From Dehalococcoidia bacterium (GTDB taxonomy: Bacteria > Chloroflexota > Dehalococcoidia > Lucifugimonadales > GCA-002694895): a stretch of 64,000 bases of DNA. The number at the start of each line of letters is the position of its first letter. Position 1 is the stretch's first letter. The position numbers and the translations under genes were made by a program. The stretch is from NCBI GenBank assembly GCA_029936815.1, contig JAPYRX010000002.1:109669-173668 (forward strand), given 5' to 3'. Below the pieces are notes generated by a model. That model made no database searches. It was not told where the DNA came from and worked only from the letters and a program-made list of their open reading frames with translations. This document shows, one piece after another, positions 1 through 64,000 of the stretch.

Positions 1-1
1 T

Positions 2-232
2 GATAATAAAGAAAAATATTCTAGAGTAGGAATTTCATCTGTTAAAAATTATGGCAATGCAGTTCAAAGAAATAAAATTATAAGGAGAATTAAATCTATT
101 ATTCCTATGATTAATATTATTCAAGGAAAAGATATTATTATTATAGCAAGGAAAAAAACAAAATATACTAAATTTGAAATTATTCAGAATGAATTAATTA
201 GCCTTTTTAGTACATGTGGATTATCTTGTTAA
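2..232 (+). CDS. rnpA: Ribonuclease P protein component, 5'-truncated by window edge
   Basis: Manual frame-2 translation DNKEKYSRVGISSVKNYGNAVQRNKIIRRIKS...DIIIIAR matches the RnpA RNR-motif region; directly upstream of yidD. Confidence 0.9.
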   Translation, partial: DNKEKYSRVGISSVKNYGNAVQRNKIIRRIKSIIPMINIIQGKDIIIIARKKTKYTKFEIIQNELISLFSTCGLSC

Positions 233-252
233 ATCTTAGATTAATTAAATAA

Positions 253-462
253 ATGAAACAAATTTTAATCTTGTTAATTAAATTTTATCAAAAGGCAATA
301 TCTGGATACCTTCCAAGTTCTTGTAGATATTTACCCAGTTGTTCTCAATACGCCTTGGACGCTCTTTCTAAATACAATTTTTTAAAAGCATCCCATATGA
401 TATTCGTAAGACTTTTAAGATGTAATCCATTCAATAACAGGGGGTATGACCCTGTTCAATAA
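253..462 (+). CDS. yidD: Membrane protein insertion efficiency factor
   Basis: CRYLPSCSQY...RLLRCNPF...GYDPV motifs; rnpA-yidD-yidC context. Confidence 0.95.
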   Translation: MKQILILLIKFYQKAISGYLPSSCRYLPSCSQYALDALSKYNFLKASHMIFVRLLRCNPFNNRGYDPVQ

Positions 463-1627
463 ATTATTATTCACATGTTTATTTATATCAATATTTTTGA
501 TTTCGTGTACTGGAAATAGATTTCAAGGTTCAGGATGGTCTTCTCCGTTAGTTGATAATAATGAAGTCTTTATAGCTACTATCGATGGAGAACTTATTTC
601 AATTGATCTTACAAGTGGTAAGGAAAAATGGAGAGCTACATCACTTGATGATCAAAATGGAAAATATACTTCTAAAGCTATATATTCCAAACCATTTGTA
701 TTTGATGAAAAAGTTTTTATTGGAACTCCAGCTGGAAGAGTATTAGGATTTAATAGATTGTCAGGATTAGATGAAGTATCTTTACAAGATATTGAAGAAA
801 AAATTCTAATGTCTGAAGAATCTTATGGTCCAATAATTGTTGGAAACATTATACTTCTAAACAGAAATAAAATAATTGTTCCTTCATCAAATGGTGAAAT
901 TTCTATATTTAGCTATAATGAATCAGAAATGTTTGAACCAACTTGCAATTTTAAAGCAAAAGATGCGATATGGACAACTCCTATAATAGATCCAAATAGC
1001 AATCAAATTATTTTCGGATCTATGGATGGGAATTTGTATTCTATAGATGAAGAATGTAAATTGAATTGGCAATATAACACTGAATCCAGTATTGTTGGAA
1101 CACCAATTTTAGATAAAAATGAAGTATATTTTGGTACTTTAAACAGAACGTTTTATTCACTAAATATTTCTACAGGCGAACTTATATGGAAATTTGATAA
1201 TGCGAAAGGTTGGTTTTGGGCATCACCTATCATGGATTCAAATATTATTTATGCCCCCAATTTAGATGGGAGTATTTATGCATTGAGGAAAAATAATGGA
1301 CAAATCATGTGGAAATACGATGGTAAAGATCCCATTGTCTCTTCTCCTGTTGTAATAAATGATTTTTTAATTTTTGTGACAAAAAACGGAGAATTACAGG
1401 TAATACACAAAGAATCAAAACGAAAACTTGGGAATTGCGATATAGATCATAAAATTTATTCTGCTATTGAGAATTATGATGACATGATATTTATACAAGT
1501 GTCAGATGGCTCGGTGAGAGGATATAAAATTAAGAAAAATGGCAATCCTGATGAATTATGGGCAAAACCATTTTTCACCCCTGAAGATGATGATAGAAAT
1601 AATGAAGATTGGGACCCTTCGTGTTAA
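446..1627 (+). CDS. PQQ-like (BamB-type) beta-propeller repeat lipoprotein
   Basis: Lipobox FLISC; repeated SSP/TTP...GSxDGxxYxxD...G..xW beta-propeller blades. Confidence 0.85.
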   Translation: MTLFNKLLFTCLFISIFLISCTGNRFQGSGWSSPLVDNNEVFIATIDGELISIDLTSGKEKWRATSLDDQNGKYTSKAIYSKPFVFDEKVFIGTPAGRVLGFNRLSGLDEVSLQDIEEKILMSEESYGPIIVGNIILLNRNKIIVPSSNGEISIFSYNESEMFEPTCNFKAKDAIWTTPIIDPNSNQIIFGSMDGNLYSIDEECKLNWQYNTESSIVGTPILDKNEVYFGTLNRTFYSLNISTGELIWKFDNAKGWFWASPIMDSNIIYAPNLDGSIYALRKNNGQIMWKYDGKDPIVSSPVVINDFLIFVTKNGELQVIHKESKRKLGNCDIDHKIYSAIENYDDMIFIQVSDGSVRGYKIKKNGNPDELWAKPFFTPEDDDRNNEDWDPSC

Positions 1628-1642
1628 TAAACAAGGTTAAAC

Positions 1643-2581
1643 ATGGAAATTTTTGCTGACATATGGAATTTAGTATTTATTAGGCCAATGGTAAATAGCC
1701 TGATTATTCTTTATATATTTTTAGGGAGTAGTTTTGGGTTAAGTATTATTTCATTTACTGTTTTCATTCGATTGATTATGTTTCCATTATCTATGAGACA
1801 AACAAAGCAAATGAAAGCAATGTCTCTCATTCAACCGAAAATTAAAGCTATACAAGAAAAATACAAAAATGATCGACAGAGAATATCTAAAGAAACCATG
1901 AGTATATACAAACAACAAGGAATCAATCCTGTTGGATGTTTAGGGCCTTTGATAATACAAATGCCAATTTTCATAGGCTTATATCAAGCTTTATATATTA
2001 CTCTTCCATCTAGTCCGGAAAATTTAACTCAGCTGTATGATTCGATATATGGATTTATACCTATCATAAACCAGGCAATTCCTATTGATGGTAATTTTTT
2101 ATGGTTAAATCTAGAAACAATAGTTGGATCGTCAGATCTATACACAAAAATTTCTCTTCCGATTTTAGTAGCTGCATCAACATTCTTGATGCAAAAAACA
2201 ACCGCAACACCAGCTATGGACGACAGGCAAAAATCAACTAATAGAATGATGTTATGGTTTATGCCTTTATTATTAGGATATTTTACATTGAGTTTTCCGA
2301 GTGGATTAGCCTTATATTGGTTGATATCCAATGTTATAGGAACAATTATTCAACTGTTAATTACAGGGAAAATTCAAAACCCGTTTAATTTGAATTCTAA
2401 ATTGATAGATGAAGCTCCAGATATAATTATTGAAAATGAAAACAAAAATACAACTATTCAAGAAAAGGATCAAGATGAAAGTAGTAGAAACGTCAGCAAA
2501 AACAATAGAAGAAGCAATAGACATCGCTCTGGTAGAACTAAACGCAAGCAGGGAAGAGGTGGAAATCAAAGTAATAAATAG
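1643..2581 (+). CDS. yidC: Membrane protein insertase YidC/Oxa1
   Basis: FTVFIRLIMFPL, QPKIKAIQEKYK, NPVGCLGPLIIQMPIF, PSGLALYW motifs. Confidence 0.95.
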   Translation: MEIFADIWNLVFIRPMVNSLIILYIFLGSSFGLSIISFTVFIRLIMFPLSMRQTKQMKAMSLIQPKIKAIQEKYKNDRQRISKETMSIYKQQGINPVGCLGPLIIQMPIFIGLYQALYITLPSSPENLTQLYDSIYGFIPIINQAIPIDGNFLWLNLETIVGSSDLYTKISLPILVAASTFLMQKTTATPAMDDRQKSTNRMMLWFMPLLLGYFTLSFPSGLALYWLISNVIGTIIQLLITGKIQNPFNLNSKLIDEAPDIIIENENKNTTIQEKDQDESSRNVSKNNRRSNRHRSGRTKRKQGRGGNQSNK

Positions 2582-3116
2582 AGGGAAAAGCGGGTTGTTG
2601 GGATTTGGAAATGAACAAGCTAAAGTAAAAGTTGAGAAAAAAACTGATATTCCAGAAAACATTCACAATGCATATGAAATTTTAAGAACTATCTTGAAGC
2701 ATTTTGATTCTGAAATGAAAATAACTACTAAAGTTATTACTAACGGTAAAATTTCTGATTCTATACTTTCTTTAGACGGTGATGATGCTGCTCTAATTAT
2801 TGGACGAAGAGGAGAGACACTTAGATCATTGCAATATATAGTAAATCTTATGATTCAGAAGAAATTAAATAATAGAGATCAATTAATATCTTTGGACGTA
2901 GAAGGATATATTGAAAAAAAATTAACACATCTTTTTCAACTATCTCAAAGAATGGAAACCAAGGTTATAAAATCAAACAAAAAAGTTTCTTTGGAACCAA
3001 TGTCAGCATACGATAGAAGATATATTCATAGATACTTTGCAGATCATAATAAAATAATTTCTGAAAGTGAAGATTTTGGACGAAACAGGCATGTTGTTTT
3101 AAAATTAAAAAATTAG
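2475..3116 (+). CDS. khpB: Jag/KhpB (EloR) RNA-binding protein (Jag_N, KH, R3H)
   Basis: MKVVETSAKTIEEAI N-terminus (start reassigned to ATG 2475); IIGRRGETLRSLQY KH motif; PMSAYDRRYIH R3H motif. Confidence 0.9.
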   Translation: MKVVETSAKTIEEAIDIALVELNASREEVEIKVINRGKSGLLGFGNEQAKVKVEKKTDIPENIHNAYEILRTILKHFDSEMKITTKVITNGKISDSILSLDGDDAALIIGRRGETLRSLQYIVNLMIQKKLNNRDQLISLDVEGYIEKKLTHLFQLSQRMETKVIKSNKKVSLEPMSAYDRRYIHRYFADHNKIISESEDFGRNRHVVLKLKN

Positions 3117-3136
3117 TTAATTTAATAATAAACAAT

Positions 3137-4003
3137 TTGATTGATTTCAATGAAAAAATTGATTTTGACAAATCATATGATTTAGTCATCATTGGTAATA
3201 TAACGAAAGATTATATTAATGACTCTGAACAATATATTTTAGGTGGCTCTAGTCTCTATGCAGGAATTGCATCTGCAAATATTGGTGTCAATACTATGAT
3301 TATTAGTAATCATTCAATTAATCATAAAGAATTACCTGAATTTGAAAAATTACAAATCTTATCATCTGACCATGAATTTACAACAGAGTTTTTGTGGACA
3401 TATGAAAATGATAAAAGATTTGGTTATTTGAATAACAAAACAAAAACAATTGAATTGAATTTCAAGAGAAAATTAAAAACAAAAATGCTTATGCTAGCCC
3501 CTGTTTTTGATGAAATCGAAATCAATATCAAAGACAATTTTGAATATGAAATTTGCTTGTTGTCACCGCAAGGTTTATTAAGAAGTTCTAACGGTAATTC
3601 AAAGATTTTTTTAGATAAAAATAATTTACAGCATTTAATTTGTGGTGTGCATATTATTAGTTGTTCTGAGGAAGAAGAAAACTATTTATATAGAAATCCT
3701 TCTGCCGAAAATTGTTTTGATTATATTTCAGTTACGTTAGGAAATAAAGGATCTAAACTTTATAATAAATATAATTGTACGCATTTCCCTGGATATATTC
3801 CTGACAAAATCATTGATCCTACGGGAGCAGGTGATGTTTTCTCATTATATTTATTGGTTTTTTATTATAAAACTAATAATATTGAATTTGCTGTTAAAAT
3901 AGCAAATTGTGCTGCTAGTTTTGTTGTTGAAGGCTTAGGTATCAGCACAATCCCTAGTTTTAGAAGTGTTAAAAAAAGATTGATGGAGAATATTAATGAA
4001 TAA
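3137..4003 (+). CDS. PfkB-family carbohydrate kinase
   Basis: GG near N-terminus, VTLGNKG, DPTGAGDVF PfkB signature. Confidence 0.85.
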   Translation: MIDFNEKIDFDKSYDLVIIGNITKDYINDSEQYILGGSSLYAGIASANIGVNTMIISNHSINHKELPEFEKLQILSSDHEFTTEFLWTYENDKRFGYLNNKTKTIELNFKRKLKTKMLMLAPVFDEIEINIKDNFEYEICLLSPQGLLRSSNGNSKIFLDKNNLQHLICGVHIISCSEEEENYLYRNPSAENCFDYISVTLGNKGSKLYNKYNCTHFPGYIPDKIIDPTGAGDVFSLYLLVFYYKTNNIEFAVKIANCAASFVVEGLGISTIPSFRSVKKRLMENINE

Positions 4004-4736
4004 TGCTGAACCTATTTCTGTATTCAATTCAGGTAAATATATAATTATTTCTCTAGAAAACGAAATAATTAGTCCTGAAGAAATTTATTATGACCTTAAT
4101 TCGATTATACAAGAAATTAATATAAATCAAGATATATGGGTAGTGGGATTTGATTTAACAAAAGTGGCAAAAATTTGTGATATAAAAAGTAGTTCTGAAT
4201 CGTTAAACATTAGTTTAACAAAATTAATTCTTGAAATTAAAAAACCAGTGATTGGATTAGTAAGCGGTGAAATTTCAAATAGATTATTTGAAATGATCCT
4301 CCCTATGGATTATAGAATTACTGATAAAAAATCAATTTTTATAATGTCTCAGATTTTTAATGATAACATGCAATTTGACGGAGCTACTCAATTGCTACCA
4401 AGGATTATAGGGCTTAATAAATCTAAGGAATTAATAATGTTTGGTAAGCAAATTAATTCGAAAGAAGCTCATGAAATGGGATTGGTAAATATTATTGTAG
4501 ATGAAGAAAAGTTAAATGAAATATTTACTCGTAAAATAGAATTATTAACTCAATTCTCCCCATTAGCAATGCAATTTACCAAAAGCGCTATTAATTTTAG
4601 TAAAGATACAAATACTATCAGAGGAATGAATATGGAAAACGACTTGTATTCAATTCTTTTGTCTAGTAAAGATAGAACTTCTTCGATTAATTCAATAAAA
4701 AATAAAAATAAGAGAAAGCCATATTCTGGAAAATAA
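3996..4736 (+). CDS. Enoyl-CoA hydratase/isomerase family protein, divergent
   Basis: KKPVIGLVSG, GATQLLPRIIG, EAHEMGLVN crotonase-fold motifs. Confidence 0.75.
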   Translation: MNNAEPISVFNSGKYIIISLENEIISPEEIYYDLNSIIQEININQDIWVVGFDLTKVAKICDIKSSSESLNISLTKLILEIKKPVIGLVSGEISNRLFEMILPMDYRITDKKSIFIMSQIFNDNMQFDGATQLLPRIIGLNKSKELIMFGKQINSKEAHEMGLVNIIVDEEKLNEIFTRKIELLTQFSPLAMQFTKSAINFSKDTNTIRGMNMENDLYSILLSSKDRTSSINSIKNKNKRKPYSGK

Positions 4737-5450
4737 ATGAGTTGGGAATATATAAAATTTGATAAAAACGAGCATGTTGCGAAAATTATTTTTAATAATC
4801 CTCAAAAAAATAATGCTTTAAATATACTTATGAGATCTGAGTTTTCGGAAGTATTAAATGCTTGTAGTATAGACGATGAAATAAAAGTGGTTATTATCAC
4901 AACAAATTCTGAAAATTTTTGTTCAGGAGCAGATTTGTCTGAGTTTAATACGTTTCCATCAATAGTGGAATCAAATTTGATATCGAAAAATAATAATTTA
5001 TGGAAAGATTTATACAATTTTGAGAAACCCATTATTTGTTTAACTAAAGGATGGGTTATTGGTTCTGGATTTGAAATTATAATGTTAAGCGATTTTGTTT
5101 TTTCTCATACTAGTTCCATATTTAAGATGCCCGAGGTAGAATTGTCACTCACTCCAATTTCAGGAGGAACACAGACATTTCTAAATAAAACAAATATAGC
5201 AATAGCAAAGGAAATAATGTTATTTTCTGAAGAAATTGATGTTTACAAAGCGTATAATTTTGGAATTATAAATTTTTATTCTGATGATTATAATATATTG
5301 ATTGAACAGGTACGAAAATTTACAGAAAATATTAAAACCATAGATTTGAAAAGATTGAAAATTGTAAAAAAATTATTAAATCTGAGTACAGAAGAAAATT
5401 TATATTTAGGGAAACATTGGGAACAATATTATTCCACAACCTTAAGGTGA
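4737..5450 (+). CDS. Enoyl-CoA hydratase/isomerase family protein
   Basis: FCSGADLSE, KPII, GSGFE, MPEV...GGTQ motifs. Confidence 0.85.
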   Translation: MSWEYIKFDKNEHVAKIIFNNPQKNNALNILMRSEFSEVLNACSIDDEIKVVIITTNSENFCSGADLSEFNTFPSIVESNLISKNNNLWKDLYNFEKPIICLTKGWVIGSGFEIIMLSDFVFSHTSSIFKMPEVELSLTPISGGTQTFLNKTNIAIAKEIMLFSEEIDVYKAYNFGIINFYSDDYNILIEQVRKFTENIKTIDLKRLKIVKKLLNLSTEENLYLGKHWEQYYSTTLR

Positions 5451-5454
5451 TTAA

Positions 5455-7014
5455 GTGAACATTTATGATTTGTTAGATATAACTGCGTCAATATGCCCTG
5501 ATCGTGAAGGGTTTGTATATAAAGATAAATCTTTATCCTTTACAGAACTTAGAGATGAAGTGCTAACTCTTTCTCAATCTTTAATAAATTTGGGATTAAA
5601 AACTGGAGATAGAGTTTTTTATTTTCATACAAATACAATTCGTTGGATAACTATAACGCTTGCTTGTGCCAGAATCGGAGTAGTTCTTGTCCCTATTAAT
5701 TACAGATCTAATCCTGAAGAATTAAGTTTCATGTTAGAAGATAGTACTCCCAAAATCATATTTGCTGGAACGCGTTATCATAAATTAATATCTTCAGCAA
5801 TTAATAAAATAAGTGCTTCTATTATAAATGTAAACATAGAAGGAGAATTATCAGATGGATGGATAGATTATAAAACTTTAGTTATCAATTCTGATGTAAA
5901 TGAAATTGAAATACCGGACAATGACAATAATATGGCATTATTAGTATATACAGCTGGAACGACGAATACACCAAAAGCTGTGATGTTAAATCATTCAAGT
6001 TTTTGTGAGTTTGCTTTGAATAATTTAAACCCTGCTGATCCGGAATTTATAGAAATTAACCTTTTATCGGTGCCCTTATATCATGTCGCAGGTATACAGA
6101 CACTAATTTCTGGAATATATTCCGGAAGAACAACTGTTATACAAGATCAGTTTGATGCTTTAGATTGGATGGAATTGGTACAAAAACATAAAGTTAATCG
6201 AGTTATGGTTGTACCTACTATGATAAAACAAATTATTGATAATCAATATTTTGAAAACTATAATTTTAATTCATTAAAAGTTATAACATATGGCGCAGCT
6301 CCAATGCCAATTAGTGTTTTAGTAGAAGCTATTCGGAAATTTGATAATGCTAATTTCATCAATGCATTTGGTCAAACAGAGACTGCATCTACAATAACTT
6401 CTCTAGGACCTGAAGATCATAAAATTGAAGGTACTGATGAAGAAAAAGAATTAAAACTAAAAAGATTATCTTCTATTGGGAAACCATTACCTGATGTAGA
6501 AGTTAAAATTGTTAATGAAAACGAAGAAGAAGTTAAGCCTATGATTATAGGAGAAATAATTGCTAAAGGTGTGAGGATAATGTCGGGTTATTGGAATAAT
6601 GATGAAGCTACGAAGTCAGTACTGAAAAATGGTTGGCTTTATACGGGTGATTTAGGATATATTGATTTAGATGGATATATATTTTTATCAGGCAGGGAAA
6701 AGGATTTTATTAAGCGTGGAGGAGAGATGATTTCACCTGAAGAAATTGAACAAATATTATATAGACACAATAGTGTTGACGAAGTTGCGGTAATAGGATT
6801 ACCAGATGATCAATGGGGAGAAGTAGTTACAGCAGTTATAGTAACTAAGTCAGGAATTGATATAACTGAAAATGAAATAACTGATTATTGCAAAGATAAA
6901 TTGTCTAGTTATAAGAGACCTGAAAAAATTATTTTTGAAAATTATTTACCTAGAAATTCTATGGGGAAAATTCTCAAAAAAGATTTGAGAAAAAAGTATT
7001 CTGATTTATTCTGA
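5455..7014 (+). CDS. Acyl-CoA synthetase (AMP-forming, long-chain fatty acid CoA ligase-like)
   Basis: YTAGTTNTPK P-loop, FGQTE, TGDLG, GREKD, LPRNSMGK. Confidence 0.9.
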   Translation: MNIYDLLDITASICPDREGFVYKDKSLSFTELRDEVLTLSQSLINLGLKTGDRVFYFHTNTIRWITITLACARIGVVLVPINYRSNPEELSFMLEDSTPKIIFAGTRYHKLISSAINKISASIINVNIEGELSDGWIDYKTLVINSDVNEIEIPDNDNNMALLVYTAGTTNTPKAVMLNHSSFCEFALNNLNPADPEFIEINLLSVPLYHVAGIQTLISGIYSGRTTVIQDQFDALDWMELVQKHKVNRVMVVPTMIKQIIDNQYFENYNFNSLKVITYGAAPMPISVLVEAIRKFDNANFINAFGQTETASTITSLGPEDHKIEGTDEEKELKLKRLSSIGKPLPDVEVKIVNENEEEVKPMIIGEIIAKGVRIMSGYWNNDEATKSVLKNGWLYTGDLGYIDLDGYIFLSGREKDFIKRGGEMISPEEIEQILYRHNSVDEVAVIGLPDDQWGEVVTAVIVTKSGIDITENEITDYCKDKLSSYKRPEKIIFENYLPRNSMGKILKKDLRKKYSDLF

Positions 7015-8271
7015 AATTATTTTTTTAAAATTAGTATACTTCCATAAAGTTTCTGGTATATCAATACTTAAGTCTTCATTTTGAAAAGATTCAAGGATAG
7101 CAATTATTATCCTTGGTAACGCAAGTCCTGATCCATTTAAAGTATGTAAGTATTCTGTTTTAGATTTGGCAGTTTTTTTGTATCTTATGTTAGCTCTTCT
7201 ACTTTGGAAATCTGTACAATTTGATACTGAACTAACTTCTAACCATTCTTTTGACCCAGGAGACCACACTTCAATATCATAGGTTTTATTTGCGCAAAAT
7301 CCAAGATCTCCAGTACAAAGTAATTTCACTCTATAAGTTAGGCCTAGTTTTTTACATAAATTAATACATGTTTCTAACATGGATTCCAACGTTAAATTTG
7401 ATTTATCCGGTTCAACATATTGATATAATTCAACTTTTTCAAATTGATGAACTCTTTTAATTCCTCTTGTATCTTTACCTGCTGCTGCTTTTTCATTTCT
7501 GTAACAAGGAGTTTGCGCTACTATTTTTATTGGTAATTGATCAGAATGTAATATTTCGTTGCTGTATATATTTGTAATAGGAACTTCTGCTGTTGGAATT
7601 AACCATAGTTTTGATTCTTGATCACTGAACATTGTGCCCTTAAATTTTGGTAATTGTCCAGCACCTCTAACAACAGATTCTTTTACAAGGTTTGGTAAAT
7701 AATATTCTTCGTAATCATTATCTAAGTGATGATCAAGCATCCAATTTATTAACGCTCTTTGTAATTGTGCAGCCTTATTCTTGAGAATATAAAATCTTGA
7801 TCCTGATAATTTTACTCCTCTTTCAAAATCTATCAAATCTAGTTTTGAAGCTATATCCCAATGAGGCAATGGCGTGAATTTATCATTATCTTTATAATTT
7901 TCAGAAAATATAATTTCATTAAAGTCTTCGTTTTTACCTAATGGCACTTCTGAAGATGGAATGTTAGGTATAGTCAAAAGTATAGAAGTAAGCCTTTTGT
8001 TTATTTCACTTAATTTACTCTCATCAGATTTTATTTTATCTCCTAATTCTCTCATTTCACGAATAATGATCTCAGGCTTATCTTGCATTTGACTTAATTC
8101 TTTCGAAGTTTTGTTTCTATTAGATCTTGATGAGTCTATATGTTCAATTAATTGCCTTCTTTCCATGTCTAGTTTGTATACATTGTCTAAATCTGATTTA
8201 TCAACATTTCTGTTAATAAGGGCATTAATTGTATTTTTATCTTTATTTCTTAGCAGTTCAATATTTAGCAT
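7006..8271 (-). CDS. serS: Seryl-tRNA synthetase
   Basis: LIPTAEVP, RGIKRVHQFEKVE, EVSSVSNCTDFQSRR, TLNGSGLA. Confidence 0.97.
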   Translation of the reverse strand: MLNIELLRNKDKNTINALINRNVDKSDLDNVYKLDMERRQLIEHIDSSRSNRNKTSKELSQMQDKPEIIIREMRELGDKIKSDESKLSEINKRLTSILLTIPNIPSSEVPLGKNEDFNEIIFSENYKDNDKFTPLPHWDIASKLDLIDFERGVKLSGSRFYILKNKAAQLQRALINWMLDHHLDNDYEEYYLPNLVKESVVRGAGQLPKFKGTMFSDQESKLWLIPTAEVPITNIYSNEILHSDQLPIKIVAQTPCYRNEKAAAGKDTRGIKRVHQFEKVELYQYVEPDKSNLTLESMLETCINLCKKLGLTYRVKLLCTGDLGFCANKTYDIEVWSPGSKEWLEVSSVSNCTDFQSRRANIRYKKTAKSKTEYLHTLNGSGLALPRIIIAILESFQNEDLSIDIPETLWKYTNFKKIISE

Positions 8272-8292
8272 TTCAATCCTGTTTTTATTAAA

Positions 8293-9426
8293 TCACTTTG
8301 ATAATTCTATTATGTTGCTCAACTTCTCAGCAATAGTATTGATATCATTTTCATTTACTTCGCCCATGCGGAATATTAAGGATTTAGAGTCATTTCCTCT
8401 GGCCCAAATACTTGGATTACCAGATTCTAATTCTTTGGAAATATCTAATGCATTAATATGATTGTTAAATGTAATATTTAACCCTACTGTAGTCCCTGAT
8501 ATTTCAGGTTCTGAAACTATAATATGTGGAATTGGACGTATTAATTTAGTTAATATTAAAGCTTTTTTTTCAGCTTCTTCCATGCGTTCCTCATGATTCA
8601 TTGTTAACCAAGTTTTTAAAGCTACATAAACTGCAACAACATCTTCTTTATCCATTTTCATGGATCTACCTATAGTTCTCAATTTTCCGAATTCAAATCC
8701 GATAAAACTATGCATTTTTGCAGCATCTATGATCTCAGACTTTCCTACAACCATGCCAGTTCCATTAAGAGCACCAAAATACTTGGCACCGTAGGCTACT
8801 GCATCAGCCCCCATTTTAGTAAATTTTGACAGTTTGTCAGTAGGATAAACCTGTCCTGCAGCATCTACTATTACGTAAATATTGTGATCTTTTGCAATTT
8901 TGATTATTGTCTCTAGATCTAATGCTTTAGTATGATCTCCAGAAGAATTAACGCTTTTTCCACCAGGTAAATAATGAATAGCTAATGTATTTTGATTAAT
9001 TGCATTTGTTATATGTTCAATTGTGGTTTTTTCTTTTAATCCAACTTCTATTAATTTTGCCCCAGCAACTTCGATTGCTTTATCATAAGGGACTCTTAAT
9101 TGAGTTTGGATTATAACTTCATTTTTCATTCCTGAAGTATCAGGTATTTGCTCAATTAAATTCTTGTTTTTACCTGTCATTGCTCCTGCTGTAGCAAGTG
9201 TTAGACCTGAAGCTGCTCCAGGTGTAATCAAAGCAGATTCGCATCCGATAAGATCTGCAATTAAAGAATTACAAGTAATTGTTAAATCTTCCATGCTTAC
9301 ATAATTATTAGAAGCTGATTCTATAGCTTCTTTTACTTTACCTGAGGGTGTATTACCTCCAAGAACAGTCGAGTTTCCTAGGCAATTAATAATCTTTTTT
9401 ACTCCGATTTCATTATATATATCCAT
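8293..9426 (-). CDS. SelA-like PLP-dependent enzyme (short SelA-related/DgaE-like family)
   Basis: IGVKKIINCLGNSTVLGG, GAASGL, IVDAAG, YGAK putative PLP lysine, IGRSMKMDKE; lacks the N-terminal extension of canonical SelA. Confidence 0.75.
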   Translation of the reverse strand: MDIYNEIGVKKIINCLGNSTVLGGNTPSGKVKEAIESASNNYVSMEDLTITCNSLIADLIGCESALITPGAASGLTLATAGAMTGKNKNLIEQIPDTSGMKNEVIIQTQLRVPYDKAIEVAGAKLIEVGLKEKTTIEHITNAINQNTLAIHYLPGGKSVNSSGDHTKALDLETIIKIAKDHNIYVIVDAAGQVYPTDKLSKFTKMGADAVAYGAKYFGALNGTGMVVGKSEIIDAAKMHSFIGFEFGKLRTIGRSMKMDKEDVVAVYVALKTWLTMNHEERMEEAEKKALILTKLIRPIPHIIVSEPEISGTTVGLNITFNNHINALDISKELESGNPSIWARGNDSKSLIFRMGEVNENDINTIAEKLSNIIELSK

Positions 9427-9499
9427 TTTTATTCCTTGAAATAAATGTAACAATTTTAGTTATACTTAATATAATTAAATATATTTAAATTATATTACT

Positions 9500-10342
9500 A
9501 TGAATATAGTCGATGTACATACACATTTTTTTCCTAAAGAGATGAACTTGAACAGGTCTAAATTTTGTAAATTAGATAAAAATTTTAACCTGCTGTATTC
9601 TGATGAAAAAATTAATATTCCTACTGAAAATGAATTGTTAGAAATAATAAATAAATTTCCAAGTATAAAATTGGTAGTGCAAAGTATAAGTTATATTGAT
9701 TACGAATTATCTAAGTATACTAATGATTTTTTACTTGAATTATCCAAAAACTATGATCAAATAAAAGTATTTGGATCAATAAATACGAATTGGGGAACGG
9801 ATAAATGTATTGAAGAAATAAATAGAATAAATCAATTAGGTGCAAAAGGAATTGGCGAATTACATCCTGATATACAAGGTTTTGATATTTTGGATTTCAA
9901 CGCATTTGATCCAATTGTTGAGAATTTAATTTCTAATAATATGTTAATCAACTTTCATTCTTCAGAACCAGTGGGACATGATTATAAGGGAAAAGGTAAA
10001 ATGCTCCCTGATATATTATATAAATTTGCTTTGAATTATAAGAAATTAAAAATTATATATTCACATTTGGGTGGAGGTCTACCTATTTATTACTTGATGC
10101 CAGAAATCATAAGAGATTTAAATAATGTCTATTATGATACTGCAGCATTAGATTTTTTATACGATCCTAAAATTGTCAAAATTTTCCACGAAATAATTGG
10201 AGAAGATAAAATCTTATTTGGTAGCGATTATGGATTGATAGAAATTGATAGAGCTATAAATAGTATATTGCAATTAGATATAGATTCAAAAGCTAAAGAG
10301 AATATTTTATCTAATAACGCATTAAAATTATTATCTTGGTAA
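9500..10342 (+). CDS. Amidohydrolase_2-family metal-dependent hydrolase
   Basis: DVHTH, KGIGELHP, SHLGGG, YYDTAA, LFGSDY. Confidence 0.85.
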   Translation: MNIVDVHTHFFPKEMNLNRSKFCKLDKNFNLLYSDEKINIPTENELLEIINKFPSIKLVVQSISYIDYELSKYTNDFLLELSKNYDQIKVFGSINTNWGTDKCIEEINRINQLGAKGIGELHPDIQGFDILDFNAFDPIVENLISNNMLINFHSSEPVGHDYKGKGKMLPDILYKFALNYKKLKIIYSHLGGGLPIYYLMPEIIRDLNNVYYDTAALDFLYDPKIVKIFHEIIGEDKILFGSDYGLIEIDRAINSILQLDIDSKAKENILSNNALKLLSW

Positions 10343-10402
10343 TTATACTTAATTAGAATATAATATTGGTATTAATTAATAAGTAAGTGCGGAGGATTGA
10401 AA

Positions 10403-10618
10403 ATGGCAGAAGAAACTAATTTCCCTAATTGTATGAAATGTAATAAAGGTAAACTATTACCTTTCTCAGATTTTGGTAATCATGGAGCGCCTATTCATTA
10501 TAAGGCTTGGGTTTGTAATGTCCCTGATTGTGGTTATAATTTAAAGATAAGAAATGGAGATGTTTATATTGACGAACCCATCGCTAGTGGTGAATCTCAC
10601 GAACCTCGGGTACGTTAA
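10403..10618 (+). CDS. Small hypothetical protein with putative Zn-ribbon
   Basis: CMKC and WVCNVPDC cysteine knuckles; GGAGG SD upstream. Confidence 0.7.
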   Translation: MAEETNFPNCMKCNKGKLLPFSDFGNHGAPIHYKAWVCNVPDCGYNLKIRNGDVYIDEPIASGESHEPRVR

Positions 10619-10630
10619 GATATATAAATT

Positions 10631-11410
10631 TTGAAATTTTCTCAGATATTTTTAAAGTATCGAATTTTTGAGTTTACAGGTCTATCTTTTGTACTTTTAT
10701 CAATACTATTATATGGATTTATAAAGTTTTCTGATAGTGAAATAAACAGTTTAAATAATCAATCAAACATAAATGAAATAAATACTGATGAAATAAATGA
10801 TTCGAATTTGCAAAATAATTTGAATCATATAAGTATTATCGGTTCGCAAAATGATTCAAATAATACCATTATAAATCAGTCTGAATTTAATGATTCTCCT
10901 TACACTAAACTCCCAACAAACTTTAAACTTTACAAAAAATCGATTTTAGATTTTTTAGATGATAATACACCTTTGTCTATATCAATTAAAGAAATAGGAT
11001 TGAACTCAGATATAAAAGCACTCGAAATAATAGATTTGAAAGATGCTACGTCTTATGAAACACCTAAAAATATAGTAGGACACATCCCTCAAAGTTATAA
11101 ACCAGGAGAAAAAGGAAAATCTTGGTATTTTGGCCATTTGGAAAGTTTTATTAAAAAAGAAGGCAATGTATTTCATATGCTTCCTAAAATTCCAGGATTA
11201 ATGAAAACAGATCCTTATTTATACATTCATATCAAGACGAATTCAAGAACATATGTTTACCATATATATAAAACGGAAGTAGTTCCGCGAAATGATTTAG
11301 TACTTGAAATTGAATCTGATATTTCTGAAGTAATTCTTGTTACATGCGTTCCTAGTTTTCTTTATCATTCAAGATTGTTGGTACATTCTAAATTAATAGG
11401 AACTTATTAA
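10631..11410 (+). CDS. Sortase-family protein
   Basis: N-terminal TM anchor; catalytic triad H (YFGH), C (LVTC), R (HSRLLV). Confidence 0.8.
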   Translation: MKFSQIFLKYRIFEFTGLSFVLLSILLYGFIKFSDSEINSLNNQSNINEINTDEINDSNLQNNLNHISIIGSQNDSNNTIINQSEFNDSPYTKLPTNFKLYKKSILDFLDDNTPLSISIKEIGLNSDIKALEIIDLKDATSYETPKNIVGHIPQSYKPGEKGKSWYFGHLESFIKKEGNVFHMLPKIPGLMKTDPYLYIHIKTNSRTYVYHIYKTEVVPRNDLVLEIESDISEVILVTCVPSFLYHSRLLVHSKLIGTY

Positions 11411-12243
11411 AATAATTTATGCAATCTATCTAAAATAGAACTATTAACTTCTAATTCAAAACTATCTACTTTATAAGATGAAGTAGCTGTTATTCCGTCT
11501 ACTCCTCCCGCATCTACAAAGTCTTTAATTAATTTTTCGTCTTCCAAAATAGAAGGTAGGAGGGGTTTGTTTGTAATTTTAGATAATCCTGCAACCAATC
11601 CATATCCTCCCCAATTTGATGTACTTGCTGGGATTAATATATCTGTTTCAGTAATACATGGAGGATTAGATAATTTTTCAGAGTTTTTTATTATATGAGT
11701 TAAATTACCCATACCAATTTCGTTTCCACCATCTCCTATTCCTATACTAGGAATATTATGATTAAGCAAAAGGTCAGCTTTAGAGTTAAATTCCCCGATT
11801 TTTTTACCTCTACTATTGAGGTAGTCACCATTAATTGTAGGGCCACATCTTTCAATTGATATGATTAGGTTAGGATTAATATCTTTAATCATTTTAGCTG
11901 CAGTTATTTTGCTTTCGTTACTATTTTGCATAGGAAAAATTTCAAGCTTATCGTCTCCAGATAGTACTTGCCTTATAGGAGGTTCTGAAAATTCGTCAGT
12001 AACATAAGTTACATCATAATCTAATTTTTTTAGAGCATTCCCAATGGCTATAGCTCCAATTGGGCCGTCTGTTTCAGCAGCTCTAGCAGAAAGAATATAA
12101 AATCCAGTTAATATAATAACTTTATTTGGGTTTTTCAAGATTAATTCTGCTGCGTCTTCACAAACTGTATCTGAGATATGAGGTAATAACATAGATATTC
12201 CTCTTTTATCAAGATCTGATATGATATCTTTTATTGTTTCCAT
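11407..12243 (-). CDS. DUF4392 / D-glutamate cyclase C-terminal-like domain protein
   Basis: LTGF, ETDGPIGA, SIERCG, IGIGDGGNEIGMG, SNWGGYGL, VDG motifs. Confidence 0.85.
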   Translation of the reverse strand: METIKDIISDLDKRGISMLLPHISDTVCEDAAELILKNPNKVIILTGFYILSARAAETDGPIGAIAIGNALKKLDYDVTYVTDEFSEPPIRQVLSGDDKLEIFPMQNSNESKITAAKMIKDINPNLIISIERCGPTINGDYLNSRGKKIGEFNSKADLLLNHNIPSIGIGDGGNEIGMGNLTHIIKNSEKLSNPPCITETDILIPASTSNWGGYGLVAGLSKITNKPLLPSILEDEKLIKDFVDAGGVDGITATSSYKVDSFELEVNSSILDRLHKLF

Positions 12244-12252
12244 GTTTTCCTC

Positions 12253-13047
12253 CTAAATTACTGCAATTGATTCATCTCTTGTGCTTGTGACAAACATATA
12301 ACCAGGAGAATGGGTGATCATTATTGGTGGTTTTGATTGTAAAGCAACAGCTTGTGGCGTCACGCCACAAGCCCAAAAGACAGGGATTTCATCCTCTTTG
12401 ATTTTTGATTTTTCCCCGAAATCTGGCAAGTTTATGTTTTTAATTCCTATTTCGGATGGATCTCCAATATGTATTGGAGCGCCATGTGTGCCCGGAAATC
12501 TGCTAGTTACCTGCACCGTTCTAACAAGATTTTCTTTGTTTATAGGCCTCATTGATACAACTGTTGGGCCACTAAATTTACCTGCAGGTTCAGTTTTGAT
12601 ATTCGTAATATACATGGGAACTGTTGTATCTTGTTCAATGTGTCTTAGAGATATGTCAGCATTTAACATTGCAGTTTCAAAAGTAAAACTACATCCAATC
12701 AAAAAAGATACTAGATTGTCATTCCAATAATCTATTATATTTTTTGTTTCAGATTTTAATTTCCCATTTTCATATATTCTGTAAAATGCGATATCAGTTC
12801 TTATATCTGCGCCTTTTGCAAGAATTTCAGGCTCAAATTTCCCAGGCTCTAGTACTTCTAGTACTGGGCAAGGTTTTGGATTTCTTTGGCAGAATAGAAG
12901 AAAGTCAAATGCATATTCTTTGGGCAATGTGACCAAATTTGTTTGCAAATAACCAGGCGCAACACCTGCAGTGGATTTTAAATATTCGTCCTTACGTACC
13001 AAATTCCATAATTCTTTGGGTGTGTTAATTGTTTCTGTAATATTCAT
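12253..13047 (-). CDS. DUF1445 (YcsI-like) putative hydro-lyase / D-glutamate cyclase domain
   Basis: FLLFCQRNPKPCPVLEV, FLIGCSFTFE, HGAPIHIGDP, PVFWACGVTPQ, ITHSPG. Confidence 0.9.
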   Translation of the reverse strand: MNITETINTPKELWNLVRKDEYLKSTAGVAPGYLQTNLVTLPKEYAFDFLLFCQRNPKPCPVLEVLEPGKFEPEILAKGADIRTDIAFYRIYENGKLKSETKNIIDYWNDNLVSFLIGCSFTFETAMLNADISLRHIEQDTTVPMYITNIKTEPAGKFSGPTVVSMRPINKENLVRTVQVTSRFPGTHGAPIHIGDPSEIGIKNINLPDFGEKSKIKEDEIPVFWACGVTPQAVALQSKPPIMITHSPGYMFVTSTRDESIAVI

Positions 13048-13155
13048 GTTTACCTCTTAATACAATTGATCAACATTATTACAGTATATCAAACTTCTAA
13101 TGCATTTAGATAATTTTATTCTAAAAAAAATTTAATATACGAAAAACTTTTAAAT

Positions 13156-13173
13156 TAGTTCATTTTTTCACAG
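13156..13173. promoter_or_regulatory. Possible Rex-type (NADH/NAD+ sensor) operator upstream of the nuoEFG-like operon
   Basis: TAGTTCA-TTTT-TTCACAG versus Rex consensus TTGTGAA-N4-TTCACAA; right half-site near-perfect, left degenerate. Confidence 0.35.
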
Positions 13174-13274
13174 TTCAGAATAAAGTGAGATATAAAGGGT
13201 GGTAACAAAATCAAACATGTGTGATATTATCCGATTGAAGTAATTAATTATATTTATATTAATTTTATATTTGG

Positions 13275-13739
13275 ATGTTAGAAAAATATACCGATGACTA
13301 TATTTTAAATATCATTGAAAACCAACATTGTAAGACTCATACAATGTTATCATCTTTGCTTACTGTTCAAGATGACATTGGTTATTTGCCTAAAAATTCG
13401 ATAAATGTTGTTGCTGATTTCATGAATGTTTCAACTAATGATGTTTGGGGAGTTGCTTCTTTTTATCTGAATTTTAGATTTGATCCCCCAGGGAAATATA
13501 ATGTTGAAATATGTTGGGGGCCCACTTGTCATATTGGTGGCGCATCTGAATTACAACAAATAGCACTAGAGAAACTTAATTTAGTTAATCAAGGCGACAC
13601 TGAGGATGGTAAAGTTTCACTCAAATTTAATACATGTTTGGGAGCATGTCCTCAAGCACCTCTGATTAGTGTTAATCATAAATTACATGGAAAAATGGAT
13701 GTTAAAAAATTCTCGAAAATATTGGATAAATTAAATTGA
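13275..13739 (+). CDS. nuoE: NuoE/HydC-like [2Fe-2S] subunit
   Basis: GVASFY, C-x4-C (ICWGPTCH) and CLGAC. Confidence 0.85.
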   Translation: MLEKYTDDYILNIIENQHCKTHTMLSSLLTVQDDIGYLPKNSINVVADFMNVSTNDVWGVASFYLNFRFDPPGKYNVEICWGPTCHIGGASELQQIALEKLNLVNQGDTEDGKVSLKFNTCLGACPQAPLISVNHKLHGKMDVKKFSKILDKLN

Positions 13740-15469
13740 ACTATGAAATTATAAAAAGTGATAGTGATAAAAAATGGGCAGAGTTAACTAATGGATCTAT
13801 TCCTTGGATTAGAATTAGTGATGCAATGTGCTGTGGATCATCTCTTGGATCAGATGAAATCATTGATAATCTAAAAAAATATTCTGCTGAAAATAAAATT
13901 CAGATAAACATTAGCAGAGTCGGATGCCACGGGATATGCTATGCAGGCACAATAATTGATGTACTTTTCAACGGTAATCCCAGAATCTTTTGGGGGTATA
14001 TAAATCCAAAAAATGTTATAAAGACAATTAATTCATATATACAAAATGGAGAGATTTTAAAAGATAATCTTTTGGGTTCATATGGAGATGAATTAATAAA
14101 AGGCGTTCCAGATTTCTCAGAATTACCAGGGATAAAATATCAAAAAAGAATTGCTCTTAAAAATTCAGGTAATATTGCCTTTGACGATATTTTCCAATAT
14201 ATAGCAAATGATGGTTTTTCGGGCTTGAATAAAGCATTACATTCAATGAAATCTGATGAAGTAATTAGTGAAGTTAAAAACTCCGGGTTAAGAGGTAGAG
14301 GAGGGGCGGCTTTTCCTACAGGAGTTAAATGGAGTTTTATGGCAAACTCGAAAGGCAAGAAGTACATATTATGTAATTGCGAGGAAGGTGATCCAGGAGC
14401 TTTTAATGACAAAGGTATTTTGGAAAGTGATCCATTCACTTTAATAGAAGGAATGATTATTGCTGGATACGCGACTGGGTCAACAAACGGATTTGTATTT
14501 ATCAGGCATGGTCATGAAGGCCCAATTGTACGTACTGAACAAGCAATAAAACAAGCTTATAATAATGGATTATTAGGCGAGAATATTTTAGAATCTGGCT
14601 TTTCTTTTGATATAGAAGTTTCCTTAACTGGGGATTCCTATGTTGCCGGAGAAGAAACTGCTTTGATGGAATCAATAGAGGGTAAAAGCTCGAAACCACG
14701 ATCAAGACCCCCTTTCCCTGCGGCTTATGGTGTTTGGGGTAAGCCAAGTACAATAAATAATGTTAAATCATTATCATATGTAGCTGAAATAATCAGAAAT
14801 GGGAGTGATTGGTTTAAATCTACTGGAACGGAAAGTAGTTCTGGGACAGCGATAGTGTGTCTTTCAGGCAATATTGTTAATCCAGGTATGTATGAAGTAG
14901 AGATGGGAGTATCATTGGGAGATGTGATAGAAAAACTTGGAGGAGGAATACCTGATGGTAGAAAATTAAAAATGCTGCAAACAGGAGGCCCTTTAGGTGG
15001 GGTTTTGGGTTCAGATAGTTTAAAGGTGAAGATTGATTTTGATGAGATGGCCAAAGCAGGCGCAATTTTAGGATCTGGAGGAATAATAGTTGTAGATGAC
15101 AGAACTTGCGCTGTTGATTTAACTAAATCATTAGTTGCTTTCTGTCAGTATGAGTCATGTGGAAAATGTTTTCCATGTCGTTTAGGAATGACTCATTTAT
15201 TAGAAATAGTAGAAAAAATTTCTAGAGGTGAAGGGCAAATTGAAGATCTTAGCCTTATGAATAAAATTGGAAAAAATATGCAAGCTGGTTCCTTGTGCGG
15301 TCATGGGCAATTAGGATACAACCCTATTAGTTCCGCGTTAAAACATTTTCAAAATGATTTTGAAAAATGTATGAGCGGAGATTGTCCTACGGGGAGTTGC
15401 AAAGAACGAAAAATTGTTTTCCCAATTAATACCAGACCAAATGCTTGGCAAGTTAAGGTAGGTATGTAA
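13736..15469 (+). CDS. nuoF: NuoF/HydB-like FMN/NAD(H)-binding subunit with N-terminal thioredoxin-like Fe-S domain
   Basis: SGLRGRGGAAFPTG, GEETAL, GGPLGG, ESCGKCFPCR, LCGHG. Confidence 0.85.
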   Translation: MNYEIIKSDSDKKWAELTNGSIPWIRISDAMCCGSSLGSDEIIDNLKKYSAENKIQINISRVGCHGICYAGTIIDVLFNGNPRIFWGYINPKNVIKTINSYIQNGEILKDNLLGSYGDELIKGVPDFSELPGIKYQKRIALKNSGNIAFDDIFQYIANDGFSGLNKALHSMKSDEVISEVKNSGLRGRGGAAFPTGVKWSFMANSKGKKYILCNCEEGDPGAFNDKGILESDPFTLIEGMIIAGYATGSTNGFVFIRHGHEGPIVRTEQAIKQAYNNGLLGENILESGFSFDIEVSLTGDSYVAGEETALMESIEGKSSKPRSRPPFPAAYGVWGKPSTINNVKSLSYVAEIIRNGSDWFKSTGTESSSGTAIVCLSGNIVNPGMYEVEMGVSLGDVIEKLGGGIPDGRKLKMLQTGGPLGGVLGSDSLKVKIDFDEMAKAGAILGSGGIIVVDDRTCAVDLTKSLVAFCQYESCGKCFPCRLGMTHLLEIVEKISRGEGQIEDLSLMNKIGKNMQAGSLCGHGQLGYNPISSALKHFQNDFEKCMSGDCPTGSCKERKIVFPINTRPNAWQVKVGM

Positions 15470-18169
15470 ATGATCAAAAAAAACATTGATAAAGTTGATA
15501 TAATTATTGACGGAAAAAAAATAAAGGCAAAAAAAGGTACAAATATTTTACAAGCTGCAATGGATGCAGGTATGTATATTCCTTATTTATGTTATTACCC
15601 TGGTATGAAGTCTTACGGAGCGTGCAGAATGTGTGTGGTCGATGTTGAAGGCGGAAGGGGAACTCCGGCTTCATGTACTACTCCTGTTACTGATGGTATG
15701 AAAATAAATACACAGACTGATGAATTAGTTGATTTAAGAAAAGGCATAATGGAACTTCTATTATCAGAACATCCGCATGGATGTTTAACTTGTCATAGAA
15801 TTGATTTATGCGGCCCGAGTGATATTTGCTTAAGACACGTATCTGTTAACGATAGATGTATTACTTGCCCAAAGAACGAAAGATGCGAGTTGAAAGATAC
15901 AGTTAGAAGCTTAGATATGGAAATGAATAGCCCGTTGACTTATAACTATAGAGGGGAACATGTAAAAAATGATGACCCACTATGGGACATGGATATGAAT
16001 TTGTGTATTGTGTGCGCAAGATGTGTAAGAGTATGCTCAGAGGTAAGAGTTGATAATGCTTTGACTGTCAAAGAAAGAGCAGGAAAAGTAATAATTGGAA
16101 CATCTATGGGAGATAGTTTGGTTGACGCAGGTTGTGAGTTTTGCGGAGCCTGTTTAGATGTTTGCCCAACAGGAGCAATTGTTGAGAGAGACTACAAGTG
16201 GGAAAAAGCAGAAAATAAAACCACCTCTATATGTAATTATTGTCCGGTTGGATGCACAATTGATTTGGAAACCAATTCAAAAGACAAATTAATAAGAATA
16301 GGTAGTAACTTACAAGGACCTACAAACAAAGGGCAAACTTGTTTTAAAGGTAAGTTTGGTTTTGATTTTGTTAATTCAAAATCAAAAATTAAATACGCAA
16401 TGGAGAGAAAAAATGAATCTCTATTAAAATCAGATATTTCACATGTTATGAACTCAGTATCTGAATTAATAAAGAAAACTGATCACAATAAATACGCAAT
16501 GATAATCGATTCAACTCTAACAAATGAAGATATGTATTTAGCAGCCAAATTTGCATCTGAAATTATAGGTTCAAACAATGTAATTTCCAATGCAGATATT
16601 GATAGTAATATGAGATATAAATTAACAGAGATGTTAGGATTTTCAGCTGCTTCAAACCCTGTTCAAGATTTGAAAAACTCAAAATCTTATTTGGTTGTTT
16701 CTGCTAATGCAACAGAAAATCATAACATTCTTTCCTTGCCAATAAAAAAATCAATAGATTCTGGGCAATCACAAATGGTAGTGATTGATCAGAGAGAAAC
16801 TGAGCTGACCAAATTTGCTTCTTTATGGTTAAATCCTTATCCAGGATCTGAATCTTATCTTATTGGAGGGATTATAAGAGCAATAATTGATCAATCAATA
16901 GAAGATAAAAATTTTGTTGATAAAAATTGTAATAATTATTCTGAATTCAGAAAATCAATATGGAAATTTGATTTGATCAAAGTTTCTTCTATAACTGGAG
17001 TTAGTGTTGAAGATATAAATAAAGCAGTAAAGATATTAACTAATGGACCAATGGCCACTATCTATTCTAATGAAACTATAAAATCTGAAAACATAGATGA
17101 ATTAGTTAAATTATTAATTGACTTGAGCCTTATAACTGGCAATATTGGATGTTCAGGAGGAGGTGTTTATCCCATATACAAAGGGTCTAATTCACAGGGA
17201 GCTACAGATTTGGGATTAACTTCTATTGTAGATAACCCAAGTGCTTTAGACAGAATAGATAACAGAGCTATGTCTTTTGCAAAGATACTTGATTTAATTA
17301 ACAATAATCATATTGAGGTATTACATTTAGTTGGTGATTTTGTTGAATCTTATAATGACAAATTATTTGAAATAATTAATTCTTCCCAAAATAAGATTAA
17401 AGTTATATCTCATAAATCAATGATAAATAATAATAGAAATGAAGTGTCAGATTTCATATTGCCATCTACAACATTTGCTGAATCTGAGGGAACTAAAACA
17501 AATATAGAAAGAAGAATTCAACTATCAAAAATGGCTATCAAACCTAAAAATGATCAAATGCAGATTTGGAAATCTATTCAAACATTATCAAATCATTTTG
17601 ATGCTAAAAATTTCAGATATAGTAAAGTCGAAAAAGTTTTTGACGATATATCTAAAAATGTAAAACTTTACAAAAAGTTTAATTATAAATATATATCTAA
17701 AAATCAAAATTCAACTTGGCCTATAAATGAAAGTAATCTAACTAATATTTTGTATTCTAATAAGAAAAATGCTAATGACGAAAAATTTAATTTGATTATT
17801 TCTGATTTGCAAGATTCAATTGAGAAAAATTATGTTTATTTAGCACATGGCAGAGTTTTAAACAAATCTATATTTAATATATCTTTAAGGGAAAAAGACG
17901 AGTCTGATAGACAAATGGTTTATAATTTGTCTATACATCCAGATGACGCTATTAAACGTAAATTAAAACAGAACCAAAAAATCAAACTTGTCTCAAAAAA
18001 TCAAAAACCAATTGAATGTATTGTTAAAACAAATGGAAAATCTCAAAATGTTTTTAATATAACAACTTTATTTGGGCACATGATCCAATCCTTAGACGAA
18101 TCGAAATCTGATTTGAAATATCATACTGTACCTGATTTAGAAATTATTCCTGTAGAAATTGAAAAATAG
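15470..18169 (+). CDS. NuoG/formate-dehydrogenase-alpha-like Fe-S protein with molybdopterin-oxidoreductase fold
   Basis: [2Fe-2S] GACRMC...C, HxxxCxxC, two CxxCxxCxxxC motifs, CNYCPVGC...TCFKG; PSTTFAESEGTKTNIERRIQ. Confidence 0.85.
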   Translation: MIKKNIDKVDIIIDGKKIKAKKGTNILQAAMDAGMYIPYLCYYPGMKSYGACRMCVVDVEGGRGTPASCTTPVTDGMKINTQTDELVDLRKGIMELLLSEHPHGCLTCHRIDLCGPSDICLRHVSVNDRCITCPKNERCELKDTVRSLDMEMNSPLTYNYRGEHVKNDDPLWDMDMNLCIVCARCVRVCSEVRVDNALTVKERAGKVIIGTSMGDSLVDAGCEFCGACLDVCPTGAIVERDYKWEKAENKTTSICNYCPVGCTIDLETNSKDKLIRIGSNLQGPTNKGQTCFKGKFGFDFVNSKSKIKYAMERKNESLLKSDISHVMNSVSELIKKTDHNKYAMIIDSTLTNEDMYLAAKFASEIIGSNNVISNADIDSNMRYKLTEMLGFSAASNPVQDLKNSKSYLVVSANATENHNILSLPIKKSIDSGQSQMVVIDQRETELTKFASLWLNPYPGSESYLIGGIIRAIIDQSIEDKNFVDKNCNNYSEFRKSIWKFDLIKVSSITGVSVEDINKAVKILTNGPMATIYSNETIKSENIDELVKLLIDLSLITGNIGCSGGGVYPIYKGSNSQGATDLGLTSIVDNPSALDRIDNRAMSFAKILDLINNNHIEVLHLVGDFVESYNDKLFEIINSSQNKIKVISHKSMINNNRNEVSDFILPSTTFAESEGTKTNIERRIQLSKMAIKPKNDQMQIWKSIQTLSNHFDAKNFRYSKVEKVFDDISKNVKLYKKFNYKYISKNQNSTWPINESNLTNILYSNKKNANDEKFNLIISDLQDSIEKNYVYLAHGRVLNKSIFNISLREKDESDRQMVYNLSIHPDDAIKRKLKQNQKIKLVSKNQKPIECIVKTNGKSQNVFNITTLFGHMIQSLDESKSDLKYHTVPDLEIIPVEIEK

Positions 18170-18941
18170 AAAATACATACCAATAGCAGATATTTCATCT
18201 ATGAACCAGAATATACAAAACAGGAAAAAACTATTGGAATGCCAAATTGTTGAAAGGCAAAATATTAGTGATTTTATGATCAAACTATGGATTACGAAAC
18301 CCACTGATTACTCTTTTAAACCAGGGCAATATTGCACGTTGGGCGTTGAAGGTATTGAAAGAGCCTATTCTATAGCATCGTCTCCTGATGAGGAATATAT
18401 GGAATTATATATTGAATTGGTAGAAGACGAAGGAATATTAACTCCTTTAATATGGGAAATGAGCAAAGGAGATATATTCACATTAAGACCAAAAGCAAAA
18501 GGGATTTTCCAAATCAAAGATCAAACATTGAAAAATTATTTGTTAATTAGTACTGTAACAGGAGTTGTTCCTTATGTTAGTTTTGTAAGATCTTTTATGA
18601 ATGAAAATCAAAACAAAATGAAATTTCATATACTTCAAGGATCTAGTTATTTTGATGAATTTGGATACTTAGAAGAATTACAAGAGATATCTAAAACAAA
18701 TCAAGAACATATAAATTATATTCCAACTATTAGTAGACCAAAAGATAAAAGAAATGAAAATTGGAAAGGAATGACTGGGCGGGTTAACTTGATTGTTGAT
18801 CAATACATAAAAGACAATGATTTAAATCCGGAAAATTCCATTGTTTTTGCTTGCGGAAATCCTGATATGATTATTGATATACATAATAATTTAGCTCAAA
18901 ATAAGGGTTTTAACGTAATTGAGGAAAGATTTTGGAAATAA
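18159..18941 (+). CDS. fpr: Ferredoxin/flavodoxin--NADP+ reductase
   Basis: FKPGQY, RAYSIAS, TVTGVVPY, ACGNPDMI, C-terminal ERFW. Confidence 0.85.
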   Translation: MKNRKYIPIADISSMNQNIQNRKKLLECQIVERQNISDFMIKLWITKPTDYSFKPGQYCTLGVEGIERAYSIASSPDEEYMELYIELVEDEGILTPLIWEMSKGDIFTLRPKAKGIFQIKDQTLKNYLLISTVTGVVPYVSFVRSFMNENQNKMKFHILQGSSYFDEFGYLEELQEISKTNQEHINYIPTISRPKDKRNENWKGMTGRVNLIVDQYIKDNDLNPENSIVFACGNPDMIIDIHNNLAQNKGFNVIEERFWK

Positions 18942-21506
18942 ATGAGTAATAACATAACTCCGGCTTGGGAACAGTATCTAAATATTAAGAAAGATTATCC
19001 TGAGGTACTGTTATTGTTTAGGATGGGTGATTTTTATGAAGTTTTTGACAATGATGCAAAAATTTTATCTGATATATTGCAAATCACTTTAACACAAAAA
19101 CAATTTGGTAAAGATCAAAAACACGATTTGGCAGGATTTCCATTCCATTCATTAAACCAACATTTATCTACATTGGTTAAAAATGGAGTGTCTGTGGCAA
19201 TATGCGAACAAGTAGGAGATGTAGTTAATAGCAAAGGAATTATTGACAGAAAAGTTGTTAGAATTGTTAGCCCTGGAACGATTTTTGAAGATTATATGTT
19301 AGACAATCAATCAAATAATTATTTAGCGAGTCTTTATCATTCGGGTAATGAAATTGGGATAGCGTATATCGATGTTTCTACGTTTGAAATTAAAGTTTCA
19401 AAAATAAACCCAGAATCAATTTCTTCTGAGCTTTTCAGATTGAATCCTGCTGAAATATTAGTAAACAATCAAAATGAAATTGATTTTGAAGATAACATCA
19501 ATAAGGTGATTTTATCTGATAGTGAATTTGAGGATTTTATATTCCAAGATAATCTAGCTCGTAATCTTGATCAAATAGTAGTACATAAATGGTTCGTTAA
19601 CTCTAATTCCGAACAAAAAGCATACGTAGGACTGTTAAATTATTTATTCAAAAATAAGCTTTTGGGAAACATTAATTTAGCAAAAACCGAATATTATCAT
19701 TATTCAGACTACATGTTTATAGATCCACAAACTAGAAATAATTTGAGTTTGTTCTCTACAGGATCAAATTCGTTTTCACTATTTAACACACTTAATAATA
19801 CACAAACTTCTATGGGAGCTCGTTTGTTAAAACATTATATAGGGCAACCTTTAATAAATTTAAATAAAATTGTAGAAAGACAAGAGTTTGTAGAATGGTT
19901 TTATACTAATAGCGAAGTAACATATAATTTTAGAAATCAGATTCAATCAATAGCTGATATTGAGAGATTATTGACTAAGATTTCTAATTTTAATTGCGAG
20001 CCTAAAGATGTGATTTCTTTGGGGAACAGTTTACAGTTATTGCACGATAGTATGGATTATCTTAGAACTACAAATTTGAATGACAATTTGAAAACTTTAA
20101 TTGCGAATATGCCAAATATTAAACATATATATGAATTGATACACAGAACATTTGAAATTGATTTTTCAGGTAAATTAGGCGAAGGTACATTAGTTAAAAA
20201 AGAAATCTCTAAAGAATTAGATGATTATAGATATTCTTTGAATAATTCAAAAAAAATATTAAATGAACTTGAAATTAACGAACGAAGAAAAACGAATATT
20301 AAAAATTTACGTGTTCGATATAATAAAATTTTTGGATATTACATAGAAGTTACCAAATCGCATATTGATGATGTTCCTGATTATTTTATTAGAAAACAAA
20401 CTTTAGTAAATGCTGAGAGATTTTTCACAGAAGAATTGAAAGAATTAGAGTCTAAAATAACAATATCTGTAGAACGAGTTTCTGAACTTGAAAAAGAAAT
20501 ATTTAAGGAAATTTGCGAATATATAATTAGTTTATCTTCGTCAATTTTAACTGCATCAATGATATTGTCTAAGTTAGATGTATTTTCTAATTTTTCAATA
20601 ATTGCAATTCGAAACAATTATGTTAAACCTACTTTAAATGATTCTAAAATTTTAAAATTATCACAATCTAGACATCCTATGGTTGAAAAGATTGTTGAAT
20701 CAGGAAAGTTTGTCCCTAATGATGTGCTGACAGATGATAAAGAACAACAGATTATACTTCTTACTGGACCAAATATGTCAGGTAAATCTACATATATTCG
20801 CCAAATTGGAATAATTGTTTTAATGGCGCAAGTTGGATGTTATGTACCATCTAATAATGCTGAAATTGGTATTGTTGATCGTATATTTACAAGAGTTGGG
20901 TTAGAAGATGATCTTTCGGAGGGCAGATCAACATTTATGACAGAAATGATTGAGACTGCAATGATTTTAAATGAAGCAACTAATCGTTCTCTTATAATTT
21001 TGGATGAAATAGGTAGAGGTACAAGTACCTATGATGGCTTAGCTATAGCAATGTCAGTTGCAGAATATATACACAATAATAATTCTTTAGGTTCAAGAAC
21101 TCTTTTTGCCACTCATTTTTTTGAAATGACAGCCCTTGAATCAGATTTTAGTAGAATAAAAAATTATCATGTAAATGTTTTAGAAGATGGTGATAGAGTT
21201 GTATTTCTTCATGATATAAAAAGAGGTATATCTGAAAGAAGTTATGGTATTTATGTTGCTCAACTAGCAGGGATGCCTAAAGATGTGATAAATAAATCAA
21301 AATTGTTGCTATCTCATTTAGAATCCAAATCAAACCCTTCTTTAGAAATTATAAGAACTATCCCTGAGCAACTTCCGCTAAATTTAAATGATAATAATTA
21401 TGAAGAGATAAAAGTTTTGATTAATTCTATCGATACTGATGAAATCACTCCATTAGAAGCTTTGATTAAATTATCAACAATAAAAGAAAAATTTAAAGAA
21501 AAATAA
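18942..21506 (+). CDS. mutS: DNA mismatch repair protein MutS
   Basis: FRMGDFYE, TGPNMSGKSTY, STFMTEM, DEIGRGTSTYDG. Confidence 0.97.
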   Translation: MSNNITPAWEQYLNIKKDYPEVLLLFRMGDFYEVFDNDAKILSDILQITLTQKQFGKDQKHDLAGFPFHSLNQHLSTLVKNGVSVAICEQVGDVVNSKGIIDRKVVRIVSPGTIFEDYMLDNQSNNYLASLYHSGNEIGIAYIDVSTFEIKVSKINPESISSELFRLNPAEILVNNQNEIDFEDNINKVILSDSEFEDFIFQDNLARNLDQIVVHKWFVNSNSEQKAYVGLLNYLFKNKLLGNINLAKTEYYHYSDYMFIDPQTRNNLSLFSTGSNSFSLFNTLNNTQTSMGARLLKHYIGQPLINLNKIVERQEFVEWFYTNSEVTYNFRNQIQSIADIERLLTKISNFNCEPKDVISLGNSLQLLHDSMDYLRTTNLNDNLKTLIANMPNIKHIYELIHRTFEIDFSGKLGEGTLVKKEISKELDDYRYSLNNSKKILNELEINERRKTNIKNLRVRYNKIFGYYIEVTKSHIDDVPDYFIRKQTLVNAERFFTEELKELESKITISVERVSELEKEIFKEICEYIISLSSSILTASMILSKLDVFSNFSIIAIRNNYVKPTLNDSKILKLSQSRHPMVEKIVESGKFVPNDVLTDDKEQQIILLTGPNMSGKSTYIRQIGIIVLMAQVGCYVPSNNAEIGIVDRIFTRVGLEDDLSEGRSTFMTEMIETAMILNEATNRSLIILDEIGRGTSTYDGLAIAMSVAEYIHNNNSLGSRTLFATHFFEMTALESDFSRIKNYHVNVLEDGDRVVFLHDIKRGISERSYGIYVAQLAGMPKDVINKSKLLLSHLESKSNPSLEIIRTIPEQLPLNLNDNNYEEIKVLINSIDTDEITPLEALIKLSTIKEKFKEK

Positions 21507-21586
21507 TCAAACTTATAACTTAATAATAATTGAAATTAAGTTTGGTTTAACTTTCAATATGTAGTATTAGATATAATTCGTTAAAT

Positions 21587-22462
21587 ATGCTAAATATTGA
21601 TGACAATTTAAATTCGTACAATTTTGAAGAAGGTCAGTTATTTGTTTTAGAAAATAACTCTTTGGATATTTTAGAATCGTTGATTATTATTAATCCGAAA
21701 ATTAATTTTAATAAATTCATTAATGACAGAAAACCTTTGCTAATTGATTATTTGAATTTAATAAATATTTCCCACTTCGAGAATAATCATTATCAACAAA
21801 AACAAGTATTCGTAGATAGTCTGACTAAATATATAAATAATAATTTTGTTATTTTTAACGATGATTTTACAATTTCAAAAGTATTATACGAATTAAAGAC
21901 TATGTGGTTTGTTTTGCTTGTTTATGATTATTTACAGCGAGAATCCAAAGATTCTTATACACGGTTGCTGAAAATATTGAAACATCTTGCTAAACATAAT
22001 ATTTTGAAATCTATAATTCCAACAAAGAGTTTTAAATCTGCTTATTTTATTGATTGTTTAGCTAATATAAATGATCATTCACTATTCCGAAAAACACTTA
22101 AAATGTATTTAAATAATATTTTAAATGAATACAAATATGCTTTGTCCGGCATTCACCTTACATTAGATATCGAATCTGATGTAATAGAACTGAAAAACAA
22201 ATATCCAGAACTAATTCATTATTTTTGGAATGAATTAGTTACATCTCTTGTAAGTAAAGGAGCATATAAAATTTGCTTAAATTGCAATGATTTATTTCAT
22301 ACGACAATCGAGAGGAAATTATTTTGTTCTTATTCTTGCAAAAATAGAAAAAGCTCATCAGATTCTTACAATCGTTCTAAAAAAAGAAATTTAAATTTGA
22401 TTAAACTGAAATCTGTCCCTGGACTAGATAACAACAAACCTTATAGAATAATCACTTCTTAA
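21587..22462 (+). CDS. Hypothetical protein with C-terminal CGNR-type zinc finger
   Basis: ICLNCNDLF...RKLFCSYSCKNR at C-terminus. Confidence 0.6.
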   Translation: MLNIDDNLNSYNFEEGQLFVLENNSLDILESLIIINPKINFNKFINDRKPLLIDYLNLINISHFENNHYQQKQVFVDSLTKYINNNFVIFNDDFTISKVLYELKTMWFVLLVYDYLQRESKDSYTRLLKILKHLAKHNILKSIIPTKSFKSAYFIDCLANINDHSLFRKTLKMYLNNILNEYKYALSGIHLTLDIESDVIELKNKYPELIHYFWNELVTSLVSKGAYKICLNCNDLFHTTIERKLFCSYSCKNRKSSSDSYNRSKKRNLNLIKLKSVPGLDNNKPYRIITS

Positions 22463-22475
22463 GATTGGATTGTAA

Positions 22476-23336
22476 TTGAGAAACAAACATACAATGATGG
22501 CTATCTTCATTGTTTTTTTGTGGGGATTGAACTTTGTTGCTCTTAAAACAACTGTAACGTATTTACCTCCGATATTTTCTGCTGCATTTAGATTTTTACT
22601 CATATCTATCCCATGGATCTTTATATTTAAAAAACCAAAGATCACTGTTTTTCAATTTATAACAATTCCACTAACATTAGGAGTGTTTCAATATAGTCTT
22701 CTTTATTACGGCATGAGCTTAGGATTGTCTACTGGATTAAGCGCTGTGGTACTTCAAACTCAATCGTTTTTCTCTGTTTTTATTGCATCTGTTTTAATGA
22801 AAGAAAAATTGAAATCAAGAGAGGTATGTGGATTGATAATAGGAGCTACTGGTGTGTTAATTCTATTTTTACTTAATGATGGTGATTTTAAATTTGAATC
22901 AGTATTAATTATTCTTATTGCTGCAATATCTTGGGGAATTGCAAATATTCAATTAAAAGGTCTTGGGGATATAAATATGGTGTCTTTTTTAATTTGGATA
23001 TCTCCAATTGCATCTGTATTATTATTTATCATTTCATATCTATTTGAGTTTGATGATATAAAAAATATAGAAGTTACAAAAATAGAATTAAAAGTAGTTG
23101 TTTCTGTTTTATATACAGCATATTTATCTACTGTTGTAGGATTTACTCTTTGGCAATATCTGTTAAACAAATATAATTCAGTGAGAGTTACTCCGTTTGG
23201 TTTACTAGTACCAATTACAGGTTCGTTATTCGGATTTTTATTTTTAGGAGAAATTTTAGAGTGGTATCAAGTTTTGTCAGGAATAATAATTATATCCGGA
23301 TTAATGTTGATTATACATAAACAAAACAAGGAATAA
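22476..23336 (+). CDS. EamA/DMT-family transporter
   Basis: About 10 TM segments; LWGLNFV, PPIFSAAFRF, VTPFGLLVP. Confidence 0.9.
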   Translation: MRNKHTMMAIFIVFLWGLNFVALKTTVTYLPPIFSAAFRFLLISIPWIFIFKKPKITVFQFITIPLTLGVFQYSLLYYGMSLGLSTGLSAVVLQTQSFFSVFIASVLMKEKLKSREVCGLIIGATGVLILFLLNDGDFKFESVLIILIAAISWGIANIQLKGLGDINMVSFLIWISPIASVLLFIISYLFEFDDIKNIEVTKIELKVVVSVLYTAYLSTVVGFTLWQYLLNKYNSVRVTPFGLLVPITGSLFGFLFLGEILEWYQVLSGIIIISGLMLIIHKQNKE

Positions 23337-23340
23337 TATT

Positions 23341-25749
23341 TTATTTTATTTTATTTGGAATTATTTTATTAGGCCACCAATTTAGCTGACCTAATATTTT
23401 TACTAATGCTGGAACTAATAATGTTCTTGTTATAAAAGTATCAATTATCACTCCTATTGCTACAGCAAAACCTAATTGAAATAAATCTGTTAGAGGTAAT
23501 ATCATAAGTGCAGAAAATGTTCCAGCTAATATAATACCGGCAGATGTTATTACTCCTCCTGTTTTAGCTACTGCTATTCGAGTTGCCTCACCAAGTTCTC
23601 TTATTTTTGCCTCTTCTCTTATTCTACTCATTAAATAAATATTGTAATCAACACCTAATGCGTTTAAGAATACAAACAAGAAAAATGGTAAGCCTGCAGA
23701 ATACGCAGGTTGATCAAATATATATTTGAAAGCTAATAATGAAATTCCTATAGTAGAGAAGTATGTGAACATAATGGTTGCGCACAAATATATTGGCGCA
23801 ATAACTGATCTCAGTAATACCAAAAGAATAAGTCCAATAGCTATTAATATGATTGGGAGTACAACCCTTTGATCTCTATTTACAGCTTCTCTTGTATCGT
23901 ATTGCACTGCCGTCACGCCACCTACATAAAGTTTTGTTAAATCTATTCCTGATATTGGAGCTTCTTTTTTTATGAAATCTCGTATTTGCGGGATTAAATC
24001 CATACCCTTTTCGTTATAAGGATTTTCATTTAGAATAAGTTCTATTTTAGACACCGATTTATCTGGTGATGAGTAATTACTTATTTTAGCTTTTATTGGG
24101 AATGAATTAGGATCTTGAGAAGATATATATGATTGAATTTGTACTATTCCACCTATTGCTGAATTTATTCCAAATGGTCGTGTTTGGCTAGAAATACGAT
24201 TTACGCCTGGAGCATTAGATAGAATATTTGTAAGAGAGTCTATTTTATTTAGATTATTGGGATTATAAGCAGAATTTTCTGAACCAAAGTCAACATAAAT
24301 TTCTACAGGTGCTAATTCTCCAGGATTAAATCCTGATCTTAATAATTCGAAACTTTTCACTGAATCAGCATTATTAGGTAAACTAGCAAGTTGATCATAT
24401 GTTGGTTTGGCTCCAATAAGCCCAGTAAACATTAGAAGTAGTATGCTACAAGTTATTATCAATGTAGTTACTGGCTTCCCAATAACTAATCTGGCTATAT
24501 TCGAATATAAGTAATCGTTTTCGTTTTTTGTTTTCCATTTTTTGTTTTTTACAAAAATATAAAAATATATAAGTTGAAAAATAGCTATTATGGAATAGAA
24601 TGGAAATACTATTGATGCTATTAGTTTTGATCTCCATGAATAATCAACAGGAAAAAAAGAAAATTTACCCATTATACACATTAGGGCAGGAACTAAGGTT
24701 AGAGCTGCAATTAACATAAGTAATACAGCTATACCTATAACAGGGCCTAAAGATTGGTAAGATTTCAATATACTTAAAAGCAAAATAGAAGATGCAACTA
24801 TTATTGTTAATCCTGCTGATGCCACAGCGCCTCCCACACCTTGCATAGTTTTTTTCATTGCTTCATGTTTATCTTTTGTCTTTGCTAATTCTTCTCTAAA
24901 TCTTGAAGATATAAATAAACAATAATCTGTTCCGGATCCAAATAAAACAACAGTCATCATTCCAGTAGATTGTCCATTGATTTTCAAGAAGTCTCCTGTA
25001 CCTTGGTCTATCCAAGCTATAACTCCTTGGCTAACTTGAAATACTAATCCGACCACAATTAATGGTAAAAGAGCAGTAATAGGAGATTTATATATTATTA
25101 AAAGAAGAACTAATACTAAAACAACTGTTACACGTACTAATAGTCCGTCTATTGATTGAAAAACTTGGATAAGGTCAGCTAACAAACCGCCAGGCCCACC
25201 CACCAAAACTATGAGGTTATTATTTTCAGAAACTTTATTATTTACTATTGATCTTAATTTTTGTATTTCACCTGGATACTCATCATCAAAAGGAGCAATA
25301 TTGAGATTAACTATCATAGTCATAGTATTCTCAGATGGTGAAACAAATTCATTCTTTGCTTGTGGCAAACTAAAAACTGATACAATATTTTTTATATCGA
25401 CAATTTCAGTTGCTCGGATTTCAGATTCTATATCAGATAATGTTTTAATTTCAACATCACTGAATTTTGCTTTGTTTTTCGTCTGAGCAACAATTATACT
25501 TGGTGCTTCTATAGATCTAGTACTGTATCTTTCTTCTACTAATTTTGCTGCTTTTGTAGATTCTGCACTTTCTGGCAAAAAATCTGTTTGGCTAACACTT
25601 TCATTTAATTCTGGTGCAAAAGGCAGTATCAATCCTGTGATTATTATCCAACTGGTTATTACAATCCATTTTCCTGATTTCGAACTAGAGAAATTTGTTA
25701 TTAAATTAATTATAATATTTACCCATATACTTATAAAATTAAATTTCAA
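23341..25749 (-). CDS. MMPL-family (RND superfamily) transporter
   Basis: FGSGTDYCLFISSRFREE and LGVDYNIYLMSRIREE, GVITSAGIILAGTF; exact start uncertain. Confidence 0.9.
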   Translation of the reverse strand: MKFNFISIWVNIIINLITNFSSSKSGKWIVITSWIIITGLILPFAPELNESVSQTDFLPESAESTKAAKLVEERYSTRSIEAPSIIVAQTKNKAKFSDVEIKTLSDIESEIRATEIVDIKNIVSVFSLPQAKNEFVSPSENTMTMIVNLNIAPFDDEYPGEIQKLRSIVNNKVSENNNLIVLVGGPGGLLADLIQVFQSIDGLLVRVTVVLVLVLLLIIYKSPITALLPLIVVGLVFQVSQGVIAWIDQGTGDFLKINGQSTGMMTVVLFGSGTDYCLFISSRFREELAKTKDKHEAMKKTMQGVGGAVASAGLTIIVASSILLLSILKSYQSLGPVIGIAVLLMLIAALTLVPALMCIMGKFSFFPVDYSWRSKLIASIVFPFYSIIAIFQLIYFYIFVKNKKWKTKNENDYLYSNIARLVIGKPVTTLIITCSILLLMFTGLIGAKPTYDQLASLPNNADSVKSFELLRSGFNPGELAPVEIYVDFGSENSAYNPNNLNKIDSLTNILSNAPGVNRISSQTRPFGINSAIGGIVQIQSYISSQDPNSFPIKAKISNYSSPDKSVSKIELILNENPYNEKGMDLIPQIRDFIKKEAPISGIDLTKLYVGGVTAVQYDTREAVNRDQRVVLPIILIAIGLILLVLLRSVIAPIYLCATIMFTYFSTIGISLLAFKYIFDQPAYSAGLPFFLFVFLNALGVDYNIYLMSRIREEAKIRELGEATRIAVAKTGGVITSAGIILAGTFSALMILPLTDLFQLGFAVAIGVIIDTFITRTLLVPALVKILGQLNWWPNKIIPNKIK

Positions 25750-25806
25750 TGAATGTACAACAATTAAATGTTAAAAATTGTGAGTTTAAATCAATTGAAA
25801 CATCAA

Positions 25807-25824
25807 TTATGAATCTTTTCACAA
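25807..25824. promoter_or_regulatory. Rex-like palindromic operator upstream of the MMPL gene
   Basis: TTATGAA-TCTT-TTCACAA, one mismatch to TTGTGAA-N4-TTCACAA. Confidence 0.5.
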
Positions 25825-26195
25825 ATAATATTATTTATCAATATCGGGTACATTAATGTTTGTATTAAATAAAATCAATAATAATGTTTTGCTTTTTGTA
25901 CTTATGTTGTTAATACATAGTTTTGCATATTTACTATAGAAGAAATTGTGGTACACAAGTCATTTTTTTCCACTCAATCGATGAATATGGAAGATTCGTT
26001 ATTTATACTACAAAAAAACTAATAATGAATTGAATCAAATATTGTCTTATTAAAAAAACTGATGATTTTGCGAATGGATTTTATGAGCCATATTCAAAAA
26101 CTTATTCTTGGATTTATATAAAGTATAGGTATAAAATTATGCAAATGGGGAATATTATATAAATATAATATTATTACAAAAGACTAGGTGAAATA

Positions 26196-26657
26196 ATGAA
26201 TTTAAAAGAAGGCGATAAAGCTCCAGAATTTTCTTTGTTTGATACTAATGGAAACATAATAAATTTAAAAGATTTGAAAGGTAAAAAATTAGTTTTATAT
26301 TTTTATCCTAAAGATGATACACCTGGATGTACTATCGAAGCATGTGAAATAAGAGATAATTATTCAAATTTTACTGATAGTAATATTGTTGTTTTTGGAG
26401 TGAGTGCAGATAATAAAGAATCACATCAATCATTTACGAAAAAATTCCAACTTCCATTTCCTTTACTTTCAGACATAAATAAATCAATGTGTAAAGATTA
26501 TGATGTGTTGTATAACGCTTTAGTTGATGAACAAGAAGTCGAAAGAATTTCTCGTGTAACTTTTGTTATTGATGAAAATAGTGTTATATCAAAGATATGG
26601 AATCCTGTAGATCCAAATGGTCACGCAAATCAAATATTTAAATTCCTCAATATTTAA
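26196..26657 (+). CDS. bcp: Thioredoxin-dependent peroxiredoxin Bcp/PrxQ
   Basis: LYFYPKDDTPGCTIEAC. Confidence 0.93.
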   Translation: MNLKEGDKAPEFSLFDTNGNIINLKDLKGKKLVLYFYPKDDTPGCTIEACEIRDNYSNFTDSNIVVFGVSADNKESHQSFTKKFQLPFPLLSDINKSMCKDYDVLYNALVDEQEVERISRVTFVIDENSVISKIWNPVDPNGHANQIFKFLNI

Positions 26658-26715
26658 TTTTGACATTTGAAATATTTTAATATAGGGTTTTGAAGTTAGA
26701 ATTTTATGAGATTGA

Positions 26716-27108
26716 TTGTTTATGTCAAAATTAAATAAGCACAAATCTATTCGACTACTATGGATTTTATTTGGTAGCTTTTCTGTGGCTATGGGCGTGG
26801 TAGGAATATTTGTACCTGGATGGCCTACAACAATTTTCTTGATTATTGCTTCGTATTTTTATATTCGTAGCTCAAACAGATTATATGAATGGCTAGTTAA
26901 CAATAAACTTCTTGGTGTGTACATTAAGAACTATTTACTAGGTAAAGGTATGCCATTTAAAGCTAAAATAATTTCTTTATCCACAATGTGGATTTTTGGA
27001 TTATTATCAATTTTGTTTTGGATTCCAAATAATTTAGTTAAGATTATTGTTTTATTACTTTTGGTTATTGGAACATTATTTATACTAAGAGTGAAAAATT
27101 CAGAGTAG
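26716..27108 (+). CDS. YbaN/DUF454 membrane protein
   Basis: GVVGIFVPGWPTTIFLI...RSSNRLYEWL...GMPFKAK. Confidence 0.85.
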   Translation: MFMSKLNKHKSIRLLWILFGSFSVAMGVVGIFVPGWPTTIFLIIASYFYIRSSNRLYEWLVNNKLLGVYIKNYLLGKGMPFKAKIISLSTMWIFGLLSILFWIPNNLVKIIVLLLLVIGTLFILRVKNSE

Positions 27109-27113
27109 AAATT

Positions 27114-27191
27114 CTAAAATCCAACAGCTGCAGCATATAAAATTGCTAGTATGATAATCGGGATTCCAATTAATGTAAATGATTTCATCAT
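27114..27191 (-). CDS. Putative 25-aa single-TM small protein (not in ORF track)
   Basis: Manual translation MMKSFTLIGIPIIILAILYAAAVGF*; fills the intergenic gap; TACAAT -10-like hexamer just upstream. Confidence 0.5.
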   Translation of the reverse strand: MMKSFTLIGIPIIILAILYAAAVGF

Positions 27192-27251
27192 TTTAAGTAT
27201 TTATTGTATTATTTAAATTAATATTATAATAATAACAAATTGGATGGGAAA

Positions 27252-28601
27252 ATGAATATTTCTAAAGAAGAATTAAAAAGTAAAGTAGTAGCAGAAATTG
27301 AAAAATCTAAAGAAAGGATAATTAATTTTTCAAAAGATATAGCTGAAAATGCGGAAACCGGATACCGAGAAGTAAAAACATCAAATAAAATTAAAGAAAT
27401 ATTTGACAGTATAAATCTTAAATATACTGATGGACATGCTATAACGGGAATTAAATCAGAACCTATAATAGGAAAATCAGATGGTCCCACTATTGCAGTG
27501 ATTGGAGAATTAGATGGATTGATTGTAAAAGATCATCCATTAGCAGATCCGAAAACAAACGCTGTACATGCGTGCGGGCATAATTGCCAATTGGGATCAA
27601 TGTTAGGAGCTGGAATAGGATTGCTTAATAGTAAGGCAAATGAATATTTGAATGGAAACGTAGTCTTATTTGCAGTTCCTGCTGAAGAAACTATAGAAAA
27701 CGAATTCAGAATTAATTTGATTGATGATGGTAAATTGGGATTTATGTCTGGTAAACAAGAGCTAATTAGAATAGGTTCTTTTGACGATATTGATTCTGCA
27801 ATGTTAAGCCATGCTACAACTAATGCCACTGATAAAGACTTATCGATTGGAGGAACTTCTTTAGGTCATGTGGTTAAATATGTTGAATTTCATGGTAGAG
27901 CATCACATGCAGCTGGAGCTCCTTATGCTGGAGTTAACGCTTTAAAAGCGGCAAACATAGCAATGATGGCAATGGACTTACAACGAGAATCATTCAAAGA
28001 TGAAGATAAAGTAAGGGTTCATGGTATATTAACAGAAGGTGGCACTGCTACTAATTCTATACCCTCTATAGTGAAATTGGAATGGAGAATTAGAGGGAGA
28101 ACTATTGATATAGTTAATGAAGTTAATAAAAAAATAGATAGATCATTAAAAGCAGGTGCCATGGCAATGGGAGCTAATGTTCGTATTAGATCTATAGCTG
28201 GGAATTTACCTATGTTACAAAATAAAGATATAAATAATATTTATTTTGTAAATGCAGCAAATATAGTAGGTAATAATAATGTTGTAATTCATCCTGATGA
28301 TACATCAGGGGGATCTACAGATATGGGAGATTTAAGTCAAATTATGCCTGTAATTCACCCAAGGAGTGGGGGCGCAATAGGAGCAGGCCATGGGAATGAT
28401 TATTTTATTGATGATTATTATAAATCAGTTATTAACCCAGCCAAAGCTATGGCAACAACAATTATTGATTTGTTATGGCATGAAGAAAACAAATTAAAAC
28501 AAATCATTTCAGAACATGTTCCTGTATACACAAAAAAAGAATACATCGATTTACAAAAAAGTAGAATGGGTAATGAATTTCATGAATATATGAAATCTTG
28601 A
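27252..28601 (+). CDS. M20-family amidohydrolase/peptidase
   Basis: GELD, HACGHN, VPAEE, GRASHA, GGSTDMGD. Confidence 0.9.
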   Translation: MNISKEELKSKVVAEIEKSKERIINFSKDIAENAETGYREVKTSNKIKEIFDSINLKYTDGHAITGIKSEPIIGKSDGPTIAVIGELDGLIVKDHPLADPKTNAVHACGHNCQLGSMLGAGIGLLNSKANEYLNGNVVLFAVPAEETIENEFRINLIDDGKLGFMSGKQELIRIGSFDDIDSAMLSHATTNATDKDLSIGGTSLGHVVKYVEFHGRASHAAGAPYAGVNALKAANIAMMAMDLQRESFKDEDKVRVHGILTEGGTATNSIPSIVKLEWRIRGRTIDIVNEVNKKIDRSLKAGAMAMGANVRIRSIAGNLPMLQNKDINNIYFVNAANIVGNNNVVIHPDDTSGGSTDMGDLSQIMPVIHPRSGGAIGAGHGNDYFIDDYYKSVINPAKAMATTIIDLLWHEENKLKQIISEHVPVYTKKEYIDLQKSRMGNEFHEYMKS

Positions 28602-28635
28602 TAATTTCTAAATAATTTTGAAATATAATTCTTTA

Positions 28636-28709
28636 GAAATGGAATACCCATTTCCAACACCTCCTTGATAAGAGACTAGTATAATATATATACTAGTCTC
28701 TTTTATTTT
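28636..28709 (+). ncRNA. Candidate ~70-nt small RNA with exposed anti-SD (CACCUCCUU) between two hairpins
   Basis: TATAAT at 28624-28629; 7-bp hairpin GAAATGG/CCATTTC; unpaired CAACACCTCCTTGAT; 14-bp terminator stem plus T-tract. Confidence 0.4.
28670..28709 (+). terminator. Intrinsic terminator
   Basis: AAGAGACTAGTATA-atata-TATACTAGTCTCTT followed by TTATTTT. Confidence 0.75.
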
Positions 28710-28718
28710 GGTAATTAT

Positions 28719-29297
28719 ATGAAATTGAATAAATATATTTTCCTATTATTTTTATTATTGAATATCTCTTGTTCAATACATATAGATTCAGAAATTGAAA
28801 ATAATAATACAATTAATAATGATCCTAATTCTGAATTGTATAAATTGATTAAAACAGAGGACGTGTCAAAAATTAATTTGAACGATAGATATAAAAAGAT
28901 TAGAAACAAAAACAATCTCAGTAAAGAAAAAACTGAAAACGAATTTATGGAGAGATATAAAACGAATGATTTCAAGACAATATATACTAGTAGGCCATAT
29001 ACGTTAATTTACTTATGGGAAGATTTCTGAGCAACGTGCATCTCTGCCAAACCTTCTGTGAAAGAGTTAGAAGACAAATTGAATATCAATGAAATTATTT
29101 TGTATTCAATTCAAGTTTCAAAAATTAGTGTTGGAGAACTTTTTGCAAGTTATTTGAAAAACACAAATGTGCCAACCACTTATTTAATTAATAACAAATT
29201 AGAGATTATTGATCAAAAAACTGTCACACCTGATATATGGTTTAATCTTGAGAGTAACAAAAATAATATTAAATTATTAATGGTGAGTGGGGATTAA
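28719..29297 (+). CDS. Thioredoxin-fold (TlpA/ResA-like) lipoprotein with in-frame TGA: probable selenoprotein (UxxC), 192 aa
   Basis: ORFs 28719-29030 and 29058-29297 are in one frame; read-through gives YLWEDF-U-ATC-ISAKPSVKELE; cis-Pro motif NVPTTYLIN; lipobox LNISC. Confidence 0.75.
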
Positions 29298-29305
29298 AAA
29301 ATTCC

Positions 29306-29334
29306 AAAAAAAAAGCCAGCTGATTAAAGCTGAC
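29306..29334 (-). terminator. Intrinsic terminator, minus strand
   Basis: Minus strand GTCAGCT-ttaatc-AGCTGGC followed by T9. Confidence 0.75.
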
Positions 29335-29342
29335 GTGAAACT

Positions 29343-29372
29343 ATTATAGCATGGTTAAAAAGGGTTTGTCAA
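29343..29372 (-). promoter_or_regulatory. Consensus sigma70/sigmaA promoter
   Basis: Minus strand TTGACA-N18-TATAAT with extended -10 TG (TGcTATAAT). Confidence 0.6.
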
Positions 29373-29414
29373 CCCCTCTCCCTCATAGGGACTAGTAAAC
29401 GATAAAAAAAATCT

Positions 29415-30047
29415 TTATATTGATTCCCATGATCCATCAATTACTCTCCAAAGATACCAAGAAAATATTGTTCTATAAGGCTTCCATTTTGTTGCTTCTT
29501 TAATCATTTGTTTTTCGCTGTGTTTTTTATTAAAAAGGATATTGAATCCATTCCTTATTGCTAAATCTCCAACAGGGAAAATATCTGGCCTTCCAAGAGA
29601 AAATATTAATAACATATCAATTGTCCAAGGACCTATTCCTTTGATAGTAATCAATTCTTCTTTTAATTTTATGTCTTTCATAGAATTAAAATCTTCATAT
29701 GTATATTCTGTTTCATTAAAGAATTTGGCTGTAGATTTTATATATTCAATTTTCTGCCTAGATAATCCGGCTGACTTTAATTTTAAATCTTTGGTGTTTA
29801 ATATTGTTTGAGGATTGATGTTTGTTGCAGAATATAAGTCTTGAAATTTATTGTGTACACTGGATGCTGCTTTAGTACTTATTTGTTGAGAAATGATCGA
29901 CTTAATTAATGACAAGAAAATATTTTTTGTTCCTCTATTTAGATCAGGATTACCGTACTGAGATTTCAATTTTTTTATCACAGGGTAATTTCTAGCAAGA
30001 AAATTAATTCCTTTCTCTAATTCGTCTTTTTCAAATAAATTTATCAT
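29415..30047 (-). CDS. DNA-3-methyladenine glycosylase II (AlkA/HhH-GPD family)
   Basis: IISQQIS, AGLSRQK, IKGIGPWT HhH, PVGDL, WKPYRT. Confidence 0.9.
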   Translation of the reverse strand: MINLFEKDELEKGINFLARNYPVIKKLKSQYGNPDLNRGTKNIFLSLIKSIISQQISTKAASSVHNKFQDLYSATNINPQTILNTKDLKLKSAGLSRQKIEYIKSTAKFFNETEYTYEDFNSMKDIKLKEELITIKGIGPWTIDMLLIFSLGRPDIFPVGDLAIRNGFNILFNKKHSEKQMIKEATKWKPYRTIFSWYLWRVIDGSWESI

Positions 30048-30784
30048 TTGTTAATATGTGAATAATAATTTTTCATTTCTTGGTCAGTAGCCATTTCTAA
30101 TTGTCTGGTTTTAAGCGTATTCAATTTAAATGGCCCATACTCAGTTCTTTTTAATTTTACTATGTTCAAGTCTAAAAATGACATTATATTTCTAATTTCT
30201 CTGTTTTTACCTTCTTCAAGGGTTAATTTTAATTTAATTGATTTTTTTTGTTCAGATAATATTTGATAATTAAAAGGCCTATATGATAGGTCATTAATTT
30301 TTGCACCTTTGCTTATTCTTAATAATTTTTTTTCATTTAAAACCCCATTTACTGATACTTCATAAACTCTTTTAAATTTATTTTTTGGTAATTCTAAGTT
30401 TCTAGCAATTTCACCATTGGATGTTAATATAAGTAATCCTTCCGAATAAAAATCTAGTCTTCCGGCAGTTTTGTAATTCCTATATTTAAGGTTGATAATA
30501 TCAAAGATTATTGGTTTGTTATTTTGTTTTTTATGAGAAGTTATAAACTTAATTGGTTTATTAAATTTTAGTATCACTATTTGATTCTTATGTTCTACTA
30601 ATTTATCGTCAAATTGAATATTGTCGGCTTCACTTACAAATGTGATTGGTGATTTGATTGTTATCCCATTTACCTTTATTCTATTTTGATCAATATATTT
30701 TTCAATTTCTCTTCTTGATCCAATATTTTGTGACGATAAATATTTAGCTATTCTCACATTATCTCCATACAGTTTTTTCTCCAA
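30044..30784 (-). CDS. RsuA/RluB-family rRNA pseudouridine synthase
   Basis: S4 domain RIAKYL...SRRE, GRLD catalytic motif, EGKNREIR. Confidence 0.9.
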   Translation of the reverse strand: MEKKLYGDNVRIAKYLSSQNIGSRREIEKYIDQNRIKVNGITIKSPITFVSEADNIQFDDKLVEHKNQIVILKFNKPIKFITSHKKQNNKPIIFDIINLKYRNYKTAGRLDFYSEGLLILTSNGEIARNLELPKNKFKRVYEVSVNGVLNEKKLLRISKGAKINDLSYRPFNYQILSEQKKSIKLKLTLEEGKNREIRNIMSFLDLNIVKLKRTEYGPFKLNTLKTRQLEMATDQEMKNYYSHINK

Positions 30785-31853
30785 TTATATATGTATCCTT
30801 TGCACCTGTAATGGATTTAGCGTTTATTTCAATGTTGTAATAATTTGACGCTGCTAACATAGCAAATCCATATGCTTCTTTATACTTTGGATGTATTCCT
30901 TTTTCGTCTATAGATAATATTTTGTATTCTGGTAGCAAATTGGTTAAGTTTTTCAATATTGACTTATTATTTATTCCTCCACCTGAAATATATACAGAAG
31001 TATTTTTAGATTTGTGAATATTTTTTATATTTAAAGCTATGGACAGAGATGTGAAATAAGTTAGGTTAGCTAAATTATTTTCATGTGAAATAGAAGGATT
31101 TATATTTTTTTCTATCCAATCTACTCCAAAAAGTTCTTTCCCAGTACTTTTTGGTGGATTAGCTGATATAAAATTTTCGTTTTGTATCCATTTATCCACT
31201 GTATTAATATCAAAAACTCCTTTGAGAGCTATTTCTCCTCCCTTATCATATTGTTGGGATAAAAATTTAACACAATAGAGATCAGACAATGACATTCCAG
31301 GGCCTGTGTCAAATCCTAAAGGTTCTTTATCTTTGCTTAAAATTGTTATATTAGAAATCCCTCCTATATTTAAAGTAATTACATCTTCTTTTTCATTATT
31401 AAATATCCATTTATCAACTATTGGGATCAGTGGTGCTCCTTGCCCTTCATTGATAATGTCTTTTATTCTGAAATTGTAAATTACTGGAACTTTAAGGAGT
31501 TTTGATATATATAAAGGTTCTCCTATTTGCACACTTGAATGTGTTCCATTATGATAAATCGTTTGCCCGTGTATCCCAATCATATCAATATTAAAATTAT
31601 TTTTTGTAATCCAATCATTTATTTTTACAGCCCATAATTTTCCTAAATCCATATGAGCTTGAGATATTTTAGATATTGACGAATTATTTAATTCTAATAA
31701 ATATTTGGTGAAATCATTTGAGTACTTTATATATTTTGTTTTGATAATTTCCCCAACAGGAATATTGTTTACTACACGGCATTCGATTAAGCATAAATCC
31801 ATGCCATCACATGATGTCCCTGTCATTAACCCTATAATATTAATTTTATCCAT
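30759..31853 (-). CDS. anmK: Anhydro-N-acetylmuramic acid kinase
   Basis: GLMTGTSCDGMD, HGQTIYH, GQGAPLIP, LNIGGISN, FDTGPG, PPKSTGKELFG. Confidence 0.93.
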   Translation of the reverse strand: MDKINIIGLMTGTSCDGMDLCLIECRVVNNIPVGEIIKTKYIKYSNDFTKYLLELNNSSISKISQAHMDLGKLWAVKINDWITKNNFNIDMIGIHGQTIYHNGTHSSVQIGEPLYISKLLKVPVIYNFRIKDIINEGQGAPLIPIVDKWIFNNEKEDVITLNIGGISNITILSKDKEPLGFDTGPGMSLSDLYCVKFLSQQYDKGGEIALKGVFDINTVDKWIQNENFISANPPKSTGKELFGVDWIEKNINPSISHENNLANLTYFTSLSIALNIKNIHKSKNTSVYISGGGINNKSILKNLTNLLPEYKILSIDEKGIHPKYKEAYGFAMLAASNYYNIEINAKSITGAKDTYIIGEKTVWR

Positions 31854-31856
31854 TGT

Positions 31857-32687
31857 TTATATAATTCTACTTAGAAATCCGTCATTGTCTTTTATTAAAT
31901 TTTTAGCTTTTTGATAACTGATTTTTTTAATATACATAACTATTGCAGTTTTTATTTCTTGATTTGAACATTCAAAAAGTTTCTCTGCAGATTTAAGGTC
32001 AGTATTAGCAATTTCAGAGATCATATCAATTGATCTTTTAATCAATTTTTTATTTAGAGGTTTCATATTAACCATATAATTTTTGTATGTTTTCCCGGAC
32101 CTGATCATAGCAATAGTACTTATCATGTTTAATAATTGTTTTGTCAAAGTTCCTGACGACATTCTTGTTGATCCCAAGATTTTTTCTTTTGTGACACCTA
32201 GTTCTATATTTATATCGTATTTACTTTTTGAGATATTTGAGATTAAACAAGTTTTAACTTTATTAGATTTGGAATCATCTAATGCTGAAATTGTGTACGG
32301 AGTATTTCCACTTGTACTTATACCTATTACAAGATCCTTAGAAGAAATTCCTTTATTATTTAATTGGATTATACCTGCGGATACTGAATCTTCAGATCCT
32401 TCTATTGATTGTGTCATTGCACTATCTCCGCCAGCAATTAACCCAATAAATGTATAGTCACCAAAAGTGGGGTAAATTTCTGATGATTCAATCATTCCTA
32501 ACCTCCCGCTTGTACCTGCTCCGATAAAAAATATTTTATTTTTATTGACAATTCTTTGAGTACACTCATCAATCAGTTTTTTGATTTCGCTTTTGTTATT
32601 CTCAACTACATCCGAAAAAGAAATTTCTTCATTTGCAAATTCTTTAATCAAATTATCTGTTGATGTATTTTCATAATTTTGTAACAT
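31857..32687 (-). CDS. murQ: N-acetylmuramic acid 6-phosphate etherase
   Basis: GAGTSGRLG...SEIYPTF, IAGG, EGSED, GSTRM..GT..K..LNMIST. Confidence 0.9.
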   Translation of the reverse strand: MLQNYENTSTDNLIKEFANEEISFSDVVENNKSEIKKLIDECTQRIVNKNKIFFIGAGTSGRLGMIESSEIYPTFGDYTFIGLIAGGDSAMTQSIEGSEDSVSAGIIQLNNKGISSKDLVIGISTSGNTPYTISALDDSKSNKVKTCLISNISKSKYDINIELGVTKEKILGSTRMSSGTLTKQLLNMISTIAMIRSGKTYKNYMVNMKPLNKKLIKRSIDMISEIANTDLKSAEKLFECSNQEIKTAIVMYIKKISYQKAKNLIKDNDGFLSRII

Positions 32688-32758
32688 TTAATATTTTATT
32701 CTTAATAAAAATTTTATTATATTATTATCATACATTTATATTAATCGGAGTAAAAGTA

Positions 32759-33151
32759 ATGTCAATTTTAAAACCTATATCGGAAAATGATGCAAGCGAG
32801 AAAGTGAAAAATGTGTTTGAAGAAATCAAAGTGTCAAAAAATGTTAATGTAGTTCCAAATTTTTGGAGAACTATTGCAAACAATTCAGACACGCTAGAAT
32901 GTACATGGAATTCTGTACAACAAGTTATGAAAGAAGGAAGTTTGAATTCATTGTTTAAAGAATTGATATATATTGCAGTTTCAATGACAAATAGTTGCGA
33001 ATATTGTATTAGATCACATACAAAATCAGCTCAAACAAAGGGCATAAGTGATGAAATGCCTAACGAATTAATTGCTGTCGTAGCAATGGCAAATGAGACG
33101 AGCAGGTTGGTTGAATCCTACCAGGTTGAAGTAGATGAGAATTTGAAATGA
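32759..33151 (+). CDS. AhpD/carboxymuconolactone decarboxylase-family protein
   Basis: KELIYIAVSMTNSCEYCIRSH (CxxC...H); start reassigned to ATG 32759 after GGAG. Confidence 0.85.
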   Translation: MSILKPISENDASEKVKNVFEEIKVSKNVNVVPNFWRTIANNSDTLECTWNSVQQVMKEGSLNSLFKELIYIAVSMTNSCEYCIRSHTKSAQTKGISDEMPNELIAVVAMANETSRLVESYQVEVDENLK

Positions 33152-33155
33152 TATT

Positions 33156-33959
33156 TTAGTACCATATAAATTCTGTAGCAAAGAGTATGTCTGATCCTAG
33201 CAATACCCCAAGAGTAATACTTAATACTCCAGCAATTCCATTTAGCCCTTTAATAACATTTTTGTTATTGTTCCCCAATGCAAATGGAAGTGATAACAAG
33301 AATGTCATTATAGACATAGATACAATTGTCCCAAGACCAAAAAGCGATATGAATAATATTCCTTTTAATGTGTTATTTATAGAAGGCAAGAGAATAAGCA
33401 TTACTGCTGCACTTCCAGCTAAGCTGTGAACAATTCCGATTATAAAAGATTTCATTCTGAAATGTGGTTTATGGAACGAAAATTTAGAGTGTTTTTCAAT
33501 TTCTATATCATGGTGATGATCGTCGTGAATTTTTATTTTTGGTAATTTTAATATGTTATATATTTTACTGAAAAATAAACCGATCAAATCTTTGTTTTTC
33601 ATTGAAATAACCAATGCTTGAAGTCCTAGTAAAATTAGCATTAATGCAACAAGGAATTCGAAATAATGAGAGATATCTTCGTAATTATTCATTAAATCTC
33701 TAAGATTAAGAATTATCAATCCAAGAATTAAGAGAGGAATAGTATGCCCTAATCCCCAAGATGTTCCAATCCAAAACCCTCTCCATATGTTTTTGGATTT
33801 TGATACAATTGTTGAGACAGCTACAACATGATCAGCGTCTGTTGCATGCCTTAGACCCATAGCTAACCCAAGAATAAACATTGTAACCCATTTGGAATCT
33901 GGTAATGATCCTTCTAGAAAAGCAAAATAACTTGAATATAAATAAGATATTTCTATCAT
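33156..33959 (-). CDS. NiCoT/UreH-like nickel (cobalt) permease
   Basis: GLRHATDADH, WGLGHT, His-rich loop HDDHHH, GIVHSLAGS. Confidence 0.85.
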   Translation of the reverse strand: MIEISYLYSSYFAFLEGSLPDSKWVTMFILGLAMGLRHATDADHVVAVSTIVSKSKNIWRGFWIGTSWGLGHTIPLLILGLIILNLRDLMNNYEDISHYFEFLVALMLILLGLQALVISMKNKDLIGLFFSKIYNILKLPKIKIHDDHHHDIEIEKHSKFSFHKPHFRMKSFIIGIVHSLAGSAAVMLILLPSINNTLKGILFISLFGLGTIVSMSIMTFLLSLPFALGNNNKNVIKGLNGIAGVLSITLGVLLGSDILFATEFIWY

Positions 33960-33995
33960 TTGATTAATTAAATTAATAGGATTTTAATTATAAGA

Positions 33996-34018
33996 TTATT
34001 GCAAATTAGTTGCAATAA
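33996..34018. promoter_or_regulatory. Nur/Fur-family operator overlapping the promoter of the Ni permease
   Basis: Perfect 9-5-9 palindrome TTATTGCAA-ATTAG-TTGCAATAA; on the minus strand TTGCAA-N17-TATAAT promoter overlaps it. Confidence 0.75.
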
Positions 34019-34432
34019 CTAATTACATTCTGAACATTTACCAATATATACAAAATTATTATTTATTAAATTAAATTTGGTATCGTTTTGTAAAATAGAA
34101 TTTATAGAATTTATAGAATCATTGGAAATATCTACTATTTTGTCACATGTTTCACATATTACATGCACATTTTGATCATTATCATTTAAAAAATATATAG
34201 CAGATTTGTGAGGAATATGTGAATGTTGTAATAAGCCCAATTCTTCCAATGCTTCAAGAGTTCTATAAATGGTAGTTCGATCAACTTTTGATTTTGATTT
34301 TTCATTTATTATTTGATGTAATTGCTGAACATTGAAATGAAAGTGAAGATTTGTTTCTAATAATTCACATATCATTTTCCGTGATCCTGTGATCCTGTAT
34401 CCATTGTTTTTAAGAGCGCTTAATAAGTTCAT
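34019..34432 (-). CDS. Fur-family metalloregulator, Nur-like
   Basis: YRITGSR, TIYRTLEALEELGLLQHSH (Nur-type HxH), HVICETC, CSEC. Confidence 0.85.
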   Translation of the reverse strand: MNLLSALKNNGYRITGSRKMICELLETNLHFHFNVQQLHQIINEKSKSKVDRTTIYRTLEALEELGLLQHSHIPHKSAIYFLNDNDQNVHVICETCDKIVDISNDSINSINSILQNDTKFNLINNNFVYIGKCSECN

Positions 34433-34524
34433 TCGTTAATTATACATTAATACTTTTTTATCAAATAAATCTAAACTGATATATAATCAAACTAAATATA
34501 TAAGTATTGGTTATGAAAATAATT

Positions 34525-35637
34525 CTATTTAGGTTGAGGGTATATTCTGTTAAGCAATGACATTATTTCTGTTTTTGGCTTTCTTAAAAACAGATCAAAA
34601 TCGTTAACCGCATATTTGTAATCTATACCAAAGTATTTTTTAAATGCAATTTCAAAATCTCCTTCAGCTTCTAAGTTAGAATAAAATTTATGTATTTTTT
34701 CCTCCCCAACTTTGTCTATAAGGTAAGCAGTAAACCAAGCTCCTATTTCATATCCAATTTTTTTCTCTTCTCCATTCCAAGTAAATTCATTTATTGTTTT
34801 TTCTGATTTTAAATACTTATCAATAAGTACCCCTTGCCATTCTGCCCAAAGAGAGCTTTCCATTTTATCTATAAAATATTCTCGATCTTGCATTTCTTTT
34901 GCATAATAATAATATGAGAAGAAAACTGCATTTCCTTCTACCCACCATGGAACATCAACATTTGGATCACTACCAGTGCCTAATTTACCTGCGATTTTCT
35001 TTTCATCCTTATAAGATCTATCTTTGGTTAGATTTGAATATTGGTATATATGAAACATTTCATGTAACGTTACGTAGCCATAGGAATCTGAGTGCTCGGG
35101 CAAATCATGACTGTTACTTATAAATAAATTAAATCCATCTCGTTTGCTATTACTTGATATAGAAGATCCTGTTACTCTTCCTTCTTTTTGAGTAAATAAA
35201 CACAAACCAAAATTACAACCTCTCTGTTTTGAATTACATTTCCCATTATCATAACCATTATTACCTTTTCCGCTGTTATGATATTTTTTTATATGATCAC
35301 ACCATATTTTTTCCAATTGCATTGCACTTTCTAAATTGTTTCTGTCGAGTACTGCTATATAGATAGGGTTAACTATTTCCCAATTTGTGGAAGGTTTGTC
35401 AAAAAATAATCTCTCAGCTACACAAACCCATTTTGTAATTAAATCTATGCCCTCATCACTTACTGTATCTGATGCCAAAATATAAGCTTCTATTTTGTTT
35501 GCACAATCTATTTTTGGTAAATCGATTGTTAAGTTATCGGGTGATACTGTATTGCTTGCTTGATTTGAGGAGCAAGAAATTAATAACAAAACAATAACAG
35601 ATATATATAATGTCTTATGTATATGTTTGAGACCCAT
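34525..35637 (-). CDS. Lipoprotein with gluzincin-like Zn-metallopeptidase motif
   Basis: Lipobox LLISC; HEMFH and downstream PWWVEG. Confidence 0.65.
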   Translation of the reverse strand: MGLKHIHKTLYISVIVLLLISCSSNQASNTVSPDNLTIDLPKIDCANKIEAYILASDTVSDEGIDLITKWVCVAERLFFDKPSTNWEIVNPIYIAVLDRNNLESAMQLEKIWCDHIKKYHNSGKGNNGYDNGKCNSKQRGCNFGLCLFTQKEGRVTGSSISSNSKRDGFNLFISNSHDLPEHSDSYGYVTLHEMFHIYQYSNLTKDRSYKDEKKIAGKLGTGSDPNVDVPWWVEGNAVFFSYYYYAKEMQDREYFIDKMESSLWAEWQGVLIDKYLKSEKTINEFTWNGEEKKIGYEIGAWFTAYLIDKVGEEKIHKFYSNLEAEGDFEIAFKKYFGIDYKYAVNDFDLFLRKPKTEIMSLLNRIYPQPK

Positions 35638-35680
35638 AATTCATTATAACCTGTAAGTGCAATACATCTCCCTTCGTAGC

Positions 35681-35768
35681 TCCCTTACGCGTACACGCAC
35701 ACGCGTGTTGTGTGTTTTATTTGTATTATAAGAGGATCGAAATATATAGCTCCTCACACGCGTAGGGA
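35681..35768. other. GC-rich multi-stem intergenic element
   Basis: TCCCTTACGCGT...ACGCGTAGGGA closing stem, internal ACACGCACAC/GTGTTGTGTGT and GAGGA/TCCTC stems, three ACGCGT palindromes. Confidence 0.55.
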
Positions 35769-35798
35769 AATAAGTATCTCAAAAGTAACTAAATATAT

Positions 35799-36044
35799 TT
35801 AGTTACAATCCATTTCAGTACAGGCCAAACCTCCATTCATGCATCTACACTGATTACAATAATTAGAGCCTGTATCCCATCCATCCCATCCATCATCAAC
35901 TAATTCGCCACCAGATAATTTACAGGATTTTAATTTTTCATTCTGCTGACTTTGATCAAATATTCCGACAAACCAAATCACAACAGATATAAAACCTACA
36001 ATGAATAATGTAGTTATAATAATATCTGTTCTTTTACCTAACAT
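35799..36044 (-). CDS. Membrane-anchored microprotein with pacifastin-like six-cysteine module
   Basis: N-terminal TM; C...CNQCRCMNGGLACTEMDC. Confidence 0.7.
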   Translation of the reverse strand: MLGKRTDIIITTLFIVGFISVVIWFVGIFDQSQQNEKLKSCKLSGGELVDDGWDGWDTGSNYCNQCRCMNGGLACTEMDCN

Positions 36045-36054
36045 AATTGTTATT

Positions 36055-36229
36055 ATAAGTCCTTTTTAGAAAAAAAAGTCTGTCACGCATATGTACAACC
36101 TACAACCACAAAACCTAAGCCATACCCCCTATCAACAATCAAACCTAACCAATCTACCATCAACACCAACAACTACCACAACAAGAGCAACACCACCAAG
36201 ACCAAGCCCTTTACAAGCAAAGCTCGTGC
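36055..36229 (+). repeat. ~175-bp imperfect direct repeat, copy 1
   Basis: Shares identical blocks with 39173-39337: TGTCACGCATATGTAC, ACCTAAGCCATACCCCCTATCAAC, CACCACCAAGACCA, TTACAAGCAAAGCTCGTGC. Confidence 0.93.
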
Positions 36230-36274
36230 AAGAATATATCTCTCTCTCAAATTCTTATTTATCTTTATTATTCA

Positions 36275-37180
36275 TTAAGGAGCTCCACTTAAACTTTCAC
36301 ATGCTATCCCATCTCTGTCTCTATCTAATCCATGAGCATTATTCATGCCAGCTGCCTCATAAAAATCCTGAGCATAAGACCAAGTAGGAAAATCTCCACA
36401 GTTCACATCTGGGTCATAAGGGTCAAACATAATCGGAGATCTTGTTCTTATTCCTAATGCACGTGTGGGTGTAACGGGAACAATAATTTTAGGGGTTATT
36501 GGTTTTGTATTAATAACAGGAGGAGTATAGCATGCACTCCATAAACCAATTTTAGTATTAGAAGCAAGTTTTTCTGAATTTAATAATAATTCGTAAATTG
36601 CATTCAAATTATCAGATTGATATTTTTTATTAACAGTAGCGTATCCATTTTTAACTAAAAAGTCATTAACAAATAATTCTTCATTTGAATCCAAAACTAT
36701 ATATCTCAAAAATCTCTTGTAAATATCTTTATCTTTTTTCCCTTTATATATTCTAATTTCTTTATTCAAAACCAATTCTTTATTTATATTGGAAGCTTCT
36801 GGGCCAAAGCATCCAACATCTTTGCTTGGATGTACTGTTTCTGGAGTGTCTATACCAAGATATCTTATTTTCCTGCCATCATTTAATTCTATTGTATCTC
36901 CATCCACTACTCTTGAAACATATACTTTTTCATACTCTAAGCCATAAAAAATCCCTCTTGAATTATTAATTAGTTTTTGTGTATTTGTGTTTGTTGGAGT
37001 TAGTTTAGATGGAGGTTTTGGAGTTGGGGGTGGTATAGTTTTTGGTGATGGATTAAATAGAGGTTTTGATTGTGTATTCTTTTTATCTACTGTTGAATTC
37101 GTTGTTATATTGTCAGTACTAGAAGAGCAAGCAGCAATAAATAAAGCAAATACTAGTAATATTGTTATTTTTTTATCCAT
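36275..37180 (-). CDS. Thermonuclease (SNase) lipoprotein with C-terminal Excalibur Ca-binding domain
   Basis: Lipobox IAAC, Pro/Thr linker, VVDGDT, IRYLGIDTPE, DIYKRFL; NCGDF...LDRDRDGIACE. Confidence 0.9.
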   Translation of the reverse strand: MDKKITILLVFALFIAACSSSTDNITTNSTVDKKNTQSKPLFNPSPKTIPPPTPKPPSKLTPTNTNTQKLINNSRGIFYGLEYEKVYVSRVVDGDTIELNDGRKIRYLGIDTPETVHPSKDVGCFGPEASNINKELVLNKEIRIYKGKKDKDIYKRFLRYIVLDSNEELFVNDFLVKNGYATVNKKYQSDNLNAIYELLLNSEKLASNTKIGLWSACYTPPVINTKPITPKIIVPVTPTRALGIRTRSPIMFDPYDPDVNCGDFPTWSYAQDFYEAAGMNNAHGLDRDRDGIACESLSGAP

Positions 37181-37361
37181 GCTTAATTATAGCCATTTAG
37201 TCAAAATACATTTTACACTCAATATAAATCAATACAAACATTGTTAATTACTGAATAGAATTTAATTCGTCTGGTATCAAATCAATATAATTAATATCTA
37301 TTTGTAAATGGATATTAATTCATTTCTTGACTTAATAGTTATAATTTAATAAATAATATTA

Positions 37362-38288
37362 ATGGGGATAAACAAAATGGATTCAGTTTTCTTAAATAAT
37401 TTTTTAAAACAATCTCTAACTAACAATCTAAAAACAAAAGATCTATATCCCGAAACTATAAATGGACTTGATGTCAAAGCCTCATTTGGCATGGGGACTA
37501 CTACACATGTTCCATGGATTTCAATTCTTGGCCCTGGGATGTCAACAAGCAACGGTTACTACCCAGTATATCTTTACTATAAAAAAGAAAATATATTAAT
37601 CCTAGCATATGGCATTAGTGAAACAATTCCTTATGAAGAGCCATGGAATTTAGAAATCATTAGAAATAACTCAAAAATTTCAGACTTTTTAGATACCCCA
37701 TTTAGATACGGTGACTCTTATGTTTTCAAACACTATATACCTAAGATTACTAATAGCAAAATCAAATATTTTGTAGATGATAAAGAAATAAATGACCAAG
37801 TATTGATAGGTGACCTCAACTTACTAATAAATAAATATAAAGAATGTATGGATATTGATGTAAAAGATGAAAGTTCAAATATTAGTAAGGGTCTTTTTTA
37901 TATGGAACAACAACTAGAAGATTTTATTATTGAAAATTGGAACGAAACAGAATTTGGCAAGAAATATGATTTGATTGTTGAGGGTGGTGATTTATTAAGT
38001 CAACAATACAGAACAGATATTGGAACAATAGATATCTTAGTTAAAGATCAAAATACCGACGATTATGTAGTTATAGAATTAAAAAAAGACCAAACGAGTG
38101 ATGATACTATTGGGCAAATTTCAAGATACATGGGATGGGTTAAAGAAAATTTAAAAAATGATAATGTTAAAGGTGTAATAGTGTGCGGGAAATATGATGA
38201 AAAACTTGATTATGCTCTAAAGATACAAAACAACATAGAAGTTTTTCTTTACGAAGTAAACTTCAGTTTAAAAGAATATAAAAAATAA
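37362..38288 (+). CDS. McrB N-terminal (DUF3578) modified-cytosine reader fused to NucS/EndoMS-like PD-(D/E)XK endonuclease
   Basis: VKASFGMG...VPW...SNGYYPVYLYYK...LILAYGISET...RYGDSY closely parallels E. coli McrB-N; C-terminal EQQLEDFI...IDIL...VIELKK...GQISRY. Confidence 0.85.
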   Translation: MGINKMDSVFLNNFLKQSLTNNLKTKDLYPETINGLDVKASFGMGTTTHVPWISILGPGMSTSNGYYPVYLYYKKENILILAYGISETIPYEEPWNLEIIRNNSKISDFLDTPFRYGDSYVFKHYIPKITNSKIKYFVDDKEINDQVLIGDLNLLINKYKECMDIDVKDESSNISKGLFYMEQQLEDFIIENWNETEFGKKYDLIVEGGDLLSQQYRTDIGTIDILVKDQNTDDYVVIELKKDQTSDDTIGQISRYMGWVKENLKNDNVKGVIVCGKYDEKLDYALKIQNNIEVFLYEVNFSLKEYKK

Positions 38289-38308
38289 TTAGTCATGGCA
38301 TAGTTATA

Positions 38309-38407
38309 TCACAATCTGATCATTGATTTCTTCTGGTTTTCTTTTTGATTATTTTTGGGTTGTAAAATGTTTTCTTTGCTTAATACTTGTTTAGATCTAT
38401 ATGGCAT
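38309..38407 (-). pseudogene. Possible truncated 5' stub of a gene formerly downstream of the RraA-like gene
   Basis: ATG 1 nt after the RraA stop with AAGGA upstream; 32-aa MPYRSKQVLSKENILQPK... Confidence 0.25.
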
Positions 38408-38408
38408 A

Positions 38409-39149
38409 TTAATTTCCTTTATTTAATTTTTTAAAAAACTCTTTATTATAAAATTTACCAGAAGAAATATTTTCTTCAATTGATTTTTTCTTAATGATTT
38501 CTTCATGCACACTATGTTGCTCAGCCCAAGATAAAACATCTAGAATAATAAAATTGGGAACAACTACAACACCTTCGTCGTCACCAATTATTAAATCTTC
38601 AGGTTGAACTAACACTTCACCACAGGCTATTACCTTATTATATTCATATGGATACACATCTGGGATTCCTACTGATGCTGTTCTTCCTGCAGAAAATATT
38701 TTGAAACCGTATTTACTGACTTCATTTAAATCTCGAATTGCTCCATCAGTTACGACACCTTCGGCATTTCTGATGTGTAAATTTAAAAATTTTACATCAC
38801 CACCAACACTTGCGTGATTTAATCTCATAGCATCAATAACTAGAACATTATCTTGAGTACATTCACTCATAACTTTGAATTCTGCAGATTGTTCGTGCTT
38901 AGGTAATTTGTCTATTAGGTCTACTCTAGGTGGTAACATTCGCAAAGTTTTTGCATACCCTACTAATTTTTTTCCTTTAGTTTGGTTAATCACATTTTTC
39001 ATATATATTTTTTCATAACCTGTATCAGTGTTATATTCTTTCAATGCTTTATCAATTAATATTGCCCTCACTCCACTAAAAACCGTAGCAGCATCAAGGT
39101 TTCTATATCTTTCAATTATTTCTTTTTTATTCATCATAATAAACTCCAT
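38409..39149 (-). CDS. RraA-like / HMG-CHA aldolase family protein
   Basis: LVGYAKT, VLVIDA, GGD, GVVTDGAIRD, VQPEDLIIGDDEGVVVVP. Confidence 0.85.
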   Translation of the reverse strand: MEFIMMNKKEIIERYRNLDAATVFSGVRAILIDKALKEYNTDTGYEKIYMKNVINQTKGKKLVGYAKTLRMLPPRVDLIDKLPKHEQSAEFKVMSECTQDNVLVIDAMRLNHASVGGDVKFLNLHIRNAEGVVTDGAIRDLNEVSKYGFKIFSAGRTASVGIPDVYPYEYNKVIACGEVLVQPEDLIIGDDEGVVVVPNFIILDVLSWAEQHSVHEEIIKKKSIEENISSGKFYNKEFFKKLNKGN

Positions 39150-39172
39150 AAATTATTATTGTTGAAAATATA

Positions 39173-39337
39173 ATAAGCCTTTTTAAAAAAAAAGTTTGTC
39201 ACGCATATGTACCACCTACAACCACAACACCTAAGCCATACCCCCTATCAACTAACAATCAACAGCACTACCAACAACAACAACTATCACACTAGGAGCA
39301 CCACCACCAAGACCACCCTTACAAGCAAAGCTCGTGC
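39173..39337 (+). repeat. ~165-bp imperfect direct repeat, copy 2
   Basis: See copy 1 at 36055-36229. Confidence 0.93.
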
Positions 39338-39466
39338 GAAAATTCAGGGATAACTTTCCGAAGATATGACATATAAATAAATAATAACCTATAAAGCCAA
39401 TCGGCTTGAGCTATGGGATATGCTAGAATAATCTTTCAAATAGTAAATCATGGCAGTATTTGAACT

Positions 39467-39491
39467 TTATAGTGGGAATTATAGTGGGAAT
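39467..39491 (+). repeat. Tandem 12-bp direct repeat (integrase arm-site-like)
   Basis: TTATAGTGGGAA-TTATAGTGGGAA-T, about 45 bp upstream of tRNA-Trp. Confidence 0.7.
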
Positions 39492-39535
39492 ATCACTAAG
39501 TATTCTAATTAATATTCTTGATCTATGAAGTACGA

Positions 39536-39611
39536 AGGAGCGTAGCTCAGTTGGTAGAGCATTGGTCTCCAAAACCAAGGGTCAGGGGTTCGAACCCTCT
39601 CGCTCCTGCCA
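39536..39611 (+). tRNA. trnW: tRNA-Trp(CCA)
   Basis: AGGAGCG/CGCTCCT acceptor stem, TTGGT-CTCCAAA-ACCAA anticodon arm, GTTCGAA T-loop, encoded CCA. Confidence 0.97.
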
Positions 39612-40250
39612 TGATTTCACTAGTACACACATATCCTCTTTACTGGTGTTTAATTCATTGATAATTTTATTTTCTGTAAGAATTTCAATTAGGTTACAAA
39701 CCGGAAGACCTATTATATTTAATTTACACCCAATGAATTTTTTGACAGGAGAATTCTTTTCGTCTTGGATAGCGTAAGCTCCTGCTTTATCTAATACATT
39801 ATTATTATTTATATAATTTATTATTTGAGATTTATTCCAATTTTTGAATTTTACGTCAGATATTTTTGTCATACTTGAAACAGATTTATTTTTCATATTA
39901 AATATAGATATCGTCGTAATGACTGAATGATTGTTATTATTTAATTCCAAGAGTATTTTTGATGCTTCTTTGCTATCGTTTGGTTTACCAAATATTTTGT
40001 TTTCTTGGCATACGATAGTATCTGCTGCTATTACAAATTCATTGATTTTATTGTTATTGTTAATCGCTTTAAATTCACTAGTTCTGATTGAATATTCTAT
40101 TGGAGATTCATTTATTAAGGGTATTGGTTCTTCGTCGATAGCATCTAAAAGATTAAATGATAATCCTAATGATTTAATTATTTCGATTCTTCTTGAAGAT
40201 TTAGATGCCAATCCAAATATAATATTTTGGTTGATGTGTATATTATTCAT
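39582..40250 (-). CDS. maf: Maf-family nucleoside triphosphate pyrophosphatase
   Basis: LASKSSRR, IAADTIV, FGKP, LDKAGAYAIQ, NIIGLP. Confidence 0.9.
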   Translation of the reverse strand: MNNIHINQNIIFGLASKSSRRIEIIKSLGLSFNLLDAIDEEPIPLINESPIEYSIRTSEFKAINNNNKINEFVIAADTIVCQENKIFGKPNDSKEASKILLELNNNNHSVITTISIFNMKNKSVSSMTKISDVKFKNWNKSQIINYINNNNVLDKAGAYAIQDEKNSPVKKFIGCKLNIIGLPVCNLIEILTENKIINELNTSKEDMCVLVKSWQEREGSNP

Positions 40251-40298
40251 TATGTAATTATTATATTATTTTAATTATTATATTGAAAATATTTTAAA

Positions 40299-41150
40299 AT
40301 GAATGATCCTTTGTACGAACAAATAACAAAACTTCCTTTTGAGTATATTAATGCAAAATTAAAAGATTTTTTACTTGAAGATTCTCCGCATGGAGATCCC
40401 ACTTCAAATTTAACAGTAGGAAAATCAAAAATCACAACTGCTTTTTTAGTCGGTGAAGATCCTGCGATATTTTGTGGTGCCCAGATAATACAGGCTTTGA
40501 ATAAAGACTTTGAAGTTGAATTATTATGTAGCGACGGAGACCCTATAGTTTCTAATCAAAAAATTGCGGTTATCAAAGGAAATGCTAGGAAATTATTAAG
40601 ATATGAACGAATTTTACTTAATTTATTACAAAGATTAACAGGGATTTCCACATTAACTAAGAAATACACTGATATTGTAAAAAATAGTGGAATTAGAATT
40701 CTAGATACTCGTAAAACCACTCCTGGATTAAGATTATTTGAAAAATATGCTGTCACAATTGGAGGTGGATATAATCATAGACTGAATTTGTCTGAAGGAT
40801 TGCTAATCAAAGATAATCATTGGGTAGCTTCATCTGATAATTTTTACAAAATAATAAAAGAATATAATCTTAAATATCCAATACAAGTTGAAGTAGATAT
40901 AAAAGATCAATTAATTAATTTACTTGAATATGAAATAGATGCGATTTTATTAGACAATATGAATCCTGCTTACGCTAGGGATTGCGTACAGACCATTAGG
41001 AATATTAATCAAAAAGTATTTATTGAAATTTCTGGAGGAGTTACAATAGATAATTTGAAGGATTATATTATCGAAGGAGTAGACGGAATATCTTCAGGAG
41101 CATTAATGCATCAAGCTCAAAATAAAAAAATTAAATTAGAATTTGAATAA
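40299..41150 (+). CDS. nadC: Quinolinate phosphoribosyltransferase
   Basis: ERILLN, DTRKTTPGLR, NHR..L, LIKDNH, EVD, LLDN, EISGG. Confidence 0.95.
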   Translation: MNDPLYEQITKLPFEYINAKLKDFLLEDSPHGDPTSNLTVGKSKITTAFLVGEDPAIFCGAQIIQALNKDFEVELLCSDGDPIVSNQKIAVIKGNARKLLRYERILLNLLQRLTGISTLTKKYTDIVKNSGIRILDTRKTTPGLRLFEKYAVTIGGGYNHRLNLSEGLLIKDNHWVASSDNFYKIIKEYNLKYPIQVEVDIKDQLINLLEYEIDAILLDNMNPAYARDCVQTIRNINQKVFIEISGGVTIDNLKDYIIEGVDGISSGALMHQAQNKKIKLEFE

Positions 41151-41163
41151 TTATAATAAATTC

Positions 41164-41499
41164 AGGCGATCTATAAGCCGAGTTCTGTAGTGTAAAACAC
41201 TGACAACTATCTATCTAGACTTGCTGTCACCAGCAAGTTCAAGCGACCTACCCAAAGTACTTGGATATGAGAGATCCGTTTCCTTTCTATATGGTCTTTC
41301 ACCAGGTGGGGTTTACCATGCCTTTAATGTTACCATCAAAGCGGTGAGCTCTTACCTCGCCTTTTCACCCTTACTATAAATAGCGGTATATTTTCTGTGG
41401 CACTTTCCTTCAGGTTGCCCTGACCAGCCGTTAACTGGCACCATCCTCATAGGTGCTCGGACTTTCCTCTATAATTAAATAGCAGTTGTCTAATCGCCT
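41164..41499 (-). ncRNA. rnpB: RNase P RNA (bacterial)
   Basis: Minus strand GAGGAAAGTCCG, AGTGCCACAGAAA and ACAGAACTCGGCTTAT conserved elements; terminal AGGCGAT/ATCGCCT P1 helix. Confidence 0.95.
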
Positions 41500-41596
41500 A
41501 AATTTATTAAGTCTATTATAATTGACTTAATAAAATAATTGAATCGATTTAGTTTATAATATAAATATAAATATTAATTGAAAATAGAAAAATTTT

Positions 41597-41965
41597 ATGC
41601 TCAACAAACCATTAGCTCAAAGAGACAAATCAGGTTCGCTGACAATTACTATAACATCAGATGCAGTAACACATATTAGGCAGTTCGGCAAAGTAGATGG
41701 TAAAGAGAAAGCCAATTTAAGAGTTGCAGTTAAAGGGGGAGGATGTTCTGGATTGACTTATGTCTTGGAATTAGCTGATCAACCAAACGAAAATGAAAAA
41801 GTGATAAATGAAAACGGATTAGAATTATACGTTGATAAGAAGTCATATATATTTTTGGCAGGTACAACCTTGGAATATCACGGTGGGTTAAATGGAAAAG
41901 GATTTGTATTTAATAATCCTAATGCCAAAACTACATGTGGCTGCGGAACTTCTTTTTCGGTATAG
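41597..41965 (+). CDS. A-type Fe-S carrier (IscA/SufA/ErpA, HesB family)
   Basis: GGGCSG and CGCGTSF. Confidence 0.93.
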   Translation: MLNKPLAQRDKSGSLTITITSDAVTHIRQFGKVDGKEKANLRVAVKGGGCSGLTYVLELADQPNENEKVINENGLELYVDKKSYIFLAGTTLEYHGGLNGKGFVFNNPNAKTTCGCGTSFSV

Positions 41966-41967
41966 AT

Positions 41968-42909
41968 ATGAATGAATCAAACATCTTAAATAAAGTTAAT
42001 TTACACTATTTAAATCACTACTCTTACGTATCTATAAAAGGTGATGATGCAATGGGCCTATTAGACAGACTTACAACTAATGATCTGAGTTCATTGAAAC
42101 CTATGGAACACATATATACAATCCTTACTTCCACTAAAGGTAAAATGATTGATTTACTAAGTGTTTTGAAATTGGAAGATCAAATTATATTGGGCTGTTC
42201 TAAGGATGCTTTGAAAACAATTTTAGAATGGATTGATTTTTATACTTTTGGAGAAGAAATTGAAATTGTTATTGATCAAAAAAATTATGAATCTAGCTTG
42301 ATGGTATTTGGAGATAATGCAGTTGAATTATTTAATAAGACCTTTGATTTAGATATGTCATTAATTGAAGGTAAGTCAATGTATGTTGCTTTTAATTCGA
42401 ATTCTGACGGTAGATCTAAGATTTTAATAATTAATAAAAAATATTATCATGCAGATCATTATGAAATTTATAGTACTACATCAATTTTAGTACAATTAAT
42501 TCAACTTTTTTCAAAAAAGGAAGATTTTGATATTAATTTAATGAATGATAAGGAATTTAATGATTATAGAATTTCTAATAATATCCCCGTATATCCTTCT
42601 GAAATTAATGAAAGTTATAATCCTTTAGAAGCAGGGTTGAAAAAATATATTAGTTTTAATAAGGGATGTTACGTTGGACAAGAGGTAATTACCAGATTAG
42701 ATAGTTATGCTAAAGTACAAAATAAATTGGTATTAATAAAAACAGATAATGAAATCGAAACAGATTTAACATTTAATGATGTTAAAATTGGGCAAATCAC
42801 TTCGCATACATCAGAGAATTATTTTAACGGAGTTTATAAATTAGCTTATGTTAAGAAGAAATTTTTAAATGATAACTACGATTCATTTGAAATTCAAAAT
42901 ATAGAATAA
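41968..42909 (+). CDS. ygfZ: YgfZ/GcvT-like folate-binding Fe-S maturation protein
   Basis: KGCYVGQE signature; start reassigned to ATG 41968. Confidence 0.88.
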   Translation: MNESNILNKVNLHYLNHYSYVSIKGDDAMGLLDRLTTNDLSSLKPMEHIYTILTSTKGKMIDLLSVLKLEDQIILGCSKDALKTILEWIDFYTFGEEIEIVIDQKNYESSLMVFGDNAVELFNKTFDLDMSLIEGKSMYVAFNSNSDGRSKILIINKKYYHADHYEIYSTTSILVQLIQLFSKKEDFDINLMNDKEFNDYRISNNIPVYPSEINESYNPLEAGLKKYISFNKGCYVGQEVITRLDSYAKVQNKLVLIKTDNEIETDLTFNDVKIGQITSHTSENYFNGVYKLAYVKKKFLNDNYDSFEIQNIE

Positions 42910-42917
42910 TAACTTTT

Positions 42918-43667
42918 TTAATTTACCAGGCTATAGCCTCCATCTAATATTATAGTTTGCCCTCTTATCATTTCAGATTTGCTACTGCATAAAAATAATA
43001 CTAAATTAGATATGTCTGTTTTATCTATTGATCTACGAGACGGATTGTTTTCTTTTTCAGACATCATATCAGATTTATTAGGAAAACTATTTAGTGCATC
43101 TGTGTGTACTATCCCTGCTGAAATTGCATTAACATTAATTTTCTTTTCTGCTAATTCAACTGCAAGATATTTTGTTATAGTTTCTAAGGCTGCCTTAGAT
43201 GTTCCAACGGAAAAATAATTTGGGAGTACTTTTTGTGATCCTAGACTTGAAATATTTACTATTGCTCCCCCACTAATCATTAAACTTGAAGATTCGATGG
43301 ATAATAACCACGGTGCTTTTGCATTTATGTTATGCGTCCAATCCCAATGTTTTATTTTTAACTCAGATGCTTTTTTATGAACTCCGGATGCTGCATTATT
43401 TATTAAGAAGTCTATAGATTTATATTTGGATTTTATTTGAGAGAAAAAGTTGGATATCTGAGACGGGTCATTTAAATTACATTTTATTGCTTCACATTTA
43501 ACATCAAATTGTAATATTTCATCCATTGTTTCTTTGGCTTCTTGATGATGGCGAGCGTAGTTGAAAATAACATTTGCCCCTAATTTTGCAAATTCAAGGC
43601 AAATAGTTTTTCCAATTCCTCTACTCCCTCCTGTGATAATTGCTGTTTTGTTTTTGAATTCTTTCAT
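42918..43667 (-). CDS. fabL: Enoyl-ACP reductase FabL-like SDR
   Basis: TGGSRGIG, NNAASGV, ISSLGS, Y-x6-K (YFSVGTSK), YLAVELA. Confidence 0.8.
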   Translation of the reverse strand: MKEFKNKTAIITGGSRGIGKTICLEFAKLGANVIFNYARHHQEAKETMDEILQFDVKCEAIKCNLNDPSQISNFFSQIKSKYKSIDFLINNAASGVHKKASELKIKHWDWTHNINAKAPWLLSIESSSLMISGGAIVNISSLGSQKVLPNYFSVGTSKAALETITKYLAVELAEKKINVNAISAGIVHTDALNSFPNKSDMMSEKENNPSRRSIDKTDISNLVLFLCSSKSEMIRGQTIILDGGYSLVN

Positions 43668-43701
43668 ATACTCTCCTGAATTTCACGGTTGTAAGAATTA
43701 G

Positions 43702-44463
43702 TTATATTGCCATTCCCCCATCAACACTAATTACTTGTCCTGTCATATACTTTGCTTTTTCTGAACATATAAATCCAGCGAGATATGCTATGTCTTCTAC
43801 TTCTCCAAAATGACCTTGAGGAATCCAATTCATTATATTATCTTTTTGTTCTTGTTTTAAAACATCAACAGTTTCAGTGTTAATATATCCCGGAGTAATA
43901 GTATTGACTGTAATATTTCTTTTTGCTACTTCTTTTGCTAGTGATTTGGTGAATCCAATCATACCAGCTTTAGAAGCAGAATAGTTTACTTGCCCAATAT
44001 TTCCTCTGATTCCGACTACTGAACCTATATTTAATATTCTACCCCATTTATTTTTCAGCATAGATTTTAAAGCTGGTTTGGAACAGTAAAAAACACTATC
44101 TAAGTTAGTTCGTAATACTTTTTCCCACGCATCATCATTCATTCTTATCAATAAACTGTCGTCTATGATTCCGGCATTATTTACAAGAATATCTAGTGAT
44201 CCATATAATTCAATAGTTTTGCTAACAATATTATTACAATCATCTTTTTTACTTACATCCCCTTTTATTATTTCAGCTTTCACGCCGTGATCTTTAATTA
44301 ATTCAAGGCGTAAATCTTCTGCTTCTGCCTGTGATTTATTGTAGTTGATAACTATATTTATCCCTTGTTTAGCTAATTCTATAGCAATTGCTCTCCCAAT
44401 CCCTTTGGATGACCCCGTTATTAGCGAATTTTTATTGTTGATATTATTCATTTTCTTGCTCAA
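43702..44463 (-). CDS. fabG: 3-oxoacyl-ACP reductase
   Basis: TGSSKGIG, LVNNAGI, GNIGQVNYSASKAG, VDGGM. Confidence 0.92.
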   Translation of the reverse strand: MSKKMNNINNKNSLITGSSKGIGRAIAIELAKQGINIVINYNKSQAEAEDLRLELIKDHGVKAEIIKGDVSKKDDCNNIVSKTIELYGSLDILVNNAGIIDDSLLIRMNDDAWEKVLRTNLDSVFYCSKPALKSMLKNKWGRILNIGSVVGIRGNIGQVNYSASKAGMIGFTKSLAKEVAKRNITVNTITPGYINTETVDVLKQEQKDNIMNWIPQGHFGEVEDIAYLAGFICSEKAKYMTGQVISVDGGMAI

Positions 44464-45481
44464 TAGATAATTCGTTTATTTGTGTATTCATTTCTTCAAT
44501 CATATTATTTTTAATCCATACAATTACACTGTTTATTGCTTTTCGCACTGCTGTATGATCTGCTTTTCCATGCCCAATCCCAACTATACCATTAACTCCG
44601 AATAACGGAGCTGCTCCAACGGATTCTCCAACATTTAAATAATTAAGTGCTTTTGTAGATATTTCGTTTTTTACATTTTCATTAACATATGGGCTTATCT
44701 GTTCGGAGATAAAATTATTCATTAAATGACCAGTAGATTCTAAAATTTTTAAAATAATATTCCCTACAAATCCATCACATATAACGACTTCAGCTTTATC
44801 ATAAAAAAGATCATCAGGTTCTAAATTTCCGATAAAATTTAATTTTGTATTTTTAATCAATTCATAAGTGTCTTTGGTCAGTTTATTTCCCTTACCTTCT
44901 TCGCTACCTACGTTTAGTAATCCAATTCTAGGAGATTCTATGCCAAAAGTATGTTTTGAATAAATTGATCCAAGAGCGGCAAATGTAACTAGTTGAGATG
45001 GTTTGCAGTCTACATTTGCTCCGATATCTAAGATTACTGTGTTTGGAGAACTACCTATAATTGGTCCTCCTACAGTTGGTCTTTCAACTCCTTTTATCAT
45101 GCCTAGTGTAAGAGCAGTAGCAGCCATTGTTGCTCCAGTAGAACCCATAGATAGTAGCCCGTTGGCATTTTTATTTTTCACTAAAAAAGAAGATATTGCA
45201 ATTGAAGATTTAGGTTTCTTTTTAAACGCCATTATGGGCTGTTCTCCATCTTCGATCACTCCTTCGGAAGGTACAATAGAAATTCTATTTGATTCGACAA
45301 ATTCTAAAGCATTAGGCCCTAGCAGGCTTAAAGAATTTTTAATTTGCTCTTCATCTCCTACTAATAAAACACTTAAATTAGGATGTGAATTAACTGAAAT
45401 CGCTGCACCTTTTACTATTTCGTAAGGAGCGTTATCTCCGCCCATTACGTCTATTGCTATTGTTATATTTTTTTCATCCAA
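44444..45481 (-). CDS. plsX: Phosphate acyltransferase
   Basis: IDVMGGDNAP, LDIGANVD, NVGSEEGKGN, CDGFVGN, HG. Confidence 0.95.
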   Translation of the reverse strand: MDEKNITIAIDVMGGDNAPYEIVKGAAISVNSHPNLSVLLVGDEEQIKNSLSLLGPNALEFVESNRISIVPSEGVIEDGEQPIMAFKKKPKSSIAISSFLVKNKNANGLLSMGSTGATMAATALTLGMIKGVERPTVGGPIIGSSPNTVILDIGANVDCKPSQLVTFAALGSIYSKHTFGIESPRIGLLNVGSEEGKGNKLTKDTYELIKNTKLNFIGNLEPDDLFYDKAEVVICDGFVGNIILKILESTGHLMNNFISEQISPYVNENVKNEISTKALNYLNVGESVGAAPLFGVNGIVGIGHGKADHTAVRKAINSVIVWIKNNMIEEMNTQINELSIEQENE

Positions 45482-45527
45482 TGTATTTTTCTTTTCTCTT
45501 TAAAATAGTTAATAATAGGATCATATA

Positions 45528-45938
45528 TTAAAATTTAATTCTCGCGTAGCCTTTTATAGCTTCTGTTCCGTCATTTTTAGTAATTGAAACATTTAATTTA
45601 ATAATATTATTTTCAGAGTTTACTACTTCTCCATAAGTTTCTATTGTTTCATCCATATATATAGGAGATTTAAATTTTATGTCTATAGAACCACTTGTTA
45701 GCCATGTATCGCCATATTCATTGAATAGCATTTCTCCTAAAAATGCACCTATCATCATTCCATGAGCTATAGTTTTTTTAAACAGAGTTTTTTTAGCGAA
45801 TTCACTATTGATGTGAATAGGGTTTTTGTCCCCGCTAGAATAAGCATAATTTATTACTTTGTCTTGAGTAATGGTCATTGCTTGTGATTTTAATTTGTAT
45901 CCTTTTTGATATTTATTCATGATATTAAGAGGTTGCAC
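45528..45938 (-). CDS. MaoC-like (R)-specific hydratase/dehydratase, catalytic-type subunit
   Basis: SGDKNPIH...IAHGM hydratase-2 motif. Confidence 0.85.
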   Translation of the reverse strand: MQPLNIMNKYQKGYKLKSQAMTITQDKVINYAYSSGDKNPIHINSEFAKKTLFKKTIAHGMMIGAFLGEMLFNEYGDTWLTSGSIDIKFKSPIYMDETIETYGEVVNSENNIIKLNVSITKNDGTEAIKGYARIKF

Positions 45939-46300
45939 ATTGATTCGTGCAGTATGGTTTTTTTATTATTGGTAATTTCGATTTTTATACTGATTAATCT
46001 CTTTCCAGCTTTTATTGTGTTTTTATTTATTTTAGCGAATGCATGAACTATAGAATTTTGTTTTATTGGTTTTGAGAAGGATATTTTTTGGGACAAATGA
46101 ATTGTTCCGTCAGGTAATGAATATTTATTAAAAATTTCACCGAAAATAATTGCTGTAGGGAAAAATATAGGATTATAAATTGTTATGTCAGAATTTGAAG
46201 AGCTATTTATACTTCCCATGTATTGTGCCAATATATCTCTTGATAGCATGATATTTGTATCAATTAATGGCATGTTTATATCTAATTCGCTTAATTTCAT
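45917..46300 (-). CDS. Hot-dog-fold (MaoC N-terminal/HadA-like) partner protein
   Basis: PTA...LPDGTIHLSQKISFSKPI; overlaps the adjacent MaoC gene. Confidence 0.6.
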   Translation of the reverse strand: MKLSELDINMPLIDTNIMLSRDILAQYMGSINSSSNSDITIYNPIFFPTAIIFGEIFNKYSLPDGTIHLSQKISFSKPIKQNSIVHAFAKINKNTIKAGKRLISIKIEITNNKKTILHESMCNLLIS

Positions 46301-46355
46301 TTATTGTATATAATTTAAAATATAATAAATTATATATTATTTTTAGTTTCATTTT

Positions 46356-46763
46356 ATGCTTTATAATATTTCATCGATATTAACGGAACCATTCGGTTTT
46401 ACTAAAAAATTACCTGTTGAAAATTGCAACATTGTGTACGATGACCTGGGAGAGGTAGAAGTCTTCCAATCAGAAATACAATTTATTAAAACTGATTCTG
46501 GAGTCTGGGTTAATGGAATAATTCCAATTTTATTTTATTTAAATTGCTCACGGTGCTTGGAAAAAATAGCGTCTAAAATGAATATCAAACTAAATGAAGA
46601 ATTTAAATTTGATTACAATGTACAAAATCCGGAAGAAGACCATAGTTTTTTGATTGATGATGATAATCATTTAAGATTAGACTCATGCTTAAGAGAATAT
46701 ATTGTAGTAAATATGCCTTTAAAACCGATTTGTGATGAAAATTGTAAATTTATTATTTGGTAA
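46356..46763 (+). CDS. DUF177/YceD family protein
   Basis: CSRCL and PLKPICDENC; upstream of rpmF. Confidence 0.85.
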   Translation: MLYNISSILTEPFGFTKKLPVENCNIVYDDLGEVEVFQSEIQFIKTDSGVWVNGIIPILFYLNCSRCLEKIASKMNIKLNEEFKFDYNVQNPEEDHSFLIDDDNHLRLDSCLREYIVVNMPLKPICDENCKFIIW

Positions 46764-46828
46764 GTAGTTTGTAATCATGTTAATTTGATGTAGTATGTAT
46801 CTTGGATTTTATATCTTGGATTTTAATT

Positions 46829-47008
46829 ATGCCACCATTACCTAAGAAAAAACATTCGAGTAAAAGAAAGAAAGACAGAGCTTCTCATTTTGGAATAAAA
46901 AATGTTCCTCTAGCTAAGTGCAACCAACCAGGTTGTGGTGCATTTATTGTACCTCATGCTGCTTGCCCAGAATGTGGCTCTTATAAAAACAAACAAGTTT
47001 TGGATTGA
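46829..47008 (+). CDS. rpmF: 50S ribosomal protein L32
   Basis: MPPLPKKKHS...C...C...PHAACPECGSY. Confidence 0.93.
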   Translation: MPPLPKKKHSSKRKKDRASHFGIKNVPLAKCNQPGCGAFIVPHAACPECGSYKNKQVLD

Positions 47009-47024
47009 CAGTCAAGGATTCTCA

Positions 47025-47975
47025 ATGAATATAATTGATAAAAATTTAAAATCTAACTCAAATACTGCATTTATTTTCCCAGGACAAGGTAGTCAAAAAG
47101 TTGGTATGGGAAAAGATCTTCTGGATTTTGAAATCTCTCAAGATGTTTTTAATAGAGTTGACGATGCATTGGGTAGGAAATTAAGTGACATTATATTTAA
47201 CGGCCCCGATGAAGAACTAATGCAAACAAGAAATGCACAACCTGCAATAATGACTGTTAGCATTGCCTGTTATGAAGCGATGAAAGAAAAAAGTAACAAA
47301 TCATTTCCTATACCAAAATTTGTGGCAGGACATAGTTTGGGTGAATATACATCTTTGTATGTTAGTGGAGTTTTAAACTTAGAAGAAACTGCTAAATTAG
47401 TTTCTTTAAGAGGAGAGTTAATGCAGGATGCATGTGAGCAAAACCCGGGAACCATGGCTGCTATTATTGGATTAGATGAAAAATCAGTATATGAAATAAG
47501 CAGGCAAACAGGTACTTATGTTTCAAATATCAATACTGATTTGCAAACTGTTATTAGTGGAGATAAATCTGCTATTATATCTGCTATTGATCTGGCTACC
47601 TCTAGAGGTGCTAAAAGAGCAATTCCATTGAAAGTTGCCGGAGCATTCCACTCTGATTTAATGAAACCAGCTTCAGAAAAATTACAACAATATATAAATG
47701 ATCTTAAATTTTCTAATCCTAAGATTCCAATAATTGCAAATTGTAGCGCCAAGCCTTTGGAAGATATTGAAGATATAAAAGAAGAATTGATTCACCAGAT
47801 TTGTAATTGCGTGGATTGGAATAAAAGTGTTAAATATATGTTGAACTCTGGTATCAATTCATTTATTGAATATGGCCACGGAGGAGTATTGGGGAATATG
47901 ATAAAAAGAATTGATTCTGATTCTAGTATTACATCCATAGACACTACAGAGTCTATAAATACTAACCTATCTTAA
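47025..47975 (+). CDS. fabD: Malonyl-CoA:ACP transacylase
   Basis: FPGQGSQ, AQPAI, GHSLGEY, VAGAFHS. Confidence 0.95.
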   Translation: MNIIDKNLKSNSNTAFIFPGQGSQKVGMGKDLLDFEISQDVFNRVDDALGRKLSDIIFNGPDEELMQTRNAQPAIMTVSIACYEAMKEKSNKSFPIPKFVAGHSLGEYTSLYVSGVLNLEETAKLVSLRGELMQDACEQNPGTMAAIIGLDEKSVYEISRQTGTYVSNINTDLQTVISGDKSAIISAIDLATSRGAKRAIPLKVAGAFHSDLMKPASEKLQQYINDLKFSNPKIPIIANCSAKPLEDIEDIKEELIHQICNCVDWNKSVKYMLNSGINSFIEYGHGGVLGNMIKRIDSDSSITSIDTTESINTNLS

Positions 47976-48467
47976 ATGGTTCAAAACAAAGACAAATCTT
48001 ATTTTTATGGAAGAAGAACTTTTTCAAGGATTTTGGCATTACAATTCCTATATAAAACCGAATTTATTCCAAACTCTAATTCTGAGATTTACATGAGAGA
48101 TGCGAAATTAATACTCAATGAGATAAAAATTGACGGATTTGACGACGATATTTCTAATTATGATTCCGATGACATTGACTATGCAAATAAAATTTTAATT
48201 GGCGTTAATAATGAAAAAAATACAATTGATTCTATAATAGAGACTTTTGCTACCTCATTTCCATTGAAAGACGTGGCTATAATTGATAAAAATATTTTAC
48301 GTATTTGTATATTAGAAATAAAATACTTGGAACTAAAATCTGAAATAGCTTTGGATGAAGCTATAGAAATTGCGAAAATTTTTGGTTCTGAGAGTTCGCC
48401 AGCTTTTATCAATGGAGTTGTTGATTCTTTCATCCAAGGTATTATGAAAAATAAGGAGAAAATATGA
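47976..48467 (+). CDS. nusB: Transcription antitermination factor NusB
   Basis: [37 protein letters not shown]. Confidence 0.9.
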
Positions 48468-48715
48468 GTTTAGAAGATAGAGTTAAAGACATAGTTGCAG
48501 ATAAATTGGGAGTAGAAGTTGATAAAGTTGTTTCTGGAGCATCGTTCATGAATGATTTGGATGCAGATTCATTAGATTTAGTTGAATTAATTATGGCTTT
48601 TGAAGAAGAATTTAGTACAGACGATAACCCTGTTGAGATATCTGACGAAGATGCAGAAAATATATTAACAGTGCAGAACGCTTTAGATTTTTTGACAAAG
48701 AAAGGAATTTCCTAA
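48464..48715 (+). CDS. acpP: Acyl carrier protein
   Basis: [20 protein letters not shown]. Confidence 0.96.
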
Positions 48716-48802
48716 ATATCTATTAATAAATTAACCTTTATATAAATAGTATTCCGTGATCAGATTATTTATTATTTAATTTAAATAAATAATAAATAAT
48801 CT

Positions 48803-51094
48803 ATGGATATAATAAACAATCTGATTCTTGATATAAAAAATATTTTTGGCTTTGCATTCCCAGTTTTTTTAGGAATTTATTCTTTGATATTTTTGGGTTT
48901 TTATTTTATTGGATTGAACAAATTTTATTTAAGATTTAATTTCACGCTATTATTTATTTTTCTCTTCGTGTTTTTTATGTTGGCTAATTTTAGAGGGGAT
49001 AATTTATTTACAACTTATTTCATATCATCTTCTGATACTTCTCTTGCTGGTACATTCGGACAAAAATTTCAATTAAATTCTATTCTTAAATTTTATATTA
49101 CCTCTTCAATGTTTTTAATTCTTATATTATTTTCTATAAGCCCAATCAAATTTTCGAAATTAACATTTAATTTTGCATTGATATTATTGATGTTTATTAT
49201 ATTAATGTTTACAACTTTATTAAATATTCTTAAAATAAGAAAAAATGAAAATATAATCATATCCCAAACACCAATTCCTCAAACTATAGATACGAATGCG
49301 AATATTATAGAACAAAGTATTCCATTAGAAGAAACAGTTGGTGATATTGAATCAACGAATGAAGTCACAGCAACGTCGAACGAGACACATAATAAGATTA
49401 GTGATACAAATGTGAAATATAATTCTTTATGGTCTAATGATGATATGATTCCTGAACAAGATACCGTAATAAAAAACCGTAAGAATAGTAATAATTATTT
49501 TGGTGATATTACTAATTCTGACATTAAGAAAACTCCTTTAGTTGACAATGACAAAGATCCTGAATTTGCTTCTATGATGAATAAAAATGATACTTTTTCA
49601 CCTTCTCTTGATTTACTCCAAGATTTAAAAGAAGTATCTATTTCACAAGAAGAATTAGATACAACAGCTTCAAATATTAAAAAAACATTAAAAGAGTATG
49701 ATGTTGAAGTTGAAATAGGACAAATTCAACCCGGGCCCGTTGTAACTTTATATGGATTAATCCCCGGATGGATTAAAAGAACTAAAAAAGAAAAACAATT
49801 TGACATTGATGGGAATCCTTTATTGGATGAAAAAGGGAAGCATATATTAAAAGAATTTGAAACTAAAAATAGAGTTAAAGTTGATTCAATCATGGCTAGA
49901 GAAAAAGATCTTTCATTAGCTTTAAAGACCCCTTCTATCCGAATAGAAACACCAGTCTTAGGAGAATCTTTGGTTGGAATTGAAGTCCCTAATCCAAATC
50001 CTGGGGTAATAGGAATTAAATCATTAATCAAATCTAATCTATATCAAGACATGACGAACAATAATGATTCTCTCCCAATTGCTTTAGGGAAAGGGTCAGG
50101 TGGCGATAATGTTTCTATTGATTTAACTAAAATGCCTCATCTACTAATTGCAGGAGCAACTGGAAGTGGTAAAAGCGTTTGTATGAATGCTATAGTATCT
50201 AGCTTGATTTATAGTAAAACTCCAGATCAATTAAGATTACTTTTAGTTGACCCAAAAAGAGTAGAATTAACTCAGTATAATGGTATTCCGCATATGATTT
50301 CTCCAGTAATTGTTGAATTAGATTCTGTAGCAAAGGTTTTTAGAGGAATAATAAATGAAATGTTTAAAAGATATAAGCTTATGGAGTCAAAATCTGTTAG
50401 AAATATATCAGAACTAAATAAGAAATTTCCAAATTCTATGCCTTATCTTGTGATTGTGATTGATGAATTGGCAGATTTAATGATGACTAGTGGAGCCGAA
50501 ATTGAAAGATCAATATGCAGATTAGCTCAACTTGGAAGAGCAACAGGCATTCATTTAGTAGTAGCAACGCAGCGACCTTCGGTTGATATAGTAACAGGGT
50601 TAATCAAATCTAATTTTCCAAGTAGAATAAGTTTTAGTGTAAGTTCTAGCATTGACTCACGGACAATTCTAGATACTATAGGTGCCGAAAAATTATTAGG
50701 CAAAGGGGACATGTTGTACTTACCGGTAGATGGATCAAGGCCTTCCAGATTGCAAGGATGCTTTATAAATGATGAAGAAATAAAAAATCTAGTTAATTTT
50801 TGGAAAAGATTTGATTCGCAAAGCTTAAATTATGATATTAATATTTTTCAAAATATAGAGAATCAAAAAGAAGATAATAATACGTATAATTCATCTAACA
50901 TAAAAAAAGATAGCTTGTTTAATGATGCTGTTTCAATGGCGAAATCTACAAAAAAATTATCTATTTCGTTCTTACAAAGAAAATTGAGAATTGGATATCC
51001 ACGAGCTGCAAGATTGATGGACGAACTTGAAGAGGAGGGTATAGTTGGGCCAATGAAAGATTCCGCAAAATCTAGGGATGTTATAATTAACTGA
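48803..51094 (+). CDS. ftsK: DNA translocase FtsK/SpoIIIE
   Basis: N-terminal TMs, MPHLLIAGATGSGKS, DELADLM, ATQRPS, gamma domain LQRKLRIGYPRAARLMD. Confidence 0.95.
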   Translation: MDIINNLILDIKNIFGFAFPVFLGIYSLIFLGFYFIGLNKFYLRFNFTLLFIFLFVFFMLANFRGDNLFTTYFISSSDTSLAGTFGQKFQLNSILKFYITSSMFLILILFSISPIKFSKLTFNFALILLMFIILMFTTLLNILKIRKNENIIISQTPIPQTIDTNANIIEQSIPLEETVGDIESTNEVTATSNETHNKISDTNVKYNSLWSNDDMIPEQDTVIKNRKNSNNYFGDITNSDIKKTPLVDNDKDPEFASMMNKNDTFSPSLDLLQDLKEVSISQEELDTTASNIKKTLKEYDVEVEIGQIQPGPVVTLYGLIPGWIKRTKKEKQFDIDGNPLLDEKGKHILKEFETKNRVKVDSIMAREKDLSLALKTPSIRIETPVLGESLVGIEVPNPNPGVIGIKSLIKSNLYQDMTNNNDSLPIALGKGSGGDNVSIDLTKMPHLLIAGATGSGKSVCMNAIVSSLIYSKTPDQLRLLLVDPKRVELTQYNGIPHMISPVIVELDSVAKVFRGIINEMFKRYKLMESKSVRNISELNKKFPNSMPYLVIVIDELADLMMTSGAEIERSICRLAQLGRATGIHLVVATQRPSVDIVTGLIKSNFPSRISFSVSSSIDSRTILDTIGAEKLLGKGDMLYLPVDGSRPSRLQGCFINDEEIKNLVNFWKRFDSQSLNYDINIFQNIENQKEDNNTYNSSNIKKDSLFNDAVSMAKSTKKLSISFLQRKLRIGYPRAARLMDELEEEGIVGPMKDSAKSRDVIIN

Positions 51095-51118
51095 TTATAA
51101 TAAAATTGATACTCTATT

Positions 51119-52864
51119 TTGGATAACCCTGTTAATGACAATTTTGATAACTCACAAGAATTTATAGAGCAGTATTCTGACGTAAACACAGGTTTTTGCC
51201 TTAAATGTGATTCGAAATTAGAAAACTCAGAATTATTTTTAACTTATAAAATTTGTCCTTCGTGTGACTTTCATTTTTATATAAAACCTTATGAAAGAAT
51301 TAAATTATTAGCTGACAGAGAATCTTTTGAAGAATTTAATAAAGATTTACCTGAGGAATATGATTATTTATATGACCAATTACCCGAATATGCTAAACGA
51401 GCAAAATCGGATATTGAACGAACAGGTCTTAATGATTCAGTGATTACAGGATTTTCGTCAATAGGAGGTAATAATTGCGTTATTATACTAATGGATTTTT
51501 CCTTTATGGGAGGTAATTTAGGGCTTATATCAGGAGAGAAAATATCTCAAGCTATAGATATTTCTGTATCAAAGAAAATACCTATAATATCTATCATATC
51601 TAGTTCTGGTACGAGAATAGAAGAAGGAGTTCTATCCTTAATGCAAATGGCAAAAGTCACATTATCCATGGCAAATGCGAAAAAACAACAAATCCCATCT
51701 ATATCTTTATTAACAAATCCATGTACAGGGCAAGCTTATATCACCTTAGCAACTTTTTCAGACATCATATTATCTGAACCAGGCGCATCTGTTGGAATGA
51801 GCCCTTTAAAGGACTTAAAAGGAAACTTTGGATCTGTGGATTTTGAATCAAGAACTTCTGACTCACTTGTATCAAGAGGATTAATTGATTCTATTGTCAC
51901 ACGTAACCATCAAAAAGAAGAAATATCTAAGATTATTGATTTGCTAAATAATCATCATAAATTGATGTATGAAAATAAAAATGATACTAATTCTACATTT
52001 GTATTATCAAATTCAAGTATTGATGAAAGAACGAAAATAGCACTAAATAAGAAACGTCCAAGAGCCTCTAGTTTTTTAAACAAAGTTTTCGAACATTTTT
52101 TTGAAATCAAAGGAGATAGATTATTAGAAAATAGTGCAAGAATCATAACTGGGCTTGCACAACTTGGCGGGCAAACTGTTATGATTGTTTCGCAAGACAG
52201 TAGTGAATCCAATGATTCTGCAGAAGGCCTTACATCTACAGATTTTAGAAAGTGTACTAGAGCAATAAAAATAGCTTCTAGATTTAATATTCCTATCGTC
52301 ACTTTTATAGATACAGTTGGCCATAACATGTCTTATGAAGAAGAATTAAAAGGCATAGGCATTTCTCTAGGAGAGACTATGTTGGCAATGGCTGAATTAC
52401 CTTCTCCTTCGATTTCAATTTTAATTGGAACAGGCGGGAATGAATCCGCTCTTACTTTAGATATATCTGATCGTAGATTAATGTTAGAAAATTCTATTCT
52501 TGTACTTGGTGATAACAGAGATGATAGTGATGAGTTAAATAAACCAACTATAATTGGAGCTAGTGAATGTAAAGACTTGAATATAATTGATGCAGTAATA
52601 CCGGAACCTGTTGGAGGAATTCATCTGAACCCAGATGAATGTTTTAGTCTTTTAAGAAAGTTTTTAATGATAGAACTTGCAGGTTTAAATAAAATTTCTT
52701 CACGTTCAAGGTTTAAATCTAAATATAAAAAGTTCAGAAATATATCTAGCCTTAAAAATTCATATGTCTATAATCTTGCGAATGAGGCATTGGTAACTAA
52801 ATCAAAAATAACAAACTATATATCTGAAAAAATAAAAAACAGAAGATCAACAGAAAAATATTAG
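51119..52864 (+). CDS. accDA: Fused acetyl-CoA carboxylase carboxyltransferase beta-alpha (AccD-AccA), divergent
   Basis: Zn finger CLKC...CPSC, MDFSFMGG, SLMQMAK; then F.EIKGDR, FIDT, IPEPVGGIH. Confidence 0.8.
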   Translation: MDNPVNDNFDNSQEFIEQYSDVNTGFCLKCDSKLENSELFLTYKICPSCDFHFYIKPYERIKLLADRESFEEFNKDLPEEYDYLYDQLPEYAKRAKSDIERTGLNDSVITGFSSIGGNNCVIILMDFSFMGGNLGLISGEKISQAIDISVSKKIPIISIISSSGTRIEEGVLSLMQMAKVTLSMANAKKQQIPSISLLTNPCTGQAYITLATFSDIILSEPGASVGMSPLKDLKGNFGSVDFESRTSDSLVSRGLIDSIVTRNHQKEEISKIIDLLNNHHKLMYENKNDTNSTFVLSNSSIDERTKIALNKKRPRASSFLNKVFEHFFEIKGDRLLENSARIITGLAQLGGQTVMIVSQDSSESNDSAEGLTSTDFRKCTRAIKIASRFNIPIVTFIDTVGHNMSYEEELKGIGISLGETMLAMAELPSPSISILIGTGGNESALTLDISDRRLMLENSILVLGDNRDDSDELNKPTIIGASECKDLNIIDAVIPEPVGGIHLNPDECFSLLRKFLMIELAGLNKISSRSRFKSKYKKFRNISSLKNSYVYNLANEALVTKSKITNYISEKIKNRRSTEKY

Positions 52865-52865
52865 G

Positions 52866-53480
52866 TTATTTTTTTACAACCCCTCCAGTCAAAGAACGAG
52901 TTGACTCGAATTGTTGAATTTTATTTTCTTTTTTTAATGTAAGTCCTATATCATCTAATCCATTTAGAAGGCAATATTTACGAAATTTTTCTATGTCAAA
53001 TTTTATAGATATTTCTTCACTATCATCCCATATGAGTTGAGAATCTAAATCAATGTTAAGATTATAACCATTTTCATTTTTAGATTTGCTGATAATTTCC
53101 TTGACAATTTTCTTGTCTAATTTTATAGGCAAAATTCCATTTTGAAAACAGTTATTATAAAAAATATCTGCAAAGCTAGGTGCAATAATTATTTCTATAC
53201 CATAATCATTCAGAGCCCATGGAGCATGCTCTCTAGAAGAACCAGATCCAAAATTATCTCCTGTAACTAAAATAGAACAATTTTTATATTTCTCTTGGTT
53301 TAATATAAAATCTTTATTAATGGAGCCGTCTGACTTGAATCTCCAGTCATAAAATAAGTATTTACCAAAACCTGTTCTTTCTATTCGTTTTAAAAATTGT
53401 TTTGGTATAATTTGATCGGTATCAATGTTTACCATATCTAAAGGGACAACCTTGCCATTATGTTTGTTAATTGATTTCAT
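52866..53480 (-). CDS. leuD: 3-isopropylmalate dehydratase small subunit
   Basis: NIDTDQIIPKQFLK, NFGSGSSREHAPWAL. Confidence 0.97.
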   Translation of the reverse strand: MKSINKHNGKVVPLDMVNIDTDQIIPKQFLKRIERTGFGKYLFYDWRFKSDGSINKDFILNQEKYKNCSILVTGDNFGSGSSREHAPWALNDYGIEIIIAPSFADIFYNNCFQNGILPIKLDKKIVKEIISKSKNENGYNLNIDLDSQLIWDDSEEISIKFDIEKFRKYCLLNGLDDIGLTLKKENKIQQFESTRSLTGGVVKK

Positions 53481-53485
53481 AAATT

Positions 53486-54892
53486 TTATAATTCCCTTAT
53501 ATCTATAAAATGTCCTGAAATAGCCGCTGCTGCCGCCATTTCAGGACTTACTAAATGTGTTCTACCATCTTTCCCTTGCCTACCTTCGAAGTTTCTGTTT
53601 GAAGTGGAAGCGCATCTTTCTTTAGGAGAAAGAATATCTGGGTTCATGCCTAGGCACATTGAACAACCTGCTTCTCTCCATTCGAATCCAGCATCTTGAA
53701 ATATTTTATCTAATCCCTTTTCTTCGGCAATTTTTTTAACTAAAGTAGATCCAGGAACAACCATTGCAGATACATTTGGGTTGATTTTTTTGTTTTTCAC
53801 TATTGCCGCCGCTGCTTCTAAATCTTCTATTCTTGAATTAGTACATGATCCGATAAATACTCTATCAATTTGAATATCTTGAATTTTCGTATCTGGTTTA
53901 AGTCCCATATATTCTAATGCTTTTGATATCGAAGATTTTTCATCTTCGTCAACAGTATGTTTAGGATTAGGGATTTTCCCCGTAATAGGAGCAACCATTC
54001 CTGGATTAGTGCCCCATGTTACAAATGGTTCAAGTTCATTACTATCTATAATTATTTTAGTATCATATTTAGCCCCAACATCAGTCCGTAAATCCAACCA
54101 CTCTTTCTTTGCAATTTCAAAATCCTTTCCCTTGGGAGCAAAAGGTTTATTTTCAAGATAATTTATTGTTTTATTATCCGGAGCAATCATACCTGCTCTT
54201 CCGCCTGCTTCAATTGACATATTACAAACGGTCATGCGGCCTTCCATGCTTAAATTTGTAATTGCATCTCCTGTATACTCTATTGCATGCCCCACTGCAC
54301 CACTTATCCCAATATGTTTTATTATACCCAATATTAGATCTTTGGCTGTTACACCATTTGGCAATGATCCCTCTATATGTATATTCATTGTTTTTGGTTT
54401 GAATTGTCTTAGAGTTTGCGTTGCTAAGACGTGTTCTACTTCAGAAGTACCTATCCCTATGGCAAAAGATCCGAATGCTCCATTTGTTGATGTGTGACTA
54501 TCTCCACATACAATTATTTTACCAGGTTGAGTTAATCCTAAATCAGGGCCGATTACATGTACTATTCCTTGGTTTTCATGGTACATATCATACAAGGTTA
54601 TTCCAAATTCATCACAATTTTTAGTTAATGTTTCAACTTGTTGTTTAGCAATTGGATCAGATATTGTATTCCTTCCTTTCCATGTTGGAATTGCGTGATC
54701 AGCTACTGCAACAGTTAAATCAGGCCTTCTCACTTTCCTCTGAGCTAATCTTAGTCCTTCAAAAGCTTGAGGAGACGTGACTTCGTGGATCATGTGTAAA
54801 TCAACATATAAAATTGAAGGTTGCCCTTCATTTTCATCCACAAGATGCTTTTCCCATATTTTATCAAATAAAGTTTTTGGGTTGTGAGTCAT
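53486..54892 (-). CDS. leuC: 3-isopropylmalate dehydratase large subunit
   Basis: HEVTSPQAF, CGDSHT, GSCTN, GCSMCLGMN, NRNFEGRQG. Confidence 0.97.
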   Translation of the reverse strand: MTHNPKTLFDKIWEKHLVDENEGQPSILYVDLHMIHEVTSPQAFEGLRLAQRKVRRPDLTVAVADHAIPTWKGRNTISDPIAKQQVETLTKNCDEFGITLYDMYHENQGIVHVIGPDLGLTQPGKIIVCGDSHTSTNGAFGSFAIGIGTSEVEHVLATQTLRQFKPKTMNIHIEGSLPNGVTAKDLILGIIKHIGISGAVGHAIEYTGDAITNLSMEGRMTVCNMSIEAGGRAGMIAPDNKTINYLENKPFAPKGKDFEIAKKEWLDLRTDVGAKYDTKIIIDSNELEPFVTWGTNPGMVAPITGKIPNPKHTVDEDEKSSISKALEYMGLKPDTKIQDIQIDRVFIGSCTNSRIEDLEAAAAIVKNKKINPNVSAMVVPGSTLVKKIAEEKGLDKIFQDAGFEWREAGCSMCLGMNPDILSPKERCASTSNRNFEGRQGKDGRTHLVSPEMAAAAAISGHFIDIREL

Positions 54893-54902
54893 AATACTTG
54901 TT

Positions 54903-56426
54903 TTAATTTATTATTAATTTATTTAATCCATCAATATAAGCTTTAGCACTCGATACAAGTATGTCTGTATCTGAGCCTCTTCCTATTACGTTAGAATCAT
55001 CACTTTCTAATCTTACTATAGCGTCACCAATAGCATCAATTCCTTCTGTTACTGCCTCAATTCTCCATTCATTTAAAGTTACTTTAATATCAATCAGATT
55101 ATCAATTGCTTTATATATTGCATCTACAGGGCCTGTCCCACTAGATGTGGAAGATTCGATTTTATTGCTTGAATTATTCTTTATTTTTATGTTTGCAGTT
55201 GGTTGTTTTTCAGACCCAGATTCTATTTCAACTGAGATTAGTTCATATTTATTTTCAGATCTCTCAGATCTTTTTTGATCAGACATTAAAATTTCTAAAT
55301 CTTGATTTATAACTTCTTTTTTCTTGTCTGCTAATTTTTTAAATTCTTCGAATGTTTTGTCTAGCTCTTCTTTTGTTAACTCATATCCTAAATCTTCTAA
55401 TCTAGATTTCAATCCTGCTCTACCGCTTAGTTTGCTAAGAACTAAAGAATTCCCAGATAAACCTATTGATTCGGGATCCATAATTTCAAATGTAGATTTA
55501 GCTTTGAGTACTCCATCTTGATGGATTCCTGAAGCGTGCCTAAAAGCATTAGCACCTACAATTGCTTTATTTGGTTGAACAGGAAATCCAGTTATATCAC
55601 TTACTAATCTACTGGTTTTATATATTTGTTTAGTATTGATGCCTGTGCTTACATTCAATAAATCTTCTCTAGTATCTATTGCCATTATTACTTCTTCTAA
55701 AGCAGCGTTTCCTGCTCTTTCTCCAAGTCCATTTATACATCCTTCAATTTGGCGAGCACCTGCTGTTATTGCAGCAAGGCTATTTGAAACTGCTAACCCT
55801 AGATCGTTATGACAGTGCACGCTAGTAATAACTTTATCCATGTTAGGGACATTATTAATTACATCCTCTATTCTTTTTTTAAATTCCCACGGCATTGTAT
55901 AGCCAACTGTATCAGGTATATTTATCGTAGTTGCGCCAGCTTTAACGGTGGCTTCGATTAATTGATATAAGAAATCCATATCAGTTCTAGAAGCATCCAT
56001 TGGTGAAAACTCAATGTCATCACAATATTTTTTTGCTTGTTCAACACAATATACAGCCATATTTAAAACATCTTCTCTGTTTTTTTTCAGTTGGTTAATT
56101 ATTTGAATATCAGAGCTGTTGATAAAAACATGAATTCTTGGGCTTTCAGCATTTTTTATCGCTCCCCATGCAGCCTCAATATCAGAAGGAATACACCTGG
56201 CTAATGCTGCTATAGTAGGGCCTTTAATTTCTTTGGCAATTTGTGCGACTGATTCAAAATCTCCAGGAGATGAAGCAGGGAATCCAGCTTCTATAATATC
56301 AACATTAAGTGCTTTGAGTTGATGAGCGATTTCTATTTTCTCAGATTTTGTCAATCCTATGCCAGCAGATTGCTCACCGTCTCTTAATGTAGTATCAAAA
56401 ATAAGTATTTTTTCATTTTCACTCAT
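54903..56426 (-). CDS. leuA: 2-isopropylmalate synthase
   Basis: DTTLRDGEQ, HCHNDLGLA, GERAGNA, HASGIHQDG. Confidence 0.96.
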   Translation of the reverse strand: MSENEKILIFDTTLRDGEQSAGIGLTKSEKIEIAHQLKALNVDIIEAGFPASSPGDFESVAQIAKEIKGPTIAALARCIPSDIEAAWGAIKNAESPRIHVFINSSDIQIINQLKKNREDVLNMAVYCVEQAKKYCDDIEFSPMDASRTDMDFLYQLIEATVKAGATTINIPDTVGYTMPWEFKKRIEDVINNVPNMDKVITSVHCHNDLGLAVSNSLAAITAGARQIEGCINGLGERAGNAALEEVIMAIDTREDLLNVSTGINTKQIYKTSRLVSDITGFPVQPNKAIVGANAFRHASGIHQDGVLKAKSTFEIMDPESIGLSGNSLVLSKLSGRAGLKSRLEDLGYELTKEELDKTFEEFKKLADKKKEVINQDLEILMSDQKRSERSENKYELISVEIESGSEKQPTANIKIKNNSSNKIESSTSSGTGPVDAIYKAIDNLIDIKVTLNEWRIEAVTEGIDAIGDAIVRLESDDSNVIGRGSDTDILVSSAKAYIDGLNKLIIN

Positions 56427-56444
56427 AATAACCTTCTCTATTTA

Positions 56445-57440
56445 CTAAGAATCTTTTAAAAATGGCATCATATCTCTTAATTCTTTTCCTATTTTTTCTA
56501 TTGGGTGCGAGCTATTTTCTTTTCTTAATTTTTCAAAACGATGTAAACCCTCATCATTCTCAGCAATCCATTCTTTTGCGAATGATCCGTCTTGAATGTC
56601 ATTTAAAACTTTTTGCATATTTTCTTTTACTGATTCATCTATAATCATAGGACCCCTTGTGAGGTCTCCATATTCTGCAGTAGTACTAATTGAATATCTC
56701 ATATAATCCAATCCGCCTTCATACATTAAATCAACAATAAGTTTTAATTCATGCAGGCACTCAAAATATGCAGACTCAGGCTGATAGCCTGCTTCAACTA
56801 ATGTTTCAAAAGCATATTTAACTAGTTGTGCTGTTCCGCCACATAGAACTGCTTGTTCGCCAAATAAATCTGTCTCAGTTTCTTCTTTGAAAGTAGTGTT
56901 TAAAACACCTGCTCTTGTGCAACCAACAGCCTTGGCATATGCTAGTCCTTTTTGTTCAGCTGATCCTGAAGGATTTTGGTGTATAGCTAATAATCCGGGA
57001 ACTCCAGATCCTTTTGTAAATACCTCTCGCATTCTGTGACCAGGAGCTTTAGGAGCGACCATTATTACATCCACGTTTTCAGGTGGAACTATTGTTTTAT
57101 AGTGAATATTAAAACCATGAGCAAACATTAAAGTTTTGCTTTCATCTAAGTTTGGCTCAACAAATTCGTTATATACCGATGGTTGAACAGTATCTGGCAA
57201 TAGCAACATAATTATATCAGAGTTTTTAGTTACTTCATCTACTGTGCTTACTTCCAACCCATCTTTTTCAGCTTTATCCCAGCTTTTACTTCCTTCATAA
57301 AGTCCTACTCTAACTTTAATCCCGCTATCATGTGCGCTAAGAGCATGTGCGTGACCTTGGCTACCATAACCAATTACGGCAATTGATTTGTCTTTTAGAA
57401 TATTTAGATCAGCATCTGAATCATAAAACATTTTAGCCAT
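56445..57440 (-). CDS. ilvC: Ketol-acid reductoisomerase
   Basis: [33 protein letters not shown]. Confidence 0.97.
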
Positions 57441-57441
57441 A

Positions 57442-57963
57442 TTAAATCTCCTTCCTTTTATTAATTTTTTCTCTATTCATAGCAATTATTCCTGTTCTTA
57501 TAACTTCGATTATTCCAAAATTTTTCAACAAATCTTGCAAAGCTCTTATTTTTTGATCGTCACCTGTAGCTTCAATAATTATAGAATTTGCACTCACATC
57601 TACGATTTTAGATCTGTAAATTGATACAAGTTGTATGATTTCGTTTCTTGTATTTGGAGTTGAAGTTATTTTTATAAGAGCTAATTCTCTTGATACTATA
57701 TTATCATCTGAGACGTCATTAACTTTAATCACATCTATTAATTTATGTAATTGTTTAGTTAATTTTTCAACAATATCATCTCCACCTTCAACTATAACAG
57801 TTAATCTAGATAGATTATCTATTTCACTGTGACCGACTGCTAGACTTTGGATATTAAATGCTCTTCTTCTGAGCATACTTGTAATACGGTTTAAAACACC
57901 AGGTTTATCGTTTACCAACGCAGTTACAATTCTAGTTTCTAGTTGTGAGTTATTTTTAATCAT
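57442..57963 (-). CDS. ilvN: Acetolactate synthase small subunit
   Basis: ACT domain DKPGVLNRI...[16 protein letters not shown]. Confidence 0.93.
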
Positions 57964-59663
57964 TACTTTATTTCCTGTGATGTAGGTTCTTCCATCATAT
58001 CCTCTACCGTTGCTCCAGAAGGGATCATAGGGTACACATTTTCTTCGGATTCTACAATGAAGTCAATTAGTACGGGGCCATCATGATCAATTGCATCTTG
58101 AATTGCTGATTTAACTTGTTTTTTATCAGTTACTTTAATTCCTAATATCCCAAAAGCTTCTGCTAATTTAACAAAATCCGGGATTCCGTTGTATGAAGTT
58201 GAGACATAGGATTTTTCGTAAAATAATTCTTGCCACTGCCTAACCATGCCAAGGAATCCGTTATTTATGATTGCAAATTTTATTGGAAGTTTGTTTTCTG
58301 CTATTGTTGCTAACTCTGTCATAGTCATCATAAATCCTCCGTCGCCTGCAATAGACCATACCATTTCGTCAGGCCTACCTACTTGAGCTCCCAGCGCTCC
58401 TGGAACCTCAAAGCCCATCGCTCCAGCACCTCCTGATGTTATGAGTTTATTTTTTTCATTAAACGTATAATGCTGAGCAGCCCACATTTGATGTTGCCCA
58501 ACACCTGTTACAATTATTGCTTTACCTTCAGTTATTTCATGAAGTTCTTTTATAATATATTGAGGAATCAATTTTTGTGTGTCTCTAAGTTTTAAAGGGT
58601 GGTTGTTTTTGATTCTATCAATTTGAATCAACCATTCAGAGTGTTCTTTGTCTTTTACATTTGTAATTAATTCTTTTAAAGCTGTTTTTGCATCCGAAAC
58701 AATAGGTACGTCTACTTGTATGATTTTCCCAACTTCGGAAGGGTCTATGTCTATATGAATTTTTTTTGCTGATACGGCAAATTTTTCTGGATTCCCTGTA
58801 ATTCTGTCATCAAATCTCATTCCTACAGCAATTATTAAATCTGCTTGATCAAGTATAAGATTAGAATAGGCCATTCCGTGCATTCCTGGCCATCCATAAT
58901 ATAAGTAATGATTAGCCGGAAAAGAGCTTAATCCAAGTAAAGTATTTATTACAGGGATTTGACATTTTTCTGCTAGAGATAGAAGTTCTTGATATGCATT
59001 AGAGATTTTAATGCCATGCCCAGCTAGTATAACTGGTCTTTTAGCTTCTTTTATTAATATAGAAGCTTTCTTTATTTGTTTTTGGTTTACAGCAATATTG
59101 GGTTTATATCCTCGAATATCAATATTTTGAGGATACTCAAATATGCCGTCTTCTTGTAGAATATCTTTTGGGATATCAACTAATACAGGGCCAGGACGTC
59201 CGGTTGTCGCTATATGGAATGCTTCCTTAATAATGCTTCCTATATCTTTTGTTTCCATTACCAAATAGTTATGTTTAGTTATGGGTAAGGTGATTCCTGT
59301 AATATCAGTTTCTTGAAAGGCGTCGGTTCCAATCGCAGGCCTACCGACTTGCCCTGTGATAGCAACTAATGGCACGGAATCCATTTGTGCTGTAGCTATG
59401 CCTGTCACTAAGTTTGTTGTACCTGGACCGGAAGTTGCAAATGCTACGCCTGCTTTCCCGGTGGCTCGAGCATAAGCATCAGCTGCATGAGCAGCACCTT
59501 GTTCGTGTCTTACTAAAATATGATTTAATTGTGGATATTCGGGAAGAACTTGGTAAAGTGGAAGTATAGCACCTCCTGGTATACCAAAAATATGATCAAC
59601 ATTTTCTTTTATTAAGGACTCACAAACCATTTGTGAACCATTTTTTATAATTTCATTATTCAT
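57963..59663 (-). CDS. ilvB: Acetolactate synthase large subunit
   Basis: RHEQGA, TSGPG, GMHG, GDGGF...NN..LGMVRQWQ. Confidence 0.96.
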   Translation of the reverse strand: MNNEIIKNGSQMVCESLIKENVDHIFGIPGGAILPLYQVLPEYPQLNHILVRHEQGAAHAADAYARATGKAGVAFATSGPGTTNLVTGIATAQMDSVPLVAITGQVGRPAIGTDAFQETDITGITLPITKHNYLVMETKDIGSIIKEAFHIATTGRPGPVLVDIPKDILQEDGIFEYPQNIDIRGYKPNIAVNQKQIKKASILIKEAKRPVILAGHGIKISNAYQELLSLAEKCQIPVINTLLGLSSFPANHYLYYGWPGMHGMAYSNLILDQADLIIAVGMRFDDRITGNPEKFAVSAKKIHIDIDPSEVGKIIQVDVPIVSDAKTALKELITNVKDKEHSEWLIQIDRIKNNHPLKLRDTQKLIPQYIIKELHEITEGKAIIVTGVGQHQMWAAQHYTFNEKNKLITSGGAGAMGFEVPGALGAQVGRPDEMVWSIAGDGGFMMTMTELATIAENKLPIKFAIINNGFLGMVRQWQELFYEKSYVSTSYNGIPDFVKLAEAFGILGIKVTDKKQVKSAIQDAIDHDGPVLIDFIVESEENVYPMIPSGATVEDMMEEPTSQEIK

Positions 59664-59680
59664 TTATTTATTCTTTTTAT

Positions 59681-59709
59681 AAAATAAAAACCCGTCCCCA
59701 AGGGACGGG
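59681..59709 (-). terminator. T-box leader terminator
   Basis: Minus strand CCCGTCCC-ttg-GGGACGGG followed by TTTTTATTTT. Confidence 0.88.
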
Positions 59710-59908
59710 AAAATTACCCGTGGTACCACCCTAATTGCTACCAATTATAGTAAGCCACTTCATACTAGCTGTAACGGGCATACCCGTCTATCTCTAATAT
59801 TTTCAAGATAGCACTCCAAGGTGAGTTCTAAAGTTTTATGATATCGACTTTCACTAGACTCGACTCGCTAAAACATAAAGTCCTTCATACTATTCCTTAT
59901 CATCGCTT
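59681..59908 (-). promoter_or_regulatory. Leucine T-box riboswitch (transcriptional) of the ilv-leu operon
   Basis: Minus strand stem I start GCGATGATAAGGAATAGTA, specifier GAA-CTC-A (Leu CUC at 59823-59825), T-box AGGGTGGTACCACGG, terminator. Confidence 0.9.
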
Positions 59909-60032
59909 TGAATATTATATTTTCAGTGAGATAATATAATAAATAACCTGTAGAATTGTGTCAATTATATCTTAGGGTAAATATACAATAATTTATATCA
60001 ACTTTGCTTAAAAAACCCTTTAGAGGATGAAA

Positions 60033-61079
60033 ATGTACTTAATTGAGAAATATAAAAATTTTCTGCCAATCAATTCTGATACTCCGTTAATTAGTATGGG
60101 TGAAGGATTTACTCCTTTGGTTAAGTCTAGAAATATAGTTAAGGATATTGGGTGTAAGGAATTATATTTTAAATTAGAAGGATGCAACCCTTCAGGTTCT
60201 TTCAAAGACAGAGGAATGGTAATGGCTGTTTCTAAAGCTCTTGAAAAAAAGGCAAAAAAAATTATATGCGCTTCTACAGGAAATACGAGTGCTTCGGCTG
60301 CAGCTTTTGGAGCTTATTGTGATTTGGAAACCATAGTGTTGATACCCGAAGGGAAAATTTCTTTAGGTAAATTGTCTCAGACAGTTGCTTATGGAGCGAA
60401 AATAATATCGGTTAGAGGTAATTTTGATCAAGCATTAAATTTAGTAAAAGAAATTGCTGATAAACAAGATAGTATAGAATTAGTTAATTCTTTGAATCCA
60501 AATAGAATTCATGGTCAAAAAACAGGAGCATTTGAAATAGTTGATGAATTAGGGTATTCTCCTGATTACATGGTTCTCCCTGTTGGCAACGCTGGTAATA
60601 TTACAGCGTATTGGGAAGGATATAAGATTTATCATGATTTGAAAAACATTGAACTTCCTAAAATGACAGGATTTCAAGCTATGAATTCTGCGCCTATTGT
60701 AAATAACGCACCTGTGAAAAATCCTCAAACCATCGCTACTGCAATTAGGATTGGCAATCCTGCAAGTTGGAATCAAGCAAAAAATGCTTTAGAAGAATCA
60801 AATGGATCGATTAATGCAATAGAAGATGATAGAATCATCGAGGCTTATAAACATATTGCGTCGATGGAAGGTATTTTTGTTGAACCAGCGTCTAGTATAA
60901 CCATAGCTGGCCTTTATGATATGAAAAATAAAAATTATGACTTTTCAGGACAATCAGTAGTATGTGTTTTAACCGGATCAGGATTGAAAGACCCTGGATT
61001 TGCAGAGACTTACTTAGAATTAGAGCAACAAATAATTGATCCGGACATCAATGCTTTAGAAGAAATCTTACTAGTTTAG
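60033..61079 (+). CDS. thrC: Threonine synthase
   Basis: EGFTPL, NPSGSFKDRG, CASTGNTSAS, PVGNAGN, LTGSGLKDP. Confidence 0.93.
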   Translation: MYLIEKYKNFLPINSDTPLISMGEGFTPLVKSRNIVKDIGCKELYFKLEGCNPSGSFKDRGMVMAVSKALEKKAKKIICASTGNTSASAAAFGAYCDLETIVLIPEGKISLGKLSQTVAYGAKIISVRGNFDQALNLVKEIADKQDSIELVNSLNPNRIHGQKTGAFEIVDELGYSPDYMVLPVGNAGNITAYWEGYKIYHDLKNIELPKMTGFQAMNSAPIVNNAPVKNPQTIATAIRIGNPASWNQAKNALEESNGSINAIEDDRIIEAYKHIASMEGIFVEPASSITIAGLYDMKNKNYDFSGQSVVCVLTGSGLKDPGFAETYLELEQQIIDPDINALEEILLV

Positions 61080-61093
61080 AAAACTTACGTAAA

Positions 61094-62086
61094 ATGGAAA
61101 TAAAATATCTTGAACTCTCTTGGAATGAGGCGAAGGAAAAAATCAATGATTGGAACGATCTGTTGTCTCAGTCAGATTTTCCTAACCCGTTTGTGTCTAT
61201 AGCATTTTATGATGCATGGGTTAATACATTTGTAGATGACATTTCTAATATAAAAGTTATTTTTTTTTACTATGATAATAATCTTGTAGGAATAGCTCCT
61301 TTGATGGTTGATCTAGAACGCAAAACAATTGCAATATTAGGTGATAAGGATTTGTTTGATTATAGAGATATTATAGTCAACCCAATTTATTCCGAACATA
61401 TTTACGAATTGTTATTTAATAAAATTACCAAAGAAAATAATTACAACGATTTCGCATTTATTTTAGAATCAATCCCAGAACAATCTGGGTTGTTTAATTA
61501 TTCAGATAATGCAAATACTAATAATCAATTTGTTAAATTAGAAGAGGACGTTACCCCCATTATAAATTTGGTCAACGATTGGGAAGAATACCTGATGTCA
61601 CTAAGTAAAAAACAAAGACATGAAGTAAGAAGAAAAATCAGAAAATTTGAAGCTCAGAACTTTTCGTCAAATTTGATAACAGATAAAATCGAATTGAATG
61701 ATTTCAATTCTGAATTTTTTTCTTTGTTTGTTAAAAGCAGACAAGATAAGGAAGAATTCTTAACGGAACAAAGAAAAAAATTCTTTATTCAAATGTTAAA
61801 TAATTTTGCTGATATTGAGCAGTTAAGAATTTTATGTTTATACGATGATCAGAAACTTATTTCAGCTTGTATTGTTATTGATTATGATGAAACATATTTT
61901 TTGTATAATAATGCGTATTCATTAATGTATAACTCGTTTAGCGTAGGATTAGTAAGTAAAATTTTTGCTATTAAAGAAAGTATTGACCGTAATAAGAAAA
62001 CATTTAATTTTTTAAGAGGAAATGAAAAATACAAATATAGTTTAGGCGGTGAAGATATAAAATTATTTAATGTACGAGTTAATTAA
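61094..62086 (+). CDS. GNAT acetyltransferase, CelD/BcsL (Acetyltransf_6) type
   Basis: LVGIAPL, WEEYLMSLSKKQRHEVRRK, FNFLRGNEKYKY.LG. Confidence 0.8.
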   Translation: MEIKYLELSWNEAKEKINDWNDLLSQSDFPNPFVSIAFYDAWVNTFVDDISNIKVIFFYYDNNLVGIAPLMVDLERKTIAILGDKDLFDYRDIIVNPIYSEHIYELLFNKITKENNYNDFAFILESIPEQSGLFNYSDNANTNNQFVKLEEDVTPIINLVNDWEEYLMSLSKKQRHEVRRKIRKFEAQNFSSNLITDKIELNDFNSEFFSLFVKSRQDKEEFLTEQRKKFFIQMLNNFADIEQLRILCLYDDQKLISACIVIDYDETYFLYNNAYSLMYNSFSVGLVSKIFAIKESIDRNKKTFNFLRGNEKYKYSLGGEDIKLFNVRVN

Positions 62087-62088
62087 AT

Positions 62089-63297
62089 ATGAATATATTA
62101 ATAATTTCGTTTCACACATGTCCAGTAAACAAATTGGGCGAAAAAGATTCGGGCGGCCTCAATCTGTACGTAAATCAATTATCCCATGAACTTGGCATCA
62201 AGGAACACAACGTAGATATTTATACTAGAAAACATGATGCATACGATCCGATAGAAATTGCAATCAATAAAAATGCCAAATTGATTCATTTTGATGCAGG
62301 AGATCTTAATAAAAACAAATCAGAGATGACTGGTTTTATAGACGTGTTTACCAAGAATATTTTAGATTATATTAATTTAAAATCTATTTCTTATGATCTT
62401 ATTTTCTCCAATTATTGGATGTCAGGTATAATTGGAGAAAATATTAGTGAAATATTAGAAATTCCTCATGTTATAAATTTTCATACCATGGGTAAAACAA
62501 AAACAACTGTTAATTACTTAGAGAATGAAAGTGATTACAGAATTGAAAATGAAATTGAATTAATTAAAAACAGTGATGCAATCATAGTACCTTCATTTCA
62601 GGAAAAAGAAAATTTATTAGATAATTATCAACATAATAATAATATATATACAGTTTCACCAGGAGTTGATTTAGATCAATTCAAACAACTTGACAGAGAA
62701 AAATCGAGAAACATCCTAGATATTGATCATAATAGCTTGGTGTTATTATCTGTAGGCAGATTGGAGCCATTAAAAGGATATGACATACTAATAGATACAC
62801 TTACTTATATTAATTATGATGATATAGATTTCAAATTCTTTATCATTGGCGGAGATGGTAAATCTGAAGATGAATTGCAAAGATTGAAAAAAATTGCAAA
62901 AGATAAAAATGTTATCGATAAAATACATTTTATAGGAGCTATTGATCACGACTTACTTCCAATTTATTTCTCAGCAGCAGATGTTTTTACTATGCCATCT
63001 GCGTATGAAACATTTGGAATAGCGGCTTTAGAGGCAAGCGCATGTGGCCTTCCTATAATTGCACCACAAGTTGGTGGTTTGAAATCAATAGTTAAGCACG
63101 GGAAGACCGGATATTTAACTGTTAATAGATGCCCGGAATCTCTTATGCATTATTTGGAGATTTTACTTAAAAACAAACCTATAAGAGATGCTTTCGGATA
63201 TAATTCCAGGCTACATGCTATGAATTTCAGTTGGGAAAAATCAACTGATGATTTGGTAAAAGTTTTTGAGGAAGTACTATTAACAACTTTGGATTAA
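62089..63297 (+). CDS. GT4 glycosyltransferase, MshA-like
   Basis: ISFHTCP...DSGGLNLYV, YWMSG, FHTMG, VGRLEPLKG, ETFGIAALEA. Confidence 0.8.
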   Translation: MNILIISFHTCPVNKLGEKDSGGLNLYVNQLSHELGIKEHNVDIYTRKHDAYDPIEIAINKNAKLIHFDAGDLNKNKSEMTGFIDVFTKNILDYINLKSISYDLIFSNYWMSGIIGENISEILEIPHVINFHTMGKTKTTVNYLENESDYRIENEIELIKNSDAIIVPSFQEKENLLDNYQHNNNIYTVSPGVDLDQFKQLDREKSRNILDIDHNSLVLLSVGRLEPLKGYDILIDTLTYINYDDIDFKFFIIGGDGKSEDELQRLKKIAKDKNVIDKIHFIGAIDHDLLPIYFSAADVFTMPSAYETFGIAALEASACGLPIIAPQVGGLKSIVKHGKTGYLTVNRCPESLMHYLEILLKNKPIRDAFGYNSRLHAMNFSWEKSTDDLVKVFEEVLLTTLD

Positions 63298-64000
63298 AAA
63301 TTCATACCAATATTTTGTATCAGAATCTTTAAAACCATATTTCTCATATACTTTTCTCGCACCTGAATTGTCATTATCTACTTCTAGTATTAGATGTGTA
63401 TATTTTGTTTCTTTCAAAAAAAGAATGCCATGTCTTAATAATGAAGATGCTACCCCTTTACCAGTGAAATCCGGATGAGTTCCAATCATTGATACATGAG
63501 CAAGTTTACTGTCTTTATTATCTTTTTCTAGCCATATATAGCCAATTGGTATTTTTTTCATGGCGAACAATATACCATTTTTAATATTGTTAGAAGATTG
63601 AATCTTATTTGTTATATCAGTAATACTATTCGGAGAAAAACCCCAACTATCTTTAAATGCAGCATTTTGGATGATATGTAAATTTTCAATTAATTCTTTT
63701 TCGTTTTTAATATTTATTATTGAATCAAAAAAATTATCATTTGGATTTTCAATGCTATCAATTTCTGTATTTAAAGATGAGATCATAGTTTTATATGTTT
63801 TGACAGGAAGCATGGTATCATGCGGAGGTGTTTGAGATTGAGTTTTATTTAATTGTATGTGTATTTGTTTATATATAATTTTTTCATTATCTTCTTTTCG
63901 AATTATTGATTTTAATTTTTTGTATACATAATTAAAATCAATTTTAGAATTGTTTTTATCACTTTCATTTGGAATAACAACAATTCTTTTGATTTTAGGT
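63280..64000 (-). CDS. GNAT acetyltransferase, MshD-like; 5' end beyond window
   Basis: Frame open from 63999 (PKIKRIVV...) to the stop; QNAAF..SWGF, MIGTHPDFTGKG, LEVDNDNSGA..VY...GF. Confidence 0.65.
   Translation of the reverse strand, partial: PKIKRIVVIPNESDKNNSKIDFNYVYKKLKSIIRKEDNEKIIYKQIHIQLNKTQSQTPPHDTMLPVKTYKTMISSLNTEIDSIENPNDNFFDSIINIKNEKELIENLHIIQNAAFKDSWGFSPNSITDITNKIQSSNNIKNGILFAMKKIPIGYIWLEKDNKDSKLAHVSMIGTHPDFTGKGVASSLLRHGILFLKETKYTHLILEVDNDNSGARKVYEKYGFKDSDTKYWYEFLIQSC

Follow-up and report, generated by a model that had tools for sequence, protein, structure and literature searches.

A single gene at positions 28719..29297 on the forward strand of the 64,000-nucleotide window (the whole stretch of DNA analyzed here) very probably encodes an exported, probably lipid-anchored thiol-disulfide oxidoreductase of the thioredoxin fold, with selenocysteine (Sec) in its active site, U104-A-T-C107. 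The preliminary description had proposed a Sec-containing extracytoplasmic enzyme of this type, and the Sec machinery of the genome, the TGA column, the fold and a family-wide hairpin all support that proposal. Translation of 28719-29297 affords one frame of 192 codons with an ATG start, a lone internal TGA as codon 104 (29028..29030, +) and a TAA stop at 29295-29297, confirming that two called open reading frames are in fact one; the TGA-spanning frame is also open in orthologues. The motif around the TGA reads YLWEDF-U-ATC in this single-frame translation. From the TGA column in related ORFs and alignment to solved thioredoxins, U104 is the predicted attacking residue, and Cys107 (29037..29039, +), an invariant alignment column, is the predicted resolving cysteine of UxxC. 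ORF calling under table 11 splits the frame into 28719..29030 (103 aa) and 29058..29297 (79 aa, GTG start), and public protein sets contain both fragments, P0004 (103 aa) and P0006 (79 aa), alongside full-length versions with W at the Sec position. One public protein, P0003, is identical to the translation of a locus (L029) whose DNA has TGA. The suspicion that annotation would divide the gene is thus borne out by the 103-aa and 79-aa pieces and by the W-bearing full-length entries.

Comparison with known thioredoxins placed the TGA where the preliminary description had put it, at the first Cys of the thioredoxin motif. A profile of 15 relatives matched solved PDB thioredoxins with E=7e-12, aligning U with the first Cys of WCGPC. 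The single sequence matched Pfam Thioredoxin (PF00085) at 17.7 bits (E=0.0036), below the cut-off of 23.5, and none of the Pfam and NCBIfam models reached its cut-off for this protein. The cis-Pro motif expected after the TGA was also found, with VPTTYLIN present in the translation and the Pro152 codon of its VPT (29172..29174, +) forming an invariant column of the family alignment that corresponds to vP of thioredoxins. The AlphaFold model (mean pLDDT 83.9, with 88-98 in 10-residue blocks from residues 61 to 190) contains strand 94-100, then U104 at the head of helix 105-121, VP152T immediately ahead of strand 153-158, and a helical N-terminal extension of ~70 residues (helices 36-45, 54-80 and 85-90). 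Thioredoxins were the best Foldseek matches, with TM-scores on the target of 0.66-0.74. Overall, the protein is modelled as the beta-alpha-beta-alpha-beta-beta-alpha fold of thioredoxins, with a cis-Pro loop and with helix 1 beginning at the active-site motif.

A bacterial SECIS element was sought past the UGA, where a hairpin CTTCTG-TGAAAGAGT-TAGAAG had been suggested at 29053-29073. This element exists as described, with a loop beginning 28 nt past the UGA and G at loop position 2; at 6 bp, with the 9-nt loop UGAAAGAGU (29053..29073, +), it is locally the most stable structure that this copy can form and the MFE element of local folds (-4.6 kcal/mol, compared with -5.9 kcal/mol for the 54 nt following the UGA). 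Taken alone, however, it is not significant, since a 63 nt fold does not exceed shuffles (z = +0.57; 139/200 dinucleotide shuffles reach an equal or better fold), and it is not conserved, as the sequence of the nearest orthologues (G007/G004) cannot form the 29053-29073 stem. The helix conserved across the family lies at 29050..29068 (+), 22-40 nt past the UGA and centred on a Val codon GTG that supplies a GUG apex (alignment A1, columns 29-36/40-47), with G37 and T38 invariant. Three of its pairs show compensatory changes, in 5-6/14 distinct sequences, and the covariation score is 0.511 vs 0.185. Pairing occurs in 80.4% of cells vs 63.6 ± 2.2 in shuffles (0/500 reach 80.4%), although relatedness among the sequences inflates the significance given by the shuffle and rank tests. 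Unaided, RNAalifold recovered only the inner 3 pairs (-1.0 kcal/mol). Since the 8-pair helix was first named from single folds and its pairs were counted afterwards, the count leans towards it, and two controls were therefore added. Sliding the helix along the alignment gave pairing of at most 54.5%. Comparison of TGA with Cys forms (29 and 11 rows; 2 of the U rows are probably spurious and work against the association) gave means of 6.4/8 and 3.3/8 in-register pairs at similar GC, and mean local MFEs of -6.9 and -2.6. At the level of sequence, then, a candidate RNA hairpin past the UGA co-varies across the family, occurs in the TGA forms and is absent from the Cys forms.

The bSECIS model, as outlined in PMC13188914, calls for a loop of 3-9 nt, a stem of 4-16 bp, G in the first two loop positions, a distance of 16-37 nt from the UGA and an MFE <= -7.5 kcal/mol. 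Judged against that outline, the present copy fits in loop, stem, G and spacing (28 nt; 27 nt in the conserved register) but misses the energy limit, both at -4.6 kcal/mol and at the -5.9 kcal/mol of the 54 nt following the UGA. The family as a whole agrees with the model in its covariation, its association with TGA forms and the energies of GC-rich relatives (-7 to -16 kcal/mol). Across the family the hairpin weakens with falling genome GC, reaching -1.0 to -4.5 kcal/mol in the lipoprotein clade of the genus, which is AT-rich. The SECIS suggestion of the preliminary description thus holds for a covarying family helix at 29050-29068, whereas this copy falls short of the energy limit.

These energies bear on the alternative that survives best, in which the SECIS of this copy has decayed, Sec insertion is inefficient or lost, and the gene yields mostly a 103-residue truncated lipoprotein, as an incipient pseudogene or a regulated truncation. 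We consider it unlikely. It would account for a local hairpin of only -4.6 kcal/mol that does not rise above shuffles, for the energy limit missed relative to the model outlined in PMC13188914, and for 2 mismatches of 8 in the conserved register, which evaluates in this copy at +2.8 to +4.8 kcal/mol. Yet the whole lipoprotein clade is equally weak or weaker and nonetheless keeps the TGA and the downstream frame at 32-55% identity, and the 6/8 positions that do pair here lie within the range of other TGA forms and above 10/11 Cys forms. A divergent seawater strain (43 differences in 709 nt) retains the TGA, and its changed codons divide into 6 synonymous and 6 nonsynonymous upstream of it and 7 and 7 downstream, the same ratio. 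Constraint on the reading frame is equal on both sides of the UGA, and the part past it completes the thioredoxin fold.

Related genes were then compared at the Sec column, a Cys/TGA pairing that the preliminary description had proposed to look for and that is indeed present. The family alignment of close relatives, 17 ORFs drawn from 11 genomes, has TGA in 16 and TGT (Cys) in one, from genome G022, and one TGA is present in 15/16 genome matches. The frame stays open across and past the same TGA in orthologues of 54-55% and 32-35% identity, and columns K111, V114, L117, P152 and P171 downstream of it are invariant. Phylum-wide, TGA was found in 32/54 profile matches; the motif was present in 22/29 loci (U in 13, C in 9), one of these Cys forms coming from an unpublished genome (G098), and C occupies the column in 17/30 representative homologues retrieved. 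Metagenome contigs from two other studies are identical in sequence over the TGA. The position is conserved beyond chance expectation: both orthologues and paralogues have the TGA of 29028-29030, and among homologues it alternates with Cys. On the window by itself, where table 11 yields two short ORFs, the gene could be a pseudogene, an ordinary thioredoxin-like CxxC gene broken by a fresh nonsense mutation or by a mistake in sequencing or assembly. That becomes highly improbable given the same-column TGA of the relatives, its recurrence in the contigs of other studies and the divergent strain, and a conserved downstream frame that folds as the remainder of a thioredoxin domain.

The genome encodes a complete bacterial Sec machinery. 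The proposed search for selA, selB, selC and selD detected all four above curated cut-offs, with selA at 496 bits, selB at 274 bits, selD at 311 bits (the selD gene itself has one in-frame TGA) and a tRNA-Sec at 61 bits that ARAGORN calls SeC(tca). The pattern expected of a lately mutated Cys gene, in a genome devoid of this machinery and with TGY in all close homologues, was absent. Elsewhere TGA is a stop codon, in agreement with the earlier statement that the code is not globally reassigned; RF2 is encoded (463 bits), and TGA terminates 189/1001 ORFs >= 200 aa in the genome as well as the gene just upstream (27240..28601). That a changed code or general read-through decodes the TGA as Trp, Gly or Cys, a reading to which the W-bearing proteins of public gene callers might point, has next to no likelihood against RF2, the TGA-ended genes, a dedicated tRNA-Sec with selA, selB and selD, homologues that have Cys and neither Trp nor Gly at the column, and a hairpin specific to TGA forms.

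Export is predicted from a signal peptide (28719..28772, +) that ends in a lipobox-like N-I-S-C, with Cys18 as the putative lipid-anchor site; the N-terminus reads MKLNKYIFLLFLLLNISC-S. The usual lipobox rule is [LVI][ASTVI][GAS]-C. In this copy, L-N-I-S-C, positions -1 and -2 fit the rule and N at -3 is non-canonical. The cysteine of the lipobox named in the preliminary description follows a hydrophobic stretch with S/A/G at -1 in 6/6 lipoprotein-type rows of the alignment. Orthologues carry SLSC, FLAC, FISC and FVSC, and G053 carries ILGC. Both lipoprotein-processing genes are present in the genome, lspA at 101.9 bits, above its cut-off, and lgt at 111 bits over 272/280 positions, just below its cut-off of 118.9. 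Separately, contig matches to the single protein at 5 loci (Bacteroides, Planktothrix and others) were set aside as chance, as only the low-complexity N-terminus matched.

For the preferred reading of a functional Sec lipoprotein, we envisage the following course. SelB with Sec-tRNA(Sec) would bind the hairpin and insert Sec at the UGA; the apex would be the GU of the conserved Val codon, with Lys-Pro codons forming the 5' arm and x-Leu codons the 3' arm. After export, Lgt would acylate the precursor at Cys18 and LspA would cleave it, leaving the thioredoxin domain at the outer face of the cytoplasmic membrane, where its selenolate would attack substrate disulfides (or sulfenates) and Cys107 would resolve the selenenylsulfide.

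UxxC thioredoxin-like proteins are among the commonest marine selenoproteins (PMC2398784), and the closest known systems are Sec-containing thioredoxin and the Trx-like UxxC families of marine metagenomes, comprising Trx-like 1 (COG0526), Trx-like 3 (weak cd02950) and the thiol-disulfide isomerase-like protein (PMC2398784 Table 2, PMC1088965, PMC13188914). As far as those descriptions go, the present protein resembles the marine Trx-like UxxC selenoproteins in its modelled thioredoxin fold, predicted Sec as the first residue of UxxC, Cys homologues at that column, a candidate SECIS hairpin within the coding region just past the UGA and marine origin. Compared by description with the same families, this clade differs in its predicted lipoprotein signal peptide and ~70-residue helical N-terminal extension; the two residues enclosed by U and C are A-T, or A-E in some of the orthologues, instead of G-P. 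The GOS family Trx-like 3 (weak cd02950) offers a subfamily lead, taken solely from the entry in PMC2398784 Table 2.

Within the same genome, a membrane-anchored UxxC paralogue (G000:C9:76805-77293) matches the same family profile (182 and 148 bits for the pair) and shares the TGA column, the K-P-x-V-x-x-L segment and the hairpin position. It is only 25% identical to the present protein, however, and has two N-terminal hydrophobic helices and no lipobox where this gene is lipobox-like. In the domain tree, the lipoprotein clade of the genus forms a separate branch from the paralogue (support 99/98). The paralogue adjoins a gamma-glutamyltranspeptidase gene, whereas the neighbours here are an M20-type gene on one side and an HhH-GPD gene on the other. 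A scan of 22 loci (60/81 ORFs submitted) found a gamma-glutamyltranspeptidase gene beside the membrane-anchored paralogue in 4/22, in closely related genomes. We treat a glutathione-scavenging link, which would rest on neighbourhood only, as a lead and do not claim it; this gene sits beside the M20-type gene, with a terminator-like hairpin between them.

The protein also resembles TlpA/ResA/CcmG (DsbE) as an exported, membrane-tethered thioredoxin fold with a CxxC-type site, features that are predicted here, and Atlas automatically labels clusters of the Cys homologues 'TlpA family protein disulfide reductase'; the taxa of the clusters of one of these homologues, P0014, point to Chloroflexota. 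Unlike those proteins, its best structural matches are classical thioredoxins, and the Redoxin/AhpC-TSA and TIGR00385 models gave no match to it. With neither a model match nor a DsbD/CcdA donor, we do not assign it to that group. CcmB/C/E/F/H are encoded in the genome, with no adjoining thioredoxin gene. A role as CcmG in cytochrome c maturation was considered and rejected, because a separate Cys-type ResA/CcmG-like gene at G000:C31:64185-64667 (82 bits to TIGR00385, 99 bits to the ResA model) makes such a role for the selenoprotein unnecessary and more plausibly serves the Ccm system of the genome.

A terminator-like hairpin of 14 bp with a T run (28670..28702, +) and an overlapping promoter-like site (28665-28694), both called by consensus scan, follow the upstream M20-type gene and suggest that the selenoprotein gene is transcribed on its own. 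The one contig from X22, one of two RNA runs, covers only 29278-29394, with 10 differences, and is uninformative on expression. Of possible redox partners, DsbD/CcdA, DsbB and VKOR were not found in the genome, which is 89.7% complete; DsbD_TM had no match in G000 and reached its cut-off in none of 8 genus genomes. A divergent CcdA-like gene is a candidate partner, as DsbD_TM gives weak hits of 20-25 bits within the order. Two further candidate selenoproteins of the genome have predicted lipoprotein signal peptides (G000:C3:21111-21617 and G000:C6:8030-8599), and at least five further candidate selenoprotein genes were found in all.

These predicted surface proteins invite a broader reading, tentative and with clear odds against it, of a Sec-based extracytoplasmic redox or antioxidant layer running on an unrecognised electron route and read through SECIS elements of -1 to -5 kcal/mol, much less stable than the accepted bacterial model permits. 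It would comprise three lipoprotein-type selenoproteins and one TM-anchored one (G000:C9), and its electrons could come from, for example, small external thiols. If such a layer exists, hairpins this weak would mean that in AT-rich streamlined genomes the demands of SelB on its RNA are relaxed or different.

Taken by itself, the gene is an ordinary member of a well-known marine kind of selenoprotein and leaves what is known of that kind unchanged; it adds to the UxxC thioredoxin-like selenoproteins a clade predicted to be lipid-anchored. The family also provides a clean case in which Lys-Pro-x-Val-x-x-Leu codons double as protein and SECIS and, because the hairpin weakens with falling GC, a usable test set for the SECIS stability that SelB needs. 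The splitting or truncation seen here is likely for the at least five further candidate selenoprotein genes of this genome as well, and because such genes are held split or truncated in public sets, inventories of metabolism and redox functions in these abundant marine bacteria undercount their use of selenium.

The window gene at 28719-29297 (+) is a single 192-codon reading frame that carries one internal TGA (29028-29030) and closes with TAA, and we conclude that it is almost certainly a genuine, unannotated selenoprotein gene. As the preliminary description had proposed, the frame is broken only once, at a UxxC site: YLWEDF and ATC lie on either side of the TGA, so that the product reads U104-A-T-C107, and the expected VPTTYLIN motif follows 46 codons further on. 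The selenocysteine (Sec) reading is supported by the evidence below, with amendments concerning the hairpin and the lipobox. The anticipated splitting of the gene by standard annotation is also borne out. Under table 11 it yields two ORFs, 28719..29030 (103 aa) and 29058..29297 (79 aa, GTG start), and a set of 5.8 billion proteins contains both halves as P0004 (103 aa, 93% identity) and P0006 (79 aa, 87% identity), together with full-length versions bearing W, P0002 (91% identity) and P0003 (55% identity).

A sequencing error can be set aside on the basis of public metagenome contigs compared over window positions 28600-29400. A contig from run X9, which belongs to a study other than the likely source, has zero differences from 28600 to 29172, and another from a 2016 run (X10) has none from 28620 to 29176, both being identical across the TGA. 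A seawater contig (X12) differs at 43 positions over 28600-29308 and keeps the TGA untouched. The 26 changed codons of this strain, albeit small numbers, are evenly split between synonymous and nonsynonymous changes both before the TGA (6 each) and after it (7 each), which argues that both halves evolve alike, under constraint.

The source genome (35 contigs totalling 1.46 Mb; completeness 89.7%; 30.5% GC) encodes a complete selenocysteine machinery, making Sec decoding available: selA (496 bits), selB (274 bits), tRNA-Sec (61 bits; called tRNA-SeC with anticodon tca by ARAGORN) and selD (311 bits; contig C11:107306-108367, locus L001), which carries one in-frame TGA and is itself a selenoprotein gene (GGUGSK). 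Global reassignment had been discounted in the preliminary description, and rightly so, since RF2 is present (463 bits) and 189 of 1001 ORFs (>=200 codons from ATG) stop at TGA, versus 707 at TAA and 105 at TAG, as expected where TGA is a normal stop; the upstream gene, 27240..28601, ends with TGA as well. A crude motif scan of the same genome listed 36 candidates whose in-frame TGA coincides with a redox motif; all but five look like chance matches. The five each have one in-frame TGA followed by a hairpin: a candidate lipoprotein with SPTUGHC and a weak AhpC/TSA match (C3:21111-21617, L083), a candidate AhpC/TSA-family lipoprotein with YFUGIC (C6:8030-8599, L084; 68 bits), a candidate peroxidase-related AhpD-like protein with CEYU (C8:14430-14966, L085; TIGR01926, 152 bits), a candidate PrdB/GrdB-like protein with UPVC (C24:177479-178444, L086) and a candidate deiodinase-like protein with TUSEC (C31:45814-46584, L087).

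Most close homologues retain the TGA. When the read-through protein was searched in six frames against 61 genomes, namely the source genome and 60 relatives, 11 gave matches (source genome included), with one TGA in 15 of the 16 matches and none in the other. The expected Cys/TGA pairing was observed at the Sec column of 17 aligned ORFs, where 16 have TGA and one has TGT (G022, YSNLCLMC); alignment columns C104 (Sec), C107, K111, V114, L117, P152 and P171 are invariant. Two groups can be distinguished. The lipoprotein-type group comprises the window gene, orthologues in five of the seven other genomes of the genus (G002, G003, G004, G005 and G007) and one member in the relative G053; the six-frame search found no orthologue in G001 and G006, two assemblies of about 75% completeness. 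The second group uses N-terminal hydrophobic helices as its anchor and includes a paralogue in the window's own genome (C9:76805-77293). Identity to the window protein is 55, 54, 35 and 32% for orthologues and 18-27% for the remainder. The orthologous loci L029 and L031 share the M20-type, HhH-GPD and pseudouridine synthase neighbours of the window gene, and L030 and L033 have ORFs of matching sizes. The orthologue occurs twice, near-identically, in G007 (C11:17591-18142 and C18:89011-89562; L029 and L039), one copy containing N bases; a duplicated contig or strain mixture in this assembly (5% contamination) is more likely here than a true duplication.

A profile built from 15 family sequences (E <= 1e-8) matched 50 genomes in a phylum-wide sample of 401, with one TGA in 32 and none in 22 among the 54 matches listed. 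A simple motif search recovered the active site in 22 of 29 fetched loci (13 U and 9 C), the other 7 giving no motif match; leaving out the Cys row from G098, a genome marked unpublished, alters nothing. HMMER, run exhaustively over 1.84 billion representatives, returned 7937 proteins with E <= 0.001, of which 212 reached E <= 1e-10. Among the high scorers above about 240 aa that match in several stretches, many look like generic multi-thioredoxin proteins. In 30 fetched representatives of about 160-200 aa, the Sec column is W in 13 and C in 17. A gene caller that applies code 4 renders TGA as W, as is directly seen in P0003, which is identical to L029 translated across its TGA. The Cys homologue P0014 falls in Atlas clusters that carry the automatic name 'TlpA family / thioredoxin-like' and in which Chloroflexota is the most frequent taxon.

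The predicted fold is that of a thioredoxin, though the window protein alone scores only 17.7 bits against Pfam Thioredoxin (cut-off 23.5); no Pfam or NCBIfam model reached its cut-off, and the NCBIfam search returned nothing significant. The family profile matched solved thioredoxins down to E=7e-12, aligning the Sec column with the leading Cys of CxxC, and VP with the cis-Pro loop. An AlphaFold2 model from a 15-row alignment (mean pLDDT 83.9, pTM 0.67; block values of 88-98 between residues 61 and 190) runs from a strand (94-100) to U104, which opens a helix (105-121), and on through strand-helix-strand-strand-helix, with extra helices at 36-45, 54-80 and 85-90 ahead of the thioredoxin fold. 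Its top Foldseek matches in the PDB are classical thioredoxins (E about 5e-6, target TM-scores 0.66-0.74).

A SECIS element is well supported for the family. Folding 63 nt from each TGA gave a recurrent hairpin starting about 22 nt past the U of UGA. In a gapless alignment of 16 TGA-bearing sequences (A1), this corresponds to an eight-pair helix of columns 29-36 with 40-47 (window 29050-29068), paired in 80.4% of cells versus 63.6 ± 2.2 in shuffles, with a covariation score of 0.511 versus 0.185; neither value was reached in 500 shuffles. Sliding the 3′ arm left 19.6-54.5% of cells paired. Two-sided changes that keep pairing occur in 5, 6 and 6 of 14 distinct sequences at 33-43, 34-42 and 35-41, respectively, and the invariant loop bases G37 and T38 are the first two of a conserved Val codon. 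RNAalifold, unaided, recovered three inner pairs only (-1.0 kcal/mol). Because the helix was named from the same sequences in which it was later counted, TGA and Cys forms were compared as an independent test, using every distinct family sequence from loci L028-L073. On average, the 29 TGA forms make 6.4 of the 8 in-register pairs, with a local MFE of -6.9 kcal/mol, versus 3.3 pairs and -2.6 kcal/mol for 11 Cys forms of similar GC (0.50 and 0.54, respectively); the rank-test values (p=1.7e-5 and 3e-4) overstate significance because the rows are related. Two U rows, probably spurious motif matches, were kept in the TGA set and work against the association. One Cys form, L069 (G086), has 6 of 8 pairs (GCCCGTC-CTG-GACGGC, -6.0 kcal/mol) and may reflect a recent Sec-to-Cys change; the other ten have 2-4. 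GC-rich relatives form a clean CCCATC-GTG-GATGGG hairpin in the same place (-7 to -16 kcal/mol). Loop, stem, G and spacing agree with the bacterial SECIS model as given in PMC13188914 (3-9 nt loop, 4-16 bp stem, G in loop positions 1-2, 16-37 nt from UGA).

For the window copy, a SECIS is plausible. The hairpin originally put forward, CTTCTG and TAGAAG around a 9-nt loop (29053-29073, +), is present with its 28-nt spacing and G at loop position 2, and its geometry stands as a loose fit. Its energy falls short: although this shifted hairpin is the best local fold, its -4.6 kcal/mol lies above the model limit of -7.5 kcal/mol, and shuffled versions of the 63 nt that start at the UGA fold as well in 139 of 200 cases (z = +0.57). 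The two nearest orthologues, in G007 and G004, cannot make this stem and form AAAUC-CUC / GAG-A-GAUUU instead. In the conserved register two C-A mismatches (32-44 and 35-41) leave the window copy with 6 of the 8 pairs, at +2.8 to +4.8 kcal/mol. All members of the genus's lipoprotein clade have weak hairpins (-1.0 to -4.5 kcal/mol) and keep the TGA. The other candidate selenoprotein genes of the source genome have 5-8 bp stems with GGUC, AGGUC, AGGUG or GGUCG loops (-6 to -13 kcal/mol).

All six lipoprotein-type rows begin with a hydrophobic N-terminus followed by S/A/G-Cys. For the window protein (N-terminus MKLNKYIFLLFLLLNISC), the reported lipobox holds as to the hydrophobic stretch and Cys18, but N at -3 departs from the usual pattern. 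With lspA above its cut-off in the genome and an lgt-like gene slightly below (111 bits versus 118.9), we infer that the exported protein carries a lipid at the predicted site, Cys18, and displays its thioredoxin domain beyond the cytoplasmic membrane. The membrane-anchored group has a short basic loop (e.g. YKSK) between two hydrophobic helices; under the positive-inside rule such a loop stays inside, so its C-terminal domain should lie outside too. By analogy with thioredoxin-type chemistry, the U104 selenolate would attack a disulfide, or an oxidised sulfur, of the substrate, C107 would resolve the selenenylsulfide, and a donor or acceptor would recycle the pair. DsbD/CcdA, VKOR and DsbB domains were not found in the 89.7% complete source genome, and DsbD_TM exceeded its cut-off in none of the eight genomes of the genus, which at 65-90% completeness are too partial to show absence. 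For cytochrome c maturation the source genome nevertheless encodes a system I (Ccm) set, comprising CcmB, C, E, F and H, as well as a thioredoxin of the ResA/CcmG-like type. The window gene's neighbours (DUF454, M20-type, HhH-GPD, pseudouridine synthase and AnmK genes) suggest no redox partner, and a terminator-like hairpin (28670-28702) separates it from the M20 gene. Between convergent genes, a 12/12 sigma-70-type promoter match on the minus strand (29343-29372; TTGACA, 18 nt, TATAAT, TG) is aimed at the selenoprotein gene's 3′ end and is followed within about 10 nt by a terminator-like hairpin with a T run (29315-29334, -); the pair could be chance in AT-rich DNA or mark a very short transcript.

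With its predicted thioredoxin fold and U-A-T-C site, the window protein belongs to a classic marine kind of UxxC selenoprotein. Among the most abundant families of the GOS survey are Trx-like 1, with 321 Sec sequences, and Trx-like 3, with 212, and 33 of its 51 prokaryotic families have thiol-oxidoreductase or Trx-like character (PMC2398784); Sargasso Sea UxxC selenoproteins include thioredoxin, DsbA-like and thiol-disulfide isomerase-like proteins (PMC1088965), and a 2026 review tabulates the same kinds (PMC13188914). In G053, a membrane-anchored gene (L037:882-1409) and a lipoprotein-type UxxC gene (L037:1402-1995) overlap by 8 nt and are mutually closest on the domain tree (support 98/98), where the lipoprotein clade of the window's genus forms a branch of its own (99/98). 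The tree thus indicates a second origin of a lipid anchor, by tandem duplication in G053, in which it would have taken the place of the helical anchor separately from that clade. A gamma-glutamyltranspeptidase gene adjoins the membrane-anchored paralogue in 4 of 22 loci scanned (L035, L043, which is the source-genome copy on C9, L066 and L072), two distant genomes among them, and in five loci of one family (L046, L051, L062, L067 and L071) the paralogue adjoins TPMT/TehB-like methyltransferase, metalloenzyme-superfamily and EF-G-like genes. Such gene neighbours possibly hint at roles in glutathione breakdown and in methylation of S/Se compounds. What is new is the lipoprotein-anchored clade of a known UxxC kind, found, as far as searched, in one AT-rich genus only.
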